Source: Escherichia phage slur07. From it: a stretch of 64,000 bases of DNA. Of the stretch, positions 1 to 64,000 are shown one piece after another. The stretch lies in sequence record NC_028780.1. One strand, 5' to 3'. The notes under the pieces are model-generated. The model worked only from the letters and a program-made list of their open reading frames with translations. It made no database searches and had not been told where the DNA came from. Numbering within the stretch: position 1 is the first letter of the stretch; each line of letters starts with the position of its first letter. Both the position numbers and the translations under genes were made by a program.

Positions 1-1
1 A

Positions 2-1126
2 GCGGACCTTGGATATCATCATGGCGAAAACTCTGCACAAGACGCAGGCGCTTTGATGGCTAATACTTGGAATAATAACTTTCCTTTGTTAGATGGTCAA
101 GGAAACTTCGGTTCTCGTACTGTCCAAAAGGCAGCAGCAAGTCGTTATATTTTTGCTCGTGTAAGTAAAAATTTCTATAACGTATATAAAGATACTGAAT
201 ATGCTCCGGTACATCAAGATAAAGAACACATTCCGCCTGCTTTCTATTTGCCTATTATTCCTACTGTTCTTCTTAATGGCGTTTCCGGTATTGCAACTGG
301 TTATGCAACTTACATTCTTCCTCATAGTGTTTCTTCTGTCAAGAAAGCTGTACTACAAGTTCTTCAAGGAAAGAAAGTAACTAAACCGAAGGTAGAATTC
401 CCAGAATTTCGTGGTGAAGTCGTTGAAATTGATGGGCAATATGAAATTCGTGGAACATATAAGTTTACTTCACGAACTCAAATGCACATCACTGAGATTC
501 CGTATAAGTATGATCGTGAAACTTATGTGAGTAAAATCTTAGACCCACTTGAAGATAAAGGCTTCATTACATGGGATGATGCTTGTGGTGAGCATGGTTT
601 TGGATTCAAAGTTAAATTCCGCAAAGAATATTCTTTGAGCGATAACGAAGAAGAACGCCATGCAAAAATTATGAAAGACTTCGGGTTGATTGAGCGTCGT
701 TCTCAGAATATTACGGTTATTAATGAGAAAGGAAAACTACAAGTTTACGATAACGTAGTTGATTTAATTAAAGACTTCGTTGAAGTTCGTAAAACTTATG
801 TCCAAAAACGAATTGATAACAAAATTAAAGAAACTGAATCAGCTTTTCGTTTAGCCTTTGCCAAGGCGCATTTCATTAAGAAAGTAATTTCAGGTGAAAT
901 TGTTGTACAGGGTAAAACTCGCAAAGAACTGACCGAAGAACTTTCTAAAATTGATATGTATTCTTCTTATGCTGATAAACTAGTTGGAATGAATATTTTT
1001 CATATGACTTCCGATGAAGCGAAGAAACTTGCTGAAGAAGCTAAAGCTAAGAAAGAAGAAAACGAATATTGGAAAACTACTGATGTAGTTACTGAATACA
1101 CTAAAGATTTAGAGGAAATCAAATGA
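2..1126 (+). CDS. 52: DNA topoisomerase II medium subunit gp52, 5'-truncated at window edge
   Basis: Open frame from position 2; GyrA-like LLDGQGNFGS motif; matches C-terminal part of T4 gp52; followed by motA as in T4. Confidence 0.9.
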   Translation, partial: ADLGYHHGENSAQDAGALMANTWNNNFPLLDGQGNFGSRTVQKAAASRYIFARVSKNFYNVYKDTEYAPVHQDKEHIPPAFYLPIIPTVLLNGVSGIATGYATYILPHSVSSVKKAVLQVLQGKKVTKPKVEFPEFRGEVVEIDGQYEIRGTYKFTSRTQMHITEIPYKYDRETYVSKILDPLEDKGFITWDDACGEHGFGFKVKFRKEYSLSDNEEERHAKIMKDFGLIERRSQNITVINEKGKLQVYDNVVDLIKDFVEVRKTYVQKRIDNKIKETESAFRLAFAKAHFIKKVISGEIVVQGKTRKELTEELSKIDMYSSYADKLVGMNIFHMTSDEAKKLAEEAKAKKEENEYWKTTDVVTEYTKDLEEIK

Positions 1127-1272
1127 GTCCATTCATTGGTATTACAAGCGCTGCATTAGTATCTGGTAGCATTTTACTAGCGGGGGTAGGTGTTGTTCCA
1201 GCCGTAGCAGGAGGTCTTCTTGCGTTCGGAATTCAACGTGTTATCATGACAGTTATCACAGTCATGCAGTAA
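1123..1272 (+). CDS. small hydrophobic membrane protein (49 aa), start overlaps gene 52 stop
   Basis: ATG at 1123 overlapping TGA of gene 52 (ATGA); translation MSPFIGITSAALVSGSILLAGVGVVPAVAGGLLAFGIQRVIMTVITVMQ is almost entirely one transmembrane helix; not in ORF track because under 60 aa. Confidence 0.45.
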   Translation: MSPFIGITSAALVSGSILLAGVGVVPAVAGGLLAFGIQRVIMTVITVMQ

Positions 1273-1277
1273 TTTTA

Positions 1278-1304
1278 GGGAGAGCCTCGGCTCTCCCTTT
1301 TTTA
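1278..1304 (+). terminator. intrinsic terminator (GC hairpin GGGAGAGCC/GGCTCTCCC plus T-run)
   Basis: Perfect inverted repeat followed by TTTTTTATTTT directly after the small ORF. Confidence 0.6.
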
Positions 1305-1328
1305 TTTTAAAAATTTTTTCACAAAACG

Positions 1329-1358
1329 GTTTACAACCAAAGCATACTGTGGTACTAT
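1329..1358 (+). promoter_or_regulatory. T4-type early (sigma70) promoter upstream of motA
   Basis: -35 GTTTACA at 1329-1335, 17-bp spacer, extended -10 TGgTACTAT at 1350-1358, A/T-rich upstream element; near-identical copy at 18519-18548. Confidence 0.55.
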
Positions 1359-1399
1359 ACAACTATCAACTACTGATACAGAATTACGGAGATTAGAAA

Positions 1400-2035
1400 A
1401 TGTCTAAAGTAACTTACATCATCAAAGCTTCTAACGATGTTCTGAATGAAAAAACTGCTGCGATTTTAATTACCATTGCTAAGAAAGATTTCATTACAGC
1501 CGCAGAAGTTCGTGAGGTGCATCCAGATTTAGGTAACGCAGTAGTTAATAGTAATATTGGGGTATTGATTAAAAAAGGCCTGGTGGAGAAATCTGGTGAT
1601 GGATTAATCATTACAGGTGAAGCTCAGGATATTATTTCAAATGCAGCAACTTTATACGCGCAGGAAAATGCTCCGGAACTGCTGAAAAAACGAGCAACTC
1701 GTAAAGCTCGTGAGATTACTTCCGATATGGAAGAAGATAAAGACCTCATGTTAAAACTTTTAGATGAAAATGGATTTGTTCTTAAAAAGGTTGAAACTTA
1801 TCGCAGTAACTATCTCGCTATTTTAGAAAAACGCACTCACGGAATTCGTAATTTTGAAATTAACAACAATGGAAATATGCGAATTTTTGGATATAAAATG
1901 ATGGAACATCATATTCAGAAATTTACTGACATCGGAATGTCATGTAAAATCGCTAAAAACGGTAATGTGTATCTTGACATTAAACGTTCGGCAGAAAACA
2001 TTGAAGCTGTAATCGCTGTAGCATCTGAACTGTGA
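1400..2035 (+). CDS. motA: MotA, middle-promoter transcription activator
   Basis: 211 aa, same length as T4 MotA and near-identical from MSKVTYIIKASNDVLNEK onward. Confidence 0.92.
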   Translation: MSKVTYIIKASNDVLNEKTAAILITIAKKDFITAAEVREVHPDLGNAVVNSNIGVLIKKGLVEKSGDGLIITGEAQDIISNAATLYAQENAPELLKKRATRKAREITSDMEEDKDLMLKLLDENGFVLKKVETYRSNYLAILEKRTHGIRNFEINNNGNMRIFGYKMMEHHIQKFTDIGMSCKIAKNGNVYLDIKRSAENIEAVIAVASEL

Positions 2036-2045
2036 GGAATAAATA

Positions 2046-2375
2046 ATGAACAAGTTAGAAATTGTTAATGAACTTCGTCGTTGCGCAGAACCTACTCAAG
2101 AGGGTTGGGACATCTGGTACCACGGAGCTTATCTTGGAACTATCGTAAAGATTAAGACCGGTAAATACATGATTATTCGTGAAAGTAAAGATGCTCCAGT
2201 AGGTATTCGCAATAATTTCATGGCAGCGATAAGTTCCTTTACAGATTCAGCTTACGAAATTTACCTTGCTGATTATAAAGAATTCCAGGAATCTCAACCA
2301 GTTATTCGTTCAATTGGTGTTAACAAAGCTCAACAGAAATCTTTGTGGCAGCGTATTAAAGGATGGTTTAAATGA
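2046..2375 (+). CDS. hypothetical protein (arn-motA variable region)
   Basis: 109-aa ORF, start 10 nt after motA stop, end overlaps next ORF start (ATGA). Confidence 0.6.
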
Positions 2376-2833
2376 ATCCATTTATTAATCGTTTAAAAAT
2401 GCTGAATGTTCCTTTATCTCGTGAAACTCCAGAAAGTCTTGTTGAAAAATTTAAAGCACATGGTTATAAATGCACAGAAGAAGATATTCTAAAAGAAGTT
2501 CCTGAAATCTGTTGGCAGACAGCATATTGGGATGAAAACCAAAAGTATCAACGACGAATTGTTTGCGCAGCCAACCGTTTTAAATTAAAAGATGGACGAA
2601 CTCTTGTTATTCCAGGTGCTCGTCATTATTCTAAAGATATGGCAGCAGTTTTAGATGTAGTTAAACCTCAATTAGTTACTCAGCAAGTTTGTGATGATGA
2701 CCAAGGGTTTATTGACCAATATAGTAATTATTGGACACGTGAAGAAGCAATGATTATTGCAACTTACGCTGGACAAGTACGTATTGAACGTGGTGGTAGT
2801 GAAAAAGAACTTTACTCTGAGGACCTTTACTAA
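2372..2833 (+). CDS. hypothetical protein (arn-motA variable region)
   Basis: 153-aa ORF translationally coupled to neighbours. Confidence 0.6.
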
Positions 2834-3129
2834 TGAATATTAAAAAGTTTCAAATTGATGGAATTACGAATCAAATCAAGGCGCTGGAATATGCCAATAA
2901 AATGATGTCAACCAAATGGGGAATTTATGCCAATGAACCGGCATTTCAGTTCTGTAATATGGAATTCACCAAAAAGCTCGTAGGAAAAGATTATGTATGT
3001 CCATTTAGTTCCCCAATAAATGGAATGCTAAAACCTGCTTTACGCGATCTTTATATTGCGATGAACGAAGAGATGATAAAAGAATTAAAACGTCAACTGA
3101 AGGTGATTCAATTTGGCCAGGGAAATTAA
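2833..3129 (+). CDS. hypothetical protein (arn-motA variable region)
   Basis: 98-aa ORF, start overlaps upstream stop. Confidence 0.55.
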   Translation: MNIKKFQIDGITNQIKALEYANKMMSTKWGIYANEPAFQFCNMEFTKKLVGKDYVCPFSSPINGMLKPALRDLYIAMNEEMIKELKRQLKVIQFGQGN

Positions 3130-3331
3130 TTCAAAATCTGATTATTTTAATTCTCTCAATGATAAAGATAAAAATCTAATACGGCATTTTATCGTTGAGA
3201 TGGGATATACTGATACACGTGATTTAAGAGAACATATATTTGAATGTGGTGTAGCTAAAAAGTTTTCATTCACATGCAAATGTTTGAGAGAGGTAATTCA
3301 GCACTATGAACAATTTAGTCGCAAAGCATAA
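3113..3331 (+). CDS. hypothetical protein
   Basis: 72-aa ORF overlapping upstream ORF by 17 nt; coding status uncertain. Confidence 0.4.
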   Translation: MAREINSKSDYFNSLNDKDKNLIRHFIVEMGYTDTRDLREHIFECGVAKKFSFTCKCLREVIQHYEQFSRKA

Positions 3332-3414
3332 TTTTAATAAAGCTTCTGTTCATAAAGATAAGAAGAAAGCGTTTAAAGAATCTAATCGCAAACAGAAACA
3401 TAAGGGGAAGGTCT

Positions 3415-3693
3415 ATGATTATTGATTCTCAGTCTGTGGTTCAATACACAATCAAAATTGATATTCTAGAAAAGCTATATAAGTTTCTACCAAATTTATA
3501 CCACTCAATTGTCAATGAATTAGTTGAAGAACTACATCTCGAGAATAATGATTTCTTGATTGGAACTTATAAAGACCTCTCAAAAGCAGGATATTTTTAC
3601 GTAATTCCAGCTCCAGGAAAAAGTATTGATGATGTATTAAAAACTATAATGATTTACGTCCATGATTATGAAATTGAAGATTATTTCGAATGA
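3415..3693 (+). CDS. arn: Arn, anti-restriction (McrBC inhibitor) protein
   Basis: 92 aa, same length and position (upstream of asiA) as T4 Arn; acidic C-terminus. Confidence 0.8.
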   Translation: MIIDSQSVVQYTIKIDILEKLYKFLPNLYHSIVNELVEELHLENNDFLIGTYKDLSKAGYFYVIPAPGKSIDDVLKTIMIYVHDYEIEDYFE

Positions 3694-3854
3694 GTCATAA
3701 TCTTGAAAAGGTAATCGAGCATAATGTAGCTCAGGAACGTAAGTCGTTCAAGGAATTCGTAGAAAAAATTTTTGAAGAAAATAACACAGACCAGTTTACA
3801 AATCAAGTGTCTGATGATATTATAATAAAGTCAACTAATTGAGTGGTATAGTTA

Positions 3855-4127
3855 ATGAATAAAAACATTGATACAGTTCGTGAAATTATTACTGTTGCGT
3901 CTATTTTGATTAAATTTTCCAGAGAAGATATTGTTGAGAATCGTGCTAATTTTATTGCATTTCTGAATGAGATTGGAGTAACGCATGAAGGTAGAAAGTT
4001 AAATCAGAATTCATTCCGTAAAATTGTTTCTGAATTAACCCAAGAAGATAAGAAAACCCTCATCGACGAATTCAACGAGGGTTTTGAGGGTGTATATCGA
4101 TATCTAGAGATGTATACGAACAAATAA
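3855..4127 (+). CDS. asiA: AsiA, anti-sigma70 factor
   Basis: 90 aa, essentially identical to T4 AsiA (MNKNIDTVREIITVASILIKFSREDIVENRANFIAFLNEIGVTHEGRKL...). Confidence 0.93.
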   Translation: MNKNIDTVREIITVASILIKFSREDIVENRANFIAFLNEIGVTHEGRKLNQNSFRKIVSELTQEDKKTLIDEFNEGFEGVYRYLEMYTNK

Positions 4128-4784
4128 TTATTTAGCCCTTCCTAATATTCTGGCCGCCTGAGCACATATTGATTCAAGGCGGTCATTACTTATATGATCA
4201 TTTCTATACCAGTACATGGTTATCGTTCCAGCATAGATATTATCCAAATTAAAATATGGACAACTGTACATATAGTTTATTTCGGGAGTAGGCTTTTTAG
4301 TTGGTAAAAAAGCAAATTTTGAGTTGGAATAATAATGACGTCCATTTAAATGAACTGTATATTCATCCATAGTTTTATCAACAGGATATCCTCCAAGTGA
4401 TTTTTCAGTTATTGTTGAAGGTAATCTTCCTTCATATGCTATAATATCAACAAAATAGTTTAAGTTTTTAGGGCGGAAAGAATACACCGCACTAAAGTCT
4501 GCCTCAGATGATATATGAACTATCTGGAGTTGTTCCAGGGCGACAGATTCAAAGCGTGCATTTCTTTCCTTTTCAATAATTTCACTGTATGTTTCATACT
4601 TTGATTGCTTATAGTACTCAAAGAAACTATCTCCCCTATACCAAACAATCGCCATCATAAATAAAAGAATTACGACAGCTACCCGGGAAGCAAGAACTTT
4701 CCCGGTAGCATTATCTTTGAACAAGCGATCTAGAACACCAAATAGAATATCAGAGGGCGAAAATGATATTCTAGGTGCTGCCAT
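4128..4784 (-). CDS. t: holin T
   Basis: 218 aa as in T4 holin; single N-proximal TMD with large periplasmic domain; convergent with asiA, stop codons abutting. Confidence 0.9.
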   Translation of the reverse strand: MAAPRISFSPSDILFGVLDRLFKDNATGKVLASRVAVVILLFMMAIVWYRGDSFFEYYKQSKYETYSEIIEKERNARFESVALEQLQIVHISSEADFSAVYSFRPKNLNYFVDIIAYEGRLPSTITEKSLGGYPVDKTMDEYTVHLNGRHYYSNSKFAFLPTKKPTPEINYMYSCPYFNLDNIYAGTITMYWYRNDHISNDRLESICAQAARILGRAK

Positions 4785-4816
4785 AGACCCTCCTTTTAAG
4801 GATATTTATTCAAAAA

Positions 4817-5608
4817 TTATACTCTTGAACCATATATTGTGCCAACTTTAGTCCAAGTTGGAGCGTTACCAGTAACAGCTTTACCAGCCGCACCGCCCGA
4901 GTGAACAGTTCCTCCAGTACCACCTTGAATATATGAAGACTTGCCAGCAGCTCCCAAATCTCCACCATTTCCTCCATAGTGAACCCCAGAAACAGTACCT
5001 TTACCAGGAGCAGAAATTGTACCAGCAGATGCTGCCGCCGCGCCACCTCCTGCTGCGCCAGCTGCGCCAAATGGACGACCGCCGCCGCCACCAAATATCA
5101 TATCCATTTGAGGGAAAGGATGGTATCTAGCGCCAGCGCCGCCACCGCCACCGCCACCAATAATACCATTATTGTTTATTCTTAAACGAGTTCCAATTCC
5201 GTTATTTATTGCAGTTCCTCCTGCTCCACCAGCAGAGTTACTTCCGCCATTTCCTCCCCGACCTAATACATGAACCCCACTATTAATATTTAAGGTAACA
5301 TATGCATTAGTTAATGAACTAGGAAAATCTAAGCAAGGTTGCCCAGCTGATGAAGAAACAATATTTCCTGTAATAGTAACAACAACAGGAGTACTACCTT
5401 GAGATTTGAGATAATTTATTAGCGTGTCTTTATTATATGAATTACTAGCGCCAATACTGTAATATACTTCTTTAGATTGCCCAGCCATTGAACTCATCCA
5501 ACCGGGAACTGAAACACGAACTGCTCTCATCGCAGCATCCATCCAACGTTGTCCAGTTTCATTCACGGCAGATTCGCCAATCCAGCCAGGAACACCTACA
5601 ATTGCCAT
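4817..5608 (-). CDS. 38: gp38 long-tail-fibre adhesin, T2/T6 type with glycine-rich motifs
   Basis: 263 aa; N-terminus MAIVGVPGWIG..AVNETGQRWM conserved with T2-type gp38; several poly-Gly tracts (GGGGGGGAG, GGGGGRPFG) separating variable segments; immediately downstream of gene 37. Confidence 0.85.
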   Translation of the reverse strand: MAIVGVPGWIGESAVNETGQRWMDAAMRAVRVSVPGWMSSMAGQSKEVYYSIGASNSYNKDTLINYLKSQGSTPVVVTITGNIVSSSAGQPCLDFPSSLTNAYVTLNINSGVHVLGRGGNGGSNSAGGAGGTAINNGIGTRLRINNNGIIGGGGGGGAGARYHPFPQMDMIFGGGGGRPFGAAGAAGGGAAAASAGTISAPGKGTVSGVHYGGNGGDLGAAGKSSYIQGGTGGTVHSGGAAGKAVTGNAPTWTKVGTIYGSRV

Positions 5609-5638
5609 TAAAAATCCTTAGAGGGCCGAAGCCCTCTT

Positions 5639-5938
5639 TTACATAAGTTTAGATTCAAGTTCTTTTACACGAGAAGAAAGTGTTTTCACAGCTTCAACCA
5701 GAAGAGCAATCTGGGATTGAGAAGAAACAGTGAGTATTTTATTACCCTTAATATCTTCAACTTCACGAACTGCTTCTGGTAAAACATCTTGCAGTGTTTG
5801 AGCCACAATACCCGCTTCAGTTTGAACAATTTCACCGCCTATATAGTCAGCTTTATCATAGATTAAACCATCAAGCTGTTCAACCTTTTCAAGAGCATTT
5901 TCAATAGGTCTGAAATTAGATTTCAAACGAATATCAGA
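5639..5938 (-). other. C-terminal intramolecular chaperone-like domain of gp37 (endosialidase-CTD type, predicted autocleavage)
   Basis: Last ~99 aa begin SDIRLKSNFRPIENALEKVEQLDGLIYDK, resembling the S-D-x-R-L-K start of self-cleaving tail-fibre chaperone domains; motif recalled from memory. Confidence 0.5.
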
Positions 5939-8900
5939 ACGAATATAAACGTTTGGGGCATTTATATTCATGTCAGAATAAGTGTCACCCGTTTGGAATC
6001 TCATTCGGCGTGCGGCATTAGTAATGATATCAAGAACTCCGTCAGCGGATTGTTTAATTCCGGTATCATTATCACCAAATGCTATACTATTTCCACCAAG
6101 TGCGTTATTGATATTAATACCAAATGAATTTGTTTGATTAATACCAGCTACAGTAGCATTATTTACTACAAAGCGGTTAGCTCCACCTGGAGTTTTTTCA
6201 AAGTAAGCAATATAGTTAGTTTCATCTGCAATTTCAATGCGGTTACCGCGAGAAGCATCACCAGCATGAAATATTCTCATATTTCTCGGGTTAGCACCAG
6301 ACTTATCAAAGTTAATACTTCCATTATTTTTGATGTTAAGGCCATTATAAAACTCTGATACCCCAGAAACGCTCATAGAGTTTGAAATAGTTACTTTACC
6401 TGAATCGATATTGATAGAAAAAGGTCTCAAGCTATTATAAGAACCGGAGGCTTTAGTTTTATCAGTATCGGTATTTTTATCTGTTAATAATATATGGAAC
6501 GTAGTACCATCATTATAAAACAGAGCAGCTGCAGAGCCACTTTCGTCGCCGTTAGATTTGTGACGGAATCCTATAGTAGTATTTGCCACAAAAGTTGCAT
6601 TTGTAGAAATATTAGAACTACCTGCATCAAAAACGCCTGAGCTATTATTAAGAAGTTTAAAAACACGACCTTTAACAGTATCTACAGGAAGCTCTTCTAC
6701 TGGTGATTGTGTAGGCCCATATAATCCATGAACTACTACTGAAGCGTTTTCTGAAGTGCTATATTCTAATGTAAGTCTATTTAAATAAGTGCCACAATTA
6801 ATATAAACATCATACTCATCGCCTGAGGTATTAATATACGCAATATCTTTAATAGCATCTGTTTCGCGTTGCCATAAAACACCATTAATTCCTTTAGGGC
6901 TGTTATTACCTGAACGCAATACAATTTCATTAATTGTTGCTTGTCTAAAAGTACCAACGTTAAATCCAGAACCACCAGTAATTTTAAATTGAACTGTAGC
7001 CACACCTTGAGGCATAGTTACTGTTGCCAATTTATACCAACCGCTATCGACAGAATAATTAATCCAGCCGGTAGTTACTTTACGGTCTAAAGTAGTGTTT
7101 AAGTTAGCAAAATTACCAGAACCGTTGGTAATATTACCGTCAGTTCCTAGTTGGGCATTTCCGACTTTAAGAGGTTTACTGATTGACACGAAATTATCGC
7201 TTATAACAAGACCGTGTCCATAAGATTGACTATAAAGCGATAAATCACTTCCAGCGCCACCAAGACCAACATACCACGATCTAATTCCAGCTTTAGAACC
7301 TTGTAAATAATTAGCAGAAGAAGATGAAGGAGAATCTAGAGTAAGCGCTGCATTACGTTCATTAATAGTTACTGGACATATCATTTTAATAGTTTTAAGA
7401 CTATTACTTACTTGTAATAATCCTGTACCAGATCCAGAATCTCCTAAATGAACATCATGCGACATTTTAACTGTGCCGGTGTTCAGTTCTATTATCAATG
7501 GTCTAAGATTACTTATACCACCTGATTCTCCAGCATCTTTAAGAGTTGGAATAATATAAAAGTTACTTTCAGAACGACGGAAAATTGCGCCGTATTCAGC
7601 ATTCCAAATTCTTAATGCGTCAGCTGTTCCACCAATTTTTACTTGGCCTGTAATAGAAGAACCACCTTGGACAAACAAACCGTTAGACATAGTAACATTG
7701 CCACCAAAAGAACCTGTACCGGAGGCACTTATATTACCAAGGCCTATGATATGGCCTGTTTCGACAGTTCCGTTAAATTTAAAGTTAACCGGACCTACTG
7801 TTTGACCTGACGCAGGATTAGTACGTTGAGCGTAGAAATAATAACCTTGTGAATCTGAAACTTCGAATACAGTTTCTCTATTACCCTTTTCAGCGTTAAA
7901 TGAATTACCCCATGCTTTAATGGTTACGGTATTTTTATTCTGACCATTACGAGTACCTGCATCCCAGTTAATGGTTTTGGTACCATCTACACCGGAAGGA
8001 GCTTTAAACGATAAAGCATTAGTATTATCATCACCATTTAAAAACAAGCCCGTACGCATAGAAATACGCTGGGTGGAGTTAATTGTTCCGTCTGCTCTAA
8101 TAGCAACGCTATTAGAACCGGTTTTAATATCTAAAATGCCAGGCTCAACAAGAAGCCCATCACCCATACTAACGGACATACGACCTGTACCACGGAAATA
8201 GTGATACATCTTAGCATTGCTGCTATATCCGATATGAGTCTGTCCATCGCCGTTATTATTACCATCAACATCGGTACGCGCAGTAAACATTGCTTGGTTA
8301 TTATTTGGGAAATCCCAAGTAGAACCGGAATCTCGACTATAACCAACCATCAATTTTTTAGTACTATTAATACCATTATTCAAAATGGTAGCAGATGAAA
8401 TACCGTTAGCCATCAGGTCATAAACGCCATCGCGGACCCATTTAATACCGGTATCGTTATCGCCAATCGCAATACCAATAGAAATTGCAGAATCTAAAGG
8501 ATAACGACCATTTGTACCACTATCAGGAAGACCTACAGAAATAGATTTACCTGCAGTAATACGTCCAGAGGTATCAAACGCCCACTGGAAAGACGAAGGT
8601 CCTACACCAGTCCACCAAGAAATTTCTTGCGGCTTACCTTTTCGACAATCAACAATTTCATGGAAAATACTTGATGCGCTTGATGCACGTAATTTACGCA
8701 AATAGTTCAATCCATTTGTAGTATTGTCGGAACCATCGGCCGGTGGGTTATAAACCCAGGTAGGTAAAGAAACAATGTCATAACCCGCGTCATTATTCGG
8801 GATAAAGGTTTTCGTGCTTATGTTAATATTTTTTGTGTTGACACGTGGCGCAGAAACTACCCCAGTAGCCGAATTAATATTACCAGAAGCAGAAATATTT

Positions 8901-9442
8901 CCATCTGTTACTGTCAAACTTCCTGTATCAACAACAAATCCACCATCTCTACGAAATGTCCAGTATTTTGAAGTTCCCGATTCATTGATATAATGAATTT
9001 TAAAACTTCCTTCGTTTACTAGCGTACCAACAGAAAAAGTCCCATCTTTATAACGCTGTTTAATTAGCGGATGGTATTCTGAAGTAGAAGTAGTTGAACT
9101 TAAATCTGTAAAAATAGGGGCTTTATTTAGGTGTTGATTTGCCCAAGCGCCATTACCTGCAGTTTTAGGTAAAAATTCAATATATTTTCCTGCATAAACA
9201 AACTGATTTCCATTGAGATTATATGTACCGTTCTGTAAATAATCTCCAGTTTGAGTGATATTTCCACTGATATTACCGCCAGTGGAAATGCTTAAATCAA
9301 TGATATTTCCTGAATCATCTTTAGTAAAAAGTGTTCTATCTTTTAAGTTTATAGCCAATTCACCTTCGGCTAATACTGAAGCAGCAGGACGTGCACCTGC
9401 GGTTTTGCTTCTTTTAAATTGTATTTGTTTTAAAGTAGCCAT
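5639..9442 (-). CDS. 37: gp37 long-tail-fibre distal subunit
   Basis: 1267 aa; N-terminus MATLKQIQFKRSKTAGARPAASVLAEGELAINLKDRTLFTKDDSGNIIDL matches T4/T2 gp37; C-terminus differs from T4 (no His-box tip). Confidence 0.92.
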   Translation of the reverse strand: MATLKQIQFKRSKTAGARPAASVLAEGELAINLKDRTLFTKDDSGNIIDLSISTGGNISGNITQTGDYLQNGTYNLNGNQFVYAGKYIEFLPKTAGNGAWANQHLNKAPIFTDLSSTTSTSEYHPLIKQRYKDGTFSVGTLVNEGSFKIHYINESGTSKYWTFRRDGGFVVDTGSLTVTDGNISASGNINSATGVVSAPRVNTKNINISTKTFIPNNDAGYDIVSLPTWVYNPPADGSDNTTNGLNYLRKLRASSASSIFHEIVDCRKGKPQEISWWTGVGPSSFQWAFDTSGRITAGKSISVGLPDSGTNGRYPLDSAISIGIAIGDNDTGIKWVRDGVYDLMANGISSATILNNGINSTKKLMVGYSRDSGSTWDFPNNNQAMFTARTDVDGNNNGDGQTHIGYSSNAKMYHYFRGTGRMSVSMGDGLLVEPGILDIKTGSNSVAIRADGTINSTQRISMRTGLFLNGDDNTNALSFKAPSGVDGTKTINWDAGTRNGQNKNTVTIKAWGNSFNAEKGNRETVFEVSDSQGYYFYAQRTNPASGQTVGPVNFKFNGTVETGHIIGLGNISASGTGSFGGNVTMSNGLFVQGGSSITGQVKIGGTADALRIWNAEYGAIFRRSESNFYIIPTLKDAGESGGISNLRPLIIELNTGTVKMSHDVHLGDSGSGTGLLQVSNSLKTIKMICPVTINERNAALTLDSPSSSSANYLQGSKAGIRSWYVGLGGAGSDLSLYSQSYGHGLVISDNFVSISKPLKVGNAQLGTDGNITNGSGNFANLNTTLDRKVTTGWINYSVDSGWYKLATVTMPQGVATVQFKITGGSGFNVGTFRQATINEIVLRSGNNSPKGINGVLWQRETDAIKDIAYINTSGDEYDVYINCGTYLNRLTLEYSTSENASVVVHGLYGPTQSPVEELPVDTVKGRVFKLLNNSSGVFDAGSSNISTNATFVANTTIGFRHKSNGDESGSAAALFYNDGTTFHILLTDKNTDTDKTKASGSYNSLRPFSINIDSGKVTISNSMSVSGVSEFYNGLNIKNNGSINFDKSGANPRNMRIFHAGDASRGNRIEIADETNYIAYFEKTPGGANRFVVNNATVAGINQTNSFGININNALGGNSIAFGDNDTGIKQSADGVLDIITNAARRMRFQTGDTYSDMNINAPNVYIRSDIRLKSNFRPIENALEKVEQLDGLIYDKADYIGGEIVQTEAGIVAQTLQDVLPEAVREVEDIKGNKILTVSSQSQIALLVEAVKTLSSRVKELESKLM

Positions 9443-9450
9443 AAGTCCTC

Positions 9451-10116
9451 TTAATAATAGCCGAAATCTTGAACAGAATCCTTAATTACGATTTGGTCAA
9501 ATCGTGGAACATGTGAAGGTTGAGATGCAGGATTCTGCGAGAAAAAGTTTGGTGCGGTTAAGTTTCCCGTCATAGTGTCACCAGATCGTAACACTCTAGA
9601 GTTTGCATTTGCTGTAACAGTATTTATTGCTCCATCAACATAGTCCTTTCTAGTAAGGTCATTCGCTGCTATAGGAGCAGCCGCATCACTTCTTACTTGA
9701 CCAGCTGCCGACACAACACCTTTTGTGCTAATATCACCATTGCGTGTATTAATTACTACAGTTCTACCGGCAGATCCTTGTGATGATTTAAATCCTACGC
9801 CATACCATGAAACAATATCAATATTTGCTGTAACAAAAGTAGCTGCATCTCCATTACCAGGATAAATACCACTTTGGTTTGTATTGTTTATAGCATATGG
9901 TACTTGAACACCAGCATTAAATGTTACCTTTGATGCATAAGTACCACCGTTAGCTTTAGAAACGAAATCGTTATCTGCAGCTTGTGGTTTGTTATATTCT
10001 GAATATATTTTAAATGATTTATAGAGTACATCGTCACCGGCCGGATTCAATGGAAAATTTCCTTGATGCCAAATGACAGAGCCTCCAGTTGTTGAACCTA
10101 CTTTTAAATCAGCCAT
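9451..10116 (-). CDS. 36: gp36 long-tail-fibre hinge connector
   Basis: 221 aa, near-identical to T4 gp36 (MADLKVGSTTGGSVIWHQGNFPLNPAGDDVLYKSF...). Confidence 0.92.
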   Translation of the reverse strand: MADLKVGSTTGGSVIWHQGNFPLNPAGDDVLYKSFKIYSEYNKPQAADNDFVSKANGGTYASKVTFNAGVQVPYAINNTNQSGIYPGNGDAATFVTANIDIVSWYGVGFKSSQGSAGRTVVINTRNGDISTKGVVSAAGQVRSDAAAPIAANDLTRKDYVDGAINTVTANANSRVLRSGDTMTGNLTAPNFFSQNPASQPSHVPRFDQIVIKDSVQDFGYY

Positions 10117-10178
10117 TGTATGCCCCTTTATTTTAATAGTATTTATAAAGAAAAAGGGAACCCGAAGGCTCCCTCAAT

Positions 10179-11294
10179 TTATACTTCTCTAAATTCTTGC
10201 CCAAACACTTTACCAGTTTTAGACGATGCTTGTGTAGGAAGTACCATTATATCCGGAGGTGAAGCAGATTCACAGATATAATTAACACGAATGCCGTTGA
10301 CGCCAAATTCAGCGGGTTTTGAAATTCCGCCATTTCTTGATACTTCAGAAAAGCTTAAATTTCGCATACCGCCTTGTCCCGCTTGAGCAGTTCTTTGTGC
10401 ATATATCGTAAATCCAACTGCATTTTCTGGAACAACTACATAATCTTCCTTTAATTCCCAAGACCCAGCTTGTCCAATAAACTCAGCTTGTGTCGAGGAA
10501 ATATATCCGTTAGATGCATTATAAAAACGGATAGATATATTTGTTGTTCCAAGAGCAAGTAAATCGGCATCAGCATATAACTGGGCTTTAAGATAAAGAA
10601 CGTCACCAGGAATTAAATTATAATCAGAGAGTTTACTTATAGCAGCTGAAGTTGGTAGACGCGCAATTTCGTTATTAGTTCCACCAACCGCTGACATGAA
10701 TTGCTCAACGCTTTCATACGTTCTTCTTGGAAACCCGGTAGCTCCGACGTCTTCTAAACTGTCAAATACAACATCTAAAATAGTTTGATAATCATCTGTG
10801 CTTTTTCTATTACTCAGTTTAACATGCTCTAATGCAATAGCTCTTTTAGAAGAAGTATAAAAAGCAGCATATGATACGTCGAATCTTGACAATATAGAGT
10901 CAGATGGAAAAGCAGACGTTCCGGCGATTCTTAACCAAGATACTACTTCAGGAGGAAAATTAACCTTTCCGTTAGTTAATATAGCAACAATTCGATTATT
11001 CGTCAAAGAATTCATGAAACTAACAAAGGCAGCTGATGTAGTATCATTTGAAGTCGAAAAAGCATATGATTTACTATCAACTAATGCTCCGGTGGAAGGG
11101 TCAAAAACTCTTAAATGAAGGCCTGCGCTAAATGTTTGACTTCCTACAGGATTATCCTGAAATTTAACGTATGGTCCTGCTGTAGAAAGCGGGCAAGAAC
11201 CCGCTATGCTTATTTTATATCTTACTGAATTGCTTTCCGATAAAAATGGCGTTTGGACATATCCTTGTCCAAACTCTGCCATAAATTTTTCCAT
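10179..11294 (-). CDS. 35: gp35 long-tail-fibre hinge protein
   Basis: 371 aa, matches T4 gp35 in sequence and position. Confidence 0.9.
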   Translation of the reverse strand: MEKFMAEFGQGYVQTPFLSESNSVRYKISIAGSCPLSTAGPYVKFQDNPVGSQTFSAGLHLRVFDPSTGALVDSKSYAFSTSNDTTSAAFVSFMNSLTNNRIVAILTNGKVNFPPEVVSWLRIAGTSAFPSDSILSRFDVSYAAFYTSSKRAIALEHVKLSNRKSTDDYQTILDVVFDSLEDVGATGFPRRTYESVEQFMSAVGGTNNEIARLPTSAAISKLSDYNLIPGDVLYLKAQLYADADLLALGTTNISIRFYNASNGYISSTQAEFIGQAGSWELKEDYVVVPENAVGFTIYAQRTAQAGQGGMRNLSFSEVSRNGGISKPAEFGVNGIRVNYICESASPPDIMVLPTQASSKTGKVFGQEFREV

Positions 11295-11302
11295 AATACC
11301 TC

Positions 11303-14300
11303 TTATTCAACCCATTCAAATTTAACAGTTTTATTCACTGGGTCAGGAATAATGCGAACATTACCAATTCGTAAGAAATCACGAATAGTAAGATTCCCCA
11401 TTGTAGCATTATCAGATGGTAAAGCACCGATATCAGATGGTTGAGGAGGGTTACCTCCGTCAAATACCTGAACAAAACTTGACCAAGAGTTTTTGGTTTT
11501 CTGCCATGTACGTGTCCAGCGAGTGGTACGCGCTTCTGGTGTCGTTGGATAAGTAATCCAATCTTGGTAAAGCGAATCAAGTGTGTTACCAAACTGTGTC
11601 AGTGTACCAGGAGATTTAACTTCTTCGCCACGTTCTAAGTATGGAAGCCCAGTCACTTCATTAGTTTTTTCAACCATTTTAAAATAACCTGGGAACTGGT
11701 TATAAGTGGCTGAATCGTTAATATCGATTGACCAGAATCCTACAGTATCAGATGTTGGCGCACGGGTATATAAATCAGATGTTTTAGTACCCTGAGAACG
11801 AATTCTCGAGTTAACAGTCAAACCACCTGAATTTATAGTAGCACCTTTGGCAATGATTAAGCTTTCACCAATTGTGACTTGACCGGATTGATTATTAATT
11901 GATAATGGACGTAATCCATTAAATCCACCGGTCTGATCACCAGATGCAGTAAGCATAAAATTCGTTACTGACCCATCATTGCGAACAATGAAACCATAAT
12001 TTCCGTTAATAGCACGGAAAGCATTTGCGTTTCGAGATATAATTTCACCAGTTGCTGTGACTGAACTACCGAATGTTGCTACACCATTCGCAGTCAATGT
12101 GCCTGAAGCATTCACATTTATCGGTGTTACTGTACCGTTGATATTAAATGTTATATTTCCAGCTTTATTGCGCTGGGAATAAAAATGACTAGACGTTTCA
12201 TCACCAACTTCAAATACAGTAGAACGTGTTGTATCTGAACCGCCGCCAAACTGATTTCCCCAAACTCTAATAGTCATCGTCTGTGCTGGGTTAGTTCCAG
12301 TTTGAGGTCCTTTCTCAAAAATCAGACGAGTTGCCGTTCCAGTATTAGAAATAGTTAATGTACTATTTGCCGAAACTGAACCACCAAACGCAGCAGTACT
12401 AGATGATACAAGAGGGGCACTCAGATTCGTTTGTTGGGTTAAGGTTAGTGAACCATTAACCGTCTGTGCAATATCCCTACGAATGAACTGAGATGAATCT
12501 AGACCATCCAATAAATTACTATCTACAGCTTTTGCTTTTAACGGCAAATAATTTGCTAATACACGGTTTAATTCATATGGTGATACTGCATAGCTATTTT
12601 TCTCATACAGTTCTAAATCTTGGGTAGAACCGACTGTATCATTACCAACGAATGTAATTGAACCAGATGAAGTTTTAACAAAACCTCTTATCGCAGTAGT
12701 AGCTGCCCAGGTAGGTTCACTCTGCACAATCCATTTTAAATTTTTTGGAGATACAGCAGTATTTGCTGACGTTCCAGTCACAGTTTCAGACTGAGTTGCA
12801 ACTTTAATAACACCTTCCTGTGATTCGGTAGATTTAGTACCTAAAAGCTTTTTAGGAGTTATTAAAACATTATCTAATGTTCCTGCAGCAGCTTCGACCT
12901 GTGTAGCTACACGAAGTGTACCACGCTGTGTCTCATTTGCTTCAAGAATATTAAGGGTATAATGGTCCCAGAGAGTTCCTGATTCAACTAATCCAGATAG
13001 AGCAACAACAGAAGTACGATCAGTACTATTAAATCTAGTTTTAATTTTTAATGGTGTAGAGATACGAGTATCGTCGACGCCTGCGTCGAATTCAACCTGT
13101 GTAGCAATTTCAGCTATACCACTTAAACCTTCAGTTGCTCTACGGTCATTTAAAGTTTTAGGAGTGACTGCACGAGTATAATCAGTTCCTGTATTAACTT
13201 CACTTTGCGTAGCAATTTCAATTAAACCAATTCTTGCATCAGTTGATGTCTTTTTGTGTAACGTTTCTGGCGTTACAACAGCATTTGCCCATCCTTCCTG
13301 ACTTTGTCCAGCAATTACTTCACTTTCAACTGCTAAAATTACCGCACCTTGCTGTGTTGGAGTAGCTTTATACTGATCCAAAGCTTTAGGTGAAACAACT
13401 AAATTATTAGTGTTTTTATTATAAACATTCGTACCATTTAATTCACGGCTAGAAGCTGGAGTAGCACCTGCAGTAGATACAAAAGTTACAATACCAGATA
13501 ATGATTCAGAACCTTGGCGAGCTTGAAGCTTTTTAGGAGTGATGATTGTAGTATCATCAGTACCTGTATTAGTTTCTTGCTGCGTAGCAATTTCAGCAAC
13601 ACCTCTACGAGTTTCTGTAGCAGTTCTTTCATTCAGCTTTTTAGGAGTAATGATAAGGTCATCTGCAAAAGAGAATGTGGTGTTCTGATTCACTTGAGCA
13701 GTAGTTGCTATTCTTGCAATACCTCTGCGAGTTTCAGTAGCAGTACGGTTAGCTAATGTTTCTGGAGTAATTGCTAATTCTTTTTGTGGAGAATTTTCTA
13801 AATCGACATTAGCTTGAGCTTGTGTAGCTAAAGCAATTACGCCTAATCTTGCTCTAGTAGAATCATTTAAAGAATCAACTCTTTCTACAGTTGGAACGTT
13901 TTGCTGTACAACCCAGTATTTTCCATCAGAATCTTCTATATAAGCAAGTTGTAAAACTGGAACATAATTAGTTTCACCGTTAAAAACTAATTCTTGAACT
14001 GTAACCCATTCAGCTTCAGGTGGATATTCTGAGCGTTTTGGGAATTGCAGTAATTGAACTGAAGAAGCAATTTTATCTTCGCCCGCAGCTTTGATTTTAA
14101 CTGTTTGTCCTTTTCTCATGTAATTCATGGAAATTTTAACAGTATCACCAACAGAAATATTAGTTGGAAGCTGAAGCTCAATTGTTTGAGTTGTTCCGTT
14201 ATTCGCACCAAATACCATGACTTCTTCGTTTGGACGAATATTAGAATTAGTCGTTATAATGCGTAAACGTGCTTTACTATCCCCGTCAAACAATCTCCAC

Positions 14301-15172
14301 AATTTCTCATTATCATCAAACATCAAGAAACCGTCAATTGATGTACGGCCTTCAATGGAATGAGTTCCAACTTCTTGTACTGAAGTCGTTTCATCGTATG
14401 TAGTAACAATTGTATGATAAAGTGGATTCAGTTTATCTAAATCAACGAAATTAATAATATCTCCATGATTAGCAAATCTTGGAAGTTTAATATTTATCGG
14501 TGCGGCAGAAGTAAATCTACGCACGATAAAATCGTTTGATTGCGCCTGATAGAGACTCGCAGGCGTTACAACTATAGCTTCTCTACTATAATCAGCAACA
14601 TACATTTGCCACAGACGATTACTAAAAATTAAAACTAGCTGTGACTTTGGATGAGTCATTAGTACTGAACGTACTTGTTCACCTCTAAAGTTTACAATAC
14701 TTTGTACTGGAGCTACAATTAAAACTTGGTTAACTCCAGGTTTTCCTCCAATATCTTGGAGAACGATAGTATCTCCATCAATTGGAGAAGATGGTAAAGT
14801 AAACGTGATGTCATTTCCAGTTGCAGTATTAACCGAAATAGCTTCACCGGATTTTAATTGATATGAACCAGATGAAACCGTAATCCAGTTTGCGTCTGTA
14901 CGTAATGCTCTCCAGCGCCCGCTATTAAAAGCTCCTGCCGGTTTTGGAATATCATTTATAGCAGCCCAAAAGCGGTTATCATAAATGATTACAAAATCTT
15001 TTAAATATCCACGAGTTGGATCATATTGTTGAACTGTGTTTTCTTGAATTAAGTAATCAACGTTAACACCGTCAGTTCCTACGGTACGATCAGCTAAAGC
15101 TACGTTGATTATTTTATCGCCACCTGCGTCCAGACCGTCTTCTGCTCTGAACTTTCTTTTAATCTCGGCCAT
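11303..15172 (-). CDS. 34: gp34 long-tail-fibre proximal subunit
   Basis: 1289 aa, same length as T4 gp34; N-terminus MAEIKRKFRAEDGLDAGGDKIINVALADR. Confidence 0.93.
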   Translation of the reverse strand: MAEIKRKFRAEDGLDAGGDKIINVALADRTVGTDGVNVDYLIQENTVQQYDPTRGYLKDFVIIYDNRFWAAINDIPKPAGAFNSGRWRALRTDANWITVSSGSYQLKSGEAISVNTATGNDITFTLPSSPIDGDTIVLQDIGGKPGVNQVLIVAPVQSIVNFRGEQVRSVLMTHPKSQLVLIFSNRLWQMYVADYSREAIVVTPASLYQAQSNDFIVRRFTSAAPINIKLPRFANHGDIINFVDLDKLNPLYHTIVTTYDETTSVQEVGTHSIEGRTSIDGFLMFDDNEKLWRLFDGDSKARLRIITTNSNIRPNEEVMVFGANNGTTQTIELQLPTNISVGDTVKISMNYMRKGQTVKIKAAGEDKIASSVQLLQFPKRSEYPPEAEWVTVQELVFNGETNYVPVLQLAYIEDSDGKYWVVQQNVPTVERVDSLNDSTRARLGVIALATQAQANVDLENSPQKELAITPETLANRTATETRRGIARIATTAQVNQNTTFSFADDLIITPKKLNERTATETRRGVAEIATQQETNTGTDDTTIITPKKLQARQGSESLSGIVTFVSTAGATPASSRELNGTNVYNKNTNNLVVSPKALDQYKATPTQQGAVILAVESEVIAGQSQEGWANAVVTPETLHKKTSTDARIGLIEIATQSEVNTGTDYTRAVTPKTLNDRRATEGLSGIAEIATQVEFDAGVDDTRISTPLKIKTRFNSTDRTSVVALSGLVESGTLWDHYTLNILEANETQRGTLRVATQVEAAAGTLDNVLITPKKLLGTKSTESQEGVIKVATQSETVTGTSANTAVSPKNLKWIVQSEPTWAATTAIRGFVKTSSGSITFVGNDTVGSTQDLELYEKNSYAVSPYELNRVLANYLPLKAKAVDSNLLDGLDSSQFIRRDIAQTVNGSLTLTQQTNLSAPLVSSSTAAFGGSVSANSTLTISNTGTATRLIFEKGPQTGTNPAQTMTIRVWGNQFGGGSDTTRSTVFEVGDETSSHFYSQRNKAGNITFNINGTVTPINVNASGTLTANGVATFGSSVTATGEIISRNANAFRAINGNYGFIVRNDGSVTNFMLTASGDQTGGFNGLRPLSINNQSGQVTIGESLIIAKGATINSGGLTVNSRIRSQGTKTSDLYTRAPTSDTVGFWSIDINDSATYNQFPGYFKMVEKTNEVTGLPYLERGEEVKSPGTLTQFGNTLDSLYQDWITYPTTPEARTTRWTRTWQKTKNSWSSFVQVFDGGNPPQPSDIGALPSDNATMGNLTIRDFLRIGNVRIIPDPVNKTVKFEWVE
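12805..13765 (-). repeat. in-frame tandem peptide repeats within gp34 (approximate bounds)
   Basis: At least six repeat units of type (I/V)TP(E/K)(T/K)L..R.ATE..G(I/V)..IAT in the translated protein. Confidence 0.45.
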
Positions 15173-15206
15173 TCTCCCGGGCTCCTATTGTGTTTTCAAT
15201 AATAAG

Positions 15207-15214
15207 TATTTATA
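15207..15214 (-). promoter_or_regulatory. late promoter (TATAAATA) for gene 34
   Basis: Plus-strand TATTTATA = minus-strand TATAAATA about 35 nt upstream of gene 34 start. Confidence 0.5.
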
Positions 15215-15217
15215 CTT

Positions 15218-15248
15218 GTTTACTTTAAGATTTGGATGGTATATAATA
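15218..15248 (+). promoter_or_regulatory. early promoter upstream of rnh
   Basis: -35 GTTTAC at 15218-15223, about 17-bp spacer, -10 TATAAT at 15243-15248. Confidence 0.45.
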
Positions 15249-15276
15249 GAAATCTCACTAATTGAACGAGGTTCAT

Positions 15277-16194
15277 ATGGATTTAGAAATGATGTTGGAT
15301 GAAGATTACAAAGAAGGAATTTGCTTTATTGACTTTAGTCAAATTGCGCTTTCAACTGCTTTAGTAAACTTCCCAGATAAAGAAAAAATTAATTTATCAA
15401 TGGTTCGTCATTTGATATTGAACTCAATTAAGTTTAATGTCAAAAAAGCAAAAACGCTTGGATACACTAAAATTGTACTGTGTATTGATAACGCGAAATC
15501 TGGATACTGGCGTCGTGATTTCGCTTATTATTATAAGAAAAACCGTGGAAAAGCACGAGAAGAATCTACTTGGGACTGGGAAGGTTATTTTGAATCCAGC
15601 CATAAAGTTATAGATGAATTGAAAGCTTATATGCCATACATTGTTATGGATATTGATAAGTATGAAGCAGATGACCATATTGCTGTTCTTGTTAAAAAGT
15701 TCTCTTTAGAAGGACATAAGATTTTAATCATTTCATCGGATGGTGACTTTACTCAACTCCATAAATACCCAAATGTTAAGCAATGGTCACCGATGCACAA
15801 GAAATGGGTTAAAATTAAAAGCGGTTCTGCTGAAATTGACTGTATGACTAAAATCCTTAAAGGTGACAAAAAGGATAACGTTGCTTCAGTTAAAGTACGA
15901 TCTGACTTTTGGTTTACCAGAGTTGAAGGTGAACGAACTCCTTCAATGAAAACCTCTATTGTTGAAGCTATTGCTAATGACCGCGAGCAAGCTAAGGTGC
16001 TTCTCACTGAATCTGAATATAATCGATATAAAGAAAATTTAGTTCTAATTGATTTTGATTATATTCCTGATAATATTGCTTCAAACATTGTGAATTACTA
16101 TAATTCATATAAATTACCACCGCGTGGCAAAATTTATTCATATTTTGTAAAAGCGGGTCTTTCTAAATTAACTAATAGCATTAATGAATTTTGA
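15277..16194 (+). CDS. rnh: RNase H (5'-3' exonuclease / flap endonuclease)
   Basis: 305 aa from ATG 15277 (MDLEMMLDEDYKEGI...) matching T4 RNase H; ORF-track start 15262 is a TTG; GAGG 8 nt upstream of 15277. Confidence 0.92.
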   Translation: MDLEMMLDEDYKEGICFIDFSQIALSTALVNFPDKEKINLSMVRHLILNSIKFNVKKAKTLGYTKIVLCIDNAKSGYWRRDFAYYYKKNRGKAREESTWDWEGYFESSHKVIDELKAYMPYIVMDIDKYEADDHIAVLVKKFSLEGHKILIISSDGDFTQLHKYPNVKQWSPMHKKWVKIKSGSAEIDCMTKILKGDKKDNVASVKVRSDFWFTRVEGERTPSMKTSIVEAIANDREQAKVLLTESEYNRYKENLVLIDFDYIPDNIASNIVNYYNSYKLPPRGKIYSYFVKAGLSKLTNSINEF

Positions 16195-16202
16195 GGTGAA
16201 TA

Positions 16203-16472
16203 ATGGCTAAAAAAGAAATGGTTGAATTTGATGAAGCTATCCATGGCGAAGACTTGGCTAAATTTATTAAAGAAGCATCTGATCATAAACTGAAAATTTC
16301 TGGTTATAATGAATTGATTAAAGATATTCGAATTCGTGCCAAAGATGAACTTGGCGTTGATGGCAAGATGTTTAATCGTCTGTTAGCTTTGTATCATAAA
16401 GATAACCGTGATGTGTTTGAAGCTGAAACTGAAGAGGTAGTTGAACTTTATGACACAGTTTTCTCTAAATGA
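16203..16472 (+). CDS. dsbA: DsbA double-stranded DNA-binding protein
   Basis: 89 aa matching T4 DsbA; between rnh and gene 33. Confidence 0.88.
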   Translation: MAKKEMVEFDEAIHGEDLAKFIKEASDHKLKISGYNELIKDIRIRAKDELGVDGKMFNRLLALYHKDNRDVFEAETEEVVELYDTVFSK

Positions 16473-16788
16473 TATTCGTCCGGTCGATGAGACCGGTCTT
16501 TCAGAAAAAGAACTTTCAATTAAGAAAGAAAAGGATGAAATTGCAAAGCTTCTTGACCGCCAAGAAAATGGATTTATTATTGAAAAAATGGTAGAAGAGT
16601 TTGGAATGAGTTATCTTGAAGCTACAACAGCATTCTTAGAAGAAAATTCTATTCCTGAAACTCAATTTGCTAAATTTATTCCTTCGGGTATAATTGAAAA
16701 AATTCAGTCAGAAGCTATTGACGAAAATCTTTTACGTCCTTCTGTTGTTCGTTGTGAAAAAACTAATACATTAGATTTTCTACTATGA
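16450..16788 (+). CDS. 33: gp33 late-transcription co-activator
   Basis: 112 aa from MTQFSLNDIRPVDETGL, matches T4 gp33; overlaps dsbA 3' end. Confidence 0.9.
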   Translation: MTQFSLNDIRPVDETGLSEKELSIKKEKDEIAKLLDRQENGFIIEKMVEEFGMSYLEATTAFLEENSIPETQFAKFIPSGIIEKIQSEAIDENLLRPSVVRCEKTNTLDFLL

Positions 16789-17438
16789 TTAAACTCCGCA
16801 TGCCTGCTGGTGGTGAAAGATACATTGATGGTAAATCAGTTTATAAATTATACTTAATGATAAAACAACATATGAATGGAAAGTATGATGTAATTAAGTA
16901 TAATTGGTGCATGCGGGTGTCTGATGCCGCTTATCAAAAGCGAAGGGATAAGTATTTTTTCCAGAAGTTATCAGAAAAATATAAATTAAAGGAACTTGCT
17001 TTAATCTTTATAAGCAATCTTGTTGCTAACCAAGATGCTTGGATTGGTGACATCTCTGACGCTGATGCACTTGTGTTTTATCGTGAATATATCGGACGCT
17101 TAAAGCAAATTAAATTTAAGTTTGAAGAAGATATTCGCAACATTTATTATTTTAGTAAAAAAGTTGAAGTTTCTGCTTTTAAAGAAATCTTTGAGTATAA
17201 TCCAAAGGTTCAATCAAGCTATATTTTTAAACTACTTCAATCGAATATAATTTCGTTTGAGACGTTTATCTTGCTTGATTCGTTTTTAAATATAATCGAT
17301 AAACATGATGAACAGACTGATAATTTAGTCTGGAATAATTATTCTATAAAGTTAAAGGCTTATAGAAAAATTTTAAATATTGATTCACAGGAAGCTAAAA
17401 AAGTTTTTATTGAAACTGTGAAATCTTGCAAGTATTAA
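16785..17438 (+). CDS. 59: gp59 helicase-loading protein
   Basis: 217 aa matching T4 gp59 (MIKLRMPAGGERYIDGKSVYKLYLMIKQHM...). Confidence 0.92.
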   Translation: MIKLRMPAGGERYIDGKSVYKLYLMIKQHMNGKYDVIKYNWCMRVSDAAYQKRRDKYFFQKLSEKYKLKELALIFISNLVANQDAWIGDISDADALVFYREYIGRLKQIKFKFEEDIRNIYYFSKKVEVSAFKEIFEYNPKVQSSYIFKLLQSNIISFETFILLDSFLNIIDKHDEQTDNLVWNNYSIKLKAYRKILNIDSQEAKKVFIETVKSCKY

Positions 17439-17469
17439 TTGCTTATTATAAATAGATTATAATTATCTC

Positions 17470-17537
17470 ACTGACCAGCTATGAGGTCATACATCGTCAT
17501 AGCACCAACTGTTAATTAAATTAAAAAGGAAATAAAA
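17470..17537 (+). promoter_or_regulatory. gene 32 translational operator region (leader with A/U-rich gp32-binding tract)
   Basis: Leader ...GTTAATTAAATTAAAAAGGAAATAAAAATG directly upstream of gene 32; in T4 this leader is the autoregulatory operator. Confidence 0.5.
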
Positions 17538-18446
17538 ATGTTTAAACGTAAATCTACTGCTGAACTCGCTGCACAAATGGCTAAACTGGCTGGAAATAAA
17601 GGTGGTTTTTCTTCTGAAGATAAAGGCGAGTGGAAACTGAAACTCGACAATGCGGGTAACGGTCAAGCAGTAATTCGTTTTCTTCCGTCTAAAAATGATG
17701 AACAAGCACCATTCGCAATTCTTGTAAATCACGGTTTCAAGAAAAATGGTAAATGGTATATTGAAAACTGTTCATCTACCCACGGTGATTACGATTCTTG
17801 CCCAGTATGTCAATACATTAGTAAAAATGATCTGTACAACACTGACAATAAAGAGTACAGTCTTGTTAAACGTAAAACTTCTTACTGGGCTAACATTCTT
17901 GTTGTAAAAGACCCAGCTGCTCCAGAAAATGAAGGTAAAGTATTTAAATATCGTTTCGGTAAGAAAATCTGGGATAAAATCAACGCGATGATTGCGGTTG
18001 ATGTTGAAATGGGTGAAACTCCAGTTGATGTAACTTGTCCGTGGGAAGGTGCTAACTTTGTACTGAAAGTTAAACAGGTTTCTGGATTTAGTAACTACGA
18101 CGAATCTAAATTCCTGAATCAATCTGCGATTCCAAACATTGATGATGAATCTTTCCAGAAAGAACTGTTCGAACAAATGGTTGACCTTTCTGAAATGACT
18201 TCTAAAGATAAATTCAAATCGTTTGAAGAACTGAGCACTAAATTTGGTCAAGTTATGGGAACTGCTGTGATGGGCGGTGCTGCTGCAACTGCTGCTAAGA
18301 AAGCTGATAAAGTTGCTGATGATTTGGATGCATTCAATGTTGATGACTTCAATACAAAAACTGAAGATGATTTTATGAGCTCAAGCTCTGGCAGTTCATC
18401 TAGTGCTGATGACACGGACCTGGATGACCTTTTGAATGACCTTTAA
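17538..18446 (+). CDS. 32: gp32 single-stranded DNA-binding protein
   Basis: 302 aa; near-identical to T4 gp32 including zinc-site Cys/His residues and acidic C-terminus [12 protein letters not shown]. Confidence 0.95.
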
Positions 18447-18468
18447 TAGATTATATTACTAATTAATT

Positions 18469-18494
18469 GGGGACCTCTAGGGTCCCCTTTTTTA
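18469..18494 (+). terminator. intrinsic terminator after gene 32
   Basis: GGGGACC-TCTAG-GGTCCCC hairpin followed by TTTTTTATTT. Confidence 0.65.
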
Positions 18495-18518
18495 TTTCAA
18501 AAATTTTTTCACAAAACG

Positions 18519-18548
18519 GTTTACATACTACAAGGACTGTGGTACTAT
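18519..18548 (+). promoter_or_regulatory. T4-type early promoter (second copy of the 1329-1358 element)
   Basis: -35 GTTTACA, -10 TGgTACTAT; about 70 bp near-identical to 1298-1367. Confidence 0.55.
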
Positions 18549-18591
18549 ACAACTATCGGCAATACTGCTGATGATTAAAGAGGAAAACAAT

Positions 18592-18819
18592 ATGGCTAAA
18601 GTTGATATTGACATCGTTGATTTTGAATATATTGAAGAAATTATTCGTAATCGTTATCCTGAACTTAGTATTACAAGCGTGCAAGATTCTAAGTTTTGGA
18701 GTATTCAAATCGTTATTGAAGGTCCTCTTGAAGACCTCACCCGCTTTATGGCTAATGAATATTGTGATGGCATGGATTCTGAAGACGCAGAATTTTACAT
18801 GGGGCTGATTGAGCAATAA
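18592..18819 (+). CDS. hypothetical protein (frd.3-like position)
   Basis: ORF with AGAGGA Shine-Dalgarno before ATG 18592 ([17 protein letters not shown]...); acidic small protein. Confidence 0.55.
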
Positions 18820-18865
18820 TTATCAAGGGGCTATTTGATAGCCCCGTTAAAATGAGGAAATCAAA

Positions 18866-19252
18866 ATGGAAGTTGGAAAAACTTATATCATTAACCCTTT
18901 ATTTAAAAATGACTTTGCTAACGAGTGCCGTTGCAATGTGATGATGCTAAATTTAATAGAGAAGCACGGACCTAGTTTTGTTGTAGATGAAATGGAAAGT
19001 GATGATTGTGCTGGTGAATGTGTGGTACGTGTAACTATGGAAGATGGCACTGAATACATGGCGGGTGGCCCACTTGAGACGTATTTTGAGATTTACTCTG
19101 AAGAATTCAAATACTTTACTGAGGTAACTTTAGAAAAGCCTCAATCCGCTAATGAAGGTATAGTTTCTGGCGTAACAAAAATTCACTGCATTGTTGACGA
19201 AAACAATGTAGATGAAATCATTGAACTTTTGCGAAAAACTTTCAAAAAGTAG
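18866..19252 (+). CDS. hypothetical protein (frd.2-like position)
   Basis: 128-aa ORF with SD GAGGA upstream; several Cys. Confidence 0.6.
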   Translation: MEVGKTYIINPLFKNDFANECRCNVMMLNLIEKHGPSFVVDEMESDDCAGECVVRVTMEDGTEYMAGGPLETYFEIYSEEFKYFTEVTLEKPQSANEGIVSGVTKIHCIVDENNVDEIIELLRKTFKK

Positions 19253-19307
19253 TTTACAACGGGCTATGGTAATGATACTATAGCCTTATCAACTTGAGGA
19301 GAATAAA

Positions 19308-19550
19308 ATGAGATTACAACGTCAGAGCATCAAAGATTCGGAAGTTAGAGGTAAATGGTATTTTAATATCATCGGTAAAGATTCTGAACTTGTTGAAAAA
19401 GCTGAACATCTTTTACGTGATATGGGATGGGAAGATGAATGCGATGGATGTCCTCTTTATGAAGACGGAGAAAGCGCAGGATTCTGGATTTACCATTCTG
19501 ACGTTGAACAGTTTAAAGCTGATTGGAAAATTGTGAAAAAGTCTGTTTAA
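19308..19550 (+). CDS. hypothetical protein (frd.1-like position)
   Basis: 80-aa ORF with SD GAGGAG upstream. Confidence 0.55.
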   Translation: MRLQRQSIKDSEVRGKWYFNIIGKDSELVEKAEHLLRDMGWEDECDGCPLYEDGESAGFWIYHSDVEQFKADWKIVKKSV

Positions 19551-19560
19551 GGAAAATAAT

Positions 19561-20387
<827 letters not shown>

Positions 20388-20406
20388 AATAACGCGTGGC
20401 GGAAAT

Positions 20407-20754
20407 ATGAATTTTAATTATTACCCTATTCTATTAGAAAAAGACACGAAACAACCAAAATGGCAGGGTCCTCAGTTTATTAAAGGTGTCTATCAATTAG
20501 TAGTTCCTAAAGATAAGATTTATAGTAGTTGTTTTACTGAATCCGCTTGCAGTATTTTCGGTAATAGTTCTCCGTATTGGAATTTTGACATAAAGTTGGA
20601 TAGAAATATCGATATTTGGTTGAAAGCTATGGATATTGGTAATATCACGTTTGATGAGAATAATTATCATATTATTGGTCGCTTTTCCAAACGCGGTAAA
20701 GAATTATATTTCACGCCTGAAATTGAGAGAAAATTTGATGCTAAACCGTATTGA
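20407..20754 (+). CDS. hypothetical protein inserted between frd and td
   Basis: 115-aa ORF with no counterpart I can place in T4, where frd and td abut. Confidence 0.55.
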   Translation: MNFNYYPILLEKDTKQPKWQGPQFIKGVYQLVVPKDKIYSSCFTESACSIFGNSSPYWNFDIKLDRNIDIWLKAMDIGNITFDENNYHIIGRFSKRGKELYFTPEIERKFDAKPY

Positions 20755-20799
20755 TTATTTAGCTTCATAAAATGTATTATAATTTATATAAGGTACTAA

Positions 20800-21660
20800 A
20801 TGAAACAATACCAAGATTTAATTAAAGACATTTTTGAAAATGGCTATGAAACCGATGACCGAACGGGCACAGGAACAATTGCTTTGTTCGGTACTAAATT
20901 ACGCTGGGATTTAAGTAAAGGTTTTCCTGCAGTAACAACTAAGAAGCTCGCCTGGAATGCATGCATTGCTGAGCTTTTATGGTTTATTTCCGGTTCTACC
21001 AATGTTAATGATTTACGTCTTCGCACTCATGGTAGTCTTATTCAAGGCAAAACTATTTGGGACGATAACTATGAAAACCAGGCTAAAGACCTAGGATATC
21101 ATAGTGGTGAACTTGGTCCTATATACGGTAAACAATGGCGTGATTTCGGTGGTGTGGATCAATTAGTTGAAACTATTGATCGTATTAAAAAATTACCAAC
21201 TGATCGACGTCAAATCGTTTCAGCATGGAATCCAGCTGAAATCAATCAAATGGCATTACCGCCCTGTCATATGTTCTATCAGTTTAATGTGCGTAATGGT
21301 TATCTTGATTTACAATGGTACCAAAGAAGTGTAGATGTTTTCTTGGGATTGCCATTCAACATTGCCTCGTACGCTGCCTTGACGCATATTGTGGCTAAGA
21401 TGTGTAATCTTATCCCAGGAGATTTGATATTTTCTGGTGGTAATACTCACATCTATATGAATCATACTGAGCAATGTAAAGAAATTTTACGTCGTGAGCC
21501 TAAAGAACTATGTGAACTTAAAATTGATTGGCCTATAGAGTTTGGAAATTGTGACACCGAAACACAGCTTTACTGGTTAACTGAATACATGAAACCGAAA
21601 GATTTTATCCTTGAAAATTATGAATCGCATCCAGCAATTAAAGGGAAAATGGCAATATGA
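20800..21660 (+). CDS. td: thymidylate synthase, intron-less
   Basis: 286 aa continuous ORF matching T4 Td exons joined; active-site region PPCHMFYQF present; no group I intron. Confidence 0.93.
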
Positions 21661-21920
21661 TTTTACGATTTAAAGATACTTCTGGCGTTGTTCTTTTTAC
21701 ACTTCCTAACCCAAGCGAGTTAGAAGTTCCAGGACCAGAACAGCCTATTATCATTTATGGTAAAAAATATTATACTCATAAAATGACTCGTGAGTATTTT
21801 GATAATAAAATTTCCACAGTTAAAACTTCTTCTGACTGTTACTACGATATTACTGTTTTAACGGAAAAACAATATGACGAATTATTCCAGCGTGGGCCGT
21901 CTATGCCGAGTAGTGAATAA
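21657..21920 (+). CDS. hypothetical protein
   Basis: 87-aa ORF overlapping td stop. Confidence 0.5.
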
Positions 21921-22200
21921 ATATAAATCCGACTTTGATGTTAATATTCACCGTGGTACATTTTGGGGAAATTACGTCGGTAAAGATGCTGGCAGCCGGG
22001 AGGCTGCCATTGAATTATTCAAAAAAGATTTTATACGTCGAATTAAATCCGGAGAAATAACTAAAGCACATTTAGAGCCTTTACGTGGAATGAGGCTAGG
22101 ATGCACATGTAAACCAAAGCCGTGTCATGGTGATATAATAGCTCATATAGTTAACCGAGTGTTTAAAGACGATTTTCAAGTTGAGGACTTATGCAATTAA
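21874..22200 (+). CDS. conserved small Cys/His-motif protein (DUF4326-like, nrdA.1 position)
   Basis: 108 aa with [14 protein letters not shown]...[14 protein letters not shown]; family name recalled from memory. Confidence 0.5.
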
Positions 22201-24455
22201 TTAATGTTATCAAAAGTAGTGGTGTTTCTCAGAGCTTTGACCCGCAAAAAATTATTAAAGTTTTATCTTGGGCAGCTGAAGGAACATCTGTAGATCCTTA
22301 TGAATTATATGAAAATATTAAATCATATCTCCGTGATGGAATGACCACTGATGACATTCAAACCATTGTAATTAAGGCTGCTGCGAATTCTATTTCAGTT
22401 GAAGAGCCTGATTACCAATATGTAGCTGCACGCTGTTTAATGTTCGCTCTTCGTAAGCATGTTTACGGGCAGTATGAACCACGTTCATTTATTGACCATA
22501 TTTCTTACTGTGTAAATGAAGGTAAATATGACCCTGAACTGTTGTCAAAATATTCTGCCGAAGAAATTACATTTTTAGAATCAAAAATTAAGCATGAGCG
22601 GGATATGGAATTTACTTATTCCGGGGCGATGCAATTAAAAGAAAAATATCTAGTTAAAGATAAAACCACTGGTCAAATTTATGAAACTCCACAGTTTGCA
22701 TTTATGACTATTGGAATGGCACTGCATCAAGATGAACCTGTTGATAGATTAAAACATGTTATTCGTTTTTATGAAGCAGTATCTACTCGACAGATTTCAT
22801 TGCCAACTCCTATTATGGCTGGTTGTCGTACTCCGACTCGACAGTTTAGTTCATGCGTTGTTATTGAGGCAGGTGATTCATTAAAGTCTATCAATAAGGC
22901 TTCCGCTTCAATTGTTGAATATATCTCTAAACGCGCTGGAATTGGTATTAACGTTGGTATGATTCGTGCCGAAGGTTCTAAGATTGGCATGGGTGAAGTA
23001 CGCCATACTGGTGTTATTCCTTTTTGGAAACATTTTCAGACTGCTGTTAAATCATGTTCACAGGGCGGAATTCGTGGTGGCGCTGCTACTGCTTATTATC
23101 CTATTTGGCATTTGGAAGTTGAAAATCTTCTCGTTTTGAAAAATAACAAAGGTGTAGAAGAAAACCGCATTCGTCATATGGATTATGGTGTTCAACTGAA
23201 TGATCTAATGATGGAACGTTTTGGAAAGAACGACTACATTACTTTGTTCAGTCCGCATGAAATGGGTGGCGAGCTTTATTATTCTTATTTTAAAGACCAA
23301 GACCGTTTCCGTGAATTATACGAAGCAGCAGAAAAAGACCCTAATATTCGTAAAAAGCGTATTAAAGCCCGTGAACTATTTGAATTGCTCATGACTGAAC
23401 GCTCAGGAACAGCAAGGATTTATGTACAGTTCATTGATAATACGAATAACTATACTCCGTTTATTCGTGAAAAGGCACCTATTCGTCAGAGTAACTTGTG
23501 CTGTGAAATTGCTATTCCAACAAATGATGTGAATAGCCCCGATGCTGAAATTGGATTGTGCACGTTATCTGCATTTGTGCTGGATAACTTCGATTGGCAA
23601 GACCAAGATAAAATTAATGAATTGGCAGAAGTCCAAGTTCGTGCTCTTGATAATCTTTTGGATTACCAAGGATATCCAGTTCCTGAAGCAGAAAAAGCTA
23701 AAAAGCGTCGTAACCTCGGTGTAGGTGTTACTAACTATGCAGCTTGGCTGGCAAGTAACTTTGCTTCTTATGAAGATGCTAACGATTTAACACATGAACT
23801 ATTTGAGAGATTACAGTATGGACTCATTAAAGCATCCATTAAGCTCGCCAAAGAAAAAGGACCTTGCGAATATTATTCAGACACTCGTTGGTCTCGAGGC
23901 GAATTACCTATCGACTGGTACAATAAAAAGATTGACCAAATCGCAGCTCCAAAATACGTTTGTGACTGGTCGGCGCTGCGGGAAGACCTTAAGCTCTTTG
24001 GCATCCGTAATAGCACATTATCAGCACTTATGCCATGTGAGTCATCTTCCCAAGTTTCTAACAGTACAAACGGTATCGAGCCTCCACGTGGACCAGTCTC
24101 TGTTAAAGAATCAAAAGAGGGCTCCTTTAATCAAGTCGTGCCCAATATTGAGCATAACATAGACCTCTATGATTATACATGGAAATTAGCTAAGAAAGGT
24201 AATAAACCTTATCTTACGCAGGTAGCTATTATGCTGAAATGGGTATGTCAATCAGCTTCAGCGAATACATATTATGACCCACAGATTTTTCCAAAAGGAA
24301 AGGTTCCAATGTCAATAATGATTGATGACCTTTTGTATTTTTGGTATTTTGGCGGAAAAAATTTCTATTATCATAATACCCGTGATGGTTCTGGTACTGA
24401 TGATTATGAAATAGAAACTCCAAAAGCTGAAGATTGTTCATCCTGTAAATTATGA
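22191..24455 (+). CDS. nrdA: aerobic ribonucleotide reductase large subunit
   Basis: 754 aa matching T4 NrdA. Confidence 0.95.
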   Translation: MQLINVIKSSGVSQSFDPQKIIKVLSWAAEGTSVDPYELYENIKSYLRDGMTTDDIQTIVIKAAANSISVEEPDYQYVAARCLMFALRKHVYGQYEPRSFIDHISYCVNEGKYDPELLSKYSAEEITFLESKIKHERDMEFTYSGAMQLKEKYLVKDKTTGQIYETPQFAFMTIGMALHQDEPVDRLKHVIRFYEAVSTRQISLPTPIMAGCRTPTRQFSSCVVIEAGDSLKSINKASASIVEYISKRAGIGINVGMIRAEGSKIGMGEVRHTGVIPFWKHFQTAVKSCSQGGIRGGAATAYYPIWHLEVENLLVLKNNKGVEENRIRHMDYGVQLNDLMMERFGKNDYITLFSPHEMGGELYYSYFKDQDRFRELYEAAEKDPNIRKKRIKARELFELLMTERSGTARIYVQFIDNTNNYTPFIREKAPIRQSNLCCEIAIPTNDVNSPDAEIGLCTLSAFVLDNFDWQDQDKINELAEVQVRALDNLLDYQGYPVPEAEKAKKRRNLGVGVTNYAAWLASNFASYEDANDLTHELFERLQYGLIKASIKLAKEKGPCEYYSDTRWSRGELPIDWYNKKIDQIAAPKYVCDWSALREDLKLFGIRNSTLSALMPCESSSQVSNSTNGIEPPRGPVSVKESKEGSFNQVVPNIEHNIDLYDYTWKLAKKGNKPYLTQVAIMLKWVCQSASANTYYDPQIFPKGKVPMSIMIDDLLYFWYFGGKNFYYHNTRDGSGTDDYEIETPKAEDCSSCKL

Positions 24456-24506
24456 TATAATTTGACTCATGGACGAGTCACTATCTATTAACTAAGTGGA
24501 AAATTT

Positions 24507-25685
24507 ATGAGCACAGTTTTTAATACAAATCCAGTTGATGTTTTAAAAGAACCTATGTTTTTTGGTTCAGGTCTTGGTATTGCGCGTTATGATATTCAAC
24601 GCCATAAAGTTTTTGAAGATTTAACCGAAAAGCAATTATCATTTTTCTGGCGTCCTGAAGAAGTAAACTTGATGATGGATGCTGCACAGTTTAATAAGCT
24701 TCCTCAGTATCAGCAAAATATTTTTACTAATAATCTGAAGTATCAATCACTTTTGGATAGCATTCAGGGTCGTGCGCCGTCTGCTGTACTTATGTCATTA
24801 ATTTCAGACCCAAGCCTTGATACATGGGTTGCTACGTGGACTTTTAGTGAAACTATTCACTCTCGTTCATATACACATATCATGCGAAATCTTTATACTG
24901 ATCCATCGAAGGTATTTGATGAGATTGTATTAGATGAAGCTATTATGAAACGTGCTGAATCCATTGGACGTTATTATGATGATGTTCTGACTAAAACTCG
25001 TTATTGGGAAAACGCTAAAGCTGATATCGAATACCAAAAAGAAATTAATGCAGACGAAGATGTTATTGAAGATGCTATTGAGCATGAGACATATTGGAAG
25101 CGTGAGCTAATGAAATCTCTTTACCTCTGTTTGCATGTAATCAACGCATTGGAAGCTATTCGTTTTTATGTATCTTTCGCATGTACCTTTAACTTCCATA
25201 AGAACATGGAAATCATGGAAGGTAATGCCAAGATTATGAAGTTCATTGCACGTGATGAGCAGCTTCACCTTAAAGGCACTCAATATATTATTCGTCAACT
25301 TCAACTTGGCACTGATGGCGATGAATGGGTTAAAATTGCTCAAGAGTGTGAACAAGAAGCAGTTGATATTTTCATGGAAGTTAACCGCCAAGAAAAAGAT
25401 TGGGCAGTTCATTTATTTAAAGATGGCGATGTTCCTGGATTAAATACAAATAGCATGTGGAGCTTTATTGATTACTTAACTGTATCTCGTATGAAACAGT
25501 GTGGTCTTCCATGCCCGATTACCGATGCTCCGGTTAAACATCCATATCCTTGGATTCGTGAATATCTTAATTCTGATAATGTTCAATCCGCGCCACAAGA
25601 AGTAGAACTGTCATCTTACCTTGTTGCACAGATTGATAATGATGTTGATGATAAAGTTATGATGAGTTTTAAAAAATACTTTTAA
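24507..25685 (+). CDS. nrdB: aerobic ribonucleotide reductase small subunit, intron-less
   Basis: 392 aa continuous ORF matching T4 NrdB; no intron or intron endonuclease. Confidence 0.93.
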   Translation: MSTVFNTNPVDVLKEPMFFGSGLGIARYDIQRHKVFEDLTEKQLSFFWRPEEVNLMMDAAQFNKLPQYQQNIFTNNLKYQSLLDSIQGRAPSAVLMSLISDPSLDTWVATWTFSETIHSRSYTHIMRNLYTDPSKVFDEIVLDEAIMKRAESIGRYYDDVLTKTRYWENAKADIEYQKEINADEDVIEDAIEHETYWKRELMKSLYLCLHVINALEAIRFYVSFACTFNFHKNMEIMEGNAKIMKFIARDEQLHLKGTQYIIRQLQLGTDGDEWVKIAQECEQEAVDIFMEVNRQEKDWAVHLFKDGDVPGLNTNSMWSFIDYLTVSRMKQCGLPCPITDAPVKHPYPWIREYLNSDNVQSAPQEVELSSYLVAQIDNDVDDKVMMSFKKYF

Positions 25686-25712
25686 GGAGTGGGCCGCAAG
25701 GCCCATTTTATT

Positions 25713-27300
<1,588 letters not shown>

Positions 27301-27303
27301 GTT

Positions 27304-27333
27304 GTTTACAAGTCCCTCGTGTTGTGTTATAGT
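27304..27333 (+). promoter_or_regulatory. early promoter (repeat family 2, copy A)
   Basis: -35 GTTTACA 27304-27310, 17-bp spacer, TGtTATAGT extended -10; 54 bp with one mismatch to 43120-43173. Confidence 0.5.
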
Positions 27334-27364
27334 AGTCTTACTAACATAACATGAGGACTTTATG

Positions 27365-27868
27365 ATGGATTTGCAGCTTATTACTACTGAAATGGTCGTT
27401 GAAGCATACGGTGATACTACAGATGGGATTTCTGTATTTAAAGGAAATCGGCGAGTTGGATATATCACCGATCTTAAGAAAGATTTAGCTAAGCAAGTCA
27501 AGCGGAAAACGACCATTAAAGAATATCGAAATCGTCGTCTTGAGCAAGCCCGTGATATGCTTCCTGATGCAGTTGAGGAGATGAAAGTCTTTTTAGAAAA
27601 TCAACTCGCTAAGTATGATTGTGAAGTGTTCATTAATCAGACTCAACCTAATGTTCATATCAATAGCTGTAAATGCTATATTATCGTTAATCCTTTAACG
27701 GGAAAACATCGTCTTGGAATTAGTAATCCAAATCGTAGCGCATCGGATATGGCAGAAGATGTTGCGGCATGCTTTAAAATTTCTAAATCTCCAGCTGAAC
27801 ATCATATTTTAATTAACGGTCTTTCTCAAGACGATATTATAGAGGTTATTAAAACTTTATGCAATTAA
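27365..27868 (+). CDS. alc: Alc-like protein (terminates transcription on cytosine DNA)
   Basis: 167 aa at the T4 alc position between gene 63 and pseT.3; call rests on position and length. Confidence 0.6.
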   Translation: MDLQLITTEMVVEAYGDTTDGISVFKGNRRVGYITDLKKDLAKQVKRKTTIKEYRNRRLEQARDMLPDAVEEMKVFLENQLAKYDCEVFINQTQPNVHINSCKCYIIVNPLTGKHRLGISNPNRSASDMAEDVAACFKISKSPAEHHILINGLSQDDIIEVIKTLCN

Positions 27869-28212
27869 GTAATACAACAGCTGGATTGCTATTACTTGTA
27901 ATAGCATTTGGCGGAACATCTATTATTTTAAAAAATAAGGTAGAAAGATTAGAAACATCAGTTACTGAAATTACAAAAACAGCCAATGAAAACGCCTTAG
28001 CATTAAATAATTTGCGAATTCAGTATAATTATATTGATGCGATGAATACTAAAAATCGTGAGGCAATTGCTGCTATTGAGCGTGAAAATGAAAAGCTGCG
28101 CAAAGACGCAAAGAAGGCGGATGTGGTGGCTCATAAGCCAGGATTGGTTGAAAAACAAATCAACAACTCCTTCAACAAGTTCGCAGAAGACATCCAGGAC
28201 CTTTCTAAATGA
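27859..28212 (+). CDS. pseT.3: i-spanin (inner-membrane spanin, PseT.3-like)
   Basis: 117 aa; N-terminal TMD LLLLVIAFGGTSIIL followed by a predicted coiled-coil periplasmic domain. Confidence 0.7.
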   Translation: MQLSNTTAGLLLLVIAFGGTSIILKNKVERLETSVTEITKTANENALALNNLRIQYNYIDAMNTKNREAIAAIERENEKLRKDAKKADVVAHKPGLVEKQINNSFNKFAEDIQDLSK

Positions 28213-28508
28213 TTAAACTATCAGCAGTAATATTATCTATTGGTCTTCTAGTTGGTTGTTCGACAAAGCCTCTAGAAGTAAAGAAAGAAACAGTTCATCC
28301 TAATTGGCCTGTGCAAATAAAGTCATATGACGAAGCTAAACTATCTTGGCAAGTTAAAGTTATCGATGGTAAAGCTTGGGTCGGTATGCCATTTGAAGAT
28401 TCTCAGGAATTTCGTATTTGGCTTAATGATGTAAAACGATATGTACATGACCAGAAAACTATGATATGTTATTATCGTCAAGAGTTAAAAGAGGATAAAT
28501 GTAAATGA
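28209..28508 (+). CDS. pseT.2: o-spanin (outer-membrane lipoprotein spanin, PseT.2-like)
   Basis: 99 aa; lipoprotein signal with lipobox LVGC (MIKLSAVILSIGLLVGCSTKP); C-terminal Cys; start overlaps i-spanin stop. Confidence 0.7.
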   Translation: MIKLSAVILSIGLLVGCSTKPLEVKKETVHPNWPVQIKSYDEAKLSWQVKVIDGKAWVGMPFEDSQEFRIWLNDVKRYVHDQKTMICYYRQELKEDKCK

Positions 28509-28731
28509 TTTCATGGCATCAATTTGAACATCTCAAAGGATTGATTTATGAATCAGAGATGGCAGCAATGATTTATGGACGTCAGATTCAACGATTAGAA
28601 TCTTTACCTCCAACTAATGATGTTTTATTAGCTCAATCACGTGCTAATCTTAAAAATGAATACCAAAATAAGTGGGGTAAAGCATCTAAAGACCTGCATG
28701 ATTATATTCAATCATTGGTTGAGAAAAATAA

Positions 28732-28735
<4 letters not shown>
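28505..28735 (+). CDS. hypothetical protein
   Basis: 76-aa ORF translationally coupled to neighbours. Confidence 0.5.
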
Positions 28736-29938
<1,203 letters not shown>

Positions 29939-29939
<1 letters not shown>

Positions 29940-30136
29940 TGGCGTGGCATCATGAAACTTGGTCTATTGTTATTGTAAATAGTGGTTTAGTTGGTACTAG
30001 TAATGGGCAATTTTGTGTATTCACTAGTGAAATAAGAGCTTGGGAGGAATGCCTTAAATTAAGAGAAAAGAATCCTGATATTGAACTAACAGTAAAGAAA
30101 ACTAAACTACCTTTACCATGGAAAACTTATGAATAA
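29939..30136 (+). CDS. hypothetical protein
   Basis: 65-aa ORF from ATG sharing one nt with pseT stop; ORF-track start further upstream lies inside pseT. Confidence 0.4.
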
Positions 30137-30329
30137 TATAGAAAAGATTTATCGTCTTTGTGATAAAATTGAAAAAGAAAAGAAATATCTATTTTGTTTA
30201 TGGCCTATTGTTGATGGAAGAGTAGGCTTAGATGTTCTTGATTATGAAACAGAAGACAAAGTAGATGGTTCAACTTTTGATAATGCGTTGGATGTTATTG
30301 ATTGGCTTGAAGAAAATTATGTGAGGTAA
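30129..30329 (+). CDS. hypothetical protein
   Basis: 66-aa ORF. Confidence 0.45.
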   Translation: MNNIEKIYRLCDKIEKEKKYLFCLWPIVDGRVGLDVLDYETEDKVDGSTFDNALDVIDWLEENYVR

Positions 30330-30331
30330 AT

Positions 30332-30607
30332 ATGTTTCCGACTTATTCTAAAATCGTAGAAGTAGTGTTTAGTCAAATTATCGCTAATAATATGTTTGAA
30401 AAGCTTGATAACGCAGCCGAACTTCGAATCCATGCTCAAGTGACTCATGTATTAAACACTTTGCTTCCAGACCAGGTGGATTCTGTTGCCATTACGCTGT
30501 ATCCAGGTTCCGCGCATATCATTGTCGTATTCGGTCTTGATGCTGAGTTAGTTATCAAAGGCGACATTCGCTTTGAATCTCAAACTGCGGAATTCAAAGC
30601 GATTTAA
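30332..30607 (+). CDS. hypothetical protein
   Basis: 91-aa ORF. Confidence 0.5.
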   Translation: MFPTYSKIVEVVFSQIIANNMFEKLDNAAELRIHAQVTHVLNTLLPDQVDSVAITLYPGSAHIIVVFGLDAELVIKGDIRFESQTAEFKAI

Positions 30608-30669
30608 TAGTTTACTTTACAGTAGAGTTGTGATATTATGGCTCTACCAAACAAATGAGGAAATTGAAA

Positions 30670-31197
30670 ATGAGCGAATGGTTTGAAGAAGATAAGGTTT
30701 ATCGCTTTAAAGCTGGATATAAAGATATTTTTAATGAAACTTGCGGGGCTAATAAACGAATTGCTCAGTTTATTGGGGAAAATTCATTTAAAGTAAAAAT
30801 TGATCCCGCGAAAAATGTTATTAGCATTAAACGTGAAATTGACGATTACTGGTATAAAGCTGTTGATGTAATGGGTGAATGCTATAAAGATAGCCCATTA
30901 TTTTCAATTACTTATATGTCAGAATATTATTTTTTCGAAGAAGTTCAAAAAGATGATTCTGTCAGTAAATTTGAAATTAAAACTGATAAAGAAATTAAAT
31001 GGAAAGTAGTAGGTATTACTGGTTGTATGTTTTATATCTATGCTCAAACTGATACGAAGGAAGAAGCTAAAAAGAAAGCTCTAGAATATCTTGAAGAGTA
31101 TGAAGAAGGCCCGGTAATGATTACTCAAGATGCTGAATTAGTTTCTGTCAAATTAGTTAAAAACGTTGAAAGTAAGGAGCTGGGATCAACATGCTAA
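30670..31197 (+). CDS. hypothetical protein
   Basis: ORF with GAGGA about 10 nt before ATG 30670 (MSEWFEEDKVYRF...). Confidence 0.55.
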   Translation: MSEWFEEDKVYRFKAGYKDIFNETCGANKRIAQFIGENSFKVKIDPAKNVISIKREIDDYWYKAVDVMGECYKDSPLFSITYMSEYYFFEEVQKDDSVSKFEIKTDKEIKWKVVGITGCMFYIYAQTDTKEEAKKKALEYLEEYEEGPVMITQDAELVSVKLVKNVESKELGSTC

Positions 31198-31427
31198 GTG
31201 AAAAACCGATTACTGTTAAAGAATTCCAAGAAAAAGTTAAACTATTTGCTCAGGAATTGGTAAATAAGGTTTCTGAACGATTTCCAGAAACATCGGTTCG
31301 CGTTATTACCGAAACTCCTCGTTCAGTATTAGTAATTGTGAATCCAGGTGATGGTGACCAAATAACACATCTCAAATTGGATTTTGATGGATTAGTTGAA
31401 GCACAAAGGGTGTATGGCGTACTATGA
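31191..31427 (+). CDS. hypothetical protein
   Basis: 78-aa ORF. Confidence 0.5.
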   Translation: MLSEKPITVKEFQEKVKLFAQELVNKVSERFPETSVRVITETPRSVLVIVNPGDGDQITHLKLDFDGLVEAQRVYGVL

Positions 31428-31762
31428 TGAATTTAACTGATATAATTGATAATTGTCTTGAAAATGATACTGGCGATCATAGAGCGCTTGACTCTGAAAC
31501 AGCACAGTTCATTAGAATAACTTTAATGAATGACACTCTAGTGAATAGTATTCATCCTTCTGTATATGATGCTATTATTGTGACGAAGTATCCAGTTGAG
31601 CTTCACAAAAAGATGGTTGGTGCAATTTTTATTGATAAGAAAAACCGCTTTAAAGACGGACAGAATATAATTAGTTCTGTTATTAAAAGTATAACTAAAC
31701 TTCGTCATGAAATTTATCGTGTTGAAACTGCTAAATCTGCTTATCTGGTGATTATGAAATGA
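31424..31762 (+). CDS. hypothetical protein
   Basis: 112-aa ORF ending at cd start. Confidence 0.5.
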   Translation: MMNLTDIIDNCLENDTGDHRALDSETAQFIRITLMNDTLVNSIHPSVYDAIIVTKYPVELHKKMVGAIFIDKKNRFKDGQNIISSVIKSITKLRHEIYRVETAKSAYLVIMK

Positions 31763-32340
31763 AAGCGAGTACAGTACTTCAAATTGCATATTTAGTATCA
31801 CAAGAATCAAAATGTTGCTCCTGGAAGGTAGGAGCAGTAATTGAAAAGAATGGACGTATTATTTCTACTGGGTATAATGGTTCACCCGCAGGAGGTGTGA
31901 ACTGTTGTGATTATGCTGCTGAGCAAGGTTGGTTGCTAAATAAACCTAAACATACTATCATCCAAGGTCATAAGCCCGAATGTGTATCATTTGGTTCAAC
32001 TGATCGTTTTGTTTTGGCGAAAGAACACCGTAGCGCTCACTCTGAATGGTCGTCTAAAAATGAAATTCATGCTGAACTAAATGCAATTTTGTTTGCTGCA
32101 CGAAATGGTTCTTCTATTGAAGGTGCTACTATGTATGTAACACTTTCTCCTTGCCCAGATTGTGCAAAAGCGATAGCTCAATCTGGTATTAAAAAGCTAG
32201 TTTATTGCGAAACATACGATAAAAATAAACCTGGCTGGGATGATATTCTGCGAAATGCAGGTATTGAAGTGTTTAATGTTCCTAAGAAAAACTTGAATAA
32301 GTTAAACTGGGAAAATATCAACGAATTCTGTGGTGAATAA
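31759..32340 (+). CDS. cd: dCMP deaminase
   Basis: 193 aa; zinc-deaminase motifs HAE and PCxxC; matches T4 Cd. Confidence 0.92.
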   Translation: MKASTVLQIAYLVSQESKCCSWKVGAVIEKNGRIISTGYNGSPAGGVNCCDYAAEQGWLLNKPKHTIIQGHKPECVSFGSTDRFVLAKEHRSAHSEWSSKNEIHAELNAILFAARNGSSIEGATMYVTLSPCPDCAKAIAQSGIKKLVYCETYDKNKPGWDDILRNAGIEVFNVPKKNLNKLNWENINEFCGE

Positions 32341-32576
32341 TGAAATTTCGTTTGGTAAAGCTCACAGCAATTAGTTCTTATTCTAACGAGAACATCTCAT
32401 TTGCTGTAGAGTATAAGAACTATTTTTTCTCTAAATGGAAACAGTATTATAAAACTGATTGGACTAGTATTGATAGACCATATAGTTGGAAATCTGATTT
32501 AGAAAAATGCCAAAAATTACTTTCCACCCTTAAAGAACGTGGAACAACTCATATTAAAACTGTGATAGGTAAATAA
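32340..32576 (+). CDS. hypothetical protein
   Basis: 78-aa ORF. Confidence 0.5.
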   Translation: MKFRLVKLTAISSYSNENISFAVEYKNYFFSKWKQYYKTDWTSIDRPYSWKSDLEKCQKLLSTLKERGTTHIKTVIGK

Positions 32577-32885
32577 ATGAAACTGACAACTGAGCAGAAA
32601 GTAGCAATTCGTGAAATTTTGAAAACTAAACTGTCCATGGGTGTTTCAAACGTAGTTTTTGAAAAGTCTGATGGTACTATTCGTACTATGAAAGGTACTC
32701 GTGATGCAGACTTTATGCCAACCATGCAAACTGGTAAATTGACTGAATCTACTCGGAAAGAATCTACTGACATGATTCCAGTATTTGATGTTGAACTTGG
32801 TGCATGGCGAGGTTTTTCTATTGACAAATTGATTTCCGTTAATGGTATGAAAGTTGAGCATTTACTCCAATTTATTGGTAAATAA
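32577..32885 (+). CDS. hypothetical protein
   Basis: 102-aa ORF. Confidence 0.5.
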   Translation: MKLTTEQKVAIREILKTKLSMGVSNVVFEKSDGTIRTMKGTRDADFMPTMQTGKLTESTRKESTDMIPVFDVELGAWRGFSIDKLISVNGMKVEHLLQFIGK

Positions 32886-32941
32886 ATGCTTTAAGAATTA
32901 TTTGTTATTATTAATTCATCTGTTAACAAAAAGGAAAAACG

Positions 32942-33277
32942 ATGTCTGAAGTACAACAGCTACCAATTCGTGCTGTCGGTGAATATGTTATTTTAGTTTC
33001 TGAACCTGCACAGGCTGGTGATGAAGAAGTTACAGAATCAGGACTTATTATCGGTAAACGTGTTCAAGGTGAAGTTCCTGAACTGTGTGTAGTTCACTCT
33101 GTTGGTCCTGATGTTCCTGAAGGTTTCTGCGAAGTTGGTGATTTGACTTCTCTTCCAGTTGGTCAAATTCGAAATGTTCCGCATCCTTTTGTAGCTCTGG
33201 GTCTTAAGCAGCCGAAAGAAATTAAACAAAAATTCGTTACTTGTCACTATAAAGCTATTCCGTGTCTTTATAAGTGA
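32942..33277 (+). CDS. 31: gp31 co-chaperonin (GroES analogue)
   Basis: 111 aa matching T4 gp31 ([40 protein letters not shown]...). Confidence 0.92.
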
Positions 33278-33403
33278 TATAAATAATAATATGAATTGAG
33301 TTTCAATTCTATGTGGTAGTCTACAACTGAGAGATCTGTCGAAAGAAGATGAAATTCAGAAGAACGTGACTACCGAGTTTTAATCTCTAACGAGAATTTT
33401 TAA

Positions 33404-33652
33404 ATGATTAAACAATTACAACACGCTCTTGAACTGCAACGAAACGCATGGAATAATGGTCACGAAAACTATGGCGCATCTATTGATGTTGAAGCCGAAG
33501 CTCTTGAAATCCTGCGTTATTTCAAACATCTGAATCCTGCTCAAACTGCATTAGCTGCTGAGCTTCAGGAAAAAGATGAACTTAAGTATGCTAAGCCTCT
33601 GGCTTCTGCTGCACGAAAAGCAGTTCGTCACTTTGTGGTAACATTGAAGTAA
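33404..33652 (+). CDS. rIII: RIII lysis-inhibition accessory protein
   Basis: 82 aa matching T4 RIII. Confidence 0.88.
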   Translation: MIKQLQHALELQRNAWNNGHENYGASIDVEAEALEILRYFKHLNPAQTALAAELQEKDELKYAKPLASAARKAVRHFVVTLK

Positions 33653-33940
33653 TTTATTGGAGATTCACTGCCTTAGTGTGAGCTAAATCGAGGAGCCGTC
33701 GAACTGTCTGATTAATGATTCGCAAATCATTATAGTTTTAAGACCCCGGCAGTTTTACGGTGTACCTCTTGAATGTTACTATCATGCGTCAGAAAAGTGT
33801 TATCTGTGTAAGTCTTGGTGGTATGATGACGAGGTTTATGGTTATCCTGTCGGTAAATATTCAAAACCTAAGTACCCCCTTGAGGGCTTGCGCAGGCAAT
33901 GCCAATAAGTCCTGCATTTTCATTTAAAAGAGAATTTATA

Positions 33941-34117
33941 ATGGCAAAACAAGTTAAAGCAAAGAAAGCAGTTGAAAAGAAAGTTGGTGATTCTAAACGC
34001 GCTGGCTACAAGCGTGGGTCGAACTCTCGTATCAATCAAACTGTTGAGAAGATCATGCGCCGAGCACGTGCGGTTCTTCGAGATGATGCTTCTCGTTTTG
34101 GTAAGCAGAAAGCATAA
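33941..34117 (+). CDS. small lysine/arginine-rich basic protein (58 aa)
   Basis: ATG 33941 (MAKQVKAKKAVEKKVGDSKRAGYKRGSNSR...), followed immediately by a strong terminator; the ORF-track start at 33899 is probably too far upstream. Confidence 0.45.
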   Translation: MAKQVKAKKAVEKKVGDSKRAGYKRGSNSRINQTVEKIMRRARAVLRDDASRFGKQKA

Positions 34118-34122
34118 GTTGA

Positions 34123-34147
34123 GGACTCCTTCGGGAGTCCTTTTTTA
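34123..34147 (+). terminator. intrinsic terminator with UUCG tetraloop
   Basis: GGACTCC-TTCG-GGAGTCC followed by TTTTTTATTTT. Confidence 0.7.
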
Positions 34148-34170
34148 TTTTCCAAAGATTGCATAAAGTT

Positions 34171-34204
34171 GTTTACAGTATAGCTCCTTTGTGATAGTAT
34201 TATC
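34171..34204 (+). promoter_or_regulatory. candidate early promoter
   Basis: -35 GTTTACA at 34171-34177 with downstream A/T-rich -10 candidates (TAGTAT/TATTAT). Confidence 0.4.
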
Positions 34205-34227
34205 TTACACAAACAAAGGAGAATAAA

Positions 34228-34560
34228 ATGAAAACGATTAATCTGAACGCTGCAGTTAAAACTAAATGCTTCAATGGTAAATATGATGAAACTATGTGGT
34301 TCTTAATGGCAGTTGAAGGTGATATTATTGAAGTAGAAACAACAGAAGGTATGGGAACAGATTTCACCTTTACAATTCAAGTTCATAATTTCTTTACTGG
34401 TTGGATTTATGAATTGAATACAGTAATCGTTGGAAAAATTGAACAAAATGAATTAGGCGAATGGCATTATGTTACAGCTCGCCAACGTGCAGAACGCTTA
34501 ATTGAGAAGATGAAAAAAGTTGGTAAACTTGACATGCAGCATTGGAAAGTAGTAAAATAA
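34228..34560 (+). CDS. hypothetical protein
   Basis: 110-aa ORF with SD AAGGAG upstream. Confidence 0.55.
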   Translation: MKTINLNAAVKTKCFNGKYDETMWFLMAVEGDIIEVETTEGMGTDFTFTIQVHNFFTGWIYELNTVIVGKIEQNELGEWHYVTARQRAERLIEKMKKVGKLDMQHWKVVK

Positions 34561-34562
34561 TT

Positions 34563-34603
34563 GTTTACTTTGGTACAGGATATGATATTATATACCTGTA
34601 CCG
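34563..34603 (+). promoter_or_regulatory. early promoter embedded in a stem-loop
   Basis: -35 GTTTAC at 34563-34568; 8-bp inverted repeat GGTACAGG (34572-34579) / CCTGTACC (34595-34602) with the A/T-rich -10 candidate TATTAT in the loop. Confidence 0.45.
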
Positions 34604-34627
34604 CAATTAAACATCTTGGAGAATAAA

Positions 34628-34993
34628 ATGAACTACATCAACTTTGAACGTAAATATGTTTCTAATGGTATTGCAGGTTCTATTGATACTATTTGCCTCT
34701 GGAAACATCAAAACGGATCAGTATGCGAAATTGAACAGTATATGACTCCTAACTACGTTTATATGCGATTTGAAAACGGTATCACGGTTTCAATCACGAT
34801 GGAAGGTTCCAACTTCAAAATCGCTCTGGATGATGATTTCCGTCAACGCGATTTAGGGACTCATCCTTGCTGGAATGGTGCTAATCGTAAACTCTTAGTT
34901 AAAACTTGGATTCGTCATATTCTGAGTAACAGAGCTAAACCTGAGCATCTTGAAGCAATCTTTGATGTAGTTCTTAACGAATTTGATATTTAA
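34628..34993 (+). CDS. hypothetical protein
   Basis: ORF with GGAG SD before ATG 34628 (MNYINFERKYVS...). Confidence 0.55.
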   Translation: MNYINFERKYVSNGIAGSIDTICLWKHQNGSVCEIEQYMTPNYVYMRFENGITVSITMEGSNFKIALDDDFRQRDLGTHPCWNGANRKLLVKTWIRHILSNRAKPEHLEAIFDVVLNEFDI

Positions 34994-35033
34994 AATAAAA
35001 TAAAGGGCTTCGGTCCCTATTGAGGAAAATATT

Positions 35034-35321
35034 ATGTTTATGACTACTTATTTTGATACCCGCAAAAATTTCTGTGAAGTTGTTTTCTCAAAGGCACCTA
35101 AAGACCTTCCTGCACATTTGCAACCTACTAGCGAATCGATTAAAAACTACGTTGATGTGGTTTGTCCTTTAGAATTCCGTACAGTAAATGGGCGTGATAC
35201 TTTAGCTATCACTAAACTCAATCGCGAAATTGACATTGACCCTTCAATTGCGCGTGAAATTAACATTTCTGATATTGGCGGCGGTAATGTTAAATCGCAC
35301 GGTTTTCAGATGAGGTTCTAA
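35034..35321 (+). CDS. hypothetical protein
   Basis: 95-aa ORF with SD GAGGA upstream. Confidence 0.5.
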   Translation: MFMTTYFDTRKNFCEVVFSKAPKDLPAHLQPTSESIKNYVDVVCPLEFRTVNGRDTLAITKLNREIDIDPSIAREINISDIGGGNVKSHGFQMRF

Positions 35322-35518
35322 TGAAATTCTTTTTAGGTCAAACTGTTGAATTAAAGGGAGTTGGTATACCTGGATTAATTTCTAAGGTTCTACCTCCATT
35401 TAAATGGAGTGGTATTCAAATAAAAGAGGCTTATATTGTTTCCTGGGTAGATGGAAATGAAGACCTTCGTATGGGTGATGAATTATCTCCTATCTACGGA
35501 TTAAAGGAATTAGTATGA
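35321..35518 (+). CDS. hypothetical protein
   Basis: 65-aa ORF. Confidence 0.45.
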   Translation: MKFFLGQTVELKGVGIPGLISKVLPPFKWSGIQIKEAYIVSWVDGNEDLRMGDELSPIYGLKELV

Positions 35519-35721
35519 ATATAATTAATAAGATTTTTGGAATTCAGTACATTAAGGTCACATATAAAGTAACAGATAAAAATCCGTATACTGATGAACA
35601 CGAAGAACCACAAGTTAAGTCTATTATATTAGAAAAGGACCCTAACTGGCCAGTTGAATTTCGTCTTCCTTGCTATGGTCATTGGGCTGATGTTGAAATT
35701 ATAAGCATTGAAAATGTCTGA
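35515..35721 (+). CDS. hypothetical protein
   Basis: 68-aa ORF. Confidence 0.45.
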   Translation: MNIINKIFGIQYIKVTYKVTDKNPYTDEHEEPQVKSIILEKDPNWPVEFRLPCYGHWADVEIISIENV

Positions 35722-36172
35722 GTTAGAGATTAGAAGTAATTTTAGATGGCCATCATGCGCATTAAGTAATTTTGCCCAATGGCCTTTCGTCATGGATGGT
35801 ATTCAATTCGGAGGTCTCGAAGGATTCCTCCAAGGATGTAAGGTGAAAAACGTTGAACAACAACGTCGTATATTTGGATTATCCGGGCTTGCCGCCCAAC
35901 AAGCTGGAAGGTCTTATGCTAGAGCTCAGGACCATGGGACCCTCTTCTGGCTTGGAGTTCCATTTTCAAGATACTCCCCGGCGTGGAAAGAATTATACAC
36001 AAATGCATATTTTGAAGCAGCGATCCAAAACAAGGGCTTTCGTGATGCATTACAAGCCTCGAAAGGAAAAGTTTTGAAGCACAGCATGGCTAGTGGTCTA
36101 ACAAAAGATGATACAATACTAACCGAAGCTGAATTTATTGATGTGTTAAACCTATTAAGAGACTCTCTATGA
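35708..36172 (+). CDS. NADAR/YbiA-like (DUF1768-type) protein
   Basis: 154 aa; segment ALSNFAQWPFVMDGIQFGGLEGFLQGCK aligns by eye with the E. coli YbiA core FSNFAAWPIKVDGKTWPTSEHYFQAQK; His of the EH pair replaced. Confidence 0.6.
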   Translation: MKMSELEIRSNFRWPSCALSNFAQWPFVMDGIQFGGLEGFLQGCKVKNVEQQRRIFGLSGLAAQQAGRSYARAQDHGTLFWLGVPFSRYSPAWKELYTNAYFEAAIQNKGFRDALQASKGKVLKHSMASGLTKDDTILTEAEFIDVLNLLRDSL

Positions 36173-37005
36173 AGCCTACTATTTTAACTGATATTGATGG
36201 AGTATGTTTAAGCTGGCAATCAGGCCTTCCTTATTTTGCTCAGAAATATAATCTTCCGTTAGAACATATTTTAAAAATGATCCAAGATGAGAAATTTATT
36301 TCTCCTGGTAAACTCTTTAACTGTGATGAAGAACTTGGCGTTAAGCTAATTGAAAAATACAATCGATCAGATTTTATTCGTTACTTGTCTCCATATAAAG
36401 ATGCTCTGTGTGTAATTAACAAATTAAAAGAAGATTATAATTTTGTAGCTGTTACAGCATTGGGTGATTCTATTGACGCTCTGTTGAATCGTCAATTTAA
36501 TTTGAATGCTCTTTTTCCTGGTGCCTTCTCAGAAGTAATGATGTGTGGTCATGATTCTTCAAAAGAAGAGTTGTTCAAAAAGGCAAAAGAGAAATATAAC
36601 GTAATTTGTTATATTGACGATCTCGCTCACCACTGCGATCATGCGAGTGAAATATTACGTGTTCCTGTGTATTGGATGGCTCGAGGAGAGCGTGACAGTA
36701 TTCCAAAAACTGCACAGCGAGTTTATACATGGAATGATGTAGAGAATAAGCTTTTTCCATTGAAGGAAAATAAAGAAAGTTTTGATCGTGAAAAAGCTAT
36801 AAAAGATACAATCGAGAAGATGATTAAAAATGATTCTTTTCGTTGGAACACTACCTGGAGAACTCCTGGATTTAATCCTTATAATCCATATCATCCATAT
36901 CAGACGCATCCGTTTCAGACATGGAACTATATTAAACCCGGTGGTATAGAGTATTTGTATAATAGACCTACTTGTGGTGATAATATTTTCCAAGGAGCAT
37001 TCTAA
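36169..37005 (+). CDS. HAD-superfamily phosphatase-like protein with Pro/aromatic-rich C-terminal tail
   Basis: 278 aa; N-terminal HAD motif I LTDIDGV; C-terminus FNPYNPYHPYQTHPFQTWNY. Confidence 0.6.
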   Translation: MKPTILTDIDGVCLSWQSGLPYFAQKYNLPLEHILKMIQDEKFISPGKLFNCDEELGVKLIEKYNRSDFIRYLSPYKDALCVINKLKEDYNFVAVTALGDSIDALLNRQFNLNALFPGAFSEVMMCGHDSSKEELFKKAKEKYNVICYIDDLAHHCDHASEILRVPVYWMARGERDSIPKTAQRVYTWNDVENKLFPLKENKESFDREKAIKDTIEKMIKNDSFRWNTTWRTPGFNPYNPYHPYQTHPFQTWNYIKPGGIEYLYNRPTCGDNIFQGAF

Positions 37006-37274
37006 TGTTTGTTGTTCACACTATTTATGAAAATGAAGGTAATACTACACGTGATTATGGTCACGTAAATCAATTTTTTAGATGCAATCCAGAATTCCGA
37101 GCTCAAAAAGACGAACGAATTTTTAAAAAATGTGTAGAGCAAGGTTTCATTTACGTCAAGCACTGGATGCAAGGAAATAAAGTTAGAACCACATATCATA
37201 GGTCTTTGACTGAGCTTAATGATGAATTGATTTATAATAGAGCTGTAAACCAAACTCTAAAGGATGAACAATGA
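37005..37274 (+). CDS. hypothetical protein
   Basis: 89-aa ORF between HAD gene and gene 30. Confidence 0.5.
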   Translation: MFVVHTIYENEGNTTRDYGHVNQFFRCNPEFRAQKDERIFKKCVEQGFIYVKHWMQGNKVRTTYHRSLTELNDELIYNRAVNQTLKDEQ

Positions 37275-38734
37275 TTCTTAAAATTCTGAACGAAATAGCA
37301 TCTATTGGTTCAACTAAGCAGAAGCAAGCAATTCTTGAAAAGAATAAAGATAATGAATTGCTTAAACGAGTATATCGTCTGACTTATTCTCGTGGGTTGC
37401 AGTATTATATCAAGAAATGGCCTAAACCTGGTATTGCTACCCAGAGTTTTGGAATGTTGACTCTTACCGATATGCTTGACTTCATTGAATTTACATTAGC
37501 TACTCGGAAATTGACTGGAAATGCGGCAATTGAGGAATTAGTAGGTTATATTACTGACGGTAAAAAAGATGATGTTGAAGTTTTGCGTCGAGTGATGATG
37601 CGAGACCTTGAATGTGGTGCTTCAGTATCTATTGCAAACAAAGTTTGGCCAGGTTTAATTCCTGAACAACCTCAAATGCTCGCAAGTTCTTATGATGAAA
37701 AAGGCATTAGTAAGAATATCAAATTTCCAGCCTTTGCACAATTAAAAGCAGATGGAGCTCGGTGTTTTGCTGAAGTTAGAGGTGATGAATTAGATGATGT
37801 CCGTCTTTTATCACGAGCTGGTAATGAATATCTAGGATTAGATCTTCTTAAGGAAGAGTTAATCAAAATGACCGCTGAAGCCCGCCAGATTCATCCAGAA
37901 GGTGTGTTAATTGATGGCGAATTGGTATACCATGAGCAAGTTAAAAAGGAGCCAGAAGGCCTAGATTTTCTTTTTGATGCTTATCCTGAAATTAGTAAAG
38001 CTAAAGAGTTTGCTGAAGTAGCTGAATCACGTACTACTTCTAATGGAATCGCTAATAAATCTTTAAAGGGAACTATTTCAGAAAAAGAAGCACAATGCAT
38101 GAAGTTTCAGGTCTGGGATTATGTTCCGTTGGTAGAAATATACGGTCTTCCTGCATTTCGTTTGAAATATGATGTACGTTTTTCTAAACTAGAACAAATG
38201 ACATCAGGCTATGATAAAGTAATTTTAATTGAAAACCAGGTAGTAAATAACCTAAATGAAGCTAAGGTAATTTATAAAAAATATATTGACCAAGGTCTTG
38301 AAGGTATTATTCTCAAAAATATCGATGGATTATGGGAAAATGCTCGTTCAAAAAATCTCTATAAATTTAAAGAAGTAATTGATGTTGATTTAAAAATTGT
38401 AGGAATTTATCCTCACCGTAAAGACCCTACTAAAGCGGGTGGATTTATTCTTGAGTCAGAGTGTGGAAAAATTAAAGTAAATGCTGGTTCAGGCTTAAAA
38501 GATAAAGCCGGCGTAAAATCGCATGAACTTGACCGTACTCGCATTATGGAAAACCAAAATTATTATATTGGAAAAATTCTAGAGTGCGAATGCAACGGTT
38601 GGTTAAAATCTGATGGCCGCACTGATTACGTTAAATTATTTCTTCCGATTGCGATTCGTTTGCGTGAAGATAAAACTAAAGCTAATACATTCGAGGATGT
38701 ATTTGGTGATTTTCATGAGGTAACTGGTTTATGA
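37271..38734 (+). CDS. 30: ATP-dependent DNA ligase (gp30)
   Basis: 487 aa, same length as T4 DNA ligase; adenylation motif KADGARC. Confidence 0.95.
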   Translation: MILKILNEIASIGSTKQKQAILEKNKDNELLKRVYRLTYSRGLQYYIKKWPKPGIATQSFGMLTLTDMLDFIEFTLATRKLTGNAAIEELVGYITDGKKDDVEVLRRVMMRDLECGASVSIANKVWPGLIPEQPQMLASSYDEKGISKNIKFPAFAQLKADGARCFAEVRGDELDDVRLLSRAGNEYLGLDLLKEELIKMTAEARQIHPEGVLIDGELVYHEQVKKEPEGLDFLFDAYPEISKAKEFAEVAESRTTSNGIANKSLKGTISEKEAQCMKFQVWDYVPLVEIYGLPAFRLKYDVRFSKLEQMTSGYDKVILIENQVVNNLNEAKVIYKKYIDQGLEGIILKNIDGLWENARSKNLYKFKEVIDVDLKIVGIYPHRKDPTKAGGFILESECGKIKVNAGSGLKDKAGVKSHELDRTRIMENQNYYIGKILECECNGWLKSDGRTDYVKLFLPIAIRLREDKTKANTFEDVFGDFHEVTGL

Positions 38735-38919
38735 AAGCTTACTTAGAAACAATTGTCGTGGCTCAAAAAGAAGGTGGAGATGTTTCTACTTCTGTATCAC
38801 AAATCATGATTGAATTTATAGATGCATATGCTTATAATAAATTCACAGAAACTTTTGATGCTTATGAAAAAGGTCCAAAGTTTGAAATATATCGTACTCT
38901 CTTACCAATAGATTATTAA
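38731..38919 (+). CDS. hypothetical protein
   Basis: 62-aa ORF overlapping gene 30 stop. Confidence 0.45.
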   Translation: MKAYLETIVVAQKEGGDVSTSVSQIMIEFIDAYAYNKFTETFDAYEKGPKFEIYRTLLPIDY

Positions 38920-38928
38920 AGGCCTTCG

Positions 38929-38952
38929 GGCCTTTAATTTTATAAATAGAAT
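38929..38952 (+). terminator. intrinsic terminator with UUCG tetraloop
   Basis: AAGGCC-TTCG-GGCCTT followed by TAATTTT. Confidence 0.55.
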
Positions 38953-38968
38953 AAACACTAGAGAGGAT

Positions 38969-41059
38969 ATGATGGAACTCATTACAGAATTATTTGACGA
39001 AGATACTACTCTTCCGATTACAAACTTAAATCCAAAGAAGAAAATACCACAAATTTTTTCAGTTCATGTTGATGATGCAATTGAACAACCAGGCTTTCGT
39101 TTATGTACCTATACATCTGGAGGTGATACTAATCGCGATTTAAAAATGGGCGATAAAATGATGCATATCGTTCCTTTTACATTAACTGCAAAGGGGTCAA
39201 TTGCTAAATTAAAGGGTCTTGGACCGAGTCCTATTAATTACATCAATTCAGTATTTACCGTAGCAATGCAAACAATGAAACAGTATAAAATTGATGCATG
39301 TATGCTACGCATTCTTAAGTCTAAAACCGCCGGTCAAGCTCGACAAATTCAACTTATTGCTGATAGACTTATCCGTAGTCGTTCAGGTGGCAGATACGTC
39401 CTTCTTAAGGAACTCTGGGATTACGATAAAAAGTATGCATATATTCTTATACATCGTAAAAACGTATCACTAGAAGACATTCCAGGAGTTCCAGAAATTA
39501 GTACTGAACTCTTTACTAAGGTTGAATCGAAGGTCGGTGATGTTTATATCAATAAAGATACTGGAGCCCAAGTAACTAAAAATGAGGCAATTGCAGCATC
39601 AATTGCACAAGAAAATGATAAACGTTCTGACCAAGCCGTAATCGTTAAAGTTAAAATTTCCCGTAGAGCAATTGCGCAAAGTCAATCATTGGAATCTTCT
39701 AGATTTGAAAGTGAATTATTCCAGAAGTATGAATCTACCGCAGCTAATTTCAATAAACCTGCTACCGCTCCTTTAATTCCCGAAGCAGAAGAAATGAAGC
39801 TTGGAATTAATTCATTAGCTTCTAAAACTAAGGCAGCAAAAATTATTGCTGAAGGAACTGCAGATGAACTTCATTATGACTATAAATTCTTTTCAAAAAG
39901 TGAGGTTAATGAAGTTTCTGAAAAAATTAAAGATGTAATTCTTAATGCGATTAAAAATGAACCAACTACTTCAATAAAATGTTTAGAGAAATACGCAGCA
40001 GCTGTTAATCAACTCTTTGAAGAATATAAAGATAATTGGCTTGATAAACATAATAAAACTCGTAAAGGGCAGCCAGATGAAGTCTGGGAAGAAATAACTA
40101 AAAATGCCTGGAATGCAGCAAAAACTAAATTCCTCAAAAGAATGATTTATAGTTTTTCTGGAATTGGTGCAGGTCCAATGATTGATATTACTATTGCCCG
40201 TGATGGTTCTAAATATACTCCATCACAAAAGCGCGGCATTAGAGAGTATTGTGGTTCAGGATATACTGACATCAATAATCTTCTTTTAGGTCGTTACAAT
40301 CCAGAACGATATGATGTAATGAGTGAAAAAGAAATTGAATCTGCTATAAATAATTTAGATTCAGCTTTTGAAAATGGTGACCGCATACCGGAAGGCATTA
40401 CAGTTTATCGTGCTCAAAGTATGACTGCTCCTATATACGAAGCGCTAGTTAAAAATAAAGTGTTCTATTTCAGAAATTTTGTATCTACTTCTTTAACTCC
40501 TATCATTTTTGGGCGTTTTGGAATTACACATGCTGGTATTGGTCTTTTAGAACCAGAAGCTCGTAATGAATTGACAGTTGATAAAAATGAAGAAGGAATA
40601 ACTATTAATCCAAACGAAATAAGAGCGTATAAAGAAAATCCTGAATACGTTAAAGTTCAAATAGGATGGGCAATTGATGGAGCTCATAAAGTTAATGTTG
40701 TATATCCAGGAAGTCTAGGAATAGCAACAGAAGCTGAAGTTATTCTACCGCGTGGATTGATGGTCAAAGTTAATAAAATAACTGATGCTTCTAATAATGA
40801 CGGAACCACGTCTAATAATACAAAACTCATTCAAGCTGAAGTTATGACCACCGAAGAACTCACCGAATCGGTAATCTATGACGGAGACCGTTTAATGGAA
40901 ACCGGCGAAGTAGTTGCAATGACAGGTGATATAGAAGATAGAGTTGACTTTGCATCATTTGTTTCATCAAATGTTAAACAGAAAGTAGAATCATCTCTTG
41001 GAATTATTGCGTCTTGCATAGATATTACAAACATGCCTTACAAGTTCGTTCAAGGATAA
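38969..41059 (+). CDS. alt: Alt ADP-ribosyltransferase (injected, modifies host RNA polymerase)
   Basis: 696 aa; N-terminus MELITELFDEDTTLPITNL matches T4 Alt; catalytic motifs YRAQS (Arg), FVSTS (STS), TEAEVILPRG (E-x-E). Confidence 0.9.
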   Translation: MMELITELFDEDTTLPITNLNPKKKIPQIFSVHVDDAIEQPGFRLCTYTSGGDTNRDLKMGDKMMHIVPFTLTAKGSIAKLKGLGPSPINYINSVFTVAMQTMKQYKIDACMLRILKSKTAGQARQIQLIADRLIRSRSGGRYVLLKELWDYDKKYAYILIHRKNVSLEDIPGVPEISTELFTKVESKVGDVYINKDTGAQVTKNEAIAASIAQENDKRSDQAVIVKVKISRRAIAQSQSLESSRFESELFQKYESTAANFNKPATAPLIPEAEEMKLGINSLASKTKAAKIIAEGTADELHYDYKFFSKSEVNEVSEKIKDVILNAIKNEPTTSIKCLEKYAAAVNQLFEEYKDNWLDKHNKTRKGQPDEVWEEITKNAWNAAKTKFLKRMIYSFSGIGAGPMIDITIARDGSKYTPSQKRGIREYCGSGYTDINNLLLGRYNPERYDVMSEKEIESAINNLDSAFENGDRIPEGITVYRAQSMTAPIYEALVKNKVFYFRNFVSTSLTPIIFGRFGITHAGIGLLEPEARNELTVDKNEEGITINPNEIRAYKENPEYVKVQIGWAIDGAHKVNVVYPGSLGIATEAEVILPRGLMVKVNKITDASNNDGTTSNNTKLIQAEVMTTEELTESVIYDGDRLMETGEVVAMTGDIEDRVDFASFVSSNVKQKVESSLGIIASCIDITNMPYKFVQG

Positions 41060-41062
41060 ATC

Positions 41063-43120
41063 ATGGAACTTATTACAGAATTATTTGACGGCGCTTCGGC
41101 GCCGGTTGTTAACTTAAATCCTAAGCATAAAATACCACAAATTTTTGCTATCCAAGCCGGCGAAGAAAGCGTGCTTCCTGGATTTAGATTTTGTACATAC
41201 ACCTCTGGTGGTGATACAAATAAAAACGTTAAGCCAGGCGATAAAATGATGCATATCGTAATGATAGGTGTCAATGAGAAACTATCATTAGTTAAGCTTA
41301 AAAACTTGGGTGGAAATCCAATTGGTGTCATTAATGCCGTTTTTGATACTGCTCTTCAAACAATGAAACAGTATAAAATCGACGCATGCCTATTCCGCGT
41401 ACTAAAGAGTAAAACAAATGGCGCAGCTCGTCAAATGCAAGTTATTGCTGACCGTTTAGTACGTACTAAAGGAGCAGGTCGATATGTTCTCTTAAAGGAA
41501 ATCTGGGACTATGATAAGAAATATGCATATATTATGGTTTACCGTAAAAATGCCAATTTAGAAGACATTCCAGGTGTACCTCCTATTTCAACTGAGTTAT
41601 TCACAAAAGTTGAATCAAAGGTTGGTGATGTTTATGTAGACGTTAAAACAGGTAATGCTGTTCCTAAAGCTGTCGCTGTTGCTGCTTCTATTGCTTTAGA
41701 AAATGATAAGCGCACTGATCAAGCTGTTATTCAGAAAACTAAAATTAGTCGTCGATTAGCAGCACAAGCTCAATATTCTACTGTTGATGCTTCACTTCAG
41801 GGTGATAGCTTCGCTGCCAAGAAATATCAAGAGTTTGAATCTAAAGTTCCGGTATATAAAGCAGAAGGACCAATGAACTCTGGCGTTATCCAGATTGGTT
41901 CAAACTTCAGCAAAGGAGCTATCGGTGGTATGAGAAGTGCTTCTCGTTTTAAATCTAATGATTATGAACTAGAAAGTTTCCGAAATCATATTGCATTGAC
42001 CCATGCACGTTTACGCGATCCATCTATCAAGCTGCAGAGCGATATAACATATCAAGGTTCTCAAGAATATTTAAAGAATAAAGAATTCTTTGATTATAAA
42101 ACTGATAAAATTTTAAGCGATCTTGCTGACATTAATATTTCTAATAGCTTTGATGTTATTAAGAAAATTATCAATGATTTAGTTAAAGATTCTAAAGCTA
42201 CATCAGATGAAAAGACAGCTATTATTCAATTTGTAATGAATGGCATTTATAAATTGATTAATGAATCTGCTGCTCAGGCATATGAATACGCAAGCACCGA
42301 AGTAACTCCAAAAGGACTGACTCAGGCTGAATCTGATGTAATTGAAGATTATTGTGCAGATTCATATGTTGAAATGAACTCGTTCCTTTTGGGTAAACCA
42401 GATTCTACCCGTGAAGAATACATGGAAAGAGCTATTAATCACATCGAGACGTTAGATTCTGCCTTTGCCAAAGGATCAGTTCTTCCTCCAGGAACTACAC
42501 TTTACCGTGGACAAGAAGTTACCTTTAAAACTTTGCGTCATAACATTGAAAACAAAATGTTCTATTTCAAGAACTTCGTATCGACATCACTTAAACCAAA
42601 TATCTTCGGTGAGCATGGTAAAAACTATATGGCTCTAGATGATTCCGGCGCAGTATTTTCTGGCGAAGGAGAAGGTTCCGTTGATGCAGAAGATTTAATG
42701 CATATGGGTAGTCATTCTACATATGCCAATGAAGATGCTGAAACTAGCGTAGGTATGGTAATTAAAGGGGCTGAGCGAATCAAAGTTATCGTTCCAGGTC
42801 ATTTATCAGGATTTCCATCAGAAGCTGAAGTTATTCTACCACGTGGAATTTTACTGAAGATTAATAAAGTAAGTACGTACTTTATGAAAGAAACTGCTTA
42901 TAACAAGTATCTAATCGAAGGTACAATCGTTCCTCCTTCTGAACAATTAGAGGAATCGGTATATGATGGCGACCATTTAATGGAAACTGGTGAAGTTCGT
43001 CCAATGGCTGGATTTAATCAATTCCTTGTAGAAGAATCAAAAGAAGAGGAAAACGAAGTTTCTCAAATCTTGGCTTCTTTGGTTAACATCAACGGAATGT
43101 CTAAAAAGTTCAAAATGTAG
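41063..43120 (+). CDS. Alt paralogue (second ADP-ribosyltransferase)
   Basis: 685 aa; same fold signature with YRGQ, FVSTS, SEAEVILPRG; conserved N-terminal third, divergent central region. Confidence 0.85.
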   Translation: MELITELFDGASAPVVNLNPKHKIPQIFAIQAGEESVLPGFRFCTYTSGGDTNKNVKPGDKMMHIVMIGVNEKLSLVKLKNLGGNPIGVINAVFDTALQTMKQYKIDACLFRVLKSKTNGAARQMQVIADRLVRTKGAGRYVLLKEIWDYDKKYAYIMVYRKNANLEDIPGVPPISTELFTKVESKVGDVYVDVKTGNAVPKAVAVAASIALENDKRTDQAVIQKTKISRRLAAQAQYSTVDASLQGDSFAAKKYQEFESKVPVYKAEGPMNSGVIQIGSNFSKGAIGGMRSASRFKSNDYELESFRNHIALTHARLRDPSIKLQSDITYQGSQEYLKNKEFFDYKTDKILSDLADINISNSFDVIKKIINDLVKDSKATSDEKTAIIQFVMNGIYKLINESAAQAYEYASTEVTPKGLTQAESDVIEDYCADSYVEMNSFLLGKPDSTREEYMERAINHIETLDSAFAKGSVLPPGTTLYRGQEVTFKTLRHNIENKMFYFKNFVSTSLKPNIFGEHGKNYMALDDSGAVFSGEGEGSVDAEDLMHMGSHSTYANEDAETSVGMVIKGAERIKVIVPGHLSGFPSEAEVILPRGILLKINKVSTYFMKETAYNKYLIEGTIVPPSEQLEESVYDGDHLMETGEVRPMAGFNQFLVEESKEEENEVSQILASLVNINGMSKKFKM

Positions 43121-43149
43121 TTTACAAGTCCCTCGTGTTGTGTTATAGT
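43120..43149 (+). promoter_or_regulatory. early promoter (repeat family 2, copy B)
   Basis: 54-bp near-identical copy of 27304-27357; -35 GTTTACA overlaps the TAG stop of the alt paralogue. Confidence 0.5.
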
Positions 43150-43180
43150 AGTCTTACTGACATAACATGAGGAACACAAA

Positions 43181-43471
43181 ATGAAATCTTCTTTACGCTT
43201 TTTAGGTCAAGAACTTGTAGTTGAAGGCGTTATTCCTGTTGATAATGCTTTTAATGAAGCAGTTTACGATGAATTTATTAAAATTTTTGGAACAGATAAA
43301 AAGTTCGGAATTTTTCCTTCTGAAAATTTTTCAAAGCCAGAACAGACTGAAAGTATTTTTCAGGGTGTAGTAACAGGTAAATTTGAGTCAGAAGCTCCGG
43401 TAAAAATTGAAGTTTATATTGAAGACAGTTTAGTTGCTTCAGTTTCTGCTTTCATTTCATTCCGTAAATAA
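43181..43471 (+). CDS. hypothetical protein
   Basis: 96-aa ORF with SD GAGGAA upstream. Confidence 0.5.
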   Translation: MKSSLRFLGQELVVEGVIPVDNAFNEAVYDEFIKIFGTDKKFGIFPSENFSKPEQTESIFQGVVTGKFESEAPVKIEVYIEDSLVASVSAFISFRK

Positions 43472-43477
43472 AAATAT

Positions 43478-43495
43478 GGGGACCGAAAGGTCCCC
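43478..43495 (-). terminator. hairpin terminator downstream of gene 54 (palindromic)
   Basis: GGGGACC-GAAA-GGTCCCC; U-rich tract on the minus-strand 3' side. Confidence 0.55.
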
Positions 43496-43499
43496 ATTG

Positions 43500-44465
43500 T
43501 TATATTGCTCCTAATATTTTACTCTGCGAATTAACAATTCCTGTCATAGTATTAATGTTTGAAATGCTTCCAGCAGTCCCTCCTAATCTACTAAGTCGTG
43601 AAAGCGAATTAGATAGTCCAGTAACACCTCCACTATTTCCGAGAACGCTTTGAATACCATTTATAGCAGCAGATTCAAGCCATTCAAGCGCAGCTTGCCT
43701 ATCAACTGCTCCAGCCTGCATCACTCTATACGCAAAAGTAACATCAAATGTAGTTATTTGGTTATCTCCATCATATGATAACTCAGGAGCGCTCACTGAT
43801 ATTGGAATGCATCCAGTGAACATCACCGCAGTATGAGGCAATCCATTACGAGAATGAAGATTAACCTGAATATCTGCCTCGACATCCTGTGGCAAAGCGC
43901 GTAATCCAGTTACTGGGTCTTGAACGGAGTTAACCCAGTCTTGCATTGCACGATAGTTACAAGCTTCTGAATCCATTCTAAATGAAATAACCAAAGGGTC
44001 TAATTCTCTCCCGGTTATGCGAATATTAGGAGAATTGTAGTTCCAGTCAGTTTCATAGGATAATCTATTCTCTGGCATTTTTACAGAGTATATCATCAAT
44101 CCAGATGAGTTATATGCCATGTTAAAGAAGTCAATTAAATATGTACCAACTGTAAATGAGCCTAATAAACTTTGAACTGTACGTTGACTCATGGCACCAA
44201 TAAGATATTTACTAACCCCTGATTTTCTTATCAGTTTTTGTGTGCCAGCAGTAATTAGCGTGGTAATTCCCTGATTAATATCACCTTGAGTCAATCCTAA
44301 CCAATCTGAATTTAGGCCCAAGTTATTATAAGAAAAGTTGCTAATTGAACTTATCAACGAAGAGCTTTTAGTTGATGGAGTTGTCGCAAAAACGCAGCTA
44401 AACATATTATTACGTTGGAAATCTGCGTTTATTGCTTGATTATTAAATTCCTCTAAAGAATACAT
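43500..44465 (-). CDS. 54: gp54 baseplate tail-tube initiator
   Basis: 321 aa matching T4 gp54 in position and sequence. Confidence 0.9.
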   Translation of the reverse strand: MYSLEEFNNQAINADFQRNNMFSCVFATTPSTKSSSLISSISNFSYNNLGLNSDWLGLTQGDINQGITTLITAGTQKLIRKSGVSKYLIGAMSQRTVQSLLGSFTVGTYLIDFFNMAYNSSGLMIYSVKMPENRLSYETDWNYNSPNIRITGRELDPLVISFRMDSEACNYRAMQDWVNSVQDPVTGLRALPQDVEADIQVNLHSRNGLPHTAVMFTGCIPISVSAPELSYDGDNQITTFDVTFAYRVMQAGAVDRQAALEWLESAAINGIQSVLGNSGGVTGLSNSLSRLSRLGGTAGSISNINTMTGIVNSQSKILGAI

Positions 44466-45559
44466 TAAAAAGTCCCCGCATATAAAGAAGCACGGTTTAA
44501 CGTGATAATTTCTCTCATAGTAATCTCAAGAGTAAATGTACTAGGGAGGTTTGGAGCAATAGCTAATCCGTTAAAGTTACCATTAGGTGTTTTATCAAAT
44601 CTGATGCTTTGTATTTGGCATGGGCCAAATATTTCCGTTTTTCCATCAAACTTAGATGTTGCACCAAAGTTTTTCACCATCCAAATTGTCGGGTTTGAAA
44701 CTACTAGAACGTTAGTTAAACTCGATGTCATTTTCTCAAATAGTGTTTTATTTTTAGCTGCGTCTTCCGGAGATAAAGGTTCAATTAACGTAGAACGATA
44801 CCAATCATCTAAATACCCCTTTATTTCAGCAGCATATTGAGATTTACCAGTTTCACCATAAGAAAAATAGTTAAAATATTGATAGATATTAATAATAGCC
44901 ATTAAATCTTCTGTTGAACGTGGAGTCAAATCCCAAGTAAACACTTTAGTTCTATTTTCAGCACCACCATACATACTTCGAGCCGTAGTGTATATTTGTT
45001 CATTATTATCAGCCATTATACCTTGTGTTATACTTTCCAGTGCTCCAAATACTGCAGTTGAAGCAATATTACTTAGCACACCAGTAGCAGTACCTCCGCC
45101 TCTGCTGATAAGACTTTCTTGAACATCATTAAATCTATGTGATGATGTATCAACATCGGATTTAGATCTTGGTAAAAGAATATTTGCAACAGGGGCTTTA
45201 CTTATTGTTCCTGAATTATTATCTGATATTAATCCATTTGACAGTTTTGATACTGTATTACTGATAGTGTTTCTGGCTGTACGTAAAATACTCGAAGATG
45301 AAGAAGAGTAGTTAGATCTCATCGATCTAAGACTTCCAGAATCCCTAGATGACATATTGTATGCAGTAAATAATAATCCATTCTTATATAGATCTGTTAC
45401 CTGGAAGTCCCCTGTAGTGTCATTACCACTAGCACGCCCAGTTGGAAACTGGGCTGTGTATGTTTTAGTTCCTACTTCTGATTTAGTACTCTGTCCGGCT
45501 GAAATTTTCTCACCGGACTTTTTAATTAAATCAGCAGTTATTTCTTTAACAATTGCCAT
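44465..45559 (-). CDS. 48: gp48 baseplate tail-tube junction protein
   Basis: 364 aa, same length as T4 gp48. Confidence 0.9.
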   Translation of the reverse strand: MAIVKEITADLIKKSGEKISAGQSTKSEVGTKTYTAQFPTGRASGNDTTGDFQVTDLYKNGLLFTAYNMSSRDSGSLRSMRSNYSSSSSSILRTARNTISNTVSKLSNGLISDNNSGTISKAPVANILLPRSKSDVDTSSHRFNDVQESLISRGGGTATGVLSNIASTAVFGALESITQGIMADNNEQIYTTARSMYGGAENRTKVFTWDLTPRSTEDLMAIINIYQYFNYFSYGETGKSQYAAEIKGYLDDWYRSTLIEPLSPEDAAKNKTLFEKMTSSLTNVLVVSNPTIWMVKNFGATSKFDGKTEIFGPCQIQSIRFDKTPNGNFNGLAIAPNLPSTFTLEITMREIITLNRASLYAGTF

Positions 45560-45567
45560 ATTATTCC

Positions 45568-47340
45568 TTAATTAACCCCAGTCGCATCAAATACACCAGG
45601 AGCAGTTGTGCTTGTGACAGGTGTCATATTATGAACGACAGTATTTTTCTTAATAACATTATTAGTATTGTTGATTGAAGGAGATGCTTGTTGAACAGGA
45701 GCTTGCTGTGCTTTGTTCTTTTCTATTACCTGGACTTGTTTTGCTTCTGGCGATTTAGCAGAAGTTTCAGGTTTGGCATTAGGCTGATTTTTCTTGAGCT
45801 CTTGATAAGTAGCATCAATTTTAGAAAATCTAGCAGCAAGTTCTTTTTTAACTGCCGGTGAATTATTTAAATCCGGGTCATCCATCCGTTTTTTAAGGTC
45901 TTCATAGGCAGATTCAACAGATTTAACCGTTGAGTCTTTACTCATATCAGCTGAATCAGCATATTTTTCAAAGCGAATCATTGCGGCACGGGCTTCATTA
46001 GCCTTCATTAAAGCATTTTTTCTTTCTTCAGGTGAAAGTTGCTTTAATTTTTCTTCTTCTGCTGCACGTTCTTCGTCGGTAGTTAGTGCTTCTTTATTAT
46101 CAACCCCACGAATCCAATTAGATGCACGAGTTTTCCAATTAGCAATTTTATCTAATCCTTTTGCTATCGGACCAAGGTCTCCGTTCATTCGTTTATCTTG
46201 ATAATTTGCAACTTTTTCCTGGTCTTCTTTATTGAGAGATGCTCCAGTAGAATTTTGGAAATTTTCTAATGCTCTTCCTTCTACTTCATCAGCAGTATCC
46301 TTCATACCAGGAATGACTCGAAGAATTGCTGCAGATAATTTAGCCATACCTAATTGAATAAGTTCACCTAAATTAAAAAGAACACTTCCGAGTCCTTCAA
46401 CAATAGCTGCTGTCAATCCACCCCAATCTCCCGCTTCCCAAAGTTGTTTAATTTTATCAATAGAATCAAAGATGCTCTGTAATAAAGGACCCCATGTTCC
46501 GGTTTCGCTAGAGAATTTAGTAAAGTCAGTATTAAATAAATCCCAGGCTTTTGAAAATTTATCTGACCAGTATTTAAAATGAACCATCAACAGGTCTATT
46601 CCAACAACAACAGCCAATATCATTGCAGTCATTTTAGCAGCTTCAATAGCAGCACTGATGGTGTACTTAAATAACATGCTTGATATTTTATCAGTAATTG
46701 AAATGGATTTTTTAAATCCAAAATCAACAGTCTTCGTTAATTTATCTAAAGCTTGAGATAATTTTAAGTTAAATGCTTCTTTTTTCTGTTTTTCTTCTGG
46801 CGATTCTTGTTTGGGTTCAACTGGCTGAGGGGTAGGGAAAAAATCAGCGTCAGGATCATTATTAACTGCTTCAGGGGCCGGTAATAAAGGACCCACAGAT
46901 TCAGCTGTATCATCCTCAACGACTTTAACAGGAATAGCGCTTTCAACTGTGGCTAAACTAGTTCCAGTCTGTTGAATTCCAGCTGTCTGAATTTTTTGCT
47001 CTAGTAAACTTGTTAATTTATCTAATTTACTTCCGAGTGATTCACCGATTTCTTTATTAATATTGTTGCCAATTTCGACAGTTTCAGCAATTAACTCAGA
47101 ACCGGCAGTAGTATCACTCACTGCGCTTTCTACGTTACCAATTGCTCCAACTATTTCATTCGATTTTTCTTCGACAGTTTGAGCTATTAATTCAGAAGCA
47201 GCTTGAGCATCATCCAATTTCGTAGATATATCATTAAGTCCAGATAAAGTGTTGGAAGCGGATTTAGCCGCTTCCTGTGTTGGTTTATTATCTGAAATAA
47301 CTTTTCTACGCATCGTTTGCATTTCTTGTGGCTTTTTCAT
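45568..47340 (-). CDS. 29: gp29 baseplate hub / tail-length determinator
   Basis: 590 aa, same length as T4 gp29. Confidence 0.9.
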   Translation of the reverse strand: MKKPQEMQTMRRKVISDNKPTQEAAKSASNTLSGLNDISTKLDDAQAASELIAQTVEEKSNEIVGAIGNVESAVSDTTAGSELIAETVEIGNNINKEIGESLGSKLDKLTSLLEQKIQTAGIQQTGTSLATVESAIPVKVVEDDTAESVGPLLPAPEAVNNDPDADFFPTPQPVEPKQESPEEKQKKEAFNLKLSQALDKLTKTVDFGFKKSISITDKISSMLFKYTISAAIEAAKMTAMILAVVVGIDLLMVHFKYWSDKFSKAWDLFNTDFTKFSSETGTWGPLLQSIFDSIDKIKQLWEAGDWGGLTAAIVEGLGSVLFNLGELIQLGMAKLSAAILRVIPGMKDTADEVEGRALENFQNSTGASLNKEDQEKVANYQDKRMNGDLGPIAKGLDKIANWKTRASNWIRGVDNKEALTTDEERAAEEEKLKQLSPEERKNALMKANEARAAMIRFEKYADSADMSKDSTVKSVESAYEDLKKRMDDPDLNNSPAVKKELAARFSKIDATYQELKKNQPNAKPETSAKSPEAKQVQVIEKNKAQQAPVQQASPSINNTNNVIKKNTVVHNMTPVTSTTAPGVFDATGVN

Positions 47341-47870
47341 TCAAATAATCCAATAATATTGCCAATTCCAGTTATTGGACCATTAGGGCCAGGAATTGCT
47401 AAAGTTGTAAAAATATCATTTGCCCATTTTAAAACGAATGCTGGCATCTCAAGAAAATTAATTTCTTTAACTTCATCATTGACCTTAAGCAAGCATTTAG
47501 ATAACATATCGCTCACCGTTAAAAATTGTTCAAATTTTCCAGGAGGTCTAAAATAAAATGTATTTCCTTGGTATTGAAATTCTAATCTTTGGCATACATA
47601 AACATCATTAATGTCATAAGTATAGCCATCTATTTCTTTACGAGATTTAATCTTTCCATTAAATTCCAATAAATGAATAGAAACGAAATCAACTTCTGCC
47701 GGTGATAAATTCGGACAAATAGAATCAATAAGAAGTTTTAAATTTTCATCAGGGCCTTTAACATCTTTTAAAATGTTATAATGTTTAAGACCCATTTTAG
47801 GAATAGAAACTTCTTTATTACTTATTGGAAGAACTACTTTCTTCAGTGGTAGTATCAGATTTAAATTCAT
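47337..47870 (-). CDS. 28: gp28 baseplate hub distal subunit
   Basis: 177 aa, same length and position as T4 gp28. Confidence 0.85.
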
Positions 47871-48990
47871 TTTTAACCTTAACTGGGTCTATTGTTTCCA
47901 GTTTCGTTGCATTAGTGAACATATATAGATGAGTTACTGAATTATTATTGGATAATTCATGGATAACTTCATCAACGTAAAATTCTGTTTTAAATTGGTT
48001 TTTACTATCATTAAAAATAATTTTAACACCAGGAGTCAAGTTAAAATTACCGACAGTAGAACATTTAGCATAGCCGTCATATTGTGCCATAGTTTGAAGA
48101 CGAATAGCTTCTTCATATCCATTCCTATAAGTCATTTCAGAATAAGCACCTGACCTTGACACTACAATAGAGTTTTCGCCCTTTCCTGTAGTAATCATTG
48201 GCAGTGAAGAATCTAAAAATGAATGAGCATAGATAGTAGCATTTTTCATTGGGTCACGTTTGTGAGGATTCGATTTAGTCAACCAAACAAAATCATATGC
48301 TAATGGGTATTTTAATTCTTGGACAAATTGACCTATTAAAGATGGCTCACCGACAATCATTGGATATGGTTCTTGATTTATCATCATATCATAGTCCATC
48401 ATGTTAACTCCCATGATGTCTTGCCATACAAATACAAATTTGTCGCTTCCTACAGCTAGAGCAACTTCTCTTACATATGACAAATAGTTTTCAAATGTGC
48501 TAGTCCATGGAATATCAGGAACATAAGCATTTATAGCATTTATTGCTGGAGTTAATAATGTGCGATCCTGATAAATGACACCAAGCATTTCTTTTATAGA
48601 TTCACCTGCATCAGGGAAAAATGGTCTACCAAATTTAAGATTTTCTATAGAATGAATAGTTCCCAATTCAATAGCAATGATGTTATCACCTTTTGAATCT
48701 ACTGACACTGAAAAATGCTTACATCCATAAATTCGTGTTTTAACATTATTAATATCGTTTGCATTAGCTACAGAAATCTGAATTATTTCATTTCCATCCA
48801 TTTTTGTATGGATGTTTTTAGAATCATAAAACTGCAGCATTCCTTCATTTCGGCCATAAAGAGAATCCCGCATAGTTAATGTGGTAATAGTAGCAGCTAA
48901 TTCAACAAATCTATTATTACTCCAAGCGTCGTAGCTATCAAATAATTTAACGCTGAGATTTGGATATCCTGGGCGTTGCAACATACTCAT
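47818..48990 (-). CDS. 27: gp27 baseplate hub subunit
   Basis: 390 aa matching T4 gp27; 3' end overlaps gene 28 start. Confidence 0.9.
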
Positions 48991-49739
48991 TATTGTTTAT
49001 CCTTCTCAATCAGTTTTAATACGAATCCGCGCTCAGCAGGAATCATTTTCATTATTGAATTTAAGCTATAATTACTTTTTACGAGCGTGTGATTGATTTG
49101 ATAAAAAGTAAATATTTCATCTGGGTTAACTAATAGCTTAAACACATCTACTATATCAGTGTATTTTTTTACATACTTATTACAACATGACATATGCAAT
49201 GTTAAATTAATAGGATTCATTGCATCGAGAATTTTTTCTAATGTTTCTATCTCGATGGCATCAACAAGTTCTATTTGACTCGATTCGCTAATTTCCTTCC
49301 AATCATACCACATTTCATCTACTTGAACAGAATGAATATTTTCAGTAATCATCTTTGCTTTATTTTCATAAAACTCAGAAGGAAACTTTAATTTAATTTT
49401 AACATTAGCTACATCAAAAACAGGTTCCTTTAATTCTTTTTGATATATTTCAAATGGAACTGTCTTTTCTTTTTTGCATTTTGGACACACAAATGTGACC
49501 GGTACTTTAGTTTTACCTATTGACCCTACAAATACCTGCAAAAATATAAATGGTTGCCAAGTCTTCGGATAGTCTCCAAAATAATCAGCAATTAAATCAG
49601 CAATTATTTCTTTTTGTTCTTGTGGTGACCGATGTTCTATATCGTTTCGAACTAACAAAAAATCTCGATAATCTTCTACCGTAAATGGTTTAAAACGATG
49701 AACACCATCTGGTAATTTACAACGAATAATGTTTGCCAT
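48990..49739 (-). CDS. 51: gp51 baseplate hub assembly catalyst
   Basis: 249 aa, same length and position as T4 gp51. Confidence 0.88.
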
Positions 49740-49789
49740 AGATGCTCCTTTTATTCTATTTATAAATATGATAAATAAAGGAGCTAAAT

Positions 49790-50416
49790 ATGTATGAATA
49801 CAAATTTGATGTGAGAGTTGGTTCTAAAATAATCAACTGTCGCGCATTTACTCTTAAAGAATATCTAGAACTTATTACTGCTAAAAAGAACGGTTCAGTA
49901 GAAGAGATCGTTAAAAAGCTAATCAAAGAATGCACAAATGCAAAAGATTTAAACCGCCAAGAATCAGAACTACTGCTGATTCATTTATGGGCACATTCTC
50001 TTGGAGAAGTTAATCACGAAAACTCCTGGAAGTGCACCTGTGGAACTGAAATACCAACCCATATAAATCTATTACATACACAAATAGATGCACCAGAAGA
50101 CCTCTGGTATACACTGGGTGACATTAAAATTAAGTTCCATTACCCTAAAATTTTTGATGATAAAAATATAGCCCACATGATAGTATCATGCATAGAAACG
50201 ATTCACGCTAACGGGGAAAGCATTCCAGTTGAAGACTTAAATGAAAAAGAACTGGAAGATTTATACTCTATCATCACAGAGTCAGATATTGTAGCTATAA
50301 AAGATATGCTTTTAAAGCCTACTGTTTATTTGGCTGTTCCAATTAAGTGTCCAGAGTGTGGAAAAACTCACGCTCATGTAATAAGAGGACTCAAAGAATT
50401 CTTTGAGCTATTGTAA
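49790..50416 (+). CDS. 26: gp26 baseplate hub subunit
   Basis: 208 aa, same length as T4 gp26; divergent from gene 51. Confidence 0.88.
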
Positions 50417-50814
50417 TGGCAAATATTAATAAGCTTTATTCTGACATTGACCCAGAAATGAAAATGGATTGGGACAAAGACGTTTCTAGATCCCTTGGAT
50501 TAAGGTCAATTAAAAATAGCCTTTTGGGAATTATTACAACCAGAAAAGGGTCAAGGCCATTTGACCCAGAATTTGGATGCGATTTATCTGATCAGCTTTT
50601 TGAGAATATGACTCCTCTTACTGCTGATACTGTTGAGCGTAACATTGAAAGCGCAGTAAGAAACTACGAGCCACGTATTGATAAATTAGCAGTTAATGTA
50701 ATACCAGTTTATGATGATTATACTCTGATAGTAGAAATACGCTTTTCGGTCATCGATAATCCTGATGATATTGAGCAGATAAAACTGCAACTGGCTTCCA
50801 GTAATAGAGTATAA
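50416..50814 (+). CDS. 25: gp25 baseplate wedge protein
   Basis: 132 aa matching T4 gp25. Confidence 0.9.
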   Translation: MANINKLYSDIDPEMKMDWDKDVSRSLGLRSIKNSLLGIITTRKGSRPFDPEFGCDLSDQLFENMTPLTADTVERNIESAVRNYEPRIDKLAVNVIPVYDDYTLIVEIRFSVIDNPDDIEQIKLQLASSNRV

Positions 50815-50840
50815 TGCTTCACGTATAAACGTGGTATAAT
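50814..50840 (+). promoter_or_regulatory. MotA-dependent middle promoter of uvsY (oriF region)
   Basis: MotA box aTGCTTcA at 50814-50821, 13-bp gap, -10 TATAAT at 50835-50840. Confidence 0.6.
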
Positions 50841-50880
50841 GAATCTAAGTCCATCCAATAACAATTGAATAGAGAACAAT

Positions 50881-51294
50881 ATGAAATTAGAAGATCTTCA
50901 AGAAGAATTGAAGAAAGATGTGTTTATAGATTCGACTAAATTACAGTATGAAGCAGCTAATAATGTGATGTTATATAGTAAATGGCTTAATAAGCATTCA
51001 AGTATTAAAAAGGAAATGCTTAGAATTGATGCACAGAAAAAAGTTGCTCTTAAAGCTAAATTAGACTACTACTCGGGACGAGGAGATGGTGATGAATTTA
51101 GTATGGATCGTTACGAGAAATCAGAAATGAAGACAGTTCTATCGGCTGATAAGGATGTTTTAAAGGTTGATACCTCGTTGCAGTATTGGGGGATTTTATT
51201 GGATTTCTGTAGCGGAGCTCTTGATGCTATTAAATCACGTGGATTTGCTATTAAGCATATTCAAGACATGCGAGCATTTGAGGCTGGAAAATAA
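50881..51294 (+). CDS. uvsY: UvsY recombination mediator
   Basis: 137 aa matching T4 UvsY. Confidence 0.93.
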   Translation: MKLEDLQEELKKDVFIDSTKLQYEAANNVMLYSKWLNKHSSIKKEMLRIDAQKKVALKAKLDYYSGRGDGDEFSMDRYEKSEMKTVLSADKDVLKVDTSLQYWGILLDFCSGALDAIKSRGFAIKHIQDMRAFEAGK

Positions 51295-51518
51295 TGAGAT
51301 ATAGCATTGATGATGCTTTTAATTATGAAGAAGAATTTGAAACTGAGATTCAATTCTTAATGAAAAAGTATAATCTTAAGCGTCAGGATATTCGTATCCT
51401 GGCCGACCACCCGTGTGGTGAAGATGTCCTTTATATTAAAGGAAAATTTGCTGGATATCTTGATGAATATTTTTATTCTAAAGATATGGGCATTGATATG
51501 CATATGAGAGTTGTATAA
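51294..51518 (+). CDS. hypothetical protein (uvsY.-1 position)
   Basis: 74-aa ORF overlapping uvsY stop. Confidence 0.5.
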   Translation: MRYSIDDAFNYEEEFETEIQFLMKKYNLKRQDIRILADHPCGEDVLYIKGKFAGYLDEYFYSKDMGIDMHMRVV

Positions 51519-51546
51519 ATAGATATATAATTCAGAGGAGACAATC

Positions 51547-51714
51547 ATGTCAGATAAGATTTGTGTTGTCTGTAAAACTCCAATCGATTCTGCATTGGTT
51601 GTTGAAACAGACAAAGGTCCTGTACATCCTGGGCCTTGCTATAATTACATTAAAGAACTACCAGTTTCAGAAAGTTCGGAAGAACAATTAAATGAAACAC
51701 AACTTTTGCTATAG
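51547..51714 (+). CDS. small Cys-containing protein (uvsY.-2 position)
   Basis: 55-aa ORF MSDKICVVCKTPIDS...PGPCYNY with CxxC plus distal Cys; SD GAGGAG upstream; under 60 aa so absent from ORF track. Confidence 0.45.
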   Translation: MSDKICVVCKTPIDSALVVETDKGPVHPGPCYNYIKELPVSESSEEQLNETQLLL

Positions 51715-51737
51715 TGTGACCTTTAGTCTATAGTTTT

Positions 51738-51766
51738 GGCCCTTCCTTTTTGGTTGGGCCTTTTTT
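51738..51766 (+). terminator. candidate terminator between convergent uvsY and uvsW operons
   Basis: GGCCC...GGGCC stem with long loop followed by TTTTTTAATTT; weak hairpin. Confidence 0.35.
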
Positions 51767-51769
51767 AAT

Positions 51770-52012
51770 TTAAAAGCTTTCTTCTACTTCATCGTCTGAA
51801 TCTTCTAATTCAGCTCTTTTTCCTGCCAAAGCATCTCTCACAGAGATGTCATCAGTATCTTTTAATTCAGTTTCTTTGACTCTTTTCTTATAATAAGCTT
51901 CAAGTTCTTCTAAACCTTCTAATGTTTGACAAGAGGCAATTTTACCCATAAATTCATCAATAGAAGCTTCATAAAGAAATTGTTTAAATTCTAGTAACAT
52001 CTTTTTCTCCAA
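51770..52012 (-). CDS. uvsW.1: UvsW.1
   Basis: 80-aa acidic ORF immediately downstream of uvsW. Confidence 0.6.
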   Translation of the reverse strand: MEKKMLLEFKQFLYEASIDEFMGKIASCQTLEGLEELEAYYKKRVKETELKDTDDISVRDALAGKRAELEDSDDEVEESF

Positions 52013-52025
52013 AGGGCCGAAGCCC

Positions 52026-53534
52026 TTATAAATTAACTGTTTTCATTACGTAATTAAATTTTTCATCTGCGTAGCGCTGAATACGATCAATGCCGTGTTT
52101 TAAAAGATAGTTCAAATGAACATATTTCTTTTTAGTATTAGCAGATTTTGGCTTAACACCACAATCATCTATGAGGTCCCAGACTATTGCTATTGTCTTA
52201 GAACCATGCTTACGTAATACACGACCGATTGTTTGTAATACAATGATTTTTGATTTAACACCGTGCGCTAAAACAACGTGATGCAGATTTTTAACTGAAA
52301 TACCAGTAGAAAATACACCATAACTAGCTACTATAATTATTCCTTTACCATTTTCAGCTAAGGTTTTCATTATATTGCGGGTTTCGGTATCAACTTCCCC
52401 TGATACGTAATAAACTTTATCGTATTCATTTTTAATTAAATCGAAAATAGCTTTACCATGTGATACATGTTTAAACATGACAAAAGCGTTTTCATCTTTT
52501 TGCGCAAGCTTAATAGCTAATTTAGCGATCCATTTATTTCTTTTACTAAGCCCAGTAATAATTTTTATTTCTTCTTGATAAGTTTTTCCCTTTAATTTAG
52601 TAGTGAACTCATCTGGATAGCGAAGAAAAATACTATTAATTTTTAGCTCAGTTACTTGTCCATCTTCCATTAATTTAGAAGTCGTTACTGGCTTAAATAT
52701 TTCACCAAACATTCCAACATACTGCATGATATTAGCTTTGCCATCACGTAATGAACCTGATAGACCAAATTTAAACATACAGTTATTTAATCCTGATATG
52801 ATAGATGAAATACTTTTTCCTGTAGCAAGATGGCATTCATCATTCATCATCATTCCAAACTGTGAGAACCATTCTTTTGGTTGTTTTACTACAGTTTGCC
52901 ATGTACCAACAACGACTGGTGCATCATTTTTATATTTATCATCTTTTGATGCTCCGCCACCAATTTTCTTTATCATTGCATGGCTGAATAAACGATAGTC
53001 AACGAAGTCATCAGCCATCTGAGTTGTCAGAGCAGTTGTTGGAACAATGATAAGAATTTTACCTTCATAATTTTCCAAATAATACCGAGCAAGCAAAGCT
53101 TGAATTAACGATTTACCAGCGGATGTTGGAAGATTAAGAATTCTACGACGATTAACTAATCCTTCGAACACTGCATCTTTTTGATACCAGTGTGGTTCAA
53201 TTCTTTTATTTCCTGAATAGATTTCTAATTTAGAAAGCCATTCATCAAAATCTTTTCTTGATAATTCTTCTTTTTCGTTAATTTGTGGGTCAATCCAGGC
53301 TTTATAGCCAAAGTTATCACAGAACTTTTTAATTTGCCCGACTAAGCCGAATGGAAGAAGACGATTATAATCTAAAAGACGGATTCGTCCATCCCAGTTG
53401 CCATATCTGAAGCGAGGGTTAAATCTATATCCATCGGCCTCAAACGAAAAGAAATCTCTTAATTCGTGGAACGTGCTCTCTTCACAATCGATGCGTACAT
53501 GACTGAAGTCGTGAAAATGTACTTTAATATCCAT
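52026..53534 (-). CDS. uvsW: UvsW helicase (SF2)
   Basis: 502 aa; Walker A SAGKS and DECH box; matches T4 UvsW. Confidence 0.93.
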   Translation of the reverse strand: MDIKVHFHDFSHVRIDCEESTFHELRDFFSFEADGYRFNPRFRYGNWDGRIRLLDYNRLLPFGLVGQIKKFCDNFGYKAWIDPQINEKEELSRKDFDEWLSKLEIYSGNKRIEPHWYQKDAVFEGLVNRRRILNLPTSAGKSLIQALLARYYLENYEGKILIIVPTTALTTQMADDFVDYRLFSHAMIKKIGGGASKDDKYKNDAPVVVGTWQTVVKQPKEWFSQFGMMMNDECHLATGKSISSIISGLNNCMFKFGLSGSLRDGKANIMQYVGMFGEIFKPVTTSKLMEDGQVTELKINSIFLRYPDEFTTKLKGKTYQEEIKIITGLSKRNKWIAKLAIKLAQKDENAFVMFKHVSHGKAIFDLIKNEYDKVYYVSGEVDTETRNIMKTLAENGKGIIIVASYGVFSTGISVKNLHHVVLAHGVKSKIIVLQTIGRVLRKHGSKTIAIVWDLIDDCGVKPKSANTKKKYVHLNYLLKHGIDRIQRYADEKFNYVMKTVNL

Positions 53535-53536
53535 AA

Positions 53537-54154
53537 TTATGCCTTACTAAATTTGCCTTTAGAATCTCTTTTCATGAGACGACCTTTAATAAATCCGTCG
53601 GGAATAATACCGTCTGGTTGTATTAATTTATTTATTGCACCATTATTGACCCAAAAAGTTCCTGTGGTAGTCGGTTTGACTTTACATCCTTTTCTGGACT
53701 TTCTATTAGGATGAACCATCCCTTTTACAAATCCTTCTGGAACAAGTTCTCCAGGTTTAATAAAAATATTTTTAGTTCCATTAGTGTAACAAGTTGTACC
53801 TAATACCGTGCCCGGTGAGTTTTCAAATCTCTTAGCGGAAGATTCTTTCATCTTTGCTATAACCTCTGTAGTCATAACAATTCCACCAATTCCACCAGGT
53901 TTCATATTATAATAATTTTTGCTTTTTATTATTTCAGGAGTTATAATTTCTTCTTCATACATGTACGCTTCTTCGGAAGTTTTAAACTCTTTTAGTATTG
54001 TTCTAGAGAAATTGTTTTCACCATATTTCTTTATAGCCTGCTGAATTGCCTTACCGGAACCAAGGTAACCATCATTCAAGTCATCAGTAGAGTGTTTTCC
54101 TATATACTTTTTACCATTTATTAGATTTGTTGTTTCATATACAAAGTGGTACAT
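53537..54154 (-). CDS. segE: free-standing GIY-YIG homing endonuclease, SegE-like
   Basis: 205 aa; N-terminal GIY-YIG module HFVYETTNLINGKKYIGKH; located between uvsW and inh/hoc. Confidence 0.8.
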   Translation of the reverse strand: MYHFVYETTNLINGKKYIGKHSTDDLNDGYLGSGKAIQQAIKKYGENNFSRTILKEFKTSEEAYMYEEEIITPEIIKSKNYYNMKPGGIGGIVMTTEVIAKMKESSAKRFENSPGTVLGTTCYTNGTKNIFIKPGELVPEGFVKGMVHPNRKSRKGCKVKPTTTGTFWVNNGAINKLIQPDGIIPDGFIKGRLMKRDSKGKFSKA

Positions 54155-54181
54155 ACTATTTTCCGAGTAATAAATATATCT

Positions 54182-54189
54182 ATATTTAT
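54182..54189 (-). promoter_or_regulatory. candidate late promoter (TATAAATA) upstream of segE
   Basis: Minus-strand TATAAATA about 28 nt upstream of segE start. Confidence 0.35.
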
Positions 54190-54203
54190 ACTGAGGAAAT
54201 ATT

Positions 54204-54884
54204 ATGATAGATAAAGATTATATTGCAGAGCTGAAGGCTCTTGATGATAATAAAGAAGCTAAAGCTAAACTAGCTGAATATGCTGAACAGTTTGGTATAA
54301 AGGTCAAAAAGAATAAATCTTTTGATAATATCGTTGTTGATATTGAAGAAGCCCTCCAGAAGCTCGCTAGTGAACCTATGCCAGAGACTGATGGGTTATC
54401 TATTAAAGACTTAATTGATGCTGCTGATGCCGCAGAGGGATTAAAATATGACGATGAAGAAGTCAATCCAGAAGCAGCACTTCTGATTGATTCTCCAGTT
54501 AAATCTGACATTAAAATTGAAGTAGTAGAAACGGATAAAATTCCTGAAAATACCGATGTTTTGATTGAAGATACTCCTTTTGTTGAAGAAAAATTCGAAC
54601 AAGCTGTAGCTGAGATTATTGAATCTGAAAAGCCGTCTGTATTTACTCTTCCGGAAAACTTTAGCCCGAATCTTCAGTTGATTGGAAAAAATCCAGGATT
54701 CTGCACTGTTCCTTGGTGGATTTATCAATGGATTGCTGAAACTCCGGATTGGAAATCTCACCCAACAAGTTTTGAGCATGCGTCAGCACACCAAACTTTA
54801 TTTAGCTTAATTTATTACATTAACCGTGACGGATCAGTTTTAATTCGTGAAACACGCAATTCTTCTTTCGTAACATTAAAATAA
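54204..54884 (+). CDS. inh: Inh-like protein (inhibitor of prohead protease), acidic
   Basis: 226 aa directly upstream of hoc as in T4; call rests mainly on position and length. Confidence 0.55.
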   Translation: MIDKDYIAELKALDDNKEAKAKLAEYAEQFGIKVKKNKSFDNIVVDIEEALQKLASEPMPETDGLSIKDLIDAADAAEGLKYDDEEVNPEAALLIDSPVKSDIKIEVVETDKIPENTDVLIEDTPFVEEKFEQAVAEIIESEKPSVFTLPENFSPNLQLIGKNPGFCTVPWWIYQWIAETPDWKSHPTSFEHASAHQTLFSLIYYINRDGSVLIRETRNSSFVTLK

Positions 54885-54893
54885 GGATAACTT

Positions 54894-56024
54894 ATGGCTT
54901 TTACAGTTGATATAACTCCTAAAACACCTACTGGAGTTATAGATCAGACTCAGCAGTTTACTGCTACACCCAGTGGTCAAACTGGAGATGGACCTATTAC
55001 ATATGCTTGGACTGTTGATGATGCACCACAGGAAGAAACGTCAGCAACTTTTAGTTATGTACTAAAAGGACCTGCCGGTCAAAAAACTATTAAAGTAGTT
55101 GCAACCAATCAAGTTGCCGATAGTAGTCCCGAAACAGCTGAAATTAGTACAACTATCACAGTTCAAAATAAGACACAAACAACTACCTTGGCAATAACTC
55201 CTGGTAGCCCTGATGCTGGAGTAATCGGAACAGCTGTTGAATTTACCGCTGCTTTAGATTCACAGCCACCAAGTGTATCTGCTACGTATCAGTGGTATGT
55301 AGATGATTCTCCTGTTAGTGAAGCAACTTCCGCTACATTTAGCTATACTCCAACTACAAGTGGAGTAAAAAGAATTAAATGCGTAGCCCAAGTAACAGCG
55401 ACAGATTATGATGCAAAGGAAGTTACTTCTAATGAAGTGTCATTGACAGTTAATAAGAAAACAATGAATCCACAGGTTACATTGACTCCTCCTTCTATTA
55501 ACGTCCAGCAAGATGCTTCGGCTACATTTACGGCTAATGTTACGGATGCTCCAGAAGAAGCACAAATCGAATATTCATGGAAGAAAGATTCTTCTCCTGT
55601 AGAAGGGTCAACTAATGTATACACCGTTGATACATCATCTATTGGAAGTCAAACCATTGAAGTTACTGCAACTGTTACCGCCGCTGATTATGATAGCAAA
55701 ACTATTACAGCAGAAGGCCAAGTTCAAGTGACTGATAAAGTTGCTCCGGAACCAGAAGGTGAATTACCTTATGTTCATCCTCTTCCACATCGTACTTCAG
55801 CTTATATCTGGTGCGGTTGGTGGGTTATGGATGAAATCCAAAAAATGACTGAAGAAGGTAAAGATTGGAAAACTGACGACCCAGATAGTAAGTACTACTT
55901 GCATCGTTACACTCTTCAGAAGATGATGAAAGACTATCCAGAAGTTGATGTTCAAGAATCACGTAATGGATACATCATTCACAAAACTGCTTTAGAAACT
56001 GGTATCATCTATACCTATCCATAA
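54894..56024 (+). CDS. hoc: Hoc, highly immunogenic outer capsid protein (Ig-like domains)
   Basis: 376 aa matching T4 Hoc, with repeated Ig-like modules and capsid-binding C-terminus. Confidence 0.92.
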   Translation: MAFTVDITPKTPTGVIDQTQQFTATPSGQTGDGPITYAWTVDDAPQEETSATFSYVLKGPAGQKTIKVVATNQVADSSPETAEISTTITVQNKTQTTTLAITPGSPDAGVIGTAVEFTAALDSQPPSVSATYQWYVDDSPVSEATSATFSYTPTTSGVKRIKCVAQVTATDYDAKEVTSNEVSLTVNKKTMNPQVTLTPPSINVQQDASATFTANVTDAPEEAQIEYSWKKDSSPVEGSTNVYTVDTSSIGSQTIEVTATVTAADYDSKTITAEGQVQVTDKVAPEPEGELPYVHPLPHRTSAYIWCGWWVMDEIQKMTEEGKDWKTDDPDSKYYLHRYTLQKMMKDYPEVDVQESRNGYIIHKTALETGIIYTYP

Positions 56025-56030
56025 TCGTAA

Positions 56031-56055
56031 GGGGCTTCGGCCCCCTTTCTTCATT
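56031..56055 (+). terminator. intrinsic terminator after hoc (UUCG tetraloop)
   Basis: GGGGC-TTCG-GCCCC followed by CTTTCTTCATTTT. Confidence 0.6.
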
Positions 56056-56114
56056 TTGAAAGCACGCAAAACACAATCAGAAAATGATGTATATAATGGC
56101 ACCAACTCGATAAC

Positions 56115-56330
56115 ATGAGATTGATTATGAGAACTGAGGTTGTGGTGTTTACTCTTCATGAGTCTGGAAAGTCATTCATTGAAATTGCTCGTGAATTGAA
56201 CTTACAGGCAAAAGAAGTGGCTGTATTATGGGCTCGAGCTATGACTGCTAAAAATAAATTTGAAACTCGAGAAAAAGTTGTCTATAGAAAAAGACATATC
56301 AATAAAAAGGTGAAAAATGGAACAGTATGA
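56115..56330 (+). CDS. hypothetical protein (24.3-like position)
   Basis: 71-aa ORF. Confidence 0.5.
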   Translation: MRLIMRTEVVVFTLHESGKSFIEIARELNLQAKEVAVLWARAMTAKNKFETREKVVYRKRHINKKVKNGTV

Positions 56331-56595
56331 TCTTTATGAAAATGAATCTTTTGCTAATCAATTACGCGAAAAAGCATTCAAAAGTAAACAGTTTAATCTA
56401 GAGTGTTTTATTAAAGATTTTTCTGAACTTGCTAATAAAGCAGCTGAACAAGGTAAAACACATTTTAATTATTATTGTATTGCTCGTGATAAATTGATTA
56501 CTGAAGAAATTGGTGATTGGCTGAGAAAAGAAGGATTTAGCTTTAAAGTCAATAGTGATCAGCGTGATGGTGATTGGTTAGAAATTACATTTTGA
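56317..56595 (+). CDS. hypothetical protein (24.2-like position)
   Basis: 92-aa ORF. Confidence 0.5.
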   Translation: MEQYDLYENESFANQLREKAFKSKQFNLECFIKDFSELANKAAEQGKTHFNYYCIARDKLITEEIGDWLRKEGFSFKVNSDQRDGDWLEITF

Positions 56596-56604
56596 GGATT
56601 AATT

Positions 56605-57609
56605 ATGTTTAAAAAGTATAGCAGTCTTGAAAATCATTACAACTCTAAATTTATTGAAAAACTTTACAGTTTAGGATTGACTGGCGGCGAATGGGTAGCT
56701 CGTGAAAAGATTCATGGTACAAATTTCTCGTTGATTATTGAGCGTGATAAAGTAACTTGTGCTAAACGTACTGGACCGATTCTTCCTGCTGAAGATTTCT
56801 TTGGGTATGAAATTATTTTGAAGAATTACGCTGATTCCATTAAAGCAGTACAAGATATTATGGAAACCTCAGCGGTTGTATCTTATCAAGTCTTTGGCGA
56901 ATTCGCTGGACCTGGCATTCAGAAGAATGTTGATTATGGCGATAAAGATTTTTATGTATTTGACATTATTGTTACTACAGAAAGTGGTGATGTGACTTAT
57001 GTCGATGATTATATGATGGAATCATTCTGTAATACGTTTAAATTTAAAATGGCTCCACTTTTAGGTCGCGGTAAATTTGAAGAACTTATTAAATTGCCAA
57101 ATGATTTAGATTCTGTCGTCCAAGATTATAATTTTACAGTAGACCATGCTGGATTAGTTGATGCAAATAAATGCGTTTGGAATGCCGAAGCAAAAGGCGA
57201 AGTATTTACCGCTGAAGGATATGTATTGAAACCTTGTTATCCTTCTTGGCTGCCTAATCGCAATCGTGTAGCGATTAAATGCAAGAATTCCAAATTTAGT
57301 GAAAAGAAAAAGTCTGATAAGCCTATTAAAGCTAAAGTTGAACTATCAGAAGCTGATAACAAATTGGTGGGAATTTTAGCTTGTTACGTTACACTGAACC
57401 GGGTAAATAACGTTATTTCTAAAATTGGCGAAATTGGTCCAAAGGATTTTGGAAAGGTGATGGGGCTAACTGTTCAAGATATTTTGGAAGAAACTTCTCG
57501 TGAAGGTATTACTTTAACTCAAGCAGATAATCCTTCTTTGATTAAAAAGGAATTAGTTAAAATGGTGCAAGATGTACTTCGTCCAGCTTGGATTGAGTTG
57601 GTGAGCTAA
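56605..57609 (+). CDS. rnlB: RNA ligase 2
   Basis: 334 aa; adenylation motif KIHGTN; matches T4 Rnl2. Confidence 0.92.
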
Positions 57610-57616
57610 ATAAAAA

Positions 57617-57640
57617 GGGACCGAAAGGTCCCTTTGTTTT
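57617..57640. terminator. bidirectional terminator between convergent rnlB and gene 24
   Basis: Palindromic GGGACC-GAAA-GGTCCC with T-runs on both sides. Confidence 0.6.
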
Positions 57641-58922
57641 ATTCATCAACGATAATTTTTGGTAGCTTAACACCTAATAAAACAGACAAATCTGAACGAC
57701 CCGCCATTTTATCCATGTCTCCACCATCAATTACTCTTGCTTCTTTTTCATCTTTTGCTACGGTGTAAGGATTTGCTGATAAAGCATATCTAACTAATAA
57801 ACCGATAGATGGCTGCAAACTTTCTGGGTCAACTACAACTTTAAATGCACCTACATGTTCAGGGTCATCTAAGTCGAGACCTTCTGTATACGGAGCATAG
57901 AAAATTGAACCAACAATTTCTTTTTCACCGATATTTTCTACTACCCCCACGATTACATAGTCTAATGGGCTGTTAGTATCGCAATAAAGCGGTAAACCAT
58001 TAGCTAAGAACCCGTAGGCATTTTGTGAAAGATATTTATCATCTTCCGGTTTATGTTTTAACCAACCTGATGCAGCAAGAATCGCAGCAGCACGAGCTGA
58101 AGCTACACAAAATGTTGCTGTATAAGTTGATTCTTTTTGGATATGTGAAACCATTTCACATACCATTCGATATAATGAACGACCAGCTTCAGGTGCAGAT
58201 GCATAACTCAAATCGATGAATCCATTATCAGTAATTCCTGTAACTTTATAGCGTTTTGACACTGTAATCAAAGACTGCAGAATATCTTTATTGATTTCAT
58301 CTGCCATTTCAGTTGCAAGCAAATCTTCCAAGAAATTAGGAGCATCGAATCCATTTGCTTCTAAATCTTGCGCTAATTCAACTGTGATGCCAGTTTTAAG
58401 TTTACGAGATTTAACTGCGGTTTGCCATTTATTAATCTGGAATCTAGCATCCGCAATTTCACTATCAGAGCTTTCAAATTTGCTTGTTGACGCTGCGTCA
58501 GAAAATAGACGAACCTTTAAAAGAACAATTGCAATCTGAAGAGCTAACTCTAAGTCGCTTTCTTCAATATCAGCAAATGGAGTATCTTCTAATACTTTAT
58601 AAACGATATTATTATATTTGAATAAATCGCCTTTATTGAGAGTTAATTTAGACTCTTCTGTTAATTCTGTGATTTGTTCTCGGTCTACATATCCAGCTTC
58701 GCCAGCGTAAGTAGCACCAGTTTTAAATGTAAATTCATTGTCTGGGTTAAGGTATTTGATACCATAAAAAGCAGCAACAGGTTGATTAGTTCTTTGCGTT
58801 GCTACAATGTCAGAATATATTAATTTAGTGGTAGCGCGAGTCAAAGCAACGAGATTTGGGCGACCGATTGAGTTGCTATTCGTTGTGGTTGATTCGCGCA
58901 GAAGTTCGTTGATTTTAGCCAT
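57639..58922 (-). CDS. 24: gp24 capsid vertex protein
   Basis: 427 aa matching T4 gp24. Confidence 0.93.
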   Translation of the reverse strand: MAKINELLRESTTTNSNSIGRPNLVALTRATTKLIYSDIVATQRTNQPVAAFYGIKYLNPDNEFTFKTGATYAGEAGYVDREQITELTEESKLTLNKGDLFKYNNIVYKVLEDTPFADIEESDLELALQIAIVLLKVRLFSDAASTSKFESSDSEIADARFQINKWQTAVKSRKLKTGITVELAQDLEANGFDAPNFLEDLLATEMADEINKDILQSLITVSKRYKVTGITDNGFIDLSYASAPEAGRSLYRMVCEMVSHIQKESTYTATFCVASARAAAILAASGWLKHKPEDDKYLSQNAYGFLANGLPLYCDTNSPLDYVIVGVVENIGEKEIVGSIFYAPYTEGLDLDDPEHVGAFKVVVDPESLQPSIGLLVRYALSANPYTVAKDEKEARVIDGGDMDKMAGRSDLSVLLGVKLPKIIVDE

Positions 58923-58949
58923 TGCGCTTTCCTTTCAGTTTATATGATT

Positions 58950-58957
58950 TATTTATA
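58950..58957 (-). promoter_or_regulatory. late promoter (TATAAATA) for gene 24
   Basis: Minus-strand TATAAATA about 28 nt upstream of gene 24 start. Confidence 0.5.
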
Positions 58958-58974
58958 CCATAAAAACAACTAAA

Positions 58975-58990
58975 GGGACCCGAAGGTCCC
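58975..58990 (-). terminator. terminator hairpin downstream of gene 23 (UUCG loop)
   Basis: Minus strand reads GGGACC-UUCG-GGUCCC followed by a U-rich tract. Confidence 0.6.
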
Positions 58991-59005
58991 TTAAATCGTC
59001 AAAGA

Positions 59006-60571
59006 TTAGATACCTTTAACATATACACGGCGGAAGTAAGCGTTCTTACCAAGGCTGTTCAGGATAGAAGGCATACCACTCTGAATGCGAGAAGCCGGAG
59101 CCTGAGCAGCGGATTCTGCAAATGGGTTGATACCGATACCGTAACGAGTTTTGAATCCCATTACTGGTTGGAAGTTCTTCGGATCGGAACCACGCAGCGG
59201 AGTCAGAGCTACATATGGAGCATAGTAAATACCAGCATCCATTTCGTTCGGACCTTTATAACCTACAGTGAAATAATCCTGTTTAGCATACTGGTCGATG
59301 TATACGCGGTATTTACCACCAAGTACACCGGCAAATACAGACTTAGTAGTGTCGGTATTAAAACCGGAAGCCAGACCCTGTGCAGCGTAAGAAATACCAG
59401 TATCAACAGAAGCCAGTACGTTAACTACGTTACGGGAAGCGATAATGAAGTTACCTTCGCCGCGACCAGTCTGACGAGCAATTTCAACTGCTTCTTTATC
59501 AATCTGGAACAACAGAGATTTAAAGCTTTCACCGGCCCAACGAGCACCACGGATATCAATCGGGTCCTGGAAGTCAAATACACCAGCTTTAGAACCCGGA
59601 GTCAGGGTCATACCAGATTTACCAACCTGTGCAGAGTAGTTAATCCAATCAACAACTTCACGGTTGATTTCCAGCATGATTTCGGTAGCCAGAATACCAG
59701 ACAGTTCAGCATCAGCATCCATACCGTGAACAGCGCGGAGGTCTTGTGCTAATTCAATAGAGTAAGCAGCTTTCAGCTGACGAGATTTAGCTTCGATAAC
59801 TTGCTTATCGATACGGAAGCCCATTTCATTCCATGGGTTATCGGTAGAACCATTGAAACCTTCCTGAAGTTCAGCGATAGAAGTAGCCATACCTTCAGCG
59901 ATTTCTACCAGTGCACCAGCTTCCATTTGTTTCTTAATTTCAGCATCTAATTTAGCAGCATCAGTCGCACCAGCATCGATTGTTACTTGAACAGAAGCTT
60001 GCAGATACACAGTACCAGTGTCCTGGAAGAAGTGAGTATAGATATCACCTACTGTGGTTTGTGTGCTAGCAGCCAGAGCTGGGAATTTCTTAGCAGCACC
60101 CTGACCAGAGAACATTGCATCTGGACCATACATTGGGTGGAATGCTTCTTTAGCATCGGCAGCGATTGGGTCTTTACCGTATACAGCGCGCAGTGCGAAT
60201 ACCTGACCAGTCGGGCTGTTCATCGGCTGAACACCGCAAATATCGAAAGCAATCAGGTTAGGAATAGCACGACGTACCATACCCATAACAGCTGGGCCAA
60301 TCTGAGTTACTGCGCCAGAAGTCTGACCTGCAGCGATGTTGGTAGCATTGTAACCGTGGTCACCACCGATTTCAGCTTCTGTTAAGAAAGAACCGAATGC
60401 CTGAGCAATTTTTTCGTCTTTATATTCCGGAGCTGTCTGGAAATCTTTTTCCTGGTTTTCAAAGATTTTAGCGATAATCGCTTGTTTGCTATTAGCAATT
60501 TCCGGTAAACCTTCACCTTCCAGTAATGGCTTCCATTTGTTCAAAAGTTCAGCTTTAGTTTTGATAGTCAT
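59006..60571 (-). CDS. 23: gp23 major capsid protein precursor
   Basis: 521 aa, near-identical to T4 gp23. Confidence 0.95.
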   Translation of the reverse strand: MTIKTKAELLNKWKPLLEGEGLPEIANSKQAIIAKIFENQEKDFQTAPEYKDEKIAQAFGSFLTEAEIGGDHGYNATNIAAGQTSGAVTQIGPAVMGMVRRAIPNLIAFDICGVQPMNSPTGQVFALRAVYGKDPIAADAKEAFHPMYGPDAMFSGQGAAKKFPALAASTQTTVGDIYTHFFQDTGTVYLQASVQVTIDAGATDAAKLDAEIKKQMEAGALVEIAEGMATSIAELQEGFNGSTDNPWNEMGFRIDKQVIEAKSRQLKAAYSIELAQDLRAVHGMDADAELSGILATEIMLEINREVVDWINYSAQVGKSGMTLTPGSKAGVFDFQDPIDIRGARWAGESFKSLLFQIDKEAVEIARQTGRGEGNFIIASRNVVNVLASVDTGISYAAQGLASGFNTDTTKSVFAGVLGGKYRVYIDQYAKQDYFTVGYKGPNEMDAGIYYAPYVALTPLRGSDPKNFQPVMGFKTRYGIGINPFAESAAQAPASRIQSGMPSILNSLGKNAYFRRVYVKGI

Positions 60572-60589
60572 TTGTGTTAACCTTTAAAA

Positions 60590-61399
60590 TTAGAAACGAG
60601 ATGCGACTTTCGCATATACACTTACAATATCTTCTGCACCAGGTGCAGCTTTATCTTCTACAGCTTCAGTGACGAAATTCAGTCCGGCTGCTTCAGTATC
60701 AGGAGTATTTATACTCTCAGTAATAGTGCTTTCATCTTTATTAGATTTCTTCACCATTTCTACGATTGCACTCAATTTACTTGAGAATGCATCTGAATAA
60801 TCCATACCTTCGACCAGAGCAGAGACTTTTTCTTTTTGAGACTCAGTCAGATCTTTAGTACTTTCGCTCAATGCCACTTCACGCTGCACATAATTGATAT
60901 ATGCGTCACGCTTATTGAGTTCTTCGAACAGACGAGCTGATTCTTCTTTATGTTCTTGCAGCTCTTCTTCCATTTCAGCTACAACATCAACTGATTCTTC
61001 TGGAACAACAACGTTGTGTTCAACAAAGAGCTCTTTTAATCCACCAAGCATGGATTCAAACAGTTCGGCTTTGATGCCTTTATCAACTGCTAATTTATTT
61101 TCAGCGAGCCATTCTTTTGCAAGATGGTCAATGAATTTAGAAGCTTGCTCAGCGATTTTCTTCTCAGCTTTTTCTTCGGCTTCTTCTTTATTTTTTTCTA
61201 CTTCTTCTTCTGCTTTTTCAGCAATTTTAGCGATATGAGATTCAGCTAATTTAACGGCGTGCTGCTTGACGGTAGCTTCGAATACAGTGCCGAAAGTTTC
61301 TTTTGCTTCCGGAGAAATATTAACTGATTCGAAAATACTATCAAGAGCAACGGAAGCATCAATTTTCTGCGCTTCAGCAATCAGTTGTTCTTTAAGCAT
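60590..61399 (-). CDS. 22: gp22 prohead core scaffold protein
   Basis: 269 aa, acidic coiled-coil protein matching T4 gp22. Confidence 0.9.
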   Translation of the reverse strand: MLKEQLIAEAQKIDASVALDSIFESVNISPEAKETFGTVFEATVKQHAVKLAESHIAKIAEKAEEEVEKNKEEAEEKAEKKIAEQASKFIDHLAKEWLAENKLAVDKGIKAELFESMLGGLKELFVEHNVVVPEESVDVVAEMEEELQEHKEESARLFEELNKRDAYINYVQREVALSESTKDLTESQKEKVSALVEGMDYSDAFSSKLSAIVEMVKKSNKDESTITESINTPDTEAAGLNFVTEAVEDKAAPGAEDIVSVYAKVASRF

Positions 61400-61429
61400 T
61401 TTGTAGTCCTGTTGTTTAGATAATAATAT

Positions 61430-62068
61430 TTATAACGCTTTTTTCATGGCCTCTGCGAGAGCCATATAGGCGTCATCGGCACTTGTATCGGCTTCCGCCG
61501 TCTGTGATTCGGTAATTTCCTTAGGAGTTACCCATGCATCTGGAGCACTTGGACCCCATACTGCATCAACACCTACAGTTAATTTGAATCCTTCGTTTAC
61601 GATACGATAACCTTTATTTGTGTCAGTCAATGAACCTAATCCACGAGAAGAAACTCCTGGAATCCATCCGGCACGAATATTAGCTGCTAATTTATCTCCA
61701 GGACCATGGTCACCTTCAATAACACGAGCTCGTCCGTATACGTCATTTCCTTTCCACCACATATCTTCTATAATGATAGCGGCTTGCATCGGGTCAACAT
61801 TAGCGCGTGGAGGATGATTTAATTCTCCGAGAGCTTGTTTAGTTAAAACTTGCTCATTAATATAGTCTTTTACCGCTTTTTCTAATATACGTTTTGGATA
61901 AAGACGTTTATTTCTATTGACGACTTCCGCTTGCATGAATATTCCTTCGATGTATAAACCCGGTTTTAAACCTAAGTCTTTTCCATCGTGAGATTCAAGC
62001 ATTGGCACGCCATCAATAATTTCGCCAGGTTGACCCCAAGTTTCAATTAGTAATTGGGGTTCATTCAT
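61430..62068 (-). CDS. 21: gp21 prohead core protease
   Basis: 212 aa matching T4 gp21. Confidence 0.92.
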   Translation of the reverse strand: MNEPQLLIETWGQPGEIIDGVPMLESHDGKDLGLKPGLYIEGIFMQAEVVNRNKRLYPKRILEKAVKDYINEQVLTKQALGELNHPPRANVDPMQAAIIIEDMWWKGNDVYGRARVIEGDHGPGDKLAANIRAGWIPGVSSRGLGSLTDTNKGYRIVNEGFKLTVGVDAVWGPSAPDAWVTPKEITESQTAEADTSADDAYMALAEAMKKAL

Positions 62069-62493
62069 TAGCTTAATCCTAATGCTTTACGGCGTTTAAG
62101 AGCTTTTTTACGCTTACGCTGAGCACGAGATTGACCTGCTGGATTGGCAATCTTCGTTTTGGTAGCTTTACGAGCAATTTGTCTACGTTTTGCTTTAGAC
62201 AGCCCAGTGGTTTGAAATGCATTACGTTCACGCGTTTTGCGGTCTTTAGTGCGAGTAATTTCACCACGGGCGGAAACATGTTTAACGATAAATTCATTTA
62301 ACGGCATATTTTCATTAATAGAAGCTAATGCAACCGCTAAATCAGTTTCATCATCAAGCATATTCTCGACAATTGTATTTATATCGTCTTTATTTAAAGC
62401 AGAAGACAATTCGTCAAAGCGACCCTGTGCTTCAGGAATAAGTGCTTCGACATTCTCGAGAACTAATTCATGAGTTTCAGGGATCAGAAGCAT
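62068..62493 (-). CDS. 68: gp68 prohead core protein
   Basis: 141 aa, same length and position as T4 gp68. Confidence 0.8.
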
Positions 62494-62740
62494 TATTCAT
62501 CATCCTCGTCTTCGTCATCTTCATCAGAGTCTTTGTCTTTTTTGTCGTCTTTATCATCACTATCTTCGTCTTCGTCATCATCCTCGTCATCAGGTTCTTC
62601 ACCTTCGATTAAGAAATTACGAGCGATAGCGATTTTTTCTTCTTTAATTAAATCAATCGTTCTTGCAGCCATGGCTTCAGCAAATAATTTACGAGCGGCT
62701 ACGAGGTCGTTTGATTTAATAGCTTCAATTAAACCTTCCA

Positions 62741-62741
<1 letters not shown>
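62493..62741 (-). CDS. 67: gp67 prohead core protein with poly-acidic tail
   Basis: 82 aa; C-terminal [35 protein letters not shown]. Confidence 0.8.

Positions 62742-64000
<1,259 letters not shown>

Follow-up and report, generated by a model that had tools for sequence, protein, structure and literature searches.

Genomic context of the repeated block

The window analysed here is a stretch of 64,000 nt from Escherichia phage slur07 (NC_028780.1), a T4-type (Tequatrovirus) genome that is read in reverse-strand orientation relative to the T4 map and is 95-97% identical to many Tequatrovirus genomes. Two copies of a short block are present on its + strand. Copy 1 is located between motA.1, a small ORF of 49 aa (1123-1272, + strand) that is the orthologue of T4 motA.1, and motA, whose ATG lies at 1400; copy 2 is located between gene 32, which encodes the ssDNA-binding protein (17538-18446, + strand, assigned from the ORF list and the annotation of T4 and its relatives), and frd.3, whose ATG lies at 18592 (reading frame checked). 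Both blocks are found at identical intergenic sites in T4 (motA.1|motA and 32|frd.3). This context, a small ORF followed by motA and gene 32 followed by frd.3, had been proposed in an initial annotation made from the sequence alone, and it matches both the ORF list and the T4 orthologues; T4, to which that annotation had pointed for comparison around gene 32 and motA, carries both elements.

It was further proposed that the copies flank the variable regions that follow them. On the frd side this is correct, since the region 3' of copy 2 is mosaic, with a diverged frd.2 and no td intron when compared with T4. On the other side it is not, as T4 and the slur07 window are collinear, with 97% identity, in the motA-arn-asiA region 3' of copy 1, which does not vary between them. 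The copies do not jointly flank one variable region, and each of them heads its own early transcription unit. The interval between them contains the tail-fibre genes 34-38 together with rnh, 33, 59 and 32 and is collinear with T4, which rules out the possibility that the pair brackets a mobile 17-kb segment; because essential genes lie between the copies, the pair in the window cannot mediate a viable deletion.

Several differences in gene content from T4 were recorded in the same part of the map. The missing td intron is the one that carries I-TevI in T4 (window position about 20797-21352), two small ORFs are extra relative to T4 (19561-19806 between frd.1 and frd, and 20407-20754 between frd and td), and segG, which is located between genes 59 and 32 in T4, is absent from the window (17439-17475).

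Extent and identity of the two copies

A repeat search of the window recovered copy 1 (1295-1367, + strand) and copy 2 (18485-18557, + strand) as one direct-repeat family of 73 nt with 88% identity and no gaps, a result with which pairwise alignment agrees. The pair is thus recovered by the kind of self-comparison that had been envisaged for it, and its identity falls within the range of 85-90% first estimated by eye. The spacing between the copies is 17,190 bp. In copy 1, the block runs from the end of a hairpin stem through a T-run, an A5T6 upstream tract, a -35 element, a spacer, a TGg motif and a -10 element to the +1 region.

The likeness is concentrated in two blocks that are separated by a differing patch of 11 nt in the -35/-10 spacer; apart from this patch, the mismatches between the copies amount to one T/C difference. 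The first block covers about 40-44 nt in the alignment, from the last C residues of the stem through TTTTTTATTT(T/C)AAAAATTTTTTCACAAAACGGTTTACA, and the second one covers 21 nt (CTGTGGTACTATACAACTATC). The upstream 27-mer AAAAATTTTTTCACAAAACGGTTTACA is exact at 1309-1335 and 18499-18525, and the downstream 21-mer is exact at 1347-1367 and 18537-18557, each with two occurrences in the window. No additional match to either of these sequences was detected in the window when up to three mismatches were allowed, and the number of matches expected by chance was 0.00 in 100 dinucleotide-preserving shuffles. The hairpin stems immediately 5' of the repeat (1277-1298 and 18469-18487) are unlike each other, so that the original description of differing stems next to a conserved promoter part is confirmed by the distinct hairpins and the exact 27-mer and 21-mer.

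Predicted terminator halves

The terminator scan identified a hairpin at each site on the + strand. The copy 1 hairpin (1277-1298) has a 9-bp stem and a 4-nt loop and is followed by the T-run TTTTTATTTT at 1299-1308; its RNA fold has an energy of -19.5 kcal/mol (z = -5.0). The copy 2 hairpin (18469-18487), which is the gene 32 terminator, is followed by the T-run TTTTTTATTT at 18488-18497 and folds with -15.2 kcal/mol. At both sites, a GC-rich stem-loop and a T-run are located 3' of a stop codon, as in intrinsic terminators, compared with 0.1 such sites expected in shuffles. The copy 1 hairpin is annotated as a terminator in the records of fPS-90 and OE5505, and the copy 2 hairpin in those of fPS-90 and wV7. 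When the whole window was scanned against Rfam at gathering thresholds, no match was returned.

Vectors for cloning and transposition make use of the rho-independent terminator of T4 gene 32 as a part (PMC4211546); a literature search for a link between the omega interposon and this terminator found no match. Like its T4 counterpart, the copy 2 hairpin is situated just past the gene 32 stop codon and consists of a GGGGACC...GGTCCCC stem followed by a T-run; unlike it, the hairpin of the window is the exact reverse complement, with the loop TCTAG in place of CTAGA. In fact, when compared with its T4 orthologue, each terminator hairpin of the window (1278-1297 and 18469-18487) is an exact reverse complement (GGGAGAGCCTCGGCTCTCCC versus GGGAGAGCCGAGGCTCTCCC, and GGGGACCTCTAGGGTCCCC versus GGGGACCCTAGAGGTCCCC), and both orientations are found among close relatives, which suggests a recurrent inversion of palindromic hairpins. 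Another small family of hairpins of the form GGGACC-(GAAA/TTCG)-GGTCCC is present in the window (43476-43497, 57614-57635 and 58973-58992; repeat family D10), and its members are terminator-like on one or the other strand.

Predicted promoter halves

The promoter scan placed a promoter core on the + strand in each copy. In copy 1 (1330-1358), which is identical in T4, the -35 element TTTACA (1330-1335) and the -10 element TACTAT (1353-1358) are separated by the 17-nt spacer ACCAAAGCATACTGTGG (1336-1352), which ends in TGg at 1350-1352. In copy 2 (18520-18548), the same -35 (18520-18525) and -10 (18543-18548) hexamers flank the 17-nt spacer TACTACAAGGACTGTGG (18526-18542). A TG before the -10 was flagged by the scan at both promoters, and both copies have the layout of T4-type early promoters, i.e., -35 (G)TTTAC(A/T), a spacer of 17+/-1 nt and -10 TAYWAT. 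The distance from the -10 to the ATG is 41 nt for motA and 43 nt for frd.3; both genes are on the same strand as their promoter and have a Shine-Dalgarno sequence, which is GGAG at 1388-1391 in the case of motA. From this geometry, transcription is predicted to start near 1365 (motA) and near 18555 (frd.3). A literature search for global mapping of T4 transcription starts or 3' ends yielded nothing usable.

In both copies, the end of the stem and the -35 are 31-32 nt apart, so the T-run and the A5T6 tract occupy the position of an UP element. The 30 nt 5' of the -35 contain 80-83% A+T, with T6AT4, A5 and T6 tracts. From what is established about promoter architecture, the T-run and the A5T6 tract probably act as an UP element, which would contact the C-terminal domain of the RNA polymerase alpha subunit. 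When examined by folding, dyad symmetry was only weak (z = -2.8 for the motA copy and -0.75 for the frd.3 copy of T4). The original proposal of a terminator followed by an early promoter is well supported by terminator and sigma-70 promoter scans that are positive at both sites, and the fPS-90 record concurs, in which a 'predicted early promoter' and a 'terminator' were annotated independently at both orthologous sites.

A third unit of this kind was detected on the + strand at 34122-34200 by the hairpin-plus-promoter scan and the promoter list. It consists of AGGACTCCTTCGGGAGTCCT and a T-run, with TTTACA located 30 nt after the end of the stem. Its upstream sequence is different, and it belongs more loosely to this architectural class. 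On its + strand, the window thus contains three terminator/promoter composites in which the stem and the -35 are 30-32 nt apart.

A dispersed family in T4-type phages

When the 88-nt cassette was compared with phage sequences by BLAST, 3387 places in 540 phage records were found, typically 6-7 (about 7) per Tequatrovirus genome. The number of copies initially given, two, is correct within the 64-kb window and does not hold genome-wide, where the family has about seven copies per genome. In T4, the family occupies 7-9 places in all, including 163.7 kb (motA), 146.9 kb (frd.3), 55.4 kb (nrdC.11|nrdC.10), 70.7 kb (before e.8), 167.1 kb (denB|ndd.6), 27.1 kb (43|imm.1) and 53.9 kb, and the part of the T4 map covered by the window includes only the motA and frd.3 members. 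The terminator is fused to the promoter in three T4 members (motA, frd.3 and nrdC.10), each with a different stem, and several members of the family also have the 5' leader in common as far as the Shine-Dalgarno sequence. The 88-nt cassette of copy 1 matches T4 with 100% identity from position 5 to position 88, and phage PST with 100% identity over all 88 nt. Both copies are present at the same loci in T4, T2, T6, RB14, PST, fPS-90 and hundreds of other records. The family also occurs at non-orthologous sites in other genera: in Moonvirus CF1, a cassette with a gene-32-like GGGGACC...GGTCCCC stem is located 3' of an ADP-ribosylase gene, and in Mosigvirus PhAPEC2 a cassette precedes e.8. A scan of IMG/VR with the exact 21-mer found 5 stretches only, too few for a survey.

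Homology versus consensus

All candidates of the form TTTAC-N16-18-TAnnnT with an A/T-rich upstream region were anchored on the -35 and -10 and compared pairwise over 67 positions. The motA/frd.3 pair shares 61 of these positions, compared with 29 for the median pair (sd 7.5), and ranks first among 666 pairs of T4 early promoters and first among 66 pairs in the window. Such a rank indicates homology rather than mere likeness to a consensus; judged from the sequences, copies 1 and 2 are genuine homologues that belong to a dispersed family. The likeness of the two blocks in itself could be accounted for by strong purifying selection on the RNA polymerase contacts alone after one ancient duplication.

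Functional convergence, by which independent strong promoters would have been selected to one extended consensus with neither common ancestry nor exchange, is the alternative that deserves most attention. An extended consensus is indeed common to T4 early promoters (PMC2988021), and the conserved blocks are those that RNA polymerase contacts (the UP-like tract, the -35, TGn/-10 and the +1 region), while the uncontacted spacer differs. However, other bona fide early promoters match at only about 29 of the 67 positions, as against 61 for motA/frd.3, and the identity of this pair spans the terminator T-run and the exact A5/T6 lengths, neither of which is kept by other strong early promoters. Together with the distribution of spacers described below, this makes convergence quite improbable.

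Even less probable is that the block mainly binds another phage or host factor, such as a recombination or replication protein, and that its promoter motifs are incidental. Arbiol et al. speculated that a DNA-binding protein may target the stem-loops of related elements (PMC2839356, see below), and some spacers are palindromic, for example type B (CATAAAGCTTTATG); yet the stems, which would be the target of such a protein, are the least conserved part of the block, whereas the conserved part has a textbook promoter geometry at the right distance from early genes with Shine-Dalgarno sequences, and the Rfam scan gives no hint of another element. Finally, a one-off recent segmental duplication unique to slur07 and with no regulatory or evolutionary role, as the two copies within the 64-kb window might suggest, is refuted by the presence of both copies at the same loci in T4 and its relatives and of more copies elsewhere in the genomes of these relatives and in other genera.

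A second paralogous pair of early promoters was observed in the window at 27303-27357 and 43119-43173, with 54 of 55 nt identical. Its similarity begins at the -35 (GTTTACA) and stops at the Shine-Dalgarno sequence (GAGGA), the upstream sequences showing no similarity; the T4 equivalents are located before alc (136335) and alt.-3 (123092).

Insertion and probable exchange at the cassettes

Spacers were compared at the 32|frd.3 site of 12 closely related phages with near-identical flanks, among which three discrete 17-nt spacer types could be distinguished. TAC(T/C)ACAAGGACTGTGG is carried by the slur07 window and ADUt and is nearest to the T4 promoter at 167085 (denB|ndd.6). The type of T4 itself, AGCATAAAGCTTTATGG, has its nearest T4 counterpart at another site in the promoter at 55383. 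The other nine phages (fPS-90, RB68, wV7, F1, REP1, Kha5h and three IMG/VR contigs) have TCCTTGTCCTTCCATGG, with variants of 1-3 nt in Kha5h and two of the IMG/VR contigs, and the nearest T4 promoter is that at 70695. Between each type and its nearest T4 promoter at another site there are 0-2 mismatches, as against 9-11 for the T4 orthologue; the copy 2 spacer, for example, departs from the orthologous T4 spacer at 9 of 17 positions and is similar to the spacer at 167085. At 32|frd.3, the mean pairwise difference is 0.30 for the spacer, compared with 0.024 for the following 60 nt.

Discrete spacer types on near-identical flanks could not arise by point mutation, but they could arise by a replacement of patches from paralogues. 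They also weigh against convergence, since the types are common to different sites and yet differ between orthologous sites in spite of about 97% identity in the flanks: spacers that cross sites and differ between orthologues require a transfer of sequence. The mosaic patterns in about 20 sequences suggest that this transfer may have taken place by gene conversion between paralogues. We tentatively propose, with chances that we would put slightly below even, that the 17-nt spacer is an exchangeable mini-module that moves among paralogous early promoters by short-patch gene conversion, and that the terminator hairpins flip as whole palindromes. The homology arms may be the upstream/-35 block of roughly 40 nt and the 21-nt -10/+1 block. 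If this proposal is true, orthologous promoters in 97%-identical phages carry different spacers, and the spacer possibly tunes promoter strength or the response to Alt-modified RNA polymerase.

Insertion at a cassette is seen in OE5505, fHoEco02 and SsoM_113, in which the motA.1 terminator and the upstream block continue directly into a type-B spacer and promoter, followed by an ORF of 75 aa, a second and different early promoter, and motA. The 75-aa ORF is missing from both T4 and the slur07 window, and the direct repeat CTATCAAATAAATGAACTGAAAC, which is present in both leaders, flanks the insert on either side. In ADUt, RB68, wV7 and F1, an extra ORF adjoins the frd.1 early promoter. The association of cassettes with such junctions is drawn from a handful of loci and not from genome-wide enrichment.

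In a T4-like IMG/VR contig (IMGVR_UViG_2974787500_000001, about 290-330), a 'attccaaaaaatttttt' upstream block resembling that of the T4 imm.1 and e.8 promoters takes the place of the gene 32 terminator and of the final codons of the gene, and the C-terminus of gp32 is altered.

Relationship to known systems

The early promoters of T4 belong to an 'uber' UP/-35/TGn/-10 class with extra consensus regions (Hinton 2010, PMC2988021), which out-compete host promoters for sigma-70 RNA polymerase upon infection (PMC2988021). Both copies have this layout, and copy 2 has its T4 orthologue in the promoter that follows gene 32. In addition, a composite motif of a terminator and an early promoter, named PeSL (promoter-early stem-loop), was reported to recur in the plastic regions of T4-like genomes, to extend to the Shine-Dalgarno sequence and start codon (ATG) of small genes and to mediate modular shuffling by homologous recombination (PMC2839356, PMC4122927). 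The slur07 copies share with PeSLs the order of stem-loop terminator, A/T-rich region, early promoter, and Shine-Dalgarno sequence with the ATG of a small gene, the occurrence of many dispersed and mutually similar copies per genome, the association with junctions of indels and replacements, and the PST/T4 consensus TTTACW-N17-TAYWAT (Comeau et al. 2014, PMC4122927), which fits both copies. The PeSLs of RB49 and phi1 have near-perfect TTGACA/TATAAT elements and polyG/polyC stems that are often located between or over the -35 and -10; in contrast, the stem of the slur07 copies is upstream and its T-run doubles as the A/T tract of the promoter. The formation of mini-circles, another feature of PeSLs, would not be viable for the 17-kb pair. 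The view of the block as a portable regulatory cassette, with which the analysis began, fits the PeSL concept (PMC2839356, PMC4122927) and is in line with both the spacer exchange and the OE5505-type insertion of an ORF at the cassette.

The 'stem-loop over the -10' layout of PeSLs was also noted among the early-promoter candidates of T4, 10 of 37 of which have a strong dyad bracketing the -10 (z < -2 versus shuffles). Examples are found at 57989, 20611, 129917, 73938, 7214 and 146142 in T4, with a window equivalent at 34564.

Repoila et al. 1994 (cited in PMC2839356) described promoter-associated shuffling at the internal-protein (IP) loci of T-even phages. The resemblance to these loci, and to 'moron' or integron-like cassettes, is that small accessory genes with their own promoter and terminator are exchanged via conserved regulatory linkers. 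The movement of morons is attributed to illegitimate recombination, and that of integrons to an integrase. Unlike in those systems, general homologous recombination on blocks of 20-40 nt would probably suffice here. T4-type recombination needs less than 50 bp of homology (Arbiol et al. 2010, PMC2839356), and the blocks of about 40 and 21 nt are long enough for it, which would explain the exchanges.

Proposed function

Taken together, each copy is very probably a T4-type composite of a terminator and a strong early promoter that belongs to a homologous family and forms a recombination-prone cassette of the PeSL type. Starting from what was observed, namely the anatomy, the size of the family, the homology beyond consensus, the mosaic spacers and the insertion junction inside the cassette, and relying on sequence and the T4 literature for termination, start sites, UP contacts and the recombination pathway, the following scheme may be proposed. 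The GC-rich hairpin and U-run would end the upstream transcript, which is that of the 52-motA.1 unit for copy 1 and that of gene 32 for copy 2. The T-run and A5T6 tract would then provide a very strong host sigma-70 promoter (TTTACA, 17 nt, TGg, TACTAT) with its UP-like region, and unmodified E. coli RNA polymerase would fire this promoter immediately upon infection to start the early units motA-arn-asiA (copy 1) and frd.3-frd (copy 2). In this way, the cassette would insulate neighbouring messages and restart early transcription of frd.3-frd and of motA, which encodes the middle-mode activator. The blocks that contact RNA polymerase would remain near-invariant while the non-contacted spacer and the stems are free to vary, and members of the family could exchange sequence, with the cassettes becoming junctions for the gain and loss of small ORFs.

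Nothing in the cassette finding is new in kind, as the cassette is already known from T4 early promoters and the PeSL family. The exchangeable spacer types and the inversions of whole hairpins at both terminators would be the only mildly new detail, and fine-scale spacer exchange, which is not spelled out in the PeSL papers, is a natural consequence of their model. The cassettes may be regarded as natural insulated 'landing pads' for swapped small accessory genes, which would be useful for the design of insertions in T4-type phages. With regard to annotation, the blocks would mark where the messages of gene 32 and 52-motA.1 end and where the early ones of motA and frd.3 begin, and they belong in genome records as regulatory features and not as ORFs. 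In the ADUt sequence, an annotated CDS for a 37-aa 'hypothetical protein' (1070-1180) spans the gene 32 terminator/promoter cassette and is almost certainly a spurious gene call.

Follow-up and report, generated by a model that had tools for sequence, protein, structure and literature searches.

[quoted passage not shown] Positions 1300-4200 of the window matched 813 phage records, the best of them being Tequatrovirus vB_Eco_TB37 (98.4%) and T2 (97.5%). Even in T4 and T2, the lytic phages studied most thoroughly, roughly half of the genes are without known function; arn.4 to arn.1 are among those that still have no assigned role. The explanation that we favour, and to which we give a slightly better than even chance, is that arn.4 to arn.1 are coupled T-even cistrons whose products would most likely have host components as their targets in takeover, as accessories that are dispensable in the laboratory.

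The initial annotation had described four translationally coupled ORFs of 109, 153, 98 and 72 aa between motA and arn, and all four were recovered there with these lengths. They belong to a chain of eight ORFs of the + strand that overlap or abut each other: motA, arn.4, arn.3, arn.2, arn.1, a 39-aa ORF, arn and asiA.1. The first cistron, motA (1400-2035), is recognised by the Pfam models MotCF (E=1e-66) and MotA_activ (E=5e-61). It is followed by arn.4 (2046-2375, 109 aa, ATG start, pI 9.2; PHROG 1594, E=3e-54), arn.3 (2372-2833, 153 aa, ATG start, pI 5.5; PHROG 839, E=6e-74, with the Pfam tag PF26092), arn.2 (2833-3129, 98 aa, ATG start, pI 9.3; PHROG 1844, E=2e-49) and arn.1 (3113-3331, 72 aa, TTG start, pI 8.5; PHROG 4452, E=7e-39 over residues 1-71). 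Then come an unnamed ORF coding for a very basic protein of 39 aa (3306-3425, pI 10.2; Pfam DUF7230, E=1e-11), the gene arn (3415-3693), whose product is a DNA-mimic inhibitor of McrBC of pI 4.5 (Pfam PF22134 DM_Arn, E=4e-54), and the last cistron asiA.1 (3690-3842), which was assigned from the ORF list and the PHROGs and overlaps arn by the sequence ATGA. The gene asiA is localized at 3855-4127 (Pfam AsiA, E=1e-42). The neighbours motA, arn and asiA proposed by the initial annotation are thus borne out by Pfam, with E-values from 1e-42 to 1e-66.

The junctions of the chain are compatible with the translational coupling that had been proposed. The stop codon of motA is followed by GAGGA and then by the ATG of arn.4, 11 nt downstream; arn.4 and arn.3 overlap by ATGA, arn.3 and arn.2 by TAATG, and the TTG of arn.1 is placed 17 nt inside arn.2, with the Shine-Dalgarno (SD) sequence AAGGTGA at 3099-3105. 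The overlaps of the 39-aa ORF amount to 26 nt with arn.1 and 11 nt with arn. A consensus scan detected an early-type promoter-like site upstream of motA (1330-1358, + strand, TTTACA-17-TACTAT with TG), preceded by a terminator-like hairpin at 1277-1298, and a second early-type site upstream of asiA (3795-3823). Further promoter-like matches on the + strand are found inside motA (1870-1899 and 1922-1950) and inside arn.3 (2697-2725), all reported at a threshold of 9 of 12 consensus positions, and the site at 1330-1358 is the only one ahead of the four-ORF block that is sited upstream of a gene start. The consensus scan of the + strand revealed no terminator-like site from 1300 to 4130, no canonical MotA-box middle promoter (TGCTTNA-N11-13-TANNNT) is present in 1400-3400, and Rfam and repeat scans over the region were empty. 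In this arrangement, arn.4 to arn.1 are cistrons 2 to 5 of the eight-ORF chain, with the early-type promoter-like site upstream of motA.

Purifying selection and full-length homologues indicate that the four ORFs are real genes and not chance frames. Pairwise comparisons with diverged relatives (Nei-Gojobori) give dN/dS values of about 0.05-0.3 for arn.4 to arn.1, which is also the range of motA and asiA. In T4, the four proteins are found at full length with 93-99% identity (tblastn), with gene order and orientation unchanged between motA and arn. For the synteny, an Arn.3 profile was used to collect 78 loci from IMG/VR, which were then searched by tblastn. The order motA, arn.4, arn.3, arn.2, (arn.1), 39-aa ORF ... 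asiA, t is present in about 40 T4-like IMG/VR loci, as well as in T4, T2 and TB37, and is kept across the Tevenvirinae genera with identities down to 32-37% (tblastn). In every Tevenvirinae locus examined arn.4 begins 11 nt past the motA stop, and among the loci examined its homologues were seen only where motA is present. In the 78 loci, arn and asiA.1 occur only in close relatives of T4 and T2; arn.4, arn.3 and arn.2, on the other hand, extend across the Tevenvirinae, so that the 'arn.x' names reflect position and nothing more. The 39-aa DUF7230 ORF, which is not annotated in T4 (NC_000866) and was not mentioned in the initial list of four ORFs, displays a dN/dS of 0.04-0.11 and is kept in all T4-like loci examined. 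A relationship of this ORF with the ribosome-rescue factor ArfA was rejected (hhalign probability of 0.4%).

Two of the gene models differ between the window and the T4 and T2 reference records, where arn.4 is annotated with 68 aa from the internal Met42 at 2169 and arn.1 with 43 aa from the ATG at 3200. The comparative evidence favours the lengths of 109 aa for arn.4 and 72 aa for arn.1. The window carries an intact arn.4; in T4 the start codon ATG of the long form is lost, being replaced by ATA in a frame that is otherwise open, and in T2 a deletion of 2 bp (GG, positions 2124-2125 of the window), the same in three independent T2 records, shifts the frame. The long start is an ATG in 41 of 42 T4-like loci, and in IMG/VR the ATG allele was found in six contigs and the T4 allele in none. 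The 55 clusters of arn.4 homologues, with identities down to 45%, are all full-length with the exception of two partial or lesioned entries, and the first 41 codons are conserved over this whole range, with several invariant residues. For arn.1, the first 29 codons (SKSDYFNSLN..K..I..FI.ELGY) are 48-71% identical in diverged phages, where the long start is ATG or GTG and the Met30 annotated in T4 is mostly replaced by Leu.

We regard as very improbable the opposite reading, in which the T4 and T2 models of 68 and 43 aa are correct and translation misses one or several of the ORFs, or the extra N-terminal parts of arn.4 and arn.1. Both reference records do annotate the short forms, but those of arn.4 stem from identifiable lesions, namely the change of ATG to ATA and the GG deletion. 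The long arn.1 requires a TTG start; this TTG at 3113 has a good SD sequence, whereas the internal ATG has none, and the conservation of the first codons of both genes argues against untranslated extensions. The region 3130-3199 was also taken as intergenic in a recent study of this transcript (10.64898/2026.06.19.733364). The reference models of arn.4 and arn.1 thus appear to be wrong or strain-damaged, which matters to anyone who deletes or expresses these genes. Since laboratory T4 and T2 are natural arn.4 mutants, wild Tequatroviruses such as slur07 are the right background in which to look for a phenotype.

This study, a preprint of June 2026, reports that in T2 the host sRNA ArcZ stabilises the arn.4-arn.3-arn.2-arn.1-arn transcript by shielding it from RNase E, with a pairing site at +285 to +294 of arn.2 (10.64898/2026.06.19.733364). 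In the window the site CCAGGGAAAT is found at 3117-3126 (+ strand), in the last codons of arn.2, and is complementary to AUUUCCCUGG, a sequence contained in E. coli ArcZ (RF00081). It is present only in close T4/T2-type loci, the other genera differing in their arn.2 C-termini. The preprint's candidate RNase E site, GCATT (GCAUU), is localized at 3184-3188 (+ strand), 11 nt before the ATG at 3200, in the region 3130-3199 that is described there as a '70-nt intergenic region'. If arn.1 starts at the TTG at 3113, the ArcZ site corresponds to nucleotides 5-14 of arn.1, in its initiation region, and the '70-nt intergenic region' is arn.1 coding sequence together with the GCAUU motif, which falls in codons 24-26 of the 72-aa arn.1. 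The longer arn.1 consequently bears on the ArcZ/RNase E model of 2026, as the intergenic stretch appears to be coding. Scoring ArcZ against the transcript with RNAduplex gave no useful information, since other positions scored equally well without accessibility terms.

The initial annotation had considered the function of the four ORFs as unknown, and this holds: although they are conserved T4 proteins, T4 and T2 list them as hypothetical, and they match no characterised family or solved structure. In the literature, searched by gene name, accession and locus tag, the ArcZ preprint was the only relevant source, and in it the functions of arn.1 to arn.4 are twice called unknown (10.64898/2026.06.19.733364). 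In a preprint of September 2026 on a Mosigvirus early peptide (Emp), 'motA' and a word beginning with 'arn' appear once each (10.64898/2026.09.14.751387). No significant functional match was obtained for any of the four ORFs in Pfam or NCBIfam. The matching PHROGs are of unknown function, except PHROG 4452 (arn.1), annotated as 'anti-restriction nuclease'. This label, which is also carried by homologues of arn.1 to arn.4 in many GenBank records, appears to derive from the name of the locus, and no match supports it. Against PADLOC-DB, the four ORFs obtained only sub-threshold matches over short stretches (E=3e-3 to 4e-3, about 15 bits), and in the PDB neither phmmer nor profile searches detected anything below E=0.1. 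The DM_Arn model does not match any of the four at E<=0.1, the only match in the chain being the ORF 3415-3693, and Pfam and lenient scans detected no DNA-binding or RNA-polymerase-binding domain in the four proteins. The profile searches that had been recommended for all four were thus without functional match, and structure prediction for Arn.3 and Arn.4 gave confident models without a PDB neighbour.

Arn.3 is the most promising lead of the four. It is composed of an N-terminal helical region (residues 1-45) and of a T4_Y16D core of 92 aa (about residues 62-153). Its 155 homologue clusters all carry the tag PF26092 (T4_Y16D, a family of 'uncharacterised protein'), and the assignment of Arn.3 to this family rests on these precomputed tags of the homologues and not on a direct hmmscan score. 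A profile built from Arn.3 recovered, from 1.84 billion representatives, 3,436 clusters (50% identity) at E<=1e-3 and 1,383 at E<=1e-10. The clusters of the family are mostly stand-alone proteins of 85-110 aa, and the ten longest of the 150 profile matches listed contain no recognisable Pfam partner domain. In 146 representatives, the residues V64, A66, A67, R84, H85, Q111, G112, F113, D115, R123, A126, A130, Q135, L147, S149, E150 and the C-terminal Y153 are conserved in at least 90% of sequences. They define the signature RH...QGFxD...R...Q...SExLY-COOH, and Arn.3 has every one of them. This set of residues resembles a catalytic or ligand-binding site more than a purely structural core; R84, H85, Q111, D115, R123, Q135, S149, E150 and Y153 would form the putative site, and the ligand would probably be phosphate-bearing, such as a nucleotide, a nucleotide-derived signal or a nucleic-acid end.

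The AlphaFold2 model of Arn.3 (pLDDT 88.8, pTM 0.72, from an alignment of 47 sequences) shows three N-terminal helices, a core made of a beta-hairpin, a helix, a second beta-hairpin and a second helix, and a C-terminal tail. Foldseek gave no neighbour in the PDB (best E=0.22, TM below 0.25). In BFVD it detected 22 matches with E<1e-3, nearly all uncharacterised, one being annotated as 'putative polynucleotide kinase'. These include T4-like phages of Acinetobacter and Yersinia, Klebsiella phage Menlow, Serratia phiMAM1, Erwinia PhiEaH1, phages of Pseudomonas and Pseudoalteromonas, and metagenomic siphoviruses and podoviruses; the matches of Agrobacterium phage 7-7-1 and of an Aeromonas phage are slightly above E=1e-3. 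The core also matches three 'large polyvalent protein' entries (A0A6J5LG11, A0A6J5LI71 and A0A6J5SNR6) with marginal E-values of 3.3e-3, 5.1e-3 and 8e-2. Large polyvalent proteins are a class linked to counter-defence, and no Pfam LPD model matches Arn.3. Three other candidate relationships were rejected: Prok-E2_B (E=0.08, insignificant), Nif11-leader (E=4e-3, below the cut-off) and ArgR (E about 1, Foldseek probability of 0.1 or less).

The relatives of Arn.3 are nearly all from phages. In 185,579 bacterial and archaeal species, with one genome each, only three loci were detected, all in metagenome-assembled genomes and yielding no informative cellular context, whereas a minimal T4_Y16D member found matches in 1,513 phage genomes by tblastn, annotated among the rows listed as 'hypothetical' or 'anti-restriction nuclease'. 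The neighbourhoods of 24 non-T4 phage loci were inspected. DUF4326 is the sole recurrent neighbour, adjacent or near-adjacent in three of them, and this best family makes the enrichment a weak one; cREC_REC and SNF2-related helicase domains are nearby twice each, and NADAR, RNA ligase, MazG, dGTP diphosphohydrolase, SSB and DNA methylase once each. These early accessory or replication modules are suggestive, being compatible with a nucleotide- or nucleic-acid-directed chemistry. Arn.3 therefore offers a tractable entry to a very large, nearly all-phage family with an enzyme-like signature.

The other three proteins have features of their own. The AlphaFold2 model of Arn.4 has a pLDDT of 80.2, reaching about 90 over most of residues 1-80, and consists of an alpha/beta core with a helix, a beta-meander and a helix (residues 1-83), a low-confidence linker and a C-terminal helix (100-107). 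The last 12 residues have a hydrophobic moment of 0.60 and a mean hydrophobicity of -0.19, against 0.57 and -0.21 in the membrane-targeting helix of FtsA. This amphipathic helix suggests peripheral membrane association, and Arn.4 would be a basic alpha/beta protein connected by a flexible linker to a putative membrane-targeting element. Foldseek gave no PDB neighbour of the model (best E=0.6), and a relationship with DUF4276 was dismissed as scattered noise in a lenient member-by-member Pfam scan. Arn.2 has 23 close clusters and relatives down to 34% identity across the Tevenvirinae (tblastn); the two terminal segments are conserved, with a variable middle. From its sequence, we judged Arn.2 to be helical with a coiled-coil-like C-terminal helix, the lenient Pfam scans giving weak coiled-coil families at noise level, and it would probably be a binding or adaptor protein. 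In Arn.1, an alignment of 13 diverse sequences reveals that H41, C45 and C57 are invariant and that H64 is conserved in at least 90% of sequences. This set, with the spacing H-x3-C...C-x6-H, could form a putative zinc site in a small protein; a lenient Pfam scan gave two stray weak zinc-finger matches. From the sequence alone, a helix-turn-helix-like reading of the segment IAKRF..(S/T)..CLREVI is possible.

A possibility that we find doubtful on the whole is that all four proteins, or some of them, act as dedicated inhibitors of particular bacterial immune systems, the arn.4-arn message being a counter-defence operon. Such a role for arn.4 to arn.1 is plausible by guilt by association, as they share with the McrBC inhibitor arn both a transcript and the ArcZ-dependent stabilisation (10.64898/2026.06.19.733364). 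The independent inactivation of arn.4 in laboratory-passaged T4 and T2, with an intact gene in 41 of 42 T4-like loci, is the pattern expected of a gene needed only against wild hosts. Concerning Arn.3, the near restriction of its relatives to phages, the DUF4326 and NADAR genes adjoining its homologues in some phages and the weak matches of its core to domains of polyvalent-protein entries are in favour of the same role, but these last matches are marginal (E=3e-3 to 8e-2). The 'anti-restriction nuclease' labels of GenBank and PHROG 4452 come without a supporting match, and no solved anti-defence protein is resembled by the four proteins in sequence or profile, nor by Arn.3 and Arn.4 in fold. 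Moreover, arn.4, arn.3 and arn.2 keep their position in every Tevenvirinae genus examined, but arn is limited to close relatives of T4 and T2; their distribution is therefore unlike that of the one proven anti-defence gene of the locus.

A different reading, rather improbable in our estimate, assigns the four an accessory part in the transcription takeover by MotA/AsiA or in the metabolism of nucleotides or RNA, and so in core reprogramming and not in immune evasion. The cluster sits between motA and asiA, and in the loci examined arn.4 is found only with motA, at its constant distance of 11 nt from the motA stop. The conserved signature of Arn.3 suggests an enzyme, and unrelated phages have Arn.3-like genes in modules for replication or nucleotides, beside SSB, helicase, MazG, dGTP diphosphohydrolase and RNA ligase genes. 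However, many phages that have neither MotA nor AsiA carry Arn.3 homologues, no domain binding DNA or RNA polymerase was detected in the four proteins, and arn.4 is disrupted in T4 and T2, in both of which middle transcription is normal.

In the explanation that we favour, arn.4 to arn.1 encode four mutually unrelated small soluble proteins, each under purifying selection, none of which, we infer, is a virion or replication protein. They would most likely target host components in takeover, by a mode that differs for each, and would be accessory. Their dispensability in laboratory hosts is suggested by arn.4, because its start codon is lost in T4 and its frame is shifted by 2 bp in T2. In T2 their expression is reported to be stabilised by the pairing of ArcZ at the arn.2/arn.1 junction (10.64898/2026.06.19.733364). 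Since anti-defence cargo seldom keeps a stable synteny from genus to genus, a housekeeping role in takeover, for example in MotA/AsiA middle transcription, is equally possible. A more speculative proposal, which we consider unlikely, makes Arn.3 an enzyme or sponge of new fold. Its target would be a host molecule derived from a nucleotide, such as an immune signal or a derivative of ADP-ribose or NAD, which it would either destroy or sequester, and arn.4 to arn would constitute a multi-target counter-defence operon that is silent in laboratory E. coli.

Compared with known systems, most PF26092 members lack the N-terminal helical part, of about 45 aa, that is present in T4-type Arn.3. About 95 residues of the Arn.3 core align to one segment of 'large polyvalent protein-associated domain' proteins from uncultured Caudovirales, but the best match has 24% identity and the query TM-score is only 0.33-0.37. 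None of the four has sequence similarity with Arn (PF22134), and Arn.4, Arn.2 and Arn.1 are basic (pI 8.5-9.3) whereas Arn is acidic (pI 4.5). With Arn, the products of arn.4 to arn.1 share the same transcript, a similar small size and an early to middle expression.

[quoted passage not shown] The 5' part of arn.4 (2046-2170, plus strand) was compared with the T4 and T2 records, and the comparison reveals that this gene was damaged independently in each of these two classical laboratory phages. In T4 (positions 3334-3460 of locus L003), the start codon ATG is replaced by ATA, and in T2 a GG deletion corresponding to positions 2124-2125 of the window, common to three independent records (L001, L096 and L097), shifts the reading frame. 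In contrast, an intact arn.4 of 109 aa is found in the window and in 41 of 42 T4-like loci, which suggests that the 68-aa "Arn.4" of the reference is only an artefact of damaged strains.

The sole proven anti-defence gene of the operon, arn, is thus the patchy member: in the comparison with loci L009-L060, arn and the next cistron asiA.1 (together 3415-3842) were seen in no phages other than close relatives of T4/T2. Across the Tevenvirinae genera, the syntenic genes are arn.4, arn.3, arn.2, a 39-aa ORF, asiA and t. In many GenBank records and in PHROG 4452, homologues of arn.1 to arn.4 are labelled "anti-restriction nuclease". None of the homologues so labelled matches the Arn DNA-mimic family, so this label is without a supporting match; it appears to have been taken from the locus name.

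The 39-aa ORF (3306-3425, plus strand) overlaps both arn.1 and arn and belongs to the Pfam family DUF7230 (E=1e-11). It encodes a very basic protein (pI 10.2) with the invariant pattern ...VAK..FN....HK..K.....S.RK.KHKG, was found in every T4-like locus examined and displays, with a dN/dS of 0.04-0.11, the strongest conservation among the genes of the cluster. The T4 reference NC_000866 has no annotation for this ORF. A possible resemblance to the ribosome-rescue factor ArfA was rejected (hhalign probability of 0.4%).

From its 5' part (3113-3200, plus strand), arn.1 is predicted to be a protein of 72 aa initiated at the TTG codon 3113, and not the annotated 43 aa from ATG 3200. With this start, the "70-nt intergenic region" and the RNase E motif GCAUU (3184-3188) described in the 2026 ArcZ preprint (10.64898/2026.06.19.733364) would fall within arn.1. 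Nucleotides 5-14 of the gene would then be covered by the site at which ArcZ pairs (3117-3126), so that the binding of ArcZ/Hfq could also influence arn.1 translation.

An early growth-inhibiting peptide from a Mosigvirus, Emp, is described in a preprint of September 2026 (bioRxiv 10.64898/2026.09.14.751387), in which "motA" and a word starting with "arn" occur once each. Upstream in the window, motA.1 (1123-1272; PHROG 3487) encodes a very hydrophobic mini-protein of 49 aa (GRAVY 1.61) and shares an ATGA with the end of gene 52. After motA.1 comes a strong hairpin resembling a terminator (1277-1298).

Concerning gp38 (4817-5608, minus strand), the slur07 protein has 263 aa and many glycine runs, whereas T4 gp38 is a tail-fibre assembly protein of 183 aa. 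According to the T4 record, the "gp38" of the T2 subfamily is an adhesin unrelated to that of T4; by this criterion, receptor recognition in slur07 would be T2-like.

Follow-up and report, generated by a model that had tools for sequence, protein, structure and literature searches.

Distal end of a T2-type long tail fibre in Escherichia phage slur07: a gp37 ending in a probable Peptidase S74 chaperone and a gp38 adhesin predicted to recognise Tsx

Which protein recognises the host in a T-even phage with this fibre operon, which outer-membrane protein is its likely receptor, and how is the end of the fibre matured before it can bind? The question is raised by positions 4817-5938 of the window (the whole stretch of DNA analysed, 64,000 nucleotides), which hold gene 38, a 30-nt spacer, and the final 99 codons of gene 37 with its stop. 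We propose, with a probability of about 0.9, that this region encodes the distal receptor-recognising end of a T2-type T-even (Tequatrovirus) long tail fibre, with an S74 chaperone on gp37 and a gp38 that binds Tsx. According to this model, gp37 would be made as a 1267-aa precursor, the last 99 residues of which would form a Peptidase S74 intramolecular chaperone driving the beta-helical fibre to trimerise and fold. The chaperone would then release itself by a cut between R1168 and S1169, S1169 acting as the nucleophile and K1174 as the base, thus baring the ...NVYIR end of the gp37 trimer. One copy of gp38 would dock on this trimer end via its N-terminal helical bundle and residues W9, W22, and W37, and its polyglycine-sandwich domain would present four hypervariable loops to an outer-membrane protein, predicted to be the nucleoside channel Tsx. 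The cleavage, docking, and Tsx-binding steps of this model are drawn from homology.

The feature itself is already known and, for a T-even phage, textbook biology. Over their full lengths, both proteins are identical to annotated slur07 proteins, gp38 to YP_009197208.1 ("tail fiber protein; host specificity") and gp37 to YP_009197209.1 ("long tail fiber protein distal subunit"), and the feature is thus present, with correct annotation, in public databases. Cattle slurry was the source of slur07, with E. coli K-12 MG1655 as the isolation host (PMC4698387), and a literature search for this phage returned no data on its receptor, virion proteome, or gp37 cleavage. Nothing here is conceptually new: the glycine-rich and hypervariable design of gp38, the processing of gp37, and the S74 chaperone are well described, and the prediction of a receptor from gp38 similarity has been demonstrated before. 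What our study adds, from sequence alone, is a predicted receptor (Tsx), a putative maturation site at R1168/S1169, and a probable cassette junction at codons 98-103 of gene 38. Its value is that of annotation, giving a probable receptor together with the exact position at which gp37 would be matured, which is useful for phage cocktail design and for forecasting resistance via the loss of tsx.

The ORF calls on the window place the genes on the minus strand in the order 34, 35, 36, 37, 38, and t, i.e., gene 34 (11303-15172), gene 35 (10179-11294), gene 36 (9451-10116), gene 37 (5639..9442), gene 38 (4817..5608, with its stop codon at 4817-4819), and the holin gene t (4128..4784; Pfam Phage_holin_T, E = 1.1e-116), which lies directly 3' of gene 38. 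Gene 37 encodes the 1267-aa distal subunit of the long tail fibre, as a precursor of 135.6 kDa, and gene 38 the 263-aa, 25.5-kDa receptor-recognising adhesin of the fibre tip. Gene 38 sits directly between gene 37 upstream and t downstream, as expected for an adhesin-type gp38. T4 late-promoter motifs (TATAAATA) precede gene 36 and gene 34 on the same strand (10140-10147 and 15207-15214, respectively). In DNA searches, the window falls in Tequatrovirus, with ~96 to 97% identity to many T-even coliphages across a conserved 24-kb stretch, and REP1 is the best match over the fibre-tip region (93.8%).

The gene order is also that of T4, and the products of the neighbouring genes are closely related to their T4 counterparts (gp34, 95% identity; gp35, 98%; gp36, 93%; and the t product, 98% by BLASTP). 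The first-pass annotation, a model's reading of the letters and their open reading frames, had described a T2/T6-type receptor-recognition module in an otherwise T4-like fibre operon. The T4-like character of the rest of the operon and the architecture of the module both stand, but the emphasis needs correcting, since most T-even phages have the adhesin gp38 arrangement and it is T4 that departs from it (PMC6851490, PMC3157838). Hence, the locus contains no surprising insertion.

The identity of gp38 as a glycine-rich adhesin is supported by matches to Pfam GP38 (PF05268; E = 3.8e-68, 230 bits, cut-off 25) and Gp38_N (PF21721; E = 8.2e-18, 64.6 bits, cut-off 25) and to PHROG 2056, "tail fiber protein; host specificity" (E = 3.8e-100). 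Over residues 8-261, gp38 also matches the structure of S16 gp38 (PDB 6F45_D; E = 3.2e-49), and it matches one more solved gp38, fused to GFP (9V85; E = 3e-31). Neither gp38 nor gp37 has a model in NCBIfam. We aligned the window protein with gp38 of T2, T6, AV114, Bas43 (TadeuszReichstein), KIT06, and REP1. The N-terminal attachment domain (aa 1-46; 5471..5608, minus strand) is of the T2 subtype, with 45 of its 46 residues identical to T2 and 30 of 46 to T6, which has its own attachment subtype (65% identity). Residues W9, W22, and W37 of this domain are invariant across the alignment and match the positions of the S16 tryptophans, the prongs by which S16 gp38 docks on gp37 (PMC6851490).

The receptor-binding domain was delimited by motif positions and alignment to aa 115-245 (4874..5266, minus strand). 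It carries five Gly-rich motifs, namely GRGGNGG (116-122), G7 (151-157), G5RPFG (173-181), and the C-terminal pair GGNGG (212-216) and GGAAG (238-242), and glycine makes up 34% of residues 115-263. The differences among relatives cluster between these motifs, in hypervariable segments (HVS) at about 123-150, 158-172, 182-211, and 217-237. The proposal of the first-pass annotation that host specificity should map to the segments between the glycine tracts of gp38 agrees with what is established for this family (PMC3157838; bioRxiv 10.64898/2026.04.02.716166). The composition of this part of gene 38 is visible at the DNA level, where the GC content peaks at 0.49 at 4751-5250 because the gene is rich in GGN codons there. 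Many GenBank records name adhesin-type gp38 "distal long tail fiber assembly catalyst" or "tail assembly protein"; these labels are legacy names transferred from T4 gene numbering, and the T4 gp38 is an unrelated protein.

For the receptor, an alignment of gp38 with T2 and T6 had been suggested, and its outcome, once AV114, Bas43, KIT06, and REP1 were included, points to Tsx. Residues 96-263, which contain all the Gly-rich motifs and hypervariable loops, are identical to AV114 at 168 of 168 positions and to Bas43 at 167 of 168, the sole difference being Q228K. Within the binding domain proper (115-245), identity is 131/131 to AV114, 130/131 to Bas43 and to KIT06, 60% to T6, and 47% to T2. AV114 and AV115 do not infect a tsx deletion mutant and are, therefore, Tsx dependent (PMC10844046), while Bas43 has Tsx as its primary receptor and the LPS deep core as its terminal receptor (PMC8594841, supplementary file 5); the latter assignment comes from a supplementary table, the Bas43 receptor not being given in the main text of the BASEL paper. 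A 2025 paper on gp38 does not mention phages AV109, AV114, and AV115. As closely related gp38 sequences bind the same receptor (PMC12032242), and since the loops of the window protein are identical to those of the Tsx-dependent AV114 and one residue away from those of Bas43, the primary receptor of the window phage is predicted to be Tsx.

Of the two typed phages, AV114 is a Mosigvirus and thus belongs to another genus, whereas Bas43 is a Tequatrovirus; both have the same gp37 junction as the window (NVYIR/SDIRLK, the slash marking the predicted cut), but their gp37 shafts differ widely from that of the window, with 45 to 85% nucleotide identity over most of the gene. Outside the loops, Bas43 gp38 differs at nine positions within residues 28-90, which with Q228K makes 10 substitutions. 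T6 also uses Tsx and has a related HVS2 (YHPFPQMDMIF versus YSPFPQMRLTF), but it carries another Tsx-binding allele. T2 has the same gp37/gp38 architecture but recognises FadL and OmpF, and a receptor different from that of T2 is expected here because the binding domains are only 47% identical.

Near-identity alone would be weak evidence for a receptor, because single changes in the HVS can switch it and because AV108, the gp38 of which is similar to that of AV114, nonetheless uses OmpA (PMC10844046). A swap of gp38 from HVS2 onward suffices to switch porin specificity, and the single HVS substitution Q206L turns OmpF recognition into OmpW recognition (bioRxiv 10.64898/2026.04.02.716166). The fibre tip could thus have the architecture described above and a receptor that is not Tsx, or not only Tsx, either OmpA or a dual Tsx/OmpA/LPS usage as in PST, which is a few HVS residues away from T6 and gains OmpA dependence (PMC3157838). 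The window gp38 does differ from AV114 gp38 at 10 positions. However, all of these lie within residues 28-90, in the attachment and beta-helix parts and not in the loops, while AV114 has exactly the same four hypervariable segments and Gly-rich motifs (100% identity), and Bas43, which was typed independently as Tsx dependent, differs there by one residue. We therefore consider another or an additional receptor unlikely. The full identity of the binding domain to that of AV114 makes the call of Tsx stronger, as a sequence-based prediction, than near-identity would.

Turning to the protein on which gp38 would dock, gp37 matches PHROG 1699 (E = 1e-301) and three Pfam families, gp37_trimer, Gp34_trimer, and Peptidase_S74. 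The last of these bears on the idea, already put forward in the first-pass annotation, that the segment beginning SDIRLK is a self-cleaving intramolecular chaperone, for which a profile search against the endosialidase-chaperone family had been suggested as a check. SDIRLK starts at gp37 residue 1169, the Ser codon being at 5936-5938, and the tail is exactly 99 aa long. This tail matches Peptidase_S74 (PF13884, "chaperone of endosialidase") with an E value of 2.9e-15 (56.7 bits, cut-off 22), over model positions 1-58 of 58, starting at S1169 and lying at the extreme C terminus of gp37. Like the GP38 and Gp38_N matches of gp38, it is much stronger than chance could give. Within full-length gp37, the E value is 7.5e-14, and both queries give 52 to 57 bits against the cut-off of 22. 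The search thus supports the idea, as does the alignment with the S16 cleavage site described below. The predicted chaperone covers aa 1169-1267 (10.9 kDa; 5639..5938 with the stop, minus strand), and its core domain in the Pfam envelope covers aa 1169-1226 (5765..5938, minus strand), including the putative nucleophile S1169 and K1174.

The end of gp37 together with the chaperone matches the S16 gp37 structure (6F45; E = 4.7e-8) in the PDB search, while phmmer with the tail alone gives weak matches only (6F45_A, 0.004; MYRF, 0.014). A profile of four tail sequences matches the tail fibre 8JOV (5e-7), MYRF 7DC3 (7e-7), and the GA-1 neck appendage chaperone 3GUD (0.016), its match to 6F45 being circular because the S16 sequence is part of the profile. 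The solved GA-1 chain 3GUD_A starts at the Ser that aligns with S1169. The gp37 tail shares its S-D-x-R-x-K start with S74 domains such as those of the K1F endosialidase, GA-1, and MYRF, and would likewise continue into a C-terminal helical segment, but members outside the tail-fibre group are distant (profile E values of 7e-7 to 0.016), and the domain in the window is shorter, at 99 aa. The Peptidase S74 family has a Ser/Lys catalytic dyad, listed in MEROPS as Ser911/Lys916 of the K1F endosialidase. S1169 and K1174 fit this pattern, with Lys five residues after Ser, and all four defined residues of the S-D-x-R-x-K motif are shared without change by the window, T2, T6, and S16. A single-sequence AlphaFold2 prediction of gp37 residues 1135-1267 gave a model of too low quality to show the fold of the tail (pLDDT 44, pTM 0.35).

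The position of the cut is suggested by homologous fibres. In the tip complex of Salmonella phage S16, which is the solved homologue of both parts of the window tip (PDB 6F45) and in which the tryptophan prongs and the cleavage motif are kept, the last 113 residues of gp37 autocleave at DLNVS/SDRRIKK, baring the docking surface for gp38, and the junction in fPS phages reads DVYIR/SDGRLK (PMC7917993). S16 differs by its hypervariable loops, its longer chaperone, and a cut after Ser where the window would have Arg. By alignment to the proven S16 site and to the fPS junction, we infer an autocleavage site at R1168/S1169 (NVYIR/SDIRLK; 5936..5941, minus strand), which would yield a mature gp37 of aa 1-1168 (124.7 kDa; 5939..9442, minus strand) and a 10.9-kDa fragment. 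T2 gp37 is 1341 aa long, against 1267 aa here, and has the identical NVYIR/SDIRLK junction, with 86 of the 99 tail residues identical, and the last 10 residues of mature gp37 are the same in both phages. The statement in the first-pass annotation that T2 gp37 is C-terminally processed agrees with the literature, where proteolytic processing is documented (Drexler 1986, as cited in PMC3157838). T6 differs by carrying a 113-aa chaperone on a gp37 of 994 aa. By analogy with S16 (PMC7917993, PMC6851490), the terminal strand ...NAPNVYIR is predicted to form the docking surface for gp38.

Cleavage of the window protein is predicted from its homologues, and the C-terminal 99 residues of gp37 might in principle stay in the virion, uncleaved, either capping the fibre structurally or serving to bind gp38. 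We regard this as highly improbable and rejected it, because the Ser/Lys motif is intact and the homologous gp37 of S16 (PMC7917993) and, as cited in PMC3157838, of T2 are cleaved; moreover, S16 gp38 docks on the very surface that is freed by the loss of the chaperone (PMC7917993). A self-removing chaperone thus remains our preferred reading of the gp37 tail.

The tip of T4 is built differently, as T4 gp37 itself binds the receptor through a His-box tip. The first-pass annotation had noted that this tip is lacking here, and three results agree: the window gp37 has no HxH motif (the iron-binding repeat of the T4 tip), compared with eight in T4 gp37; only its residues 1-786 align to T4 gp37 in BLASTP, with 41% identity and an end at T4 residue 803; and no T4 gp37 tip structure was found among the gp37 matches in the PDB at E<=0.01. 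A T4-type fibre tip, made of a His-box needle and a gp38 chaperone, was rejected for want of HxH motifs, of homology to the T4 tip (~800-1026), and of homology to T4 gp38. That gp38 would be a T4-style assembly chaperone missing from the virion, leaving receptor binding to gp37, has a negligible probability, because the "tail assembly protein" and "distal long tail fiber assembly catalyst" labels of some close homologues are legacy transfers of the T4 name, whereas gp38 has no BLASTP match to the T4 gp38 chaperone even at an E value of 10, strongly matches the adhesin family and the S16 adhesin structure, and is paired with a gp37 without the T4 receptor-binding tip. This agrees with the first-pass call of the adhesin type rather than the T4 chaperone.

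The comparison of genes 37 and 38 with their nearest relatives revealed a mosaic structure. From 7519 down to 5301, there is no mismatch to REP1, and this block of 2.2 kb (100% identity) takes in gene 37 from around codon 640 onward, the spacer, and codons 1-102 of gene 38. In the DNA of the gp38 binding domain, identity to REP1 drops sharply to 67 to 88%, while from 5317 downward the identity to AV114, Bas43, and KIT06 is 92 to 98%; clustered mismatches to AV114/Bas43 end at 5318, with only sparse differences beyond it. REP1-like identity resumes in the last part of gene 38 and in t. Mismatch positions and sliding identity thus place a recombination junction inside gene 38 at about codons 98-103 (5301..5317, minus strand), shortly before the first Gly-rich motif. 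Conserved motifs and their surroundings are, according to published work, where exchanges take place (PMC3157838), and the junction fits this view.

Relative to its nearest relative REP1, the gp38 binding domain of the window phage is, as read from these alignments, a recombinant cassette. One account of its origin is a very recent natural exchange of the receptor-binding cassette alone, at codons 98-103, to an AV114/Bas43/KIT06-type allele, and we consider the chances of this account evenly balanced. The binding domain of REP1 is more T6-like than that of the window, with closely similar HVS2-4, so the swap may have taken place between two Tsx-type alleles. If the REP1 and AV114-like alleles recognise different variants of the Tsx loops, this locus would represent a field case of same-receptor allele swapping that tunes the host range.

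The N-terminal half of gene 37 (7520-9300) shows patchy identity to all relatives compared, 74 to 98% to REP1 and KIT06 and lower to the others, and gene 37 therefore has further mosaic segments. Two regions of gp37 resemble other fibre proteins: aa 700-773 (7125-7343) match the T7 gp17 structures 4A0T and 4A0U (E of about 6e-5) and Pfam gp37_trimer, and aa 517-651 form a Gp34_trimer-like region. Such segments are tail-fibre modules common to unrelated phages.

Beyond the fibre operon, positions 1-4127 carry early genes on the plus strand, in the opposite direction, with a gene order as in T2 and T4. The window begins inside gene 52 (topoisomerase II medium subunit), after which come motA (1400-2035; 211 aa), several small ORFs of the arn region, arn (3415-3693), and asiA (3855-4127). 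Neither tRNA genes (ARAGORN) nor Rfam families at their gathering score were found anywhere in the 64 kb.

Stable intercistronic hairpins are known from T4 mRNA. A scan for terminator-like structures placed a hairpin with a C(UUCG)G tetraloop in the 30-nt spacer between genes 37 and 38 (5620..5637, minus strand; folding energy of -13.4 kcal/mol), and it is probably one of this type. The sequence AAGGA, which directly follows the hairpin, likely serves gene 38 as its ribosome-binding site. T2, AV114, KIT06, and REP1 have exactly the same hairpin, and Bas43 differs by a single base immediately beyond the stem; an equivalent is present in T4, and T6 has a different hairpin instead.

Follow-up and report, generated by a model that had tools for sequence, protein, structure and literature searches.

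The gene 32 leader of Escherichia phage slur07 is probably a T2-type translational operator

Does the spacer in front of gene 32 in Escherichia phage slur07 hold the autoregulatory operator known from phage T4, and if so, in which form? In T4, this operator combines a 5′ pseudoknot of about 28 nt with a more loosely structured stretch, over 40 nt long, that carries the ribosome-binding site and UUAAA/UAAA repeats; repression requires both parts, and the pseudoknot is the gp32 nucleation site for downstream cooperative binding (PMC535899). An initial annotation of the locus had seen an A/U-rich stretch directly before the start codon, likened the leader to the T4 operator and pointed to the pseudoknot that lies upstream in T4. 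We followed this up in a 64,000-nucleotide stretch of the phage genome (NC_028780.1), referred to here as the window, and comparison with related sequences leads us to assign a probability of about 95% to the leader being the T2-type gene 32 translational operator of a Tequatrovirus. The proposed T4-like autoregulatory operator is borne out by a leader identical to that of T2, a gp32 that is 99% identical to the T4 protein and stems that covary. The match to T4 itself stands for the operator architecture and gives way in the detail, which is T2-type and not T4-type (stem 1, loop 2, number of UUAAA units, no segG). As such it is a known feature, the T2 allele of the classic gene 32 operator.

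The leader coincides with a 99-nt non-coding spacer, positions 17439-17537 of the window, between gene 59 and gene 32.

16785-17438, plus strand: gene 59 (helicase loader), stop codon at 17436-17438; Pfam T4_Gp59_N (E 1e-53) and T4_Gp59_C (E 1e-51)
17538-18446, plus strand: gene 32 (gp32, 302 aa), both the repressor and the regulated gene; Pfam PF08804 (E 3e-67)
18469-18487, plus strand: intrinsic terminator 3′ of gene 32, GGGGACC-UCU-AGGGUCCCC, followed by a U run to about 18496

The gp32 of the window shares 298 of 302 residues with T4 gp32. Over the leader and the first 100 nt of gene 32, identity to phage T2 (PV958097) is 100%, and 331 phage records reach at least 99%. Tequatrovirus genomes, that of Yersinia phage phiD1 among them, match the surrounding 8-kb region at about 97.5% identity. 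Since the genome around the leader is only about 97% identical to the best database matches, the phage is a different Tequatrovirus isolate from T2. Neither the window nor T2 has segG (32.1), the homing-endonuclease gene that separates genes 59 and 32 in the T4 record.

Some further features of the locus were noted along the way. The 17438/17439 junction in the window is where T4 carries segG, and in the T4 segment (L001, 2855-3542) the segG reading frame extends into the 5′ arm of the pseudoknot. The ORF that starts at 20800 encodes 286 aa; if it is td, it would be uninterrupted here, as opposed to the two-piece td of the T4 record. No group I intron was found, and no Rfam family reached its gathering score within the whole 64-kb window (1-64000). 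Two minus-strand ORFs (17487-17732 and 17516-17650) and a promoter-like site on the same strand (17490-17462) were set aside as mechanical or chance-level.

A pseudoknot-forming sequence lies upstream of the A/U-rich stretch, at 17472-17503, as the comparison with T4 had led the initial annotation to expect. The predicted element is of the H-type and consists of the following parts.

17472-17503, plus strand: whole pseudoknot, starting at -66 relative to the AUG
17472-17476, plus strand: stem 1, 5′ arm, UGACC
17477, plus strand: loop 1, one A, the same in each of the nine leader types
17478-17484, plus strand: stem 2, 5′ arm, GCUAUGA, also predicted by nested folding
17485-17489, plus strand: stem 1, 3′ arm, GGUCA
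17490-17496, plus strand: loop 2, UACAUCG, 7 nt
17497-17503, plus strand: stem 2, 3′ arm, UCAUAGC, also predicted by nested folding

The same finder (a minimum of 4 bp in stem 1 and 6 bp in stem 2, with G-U pairs accepted) places the start of the pseudoknot at -67 in T4 and at -66 in the window, and the published T4 pseudoknot is located 67 nt upstream of the initiation codon (PMC3014915). Evaluated separately, stem 1 has an energy of -6.1 kcal/mol and stem 2 of -7.0 kcal/mol. Prediction of RNA structure, which had been proposed as a check, delivered half of the element: nested folding recovered stem 2, whose arms have a mean unpaired probability of 0.12-0.16, and did not recover stem 1. Nested minimum free energy (MFE) folding of 17461-17560 returned stem 2 only, with an unremarkable energy (z = -0.5), so that thermodynamic prediction alone neither supports nor refutes the pseudoknot. 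The T2 pseudoknot was solved by NMR (PDB 2TPK) and, as outlined in PMC3014915, is made of two coaxially stacked A-form helices. The sequence in the window is identical to that of the T2 leader and would be expected, on this basis, to form the same pseudoknot.

Downstream of the pseudoknot, the remaining leader runs into the start of gene 32.

17504-17512, plus strand: linker ACCAACUGU, which includes ACUGU at 17508-17512
17512-17527, plus strand: UUAA-UUAAA-UUAAAAA, three UUAA(A) units
17526-17530, plus strand: Shine-Dalgarno sequence AAGGA, 8 nt before the AUG, read from the sequence
17538, plus strand: AUG of gene 32

The A/U-rich stretch is indeed directly 5′ of the gene, since 17512-17537 abuts the ATG at 17538 of the gp32 ORF. 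These positions are 92% A/U, with three UUAA(A) units plus one UAAA, and both the Shine-Dalgarno sequence and the AUG are inside the A/U tract; a ribosome-binding site is annotated at the position equivalent to AAGGA in phage Ge15. The sequence TTAATTAAATTAAAAAGGAAATAAAAATG occurs a single time in the window, at 17512-17540, and its ATG (17538) is the one that opens the gp32 ORF. In the MFE and centroid structures obtained by nested folding, 17504-17537 is unpaired, and the mean unpaired probability over 17504-17540 is 0.68. A/U richness alone is not distinctive, considering that the window (36% G+C) has 21 separate stretches with at least 24 A/T in 26 positions and that, among 87 ORF starts, the gene 32 ribosome-binding region is not the top one in A/T. 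The same region has six UUAA/UAAA words, the most of the 87 ORF starts. The A/U observation is taken beyond chance by exact homology to the operator mapped by experiment in T4 and T2. In T4, the UUAAA/UAAA repeats are essential for repression (PMC535899). The number of UUAA(A) units is three in T2 and the window, four in T4 and six in HY03 (L085), and Mosigviruses carry one to three extra UAAAUAAUC units (e.g., L087 and L091). With this varying copy number, the start of the pseudoknot moves between -61 and -93 relative to the AUG. Such variability fits a tract serving as a lattice for cooperative protein binding.

Rfam holds no family for the gene 32 operator that could be matched here, either in an E-value search of 17200-17800 or in a gathering-threshold search of the 64-kb window. 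Locally, the DUF2815 RNA motif (RF03084) scores highest, with 19.1 bits and an E-value of 0.69 against a gathering threshold of 41.2. Membership in this family was rejected: the score is below threshold and the match at 17484-17540 is essentially limited to the UUAAAAAGGAAAUAA-AUG ribosome-binding region. The DUF2815 motif sits 5′ of genes that encode phage single-stranded-DNA-binding proteins of another family. Its partial match here might hint at similar A-rich leaders in unrelated phage SSB genes, or it might be a mere resemblance between ribosome-binding sites.

The 5′ part of the spacer contains signals from which the transcripts that carry the operator could originate.

17440-17446, plus strand: TGCTTAT, MotA-box-like, 11 bp 5′ of TATAAT, read from the sequence
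17447-17454, plus strand: TATAAATA, an exact match to the T4-type late promoter consensus
17458-17463, plus strand: TATAAT, perfect -10 hexamer and partner of the MotA-like box, read from the sequence
17461-17465, plus strand: AAUUA, candidate equivalent of the T4 RNase E site (-71), inferred from the sequence

The MotA-box consensus is (a/t)(a/t)(a/t)TGCTT(t/c)A. TGCTTAT and TATAAT may, with low confidence, be a candidate middle promoter that would give a transcript from about 17470, and in phage Lutter an annotated promoter spans the equivalent of 17438-17463. A sigma-70 scan of the window gave counts at chance level and did not report the TATAAT at 17458 because it is without a -35 element. 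As for TATAAATA, the window has 15 copies against 9.1 expected, a mild enrichment that makes one copy alone weak evidence; the late-promoter call is based on the conserved position of the motif and not on counts. In T4 late promoters, +1 is located about 6 nt past TATAAATA, and the late transcript in the window would start at around 17460, roughly 12 nt 5′ of the pseudoknot. TATAAATA is found 4-22 nt 5′ of the pseudoknot in the leaders of Mosigvirus, Winklervirus, L018 and L024. The gap is 4-5 nt in Mosigvirus, Winklervirus and L024 and 17 nt in T2 and the window. With a gap of 4-5 nt, late transcripts would begin at stem 1 or a few nucleotides from it.

Turning to processing, RNase E cuts all gene 32 mRNAs of T4 at -71, and the site is conserved in five T4-related phages (PMC3014915). 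In the T4 sequence, AAUUA is found at -72 to -68, within GAAUUA and 4 nt 5′ of the pseudoknot. By analogy, RNase E would trim the transcripts of the phage studied here just 5′ of the pseudoknot. The late starts and the T4 RNase E end suggest selection for a pseudoknot at the extreme 5′ end of the mRNA. As side observations, a short gap between TATAAATA and the pseudoknot was noted in leaders L015, L020, L021, L024 and L086-L092, and late starts near stem 1 parallel the 5′ end that RNase E makes in T4.

It is reasonable to ask whether the spacer holds any special element at all: it could be an ordinary A/T-rich spacer with a promoter and a ribosome-binding site in which bases pair by chance. 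About 8% of 120-nt window tiles and about 6% of leader shuffles also allow an H-type pseudoknot with 12 bp or more; the finder locates the element and its homologues, but with some 6-8% of controls passing it was discarded as stand-alone evidence. The MFE z-score of -0.5, the 21 comparably A/T-rich stretches in the window and the lack of an Rfam match at threshold also speak for chance. The comparison between genera speaks against it. We gathered leaders from 80 IMG/VR loci and 11 GenBank phages, and counted pairs in nine distinct leader types from several Tevenvirinae genera in which the CCAG...AGG core does not vary, among them the T2 and T4 types of Tequatrovirus, the RB69-like Mosigvirus type, Winklervirus and Jiaodavirus. 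MAFFT applied to raw leader segments (A2) split the columns of stem 1, and the trimmed cores were re-aligned (A3) for the counts. In an 11-pair model of the pseudoknot, all 99 cells of the nine leaders are standard pairs, a full score that is partly built in, as the cores were delimited with a finder demanding perfect pairing. The compensatory changes and the slid controls are not built in by that finder. Six of the 11 pairs show compensatory changes on both sides; one column of stem 2 (8/31) takes the forms C-G, A-U, G-U, G-C and U-A across leaders. None of 500 shuffles matched the observed covariation score or percentage paired, and sliding the 3′ partners by 1-3 columns reduced pairing to 21.7-51.5%, with zero or one double change.

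Chance pairing also leaves unexplained that the CCAG...AGG core and the A of loop 1 are invariant across types while the flanks diverge, and that the sequence is identical to the experimentally characterised T2 element and nearly so to that of T4. We hold this explanation to be extremely improbable, and the covariation between sequences effectively refutes it. The call of a pseudoknot and a putative operator is one of homology and covariation, not of pairing potential or A/U content alone. Two leaders with a different arrangement, L027 and L028 (about -80 to -40), have a homologous and covarying stem 2 (GGUGUAG/CUACAUC) and a relocated stem 1 (AAUGA/UCAUU); their loops are longer, with 5 nt as spacer and 11 nt in loop 2.

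We propose that the leader would act in two parts: a compact pseudoknot of the H-type (17472-17503), with which the mature transcript begins or nearly begins, and an unstructured A/U-rich tract (17504-17537) with UUAA(A) repeats and the Shine-Dalgarno sequence, reaching up to the AUG. The trigger would be free gp32 in excess of the available single-stranded DNA. By analogy with T4, T2 and RB69, gp32 would bind the pseudoknot first (nucleation), polymerise cooperatively in the 3′ direction over the unstructured tract and, once covering the ribosome-binding site, block initiation; the outcome would be a free gp32 pool kept at a set level. Because the RNA is identical to that of T2 and the protein 99% identical to that of T4, the same mechanism can be inferred with high confidence, and binding, nucleation, cooperative spreading and repression by gp32 are all to be expected in this phage.

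A different emphasis is possible, namely that the pseudoknot is mainly an mRNA-stabilising, cap-like 5′ structure that protects against 5′-end-dependent decay, with the A/U tract being just an efficient ribosome-binding site. We find this less probable than not by a clear distance, yet worth serious thought. The gene 32 leader reportedly stabilises heterologous transcripts, a result attributed to Gorski et al. in 1985 that counts for stabilisation. The same can be said of gene 32 mRNA being the most stable T4 message, all species of which RNase E shortens to a 5′ end that is 4 nt away from the pseudoknot (PMC3014915), and of TATAAATA being 4-5 nt 5′ of the pseudoknot in several genera, which would place the 5′ ends of primary late transcripts at the pseudoknot or just before it. 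However, stabilisation and nucleation are not exclusive roles. The pseudoknot is required for specific repression and footprinted by gp32 in T4 and RB69 (PMC535899), and a purely stabilising role leaves the conservation of the UUAA(A) repeats unexplained. We retain the translational operator as the main reading, which none of the observations contradicts; by analogy, the leader may contribute to mRNA stability in this phage as well.

The comparison of leaders brought up a further sequence feature. Apart from A/U words, the word with the strongest enrichment in gene 32 leaders (positions -80 to -1 of the gene in loci L004-L029 and L084-L094) is ACUGU. Of 32 distinct Tevenvirinae leaders, 30 have it, and its 50 copies are 20-fold the background expectation of 2.5. 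Its usual form is AACUGU(U/A)AA, found in the window at 17507-17512, with ACUGU itself at the 5′ edge of the A/U tract. Leaders that bear a pseudoknot usually have one copy, at this same edge (two in L024). Pseudoknot-less leaders usually have 2-4 copies, 10-13 nt apart (one in L019, L023 and L026), and some of these copies fall within the last codons of gene 59, where three different reading frames are used (CAA CTG TTC, AAA ACT GTC and AAC TGT AAA). In L025 and L026 the copies are fully non-coding. Occurrence in three gene 59 frames, or entirely outside coding sequence, points to a signal at the nucleic-acid level. The L027 and L028 leaders are without ACUGU.

Distant environmental gp32 loci (L031-L083, 38-45% amino acid identity) have AUACA/AAUACAA repeats instead. 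AUACA is present in 28 of 31 distinct leaders, 18.6-fold enriched and with copies mostly 9-10 nt apart, in a set that covers about -60 to -1 of predicted gene 32 starts whose start codons were picked by a heuristic. Many of the L031-L083 leaders also share an upstream block, ACAUUAUGAA(A)UAyGUGGAyA. We found no prior description of the ACUGU or the AUACA motif; the literature search with ACUGU and "gene 32" was uninformative and returned unrelated microRNA papers. We can only speculate, and would rather bet against it, that ACUGU is an undescribed sequence-specific determinant of gene 32 control, with lineage-specific repeats as the general gp32 signal and the pseudoknot as an add-on in some lineages. 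If true, short lineage-specific repeats (ACUGU, and AUACA in marine-type relatives) would be what gp32 recognises or nucleates on.

Textbooks use the gene 32 operator to illustrate autogenous translational control, and its pseudoknot may be the only viral one used for translational autoregulation (PMC3014915). Its presence here only confirms a T2-like Tequatrovirus with the standard regulatory set-up and adds nothing new for the locus. The comparative by-products, i.e., the two-stem covariation across genera, the UUAAA copy number, the promoters that abut the pseudoknot and the ACUGU/AUACA repeats, may interest specialists in how gp32 chooses its own mRNA (PMC535899, PMC3014915).

Among known systems, the T2 gene 32 leader is the same element: agreement is base for base across the 99-nt spacer and 100 nt into the gene. 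Stems, loops (a single A in loop 1, 7 nt in loop 2) and the number of UUAA(A) units (three) all coincide, with no difference within the element. The T4 operator, described by McPheeters, Stormo and Gold in 1988 and by Shamoo et al. in 1993 as cited in PMC535899, shares the gene, the two-part architecture, stem 2, the ACCAACUGU linker and the region from the Shine-Dalgarno sequence to the AUG. Alignment with the T4 leader, another check that had been proposed, gave the same operator minus one UUAAA and with T2-type stem 1 and loop 2; the last 61 nt 5′ of the ATG match T4 apart from the missing unit. Stem 1 is UGCC/GGUA in T4 (4 bp with a G-U pair) and UGACC/GGUCA in the window (5 bp), and loop 2 is AAGUG (5 nt) in T4 and UACAUCG (7 nt) in the window. 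T4 also has segG upstream, overlapping the 5′ part of the pseudoknot, with no late promoter adjoining, unlike the window, where segG is missing.

In the Mosigvirus RB69, where autogenous repression of gene 32 was shown by experiment (Borjac-Natour et al. 2004, PMC535899), the pseudoknot is likewise followed by UAAA-type repeats and the ribosome-binding site, with a late promoter just upstream. Its stem 2 differs from that of the window by a compensatory change from U-A to C-G, its operator is longer, with UAAAUAAUC-type repeats in variable number, and gp32 footprints on RB69 RNA differ in part from those on T4 RNA (PMC535899). Outside phages, the E. coli rpsO (S15) mRNA is also autogenously repressed through a translational operator that contains a pseudoknot, a comparison drawn in PMC3014915. 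The sequence of the rpsO pseudoknot is unrelated to the gene 32 operator. The two systems also differ in the way repression works, as S15 traps the ribosome on the mRNA, in contrast to cooperative spreading along an unstructured tract.

Follow-up and report, generated by a model that had tools for sequence, protein, structure and literature searches.

A conserved gene lies between frd and td

The window examined here, a 64,000-nt stretch of the Escherichia phage slur07 genome (NC_028780.1), carries an additional reading frame between the dihydrofolate reductase gene frd (nucleotides 19806 to 20387, 193 aa) and the thymidylate synthase gene td (20800 to 21660, 286 aa). Both flanking genes were taken from the ORF listing and named after near-identical phages (99.8% for frd), and the td reading frame is intronless and uninterrupted. 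The frame between them encodes 115 aa, begins with an ATG, and spans nucleotides 20407 to 20754 (348 bp including the stop codon). It is followed by a 45-bp spacer (20755 to 20799) that extends from the ORF stop up to the td start and contains the td ribosome-binding site AAGG (20790 to 20793). All of these features are on the + strand. A preliminary description of this DNA had reported that such an ORF and spacer separate frd from td, and its coordinates are right. Its contrast with T4 (NC_000866) is equally sound: the 115-aa gene is absent there, and frd and td are directly joined by a 4-nt overlap with no gene between them. The T4 td gene contains an intron with I-TevI.

Judging from sequence conservation, the 115-aa ORF is a real gene and a chance reading frame is ruled out, because it has a full-length match to PHROG 1928, only synonymous changes relative to Bas37, and homologues that keep its length and position. 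The PHROG 1928 profile match (E = 1e-35, 123 bits) places residues 4 to 111 on positions 2 to 125 of 126. The orthologue in phage Bas37 (KarlGJung), bas37_0070, carries six nucleotide differences, all of them synonymous, with no amino-acid change, and homologues with as little as 26% identity are unchanged in length and position. When 1.84 billion representative proteins were searched exhaustively with an HMM, 22 clusters were recovered, comprising 20 of 95 to 116 aa and two spurious ones, compared with only three close clusters found by a word-indexed search. The spurious clusters (P0021 and P0023) were rejected as homologues and consist of repetitive eukaryotic sequences.

The alternative that this interval is non-coding spacer DNA left open by chance could appeal to the lack of a functional annotation for the gene anywhere, and to the weak Shine–Dalgarno sequence (GGCGGAAAT) ahead of its ATG. 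It is countered by the extent of the profile match, by the similar-length clusters among the 22 recovered, by the strictly synonymous divergence from Bas37, and by the increase in the pLDDT of the structure model from 59 to 92 once homologues were added. The conservation pattern has already refuted this alternative, to which we give practically no chance of being correct.

The 115-aa gene is the most common occupant of the frd–td junction

A tblastn search of 50,697 phage records with the 115-aa protein identified it in 553 records, 361 of them at an identity of at least 90% and 192 below 60%. The first set includes T2, T6, RB6, RB14, RB32, and RB51, with the gene annotated as RB32ORF229c in RB14 and RB51, and the second consists of phages of Klebsiella, Enterobacter, Kosakonia, Erwinia, and Citrobacter. 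Empty junctions were counted with a 44-bp probe that matches only the uninterrupted T4-type frd/td junction. This probe was used in place of a 141-bp T4 junction query for megablast, which was dropped because pieces were joined and the junction classes became inseparable. The direct junction is present in only 32 records, which include T4 and its laboratory variants, RB55, RB59, HY03, SG1, G28, F1, FN, JEP6, FL12, FL18, vB_EcoM_112, and G2133. A third junction class, exemplified by JK08, pSs-1, and JS98, contains an unrelated 68-aa gene (about 135 records at an identity of at least 90%).

Among Tequatrovirus-like records, the slot is therefore occupied by the 115-aa gene in 361, by the 68-aa gene in about 135, and by no gene in 32, which makes the 115-aa gene the prevailing state (about 68%) and leaves T4 with the least frequent one. 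The preliminary description had read the ORF as cargo inserted into a conserved nucleotide-metabolism operon. This reading does not hold up when the junction is compared across T4-like genomes, where the gene, present in T2 and T6 among others, is the commonest state and the empty junction the exception. The description itself had named conservation of the ORF here in the majority of T-even phages as the finding that would overturn its reading, and the comparison yields just that.

The 68-aa gene of JK08 was also considered as a truncated allele of the 115-aa gene, and this was rejected because the two sequences are unrelated. The 68-aa gene is located at nucleotides 2568 to 2774 of the JK08 sequence, 3148 to 3354 of P545, and 3673 to 3873 of the loci L014 and L015. 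Its records belong to Tequatrovirus or Dhakavirus, both it and the 115-aa family are present in Marfavirus and CIP9-type Enterobacter phages, and relatives at 43% identity are present in Phapecoctavirus genomes.

Homologues occupy the same slot in other genera

A homologue of the 115-aa gene also separates frd from td in Kosakonia phage 305 (Kanagawavirus), Erwinia phage Cronus (Roskildevirus), and the Klebsiella phages KP1 (Jiaodavirus) and P545 (Marfavirus), and likewise in the Enterobacter phage CIP9-type lineage. Such homologues, which represent at least five further genera of the Tevenvirinae, exhibit 26 to 46% identity and are often accompanied by a tandem paralogue. The adjoining ORF was recognized as a paralogue by hhalign with a probability of 98% for 305, 98.5% for P545, and 90% for Cronus, and no paralogue was found elsewhere in the 64-kb window. 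In all 14 of the IMG/VR loci compared (26 to 100% identity), Frd is encoded directly upstream of the homologue and Td 0 to 400 bp downstream. Identity across genera is 32 to 46% for the ORF, 44 to 46% for Frd, and 75 to 80% for Td. The divergence of the ORF is thus close to that of Frd, which fits co-descent with the flanking genes.

This arrangement is also compatible with a thymidylate/folate accessory function, wherein the protein would be a small partner of Frd, Td, or the dNTP-synthesizing complex that tunes assembly or activity. Consistent with such a role, the gene is found between frd and td at every locus compared, and its paralogues remain in the same slot. In addition, the ORF overlaps its neighbors in other genera (by 1 nt in 305, and by 17 nt and 8 nt in KP1), which suggests translational coupling. 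However, T4 makes dTMP normally without the gene, which is also missing from about 30% of Tequatrovirus-like records. Moreover, T4-like genomes are collinear in general, and synteny is therefore no proof of a functional tie to Frd or Td and can be explained without one. We consider a metabolic partnership unlikely.

The T4 junction can be derived by a 416-bp deletion

Alignment of the two sequences reveals that T4 corresponds to the window minus exactly 416 bp, with the alignment break at the left copy of a direct repeat. This left copy, TAAATGAAA(TAA), spans nucleotides 20381 to 20392 (+ strand), and its 9-mer (20381 to 20389) lies in the last codons of frd and overlaps the frd stop. The right copy, TAAATGAAA(CAA), spans nucleotides 20797 to 20808 (+ strand), and its 9-mer (20797 to 20805) includes the td start codon. 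When extended to 12 nt, the two copies identified by the repeat search are identical at 11 of 12 positions and are spaced 416 nt apart. Excision of one repeat copy along with the interval (416 bp) yields the T4 junction exactly, including its ATGA overlap.

The most economical reading, by parsimony, is that T4 carries the derived state and has undergone a 416-bp deletion. Loss in T4 is favored because the missing segment is bounded by repeats and because of the phylogenetic spread of the gene. By its sequence, TAAATGAAA is a common gene-junction motif of the stop-start-Lys type, with seven copies on the + strand of the window versus 1.3 expected, and the presence of two copies at these positions is therefore unsurprising. 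A point against loss is a two-codon mini-ORF, ATG AAA TAA (20384 to 20392, + strand), overlapping the frd stop. Its two codons are the same as those with which td begins, and it could mark an old insertion into an frd/td overlap. This mini-ORF may be either a part of the junction motif or the footprint of an older overlap between the two genes.

Other differences are evident in the same region. The td intron with I-TevI is present in T4, JK08, and Bas37, and its presence is uncorrelated with that of the 115-aa gene. A link between gene loss and the td intron through co-conversion was considered and rejected, given that all pairings are seen: only the intron in T4, both in Bas37, only the 115-aa gene in the window, and, in JK08, an intron-containing td alongside the 68-aa gene. 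The same operon differs from that of T4 by another indel. An 81-aa ORF (19561 to 19806, + strand), the counterpart of bas37_0072, is located after frd.1 (19308 to 19550) and directly adjoins the start of frd, where the gap in T4 is only 71 bp long. In the IMG/VR loci L012 and L013, td (3392 to 4249) is 85 to 86% identical to that of the window, whereas the adjoining ORF and nrdA are 98 to 100% identical. Presumably, the td of these two loci is a mosaic allele that has been exchanged by recombination.

The 115-aa protein is predicted to form a small β-barrel

No Pfam match was obtained for any of the 23 family members with E values up to 10, and PADLOC and PDB sequence searches with the 115-aa protein likewise returned no match. 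No Rfam family was matched (best E 0.12, irrelevant), and no mention of this gene was found in the literature on RB32ORF229c and “td.1” or in reviews of T4. The preliminary description had presented the ORF as one without a known function, and this part of it stands after sequence and profile searches, although the protein does belong to a conserved phage family, PHROG 1928.

An AlphaFold run with four sequences was poor (pLDDT 59), and a run with 23 homologues was used instead (pLDDT 92, pTM 0.84). The predicted fold is a small β-barrel with a single helix in the order β1-β2-β3-helix-β4-β5, wherein strands are modeled at residues 6 to 12, 27 to 34, 38 to 40, 48 to 50, 62 to 64, 80 to 82, 86 to 96, and 99 to 104, and the helix at residues 68 to 76. 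Structure matches in BFVD were uncharacterized proteins of T4-like phages only. OB folds are frequent among the weak structural matches. In the 23-sequence alignment, residues Q16, W19, G27, G91, K95, and G97 are invariant and L9, Y29, N79, F93, and F102 are nearly so, and conservation does not extend to any acidic, His, or Cys position. The 115-aa protein is about 13 kDa, and the family is mildly basic (pI 6.8 to 9.4) and rich in aromatic residues.

The barrel, the lack of catalytic motifs, and the aromatic and basic profile together point to a binding module rather than an enzyme. From the model, the protein is most likely a non-enzymatic, OB-like binding protein, with a likely binding face formed by Q16, W19, Y29, and N79 along with the G91-R-F-x-K-x-G97 hairpin. 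Such a barrel, expressed with the frd-td-nrdA unit, could perhaps bind a nucleic acid or a protein partner.

The homing-endonuclease annotation is not supported

GenBank records of the BASEL collection label the gene as a putative homing endonuclease. This label corresponds to a different history for the locus, in which an ancestral frd/td overlap was invaded by mobile cargo or a free-standing homing endonuclease. The gene is indeed absent in T4, and the occupancy of the slot varies. The 9-bp direct repeat borders the segment, as does a 9-nt inverted repeat (TATATAAAT/ATTTATATA), and the string GVYQL in the protein resembles GIYQI of I-TevI. These features carry little weight on closer inspection. 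The direct repeat is the common junction motif described above, and, by our own estimate, chance alone would produce about two perfect 9-nt inverted repeats per 800 bp of this AT-rich composition. The inverted repeat is thus within chance expectation, and no mobility gene, as might be expected of an insertion cassette, was found at the locus. Moreover, the gene occupies one slot in at least six genera with a divergence like that of Frd.

The protein itself also provides no indication of nuclease activity. None of the 23 members matches a Pfam nuclease family, and hhalign against I-TevI yields a probability of 0.45% over seven residues. GIY-YIG enzymes have their GIY and YIG motifs 10 to 11 residues apart and conserved catalytic Arg, Glu, and Asn residues. 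Of these features, the 23-sequence alignment retains only G-[IV]-Y, without a YIG motif or the catalytic set. HNH, His-Cys box, and LAGLIDADG motifs were sought with the same outcome: none was found, the family lacks any invariant His, Cys, Asp, or Glu, and no Pfam family is matched. The model is a single barrel, in which neither the α/β catalytic fold of GIY-YIG enzymes nor a DNA-binding domain was found, and the fold matches do not include a nuclease domain. At 115 aa, the protein is too small to accommodate both a catalytic and a DNA-binding domain. The mobile-endonuclease reading is largely refuted and, in our judgment, very improbable. The BASEL label is without support and should not be propagated.

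The spacer contains a candidate MotA-dependent promoter

The preliminary description had noted a promoter-like element in the spacer. A sigma-70 scan identified TTGATT-18-TATTAT (9 of 12 positions) at nucleotides 20751 to 20780, but the region contains 11 sigma-70-like sites versus 9.8 expected from shuffled sequence, and this site is therefore not distinguishable from chance. What remains of the observation is a motif of the MotA type. MotA boxes, (a/t)(a/t)(a/t)TGCTT(t/c)A, are centered near −30 and separated by 11 to 13 bp from a downstream −10 element of the form TAnnnT. The spacer contains a candidate MotA-dependent middle promoter for td at nucleotides 20761 to 20785 (+ strand), composed of AGCTTCA (20761 to 20767), 12 nt, and TAATTT (20780 to 20785). 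In full, the site is TTTAGCTTCA, 12 nt, TAATTT. The TGCTT core is mismatched at its first base (A rather than T), and a TATAAT sequence at nucleotides 20778 to 20783 overlaps the TAATTT −10 element.

With 12 matches on the + strand of the window versus 3.0 ± 1.7 in shuffled sequences, the relaxed MotA pattern, NGCTTYA-N11-13-TANNNT, shows a four-fold enrichment. These sites, at positions 8000, 12938, 13382, 16077, 18742, 20761, 31646, 32887, 41788, 50815, 51965, and 62164, can be regarded as candidate middle promoters. On the − strand of the window, the pattern has four matches.

The spacer and its promoter-like element are identical in six of seven related loci, including where td is only 85% identical. 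In phage REP1, a 30-bp indel removes the entire promoter-like element, and the spacer is wholly absent from T4 and from the 68-aa class. Because REP1, T4, and the 68-aa class manage without the element, a promoter in the spacer, if there is one, would be an optional supplement to read-through from upstream. The REP1 indel (L004 nucleotides 1938 to 1954 versus window nucleotides 20758 to 20788) leaves the td ribosome-binding site in place.

The gene is dispensable and neutral on the strains surveyed

The bas37_0070 protein is 100% identical to the window protein, and the layout of the two loci is equal. Transposon insertions in Bas37 have been mapped in the HIDEN-SEQ preprint (10.1101/2025.11.20.689424), and the data record hits at 34 of 36 TA sites of bas37_0070, which is classified as “Non-essential” on E. 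coli K-12. Fitness values on four clinical isolates are close to neutral, with log2FC of +0.40 on CFT073, +0.18 on CFE299, −0.09 on CFE303, and +0.16 on CFE331 (p = 0.55 to 0.88) (10.1101/2025.11.20.689424). Mean insertion counts on K-12 are 372 for bas37_0070, 117 for frd, and about 30 for td in the same source, and disruption of the gene therefore does not phenocopy the loss of td. In these data, insertions in td and frd lower fitness on K-12 and insertions in the 115-aa gene do not, which again speaks against a metabolic partnership with Frd or Td. In the same preprint (10.1101/2025.11.20.689424), insertions in Bas37 td (bas37_0068) and in the intron endonuclease are enriched on CFT073, CFE299, and CFE331 relative to K-12, with log2FC of about +1.0 to +2.6. 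Phage td thus matters more on K-12 BW25113 than on these three isolates.

The preliminary description had further proposed that this is a typical place for accessory or anti-defense genes. The gene is accessory in that it is dispensable and variably present, but it is not newly inserted cargo. The anti-defense proposal would have the protein bind and neutralize a host immune protein or signaling molecule that is limited to certain strains, as an anti-defense or host-takeover factor. A small, non-enzymatic, dispensable protein with a patchy distribution among close relatives has the usual profile of T-even counter-defense proteins. Counter-defense genes usually turn over quickly, whereas this gene has a fixed place across genera and a Frd-like divergence, and its protein has no PADLOC or Pfam match. 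As a precedent, nrdC.1 and bas37_0203, which also are small proteins without recognizable domains, are inhibitors of Septu and Druantia, according to the preprint (10.1101/2025.11.20.689424). However, the same data record no fitness effect of the identical Bas37 gene on K-12 BW25113 or on the four clinical E. coli isolates that exposed other anti-defense genes. For the hosts surveyed, the anti-defense suggestion is left without support by these results, and we consider it quite unlikely overall.

An inherited accessory gene that T4 has probably lost

Taken together, the observations are probably best explained by a small accessory gene of the Tevenvirinae that is vertically inherited, has its home in the frd–td slot, and was lost in T4. 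The ancestral slot would have held one or two paralogues and, in some lineages, the unrelated 68-aa gene as well, and Tequatrovirus lineages would have kept the 115-aa gene, the 68-aa gene, or neither. The frd/td overlap of T4 would have arisen by the 416-bp deletion between the two copies of TAAATGAAA. Transcripts of the pre-replicative frd-td-nrdA unit would include the gene, the spacer would probably add a MotA-type middle promoter for td, and the gene product, as an OB-like barrel, most likely works by binding.

Hundreds of phage genomes already list this gene as encoding a hypothetical protein, and it belongs to an existing PHROG. The discovery value of the locus is therefore small, and the outcomes are mainly corrective. 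T4 should be viewed not as the reference state for the frd–td junction but as a probable deletion derivative, and absence from T4 is thus a poor test for inserted cargo. The slot is better regarded as an ancestral cluster of small genes that have been differentially lost. The confident structure model, the conserved surface residues, and the dispensability of the gene provide a starting point for a search for its ligand.

Comparison with known genes and folds

The window gene is the same gene as RB32ORF229c, the hypothetical protein of T2 and T6, and bas37_0070, with 99 to 100% protein identity. The gaps to frd (19 bp) and td (45 bp) also are equal in RB32ORF229c and bas37_0070. Some relatives differ in being one codon shorter (114 aa) or in having a spacer that lacks 30 bp.

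The tandem paralogues of 305 (Kanagawavirus, 119 aa), P545 (Marfavirus, 117 aa), and Cronus (Roskildevirus, gp170, 144 aa) have the motifs LLE.D..Q.KW, HG[IV]Y.L, GN, and GRF.K.G...F in common with the window gene, and they share its genomic slot between frd and td. They differ by an insertion of about 20 residues past the KW motif, and the second copy is absent from Tequatrovirus.

The likeness to I-TevI, the GIY-YIG enzyme of T4, is limited to KGVYQLV versus SGIYQIK and to a T-even location near td. In contrast to I-TevI, the 115-aa protein has no YIG, no catalytic Arg/Glu/Asn set, and no DNA-binding domain, and it belongs to another fold class. A possible parallel is with OB-fold nucleic-acid-binding domains (for example, Teb1, Cdc13, HIN, S1, RPA, and SSB), which share the strand-helix order of the 115-aa model. 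The conserved aromatic and basic residues of the model are positioned on the loop after β1, on β2, and on the β4-β5 hairpin.
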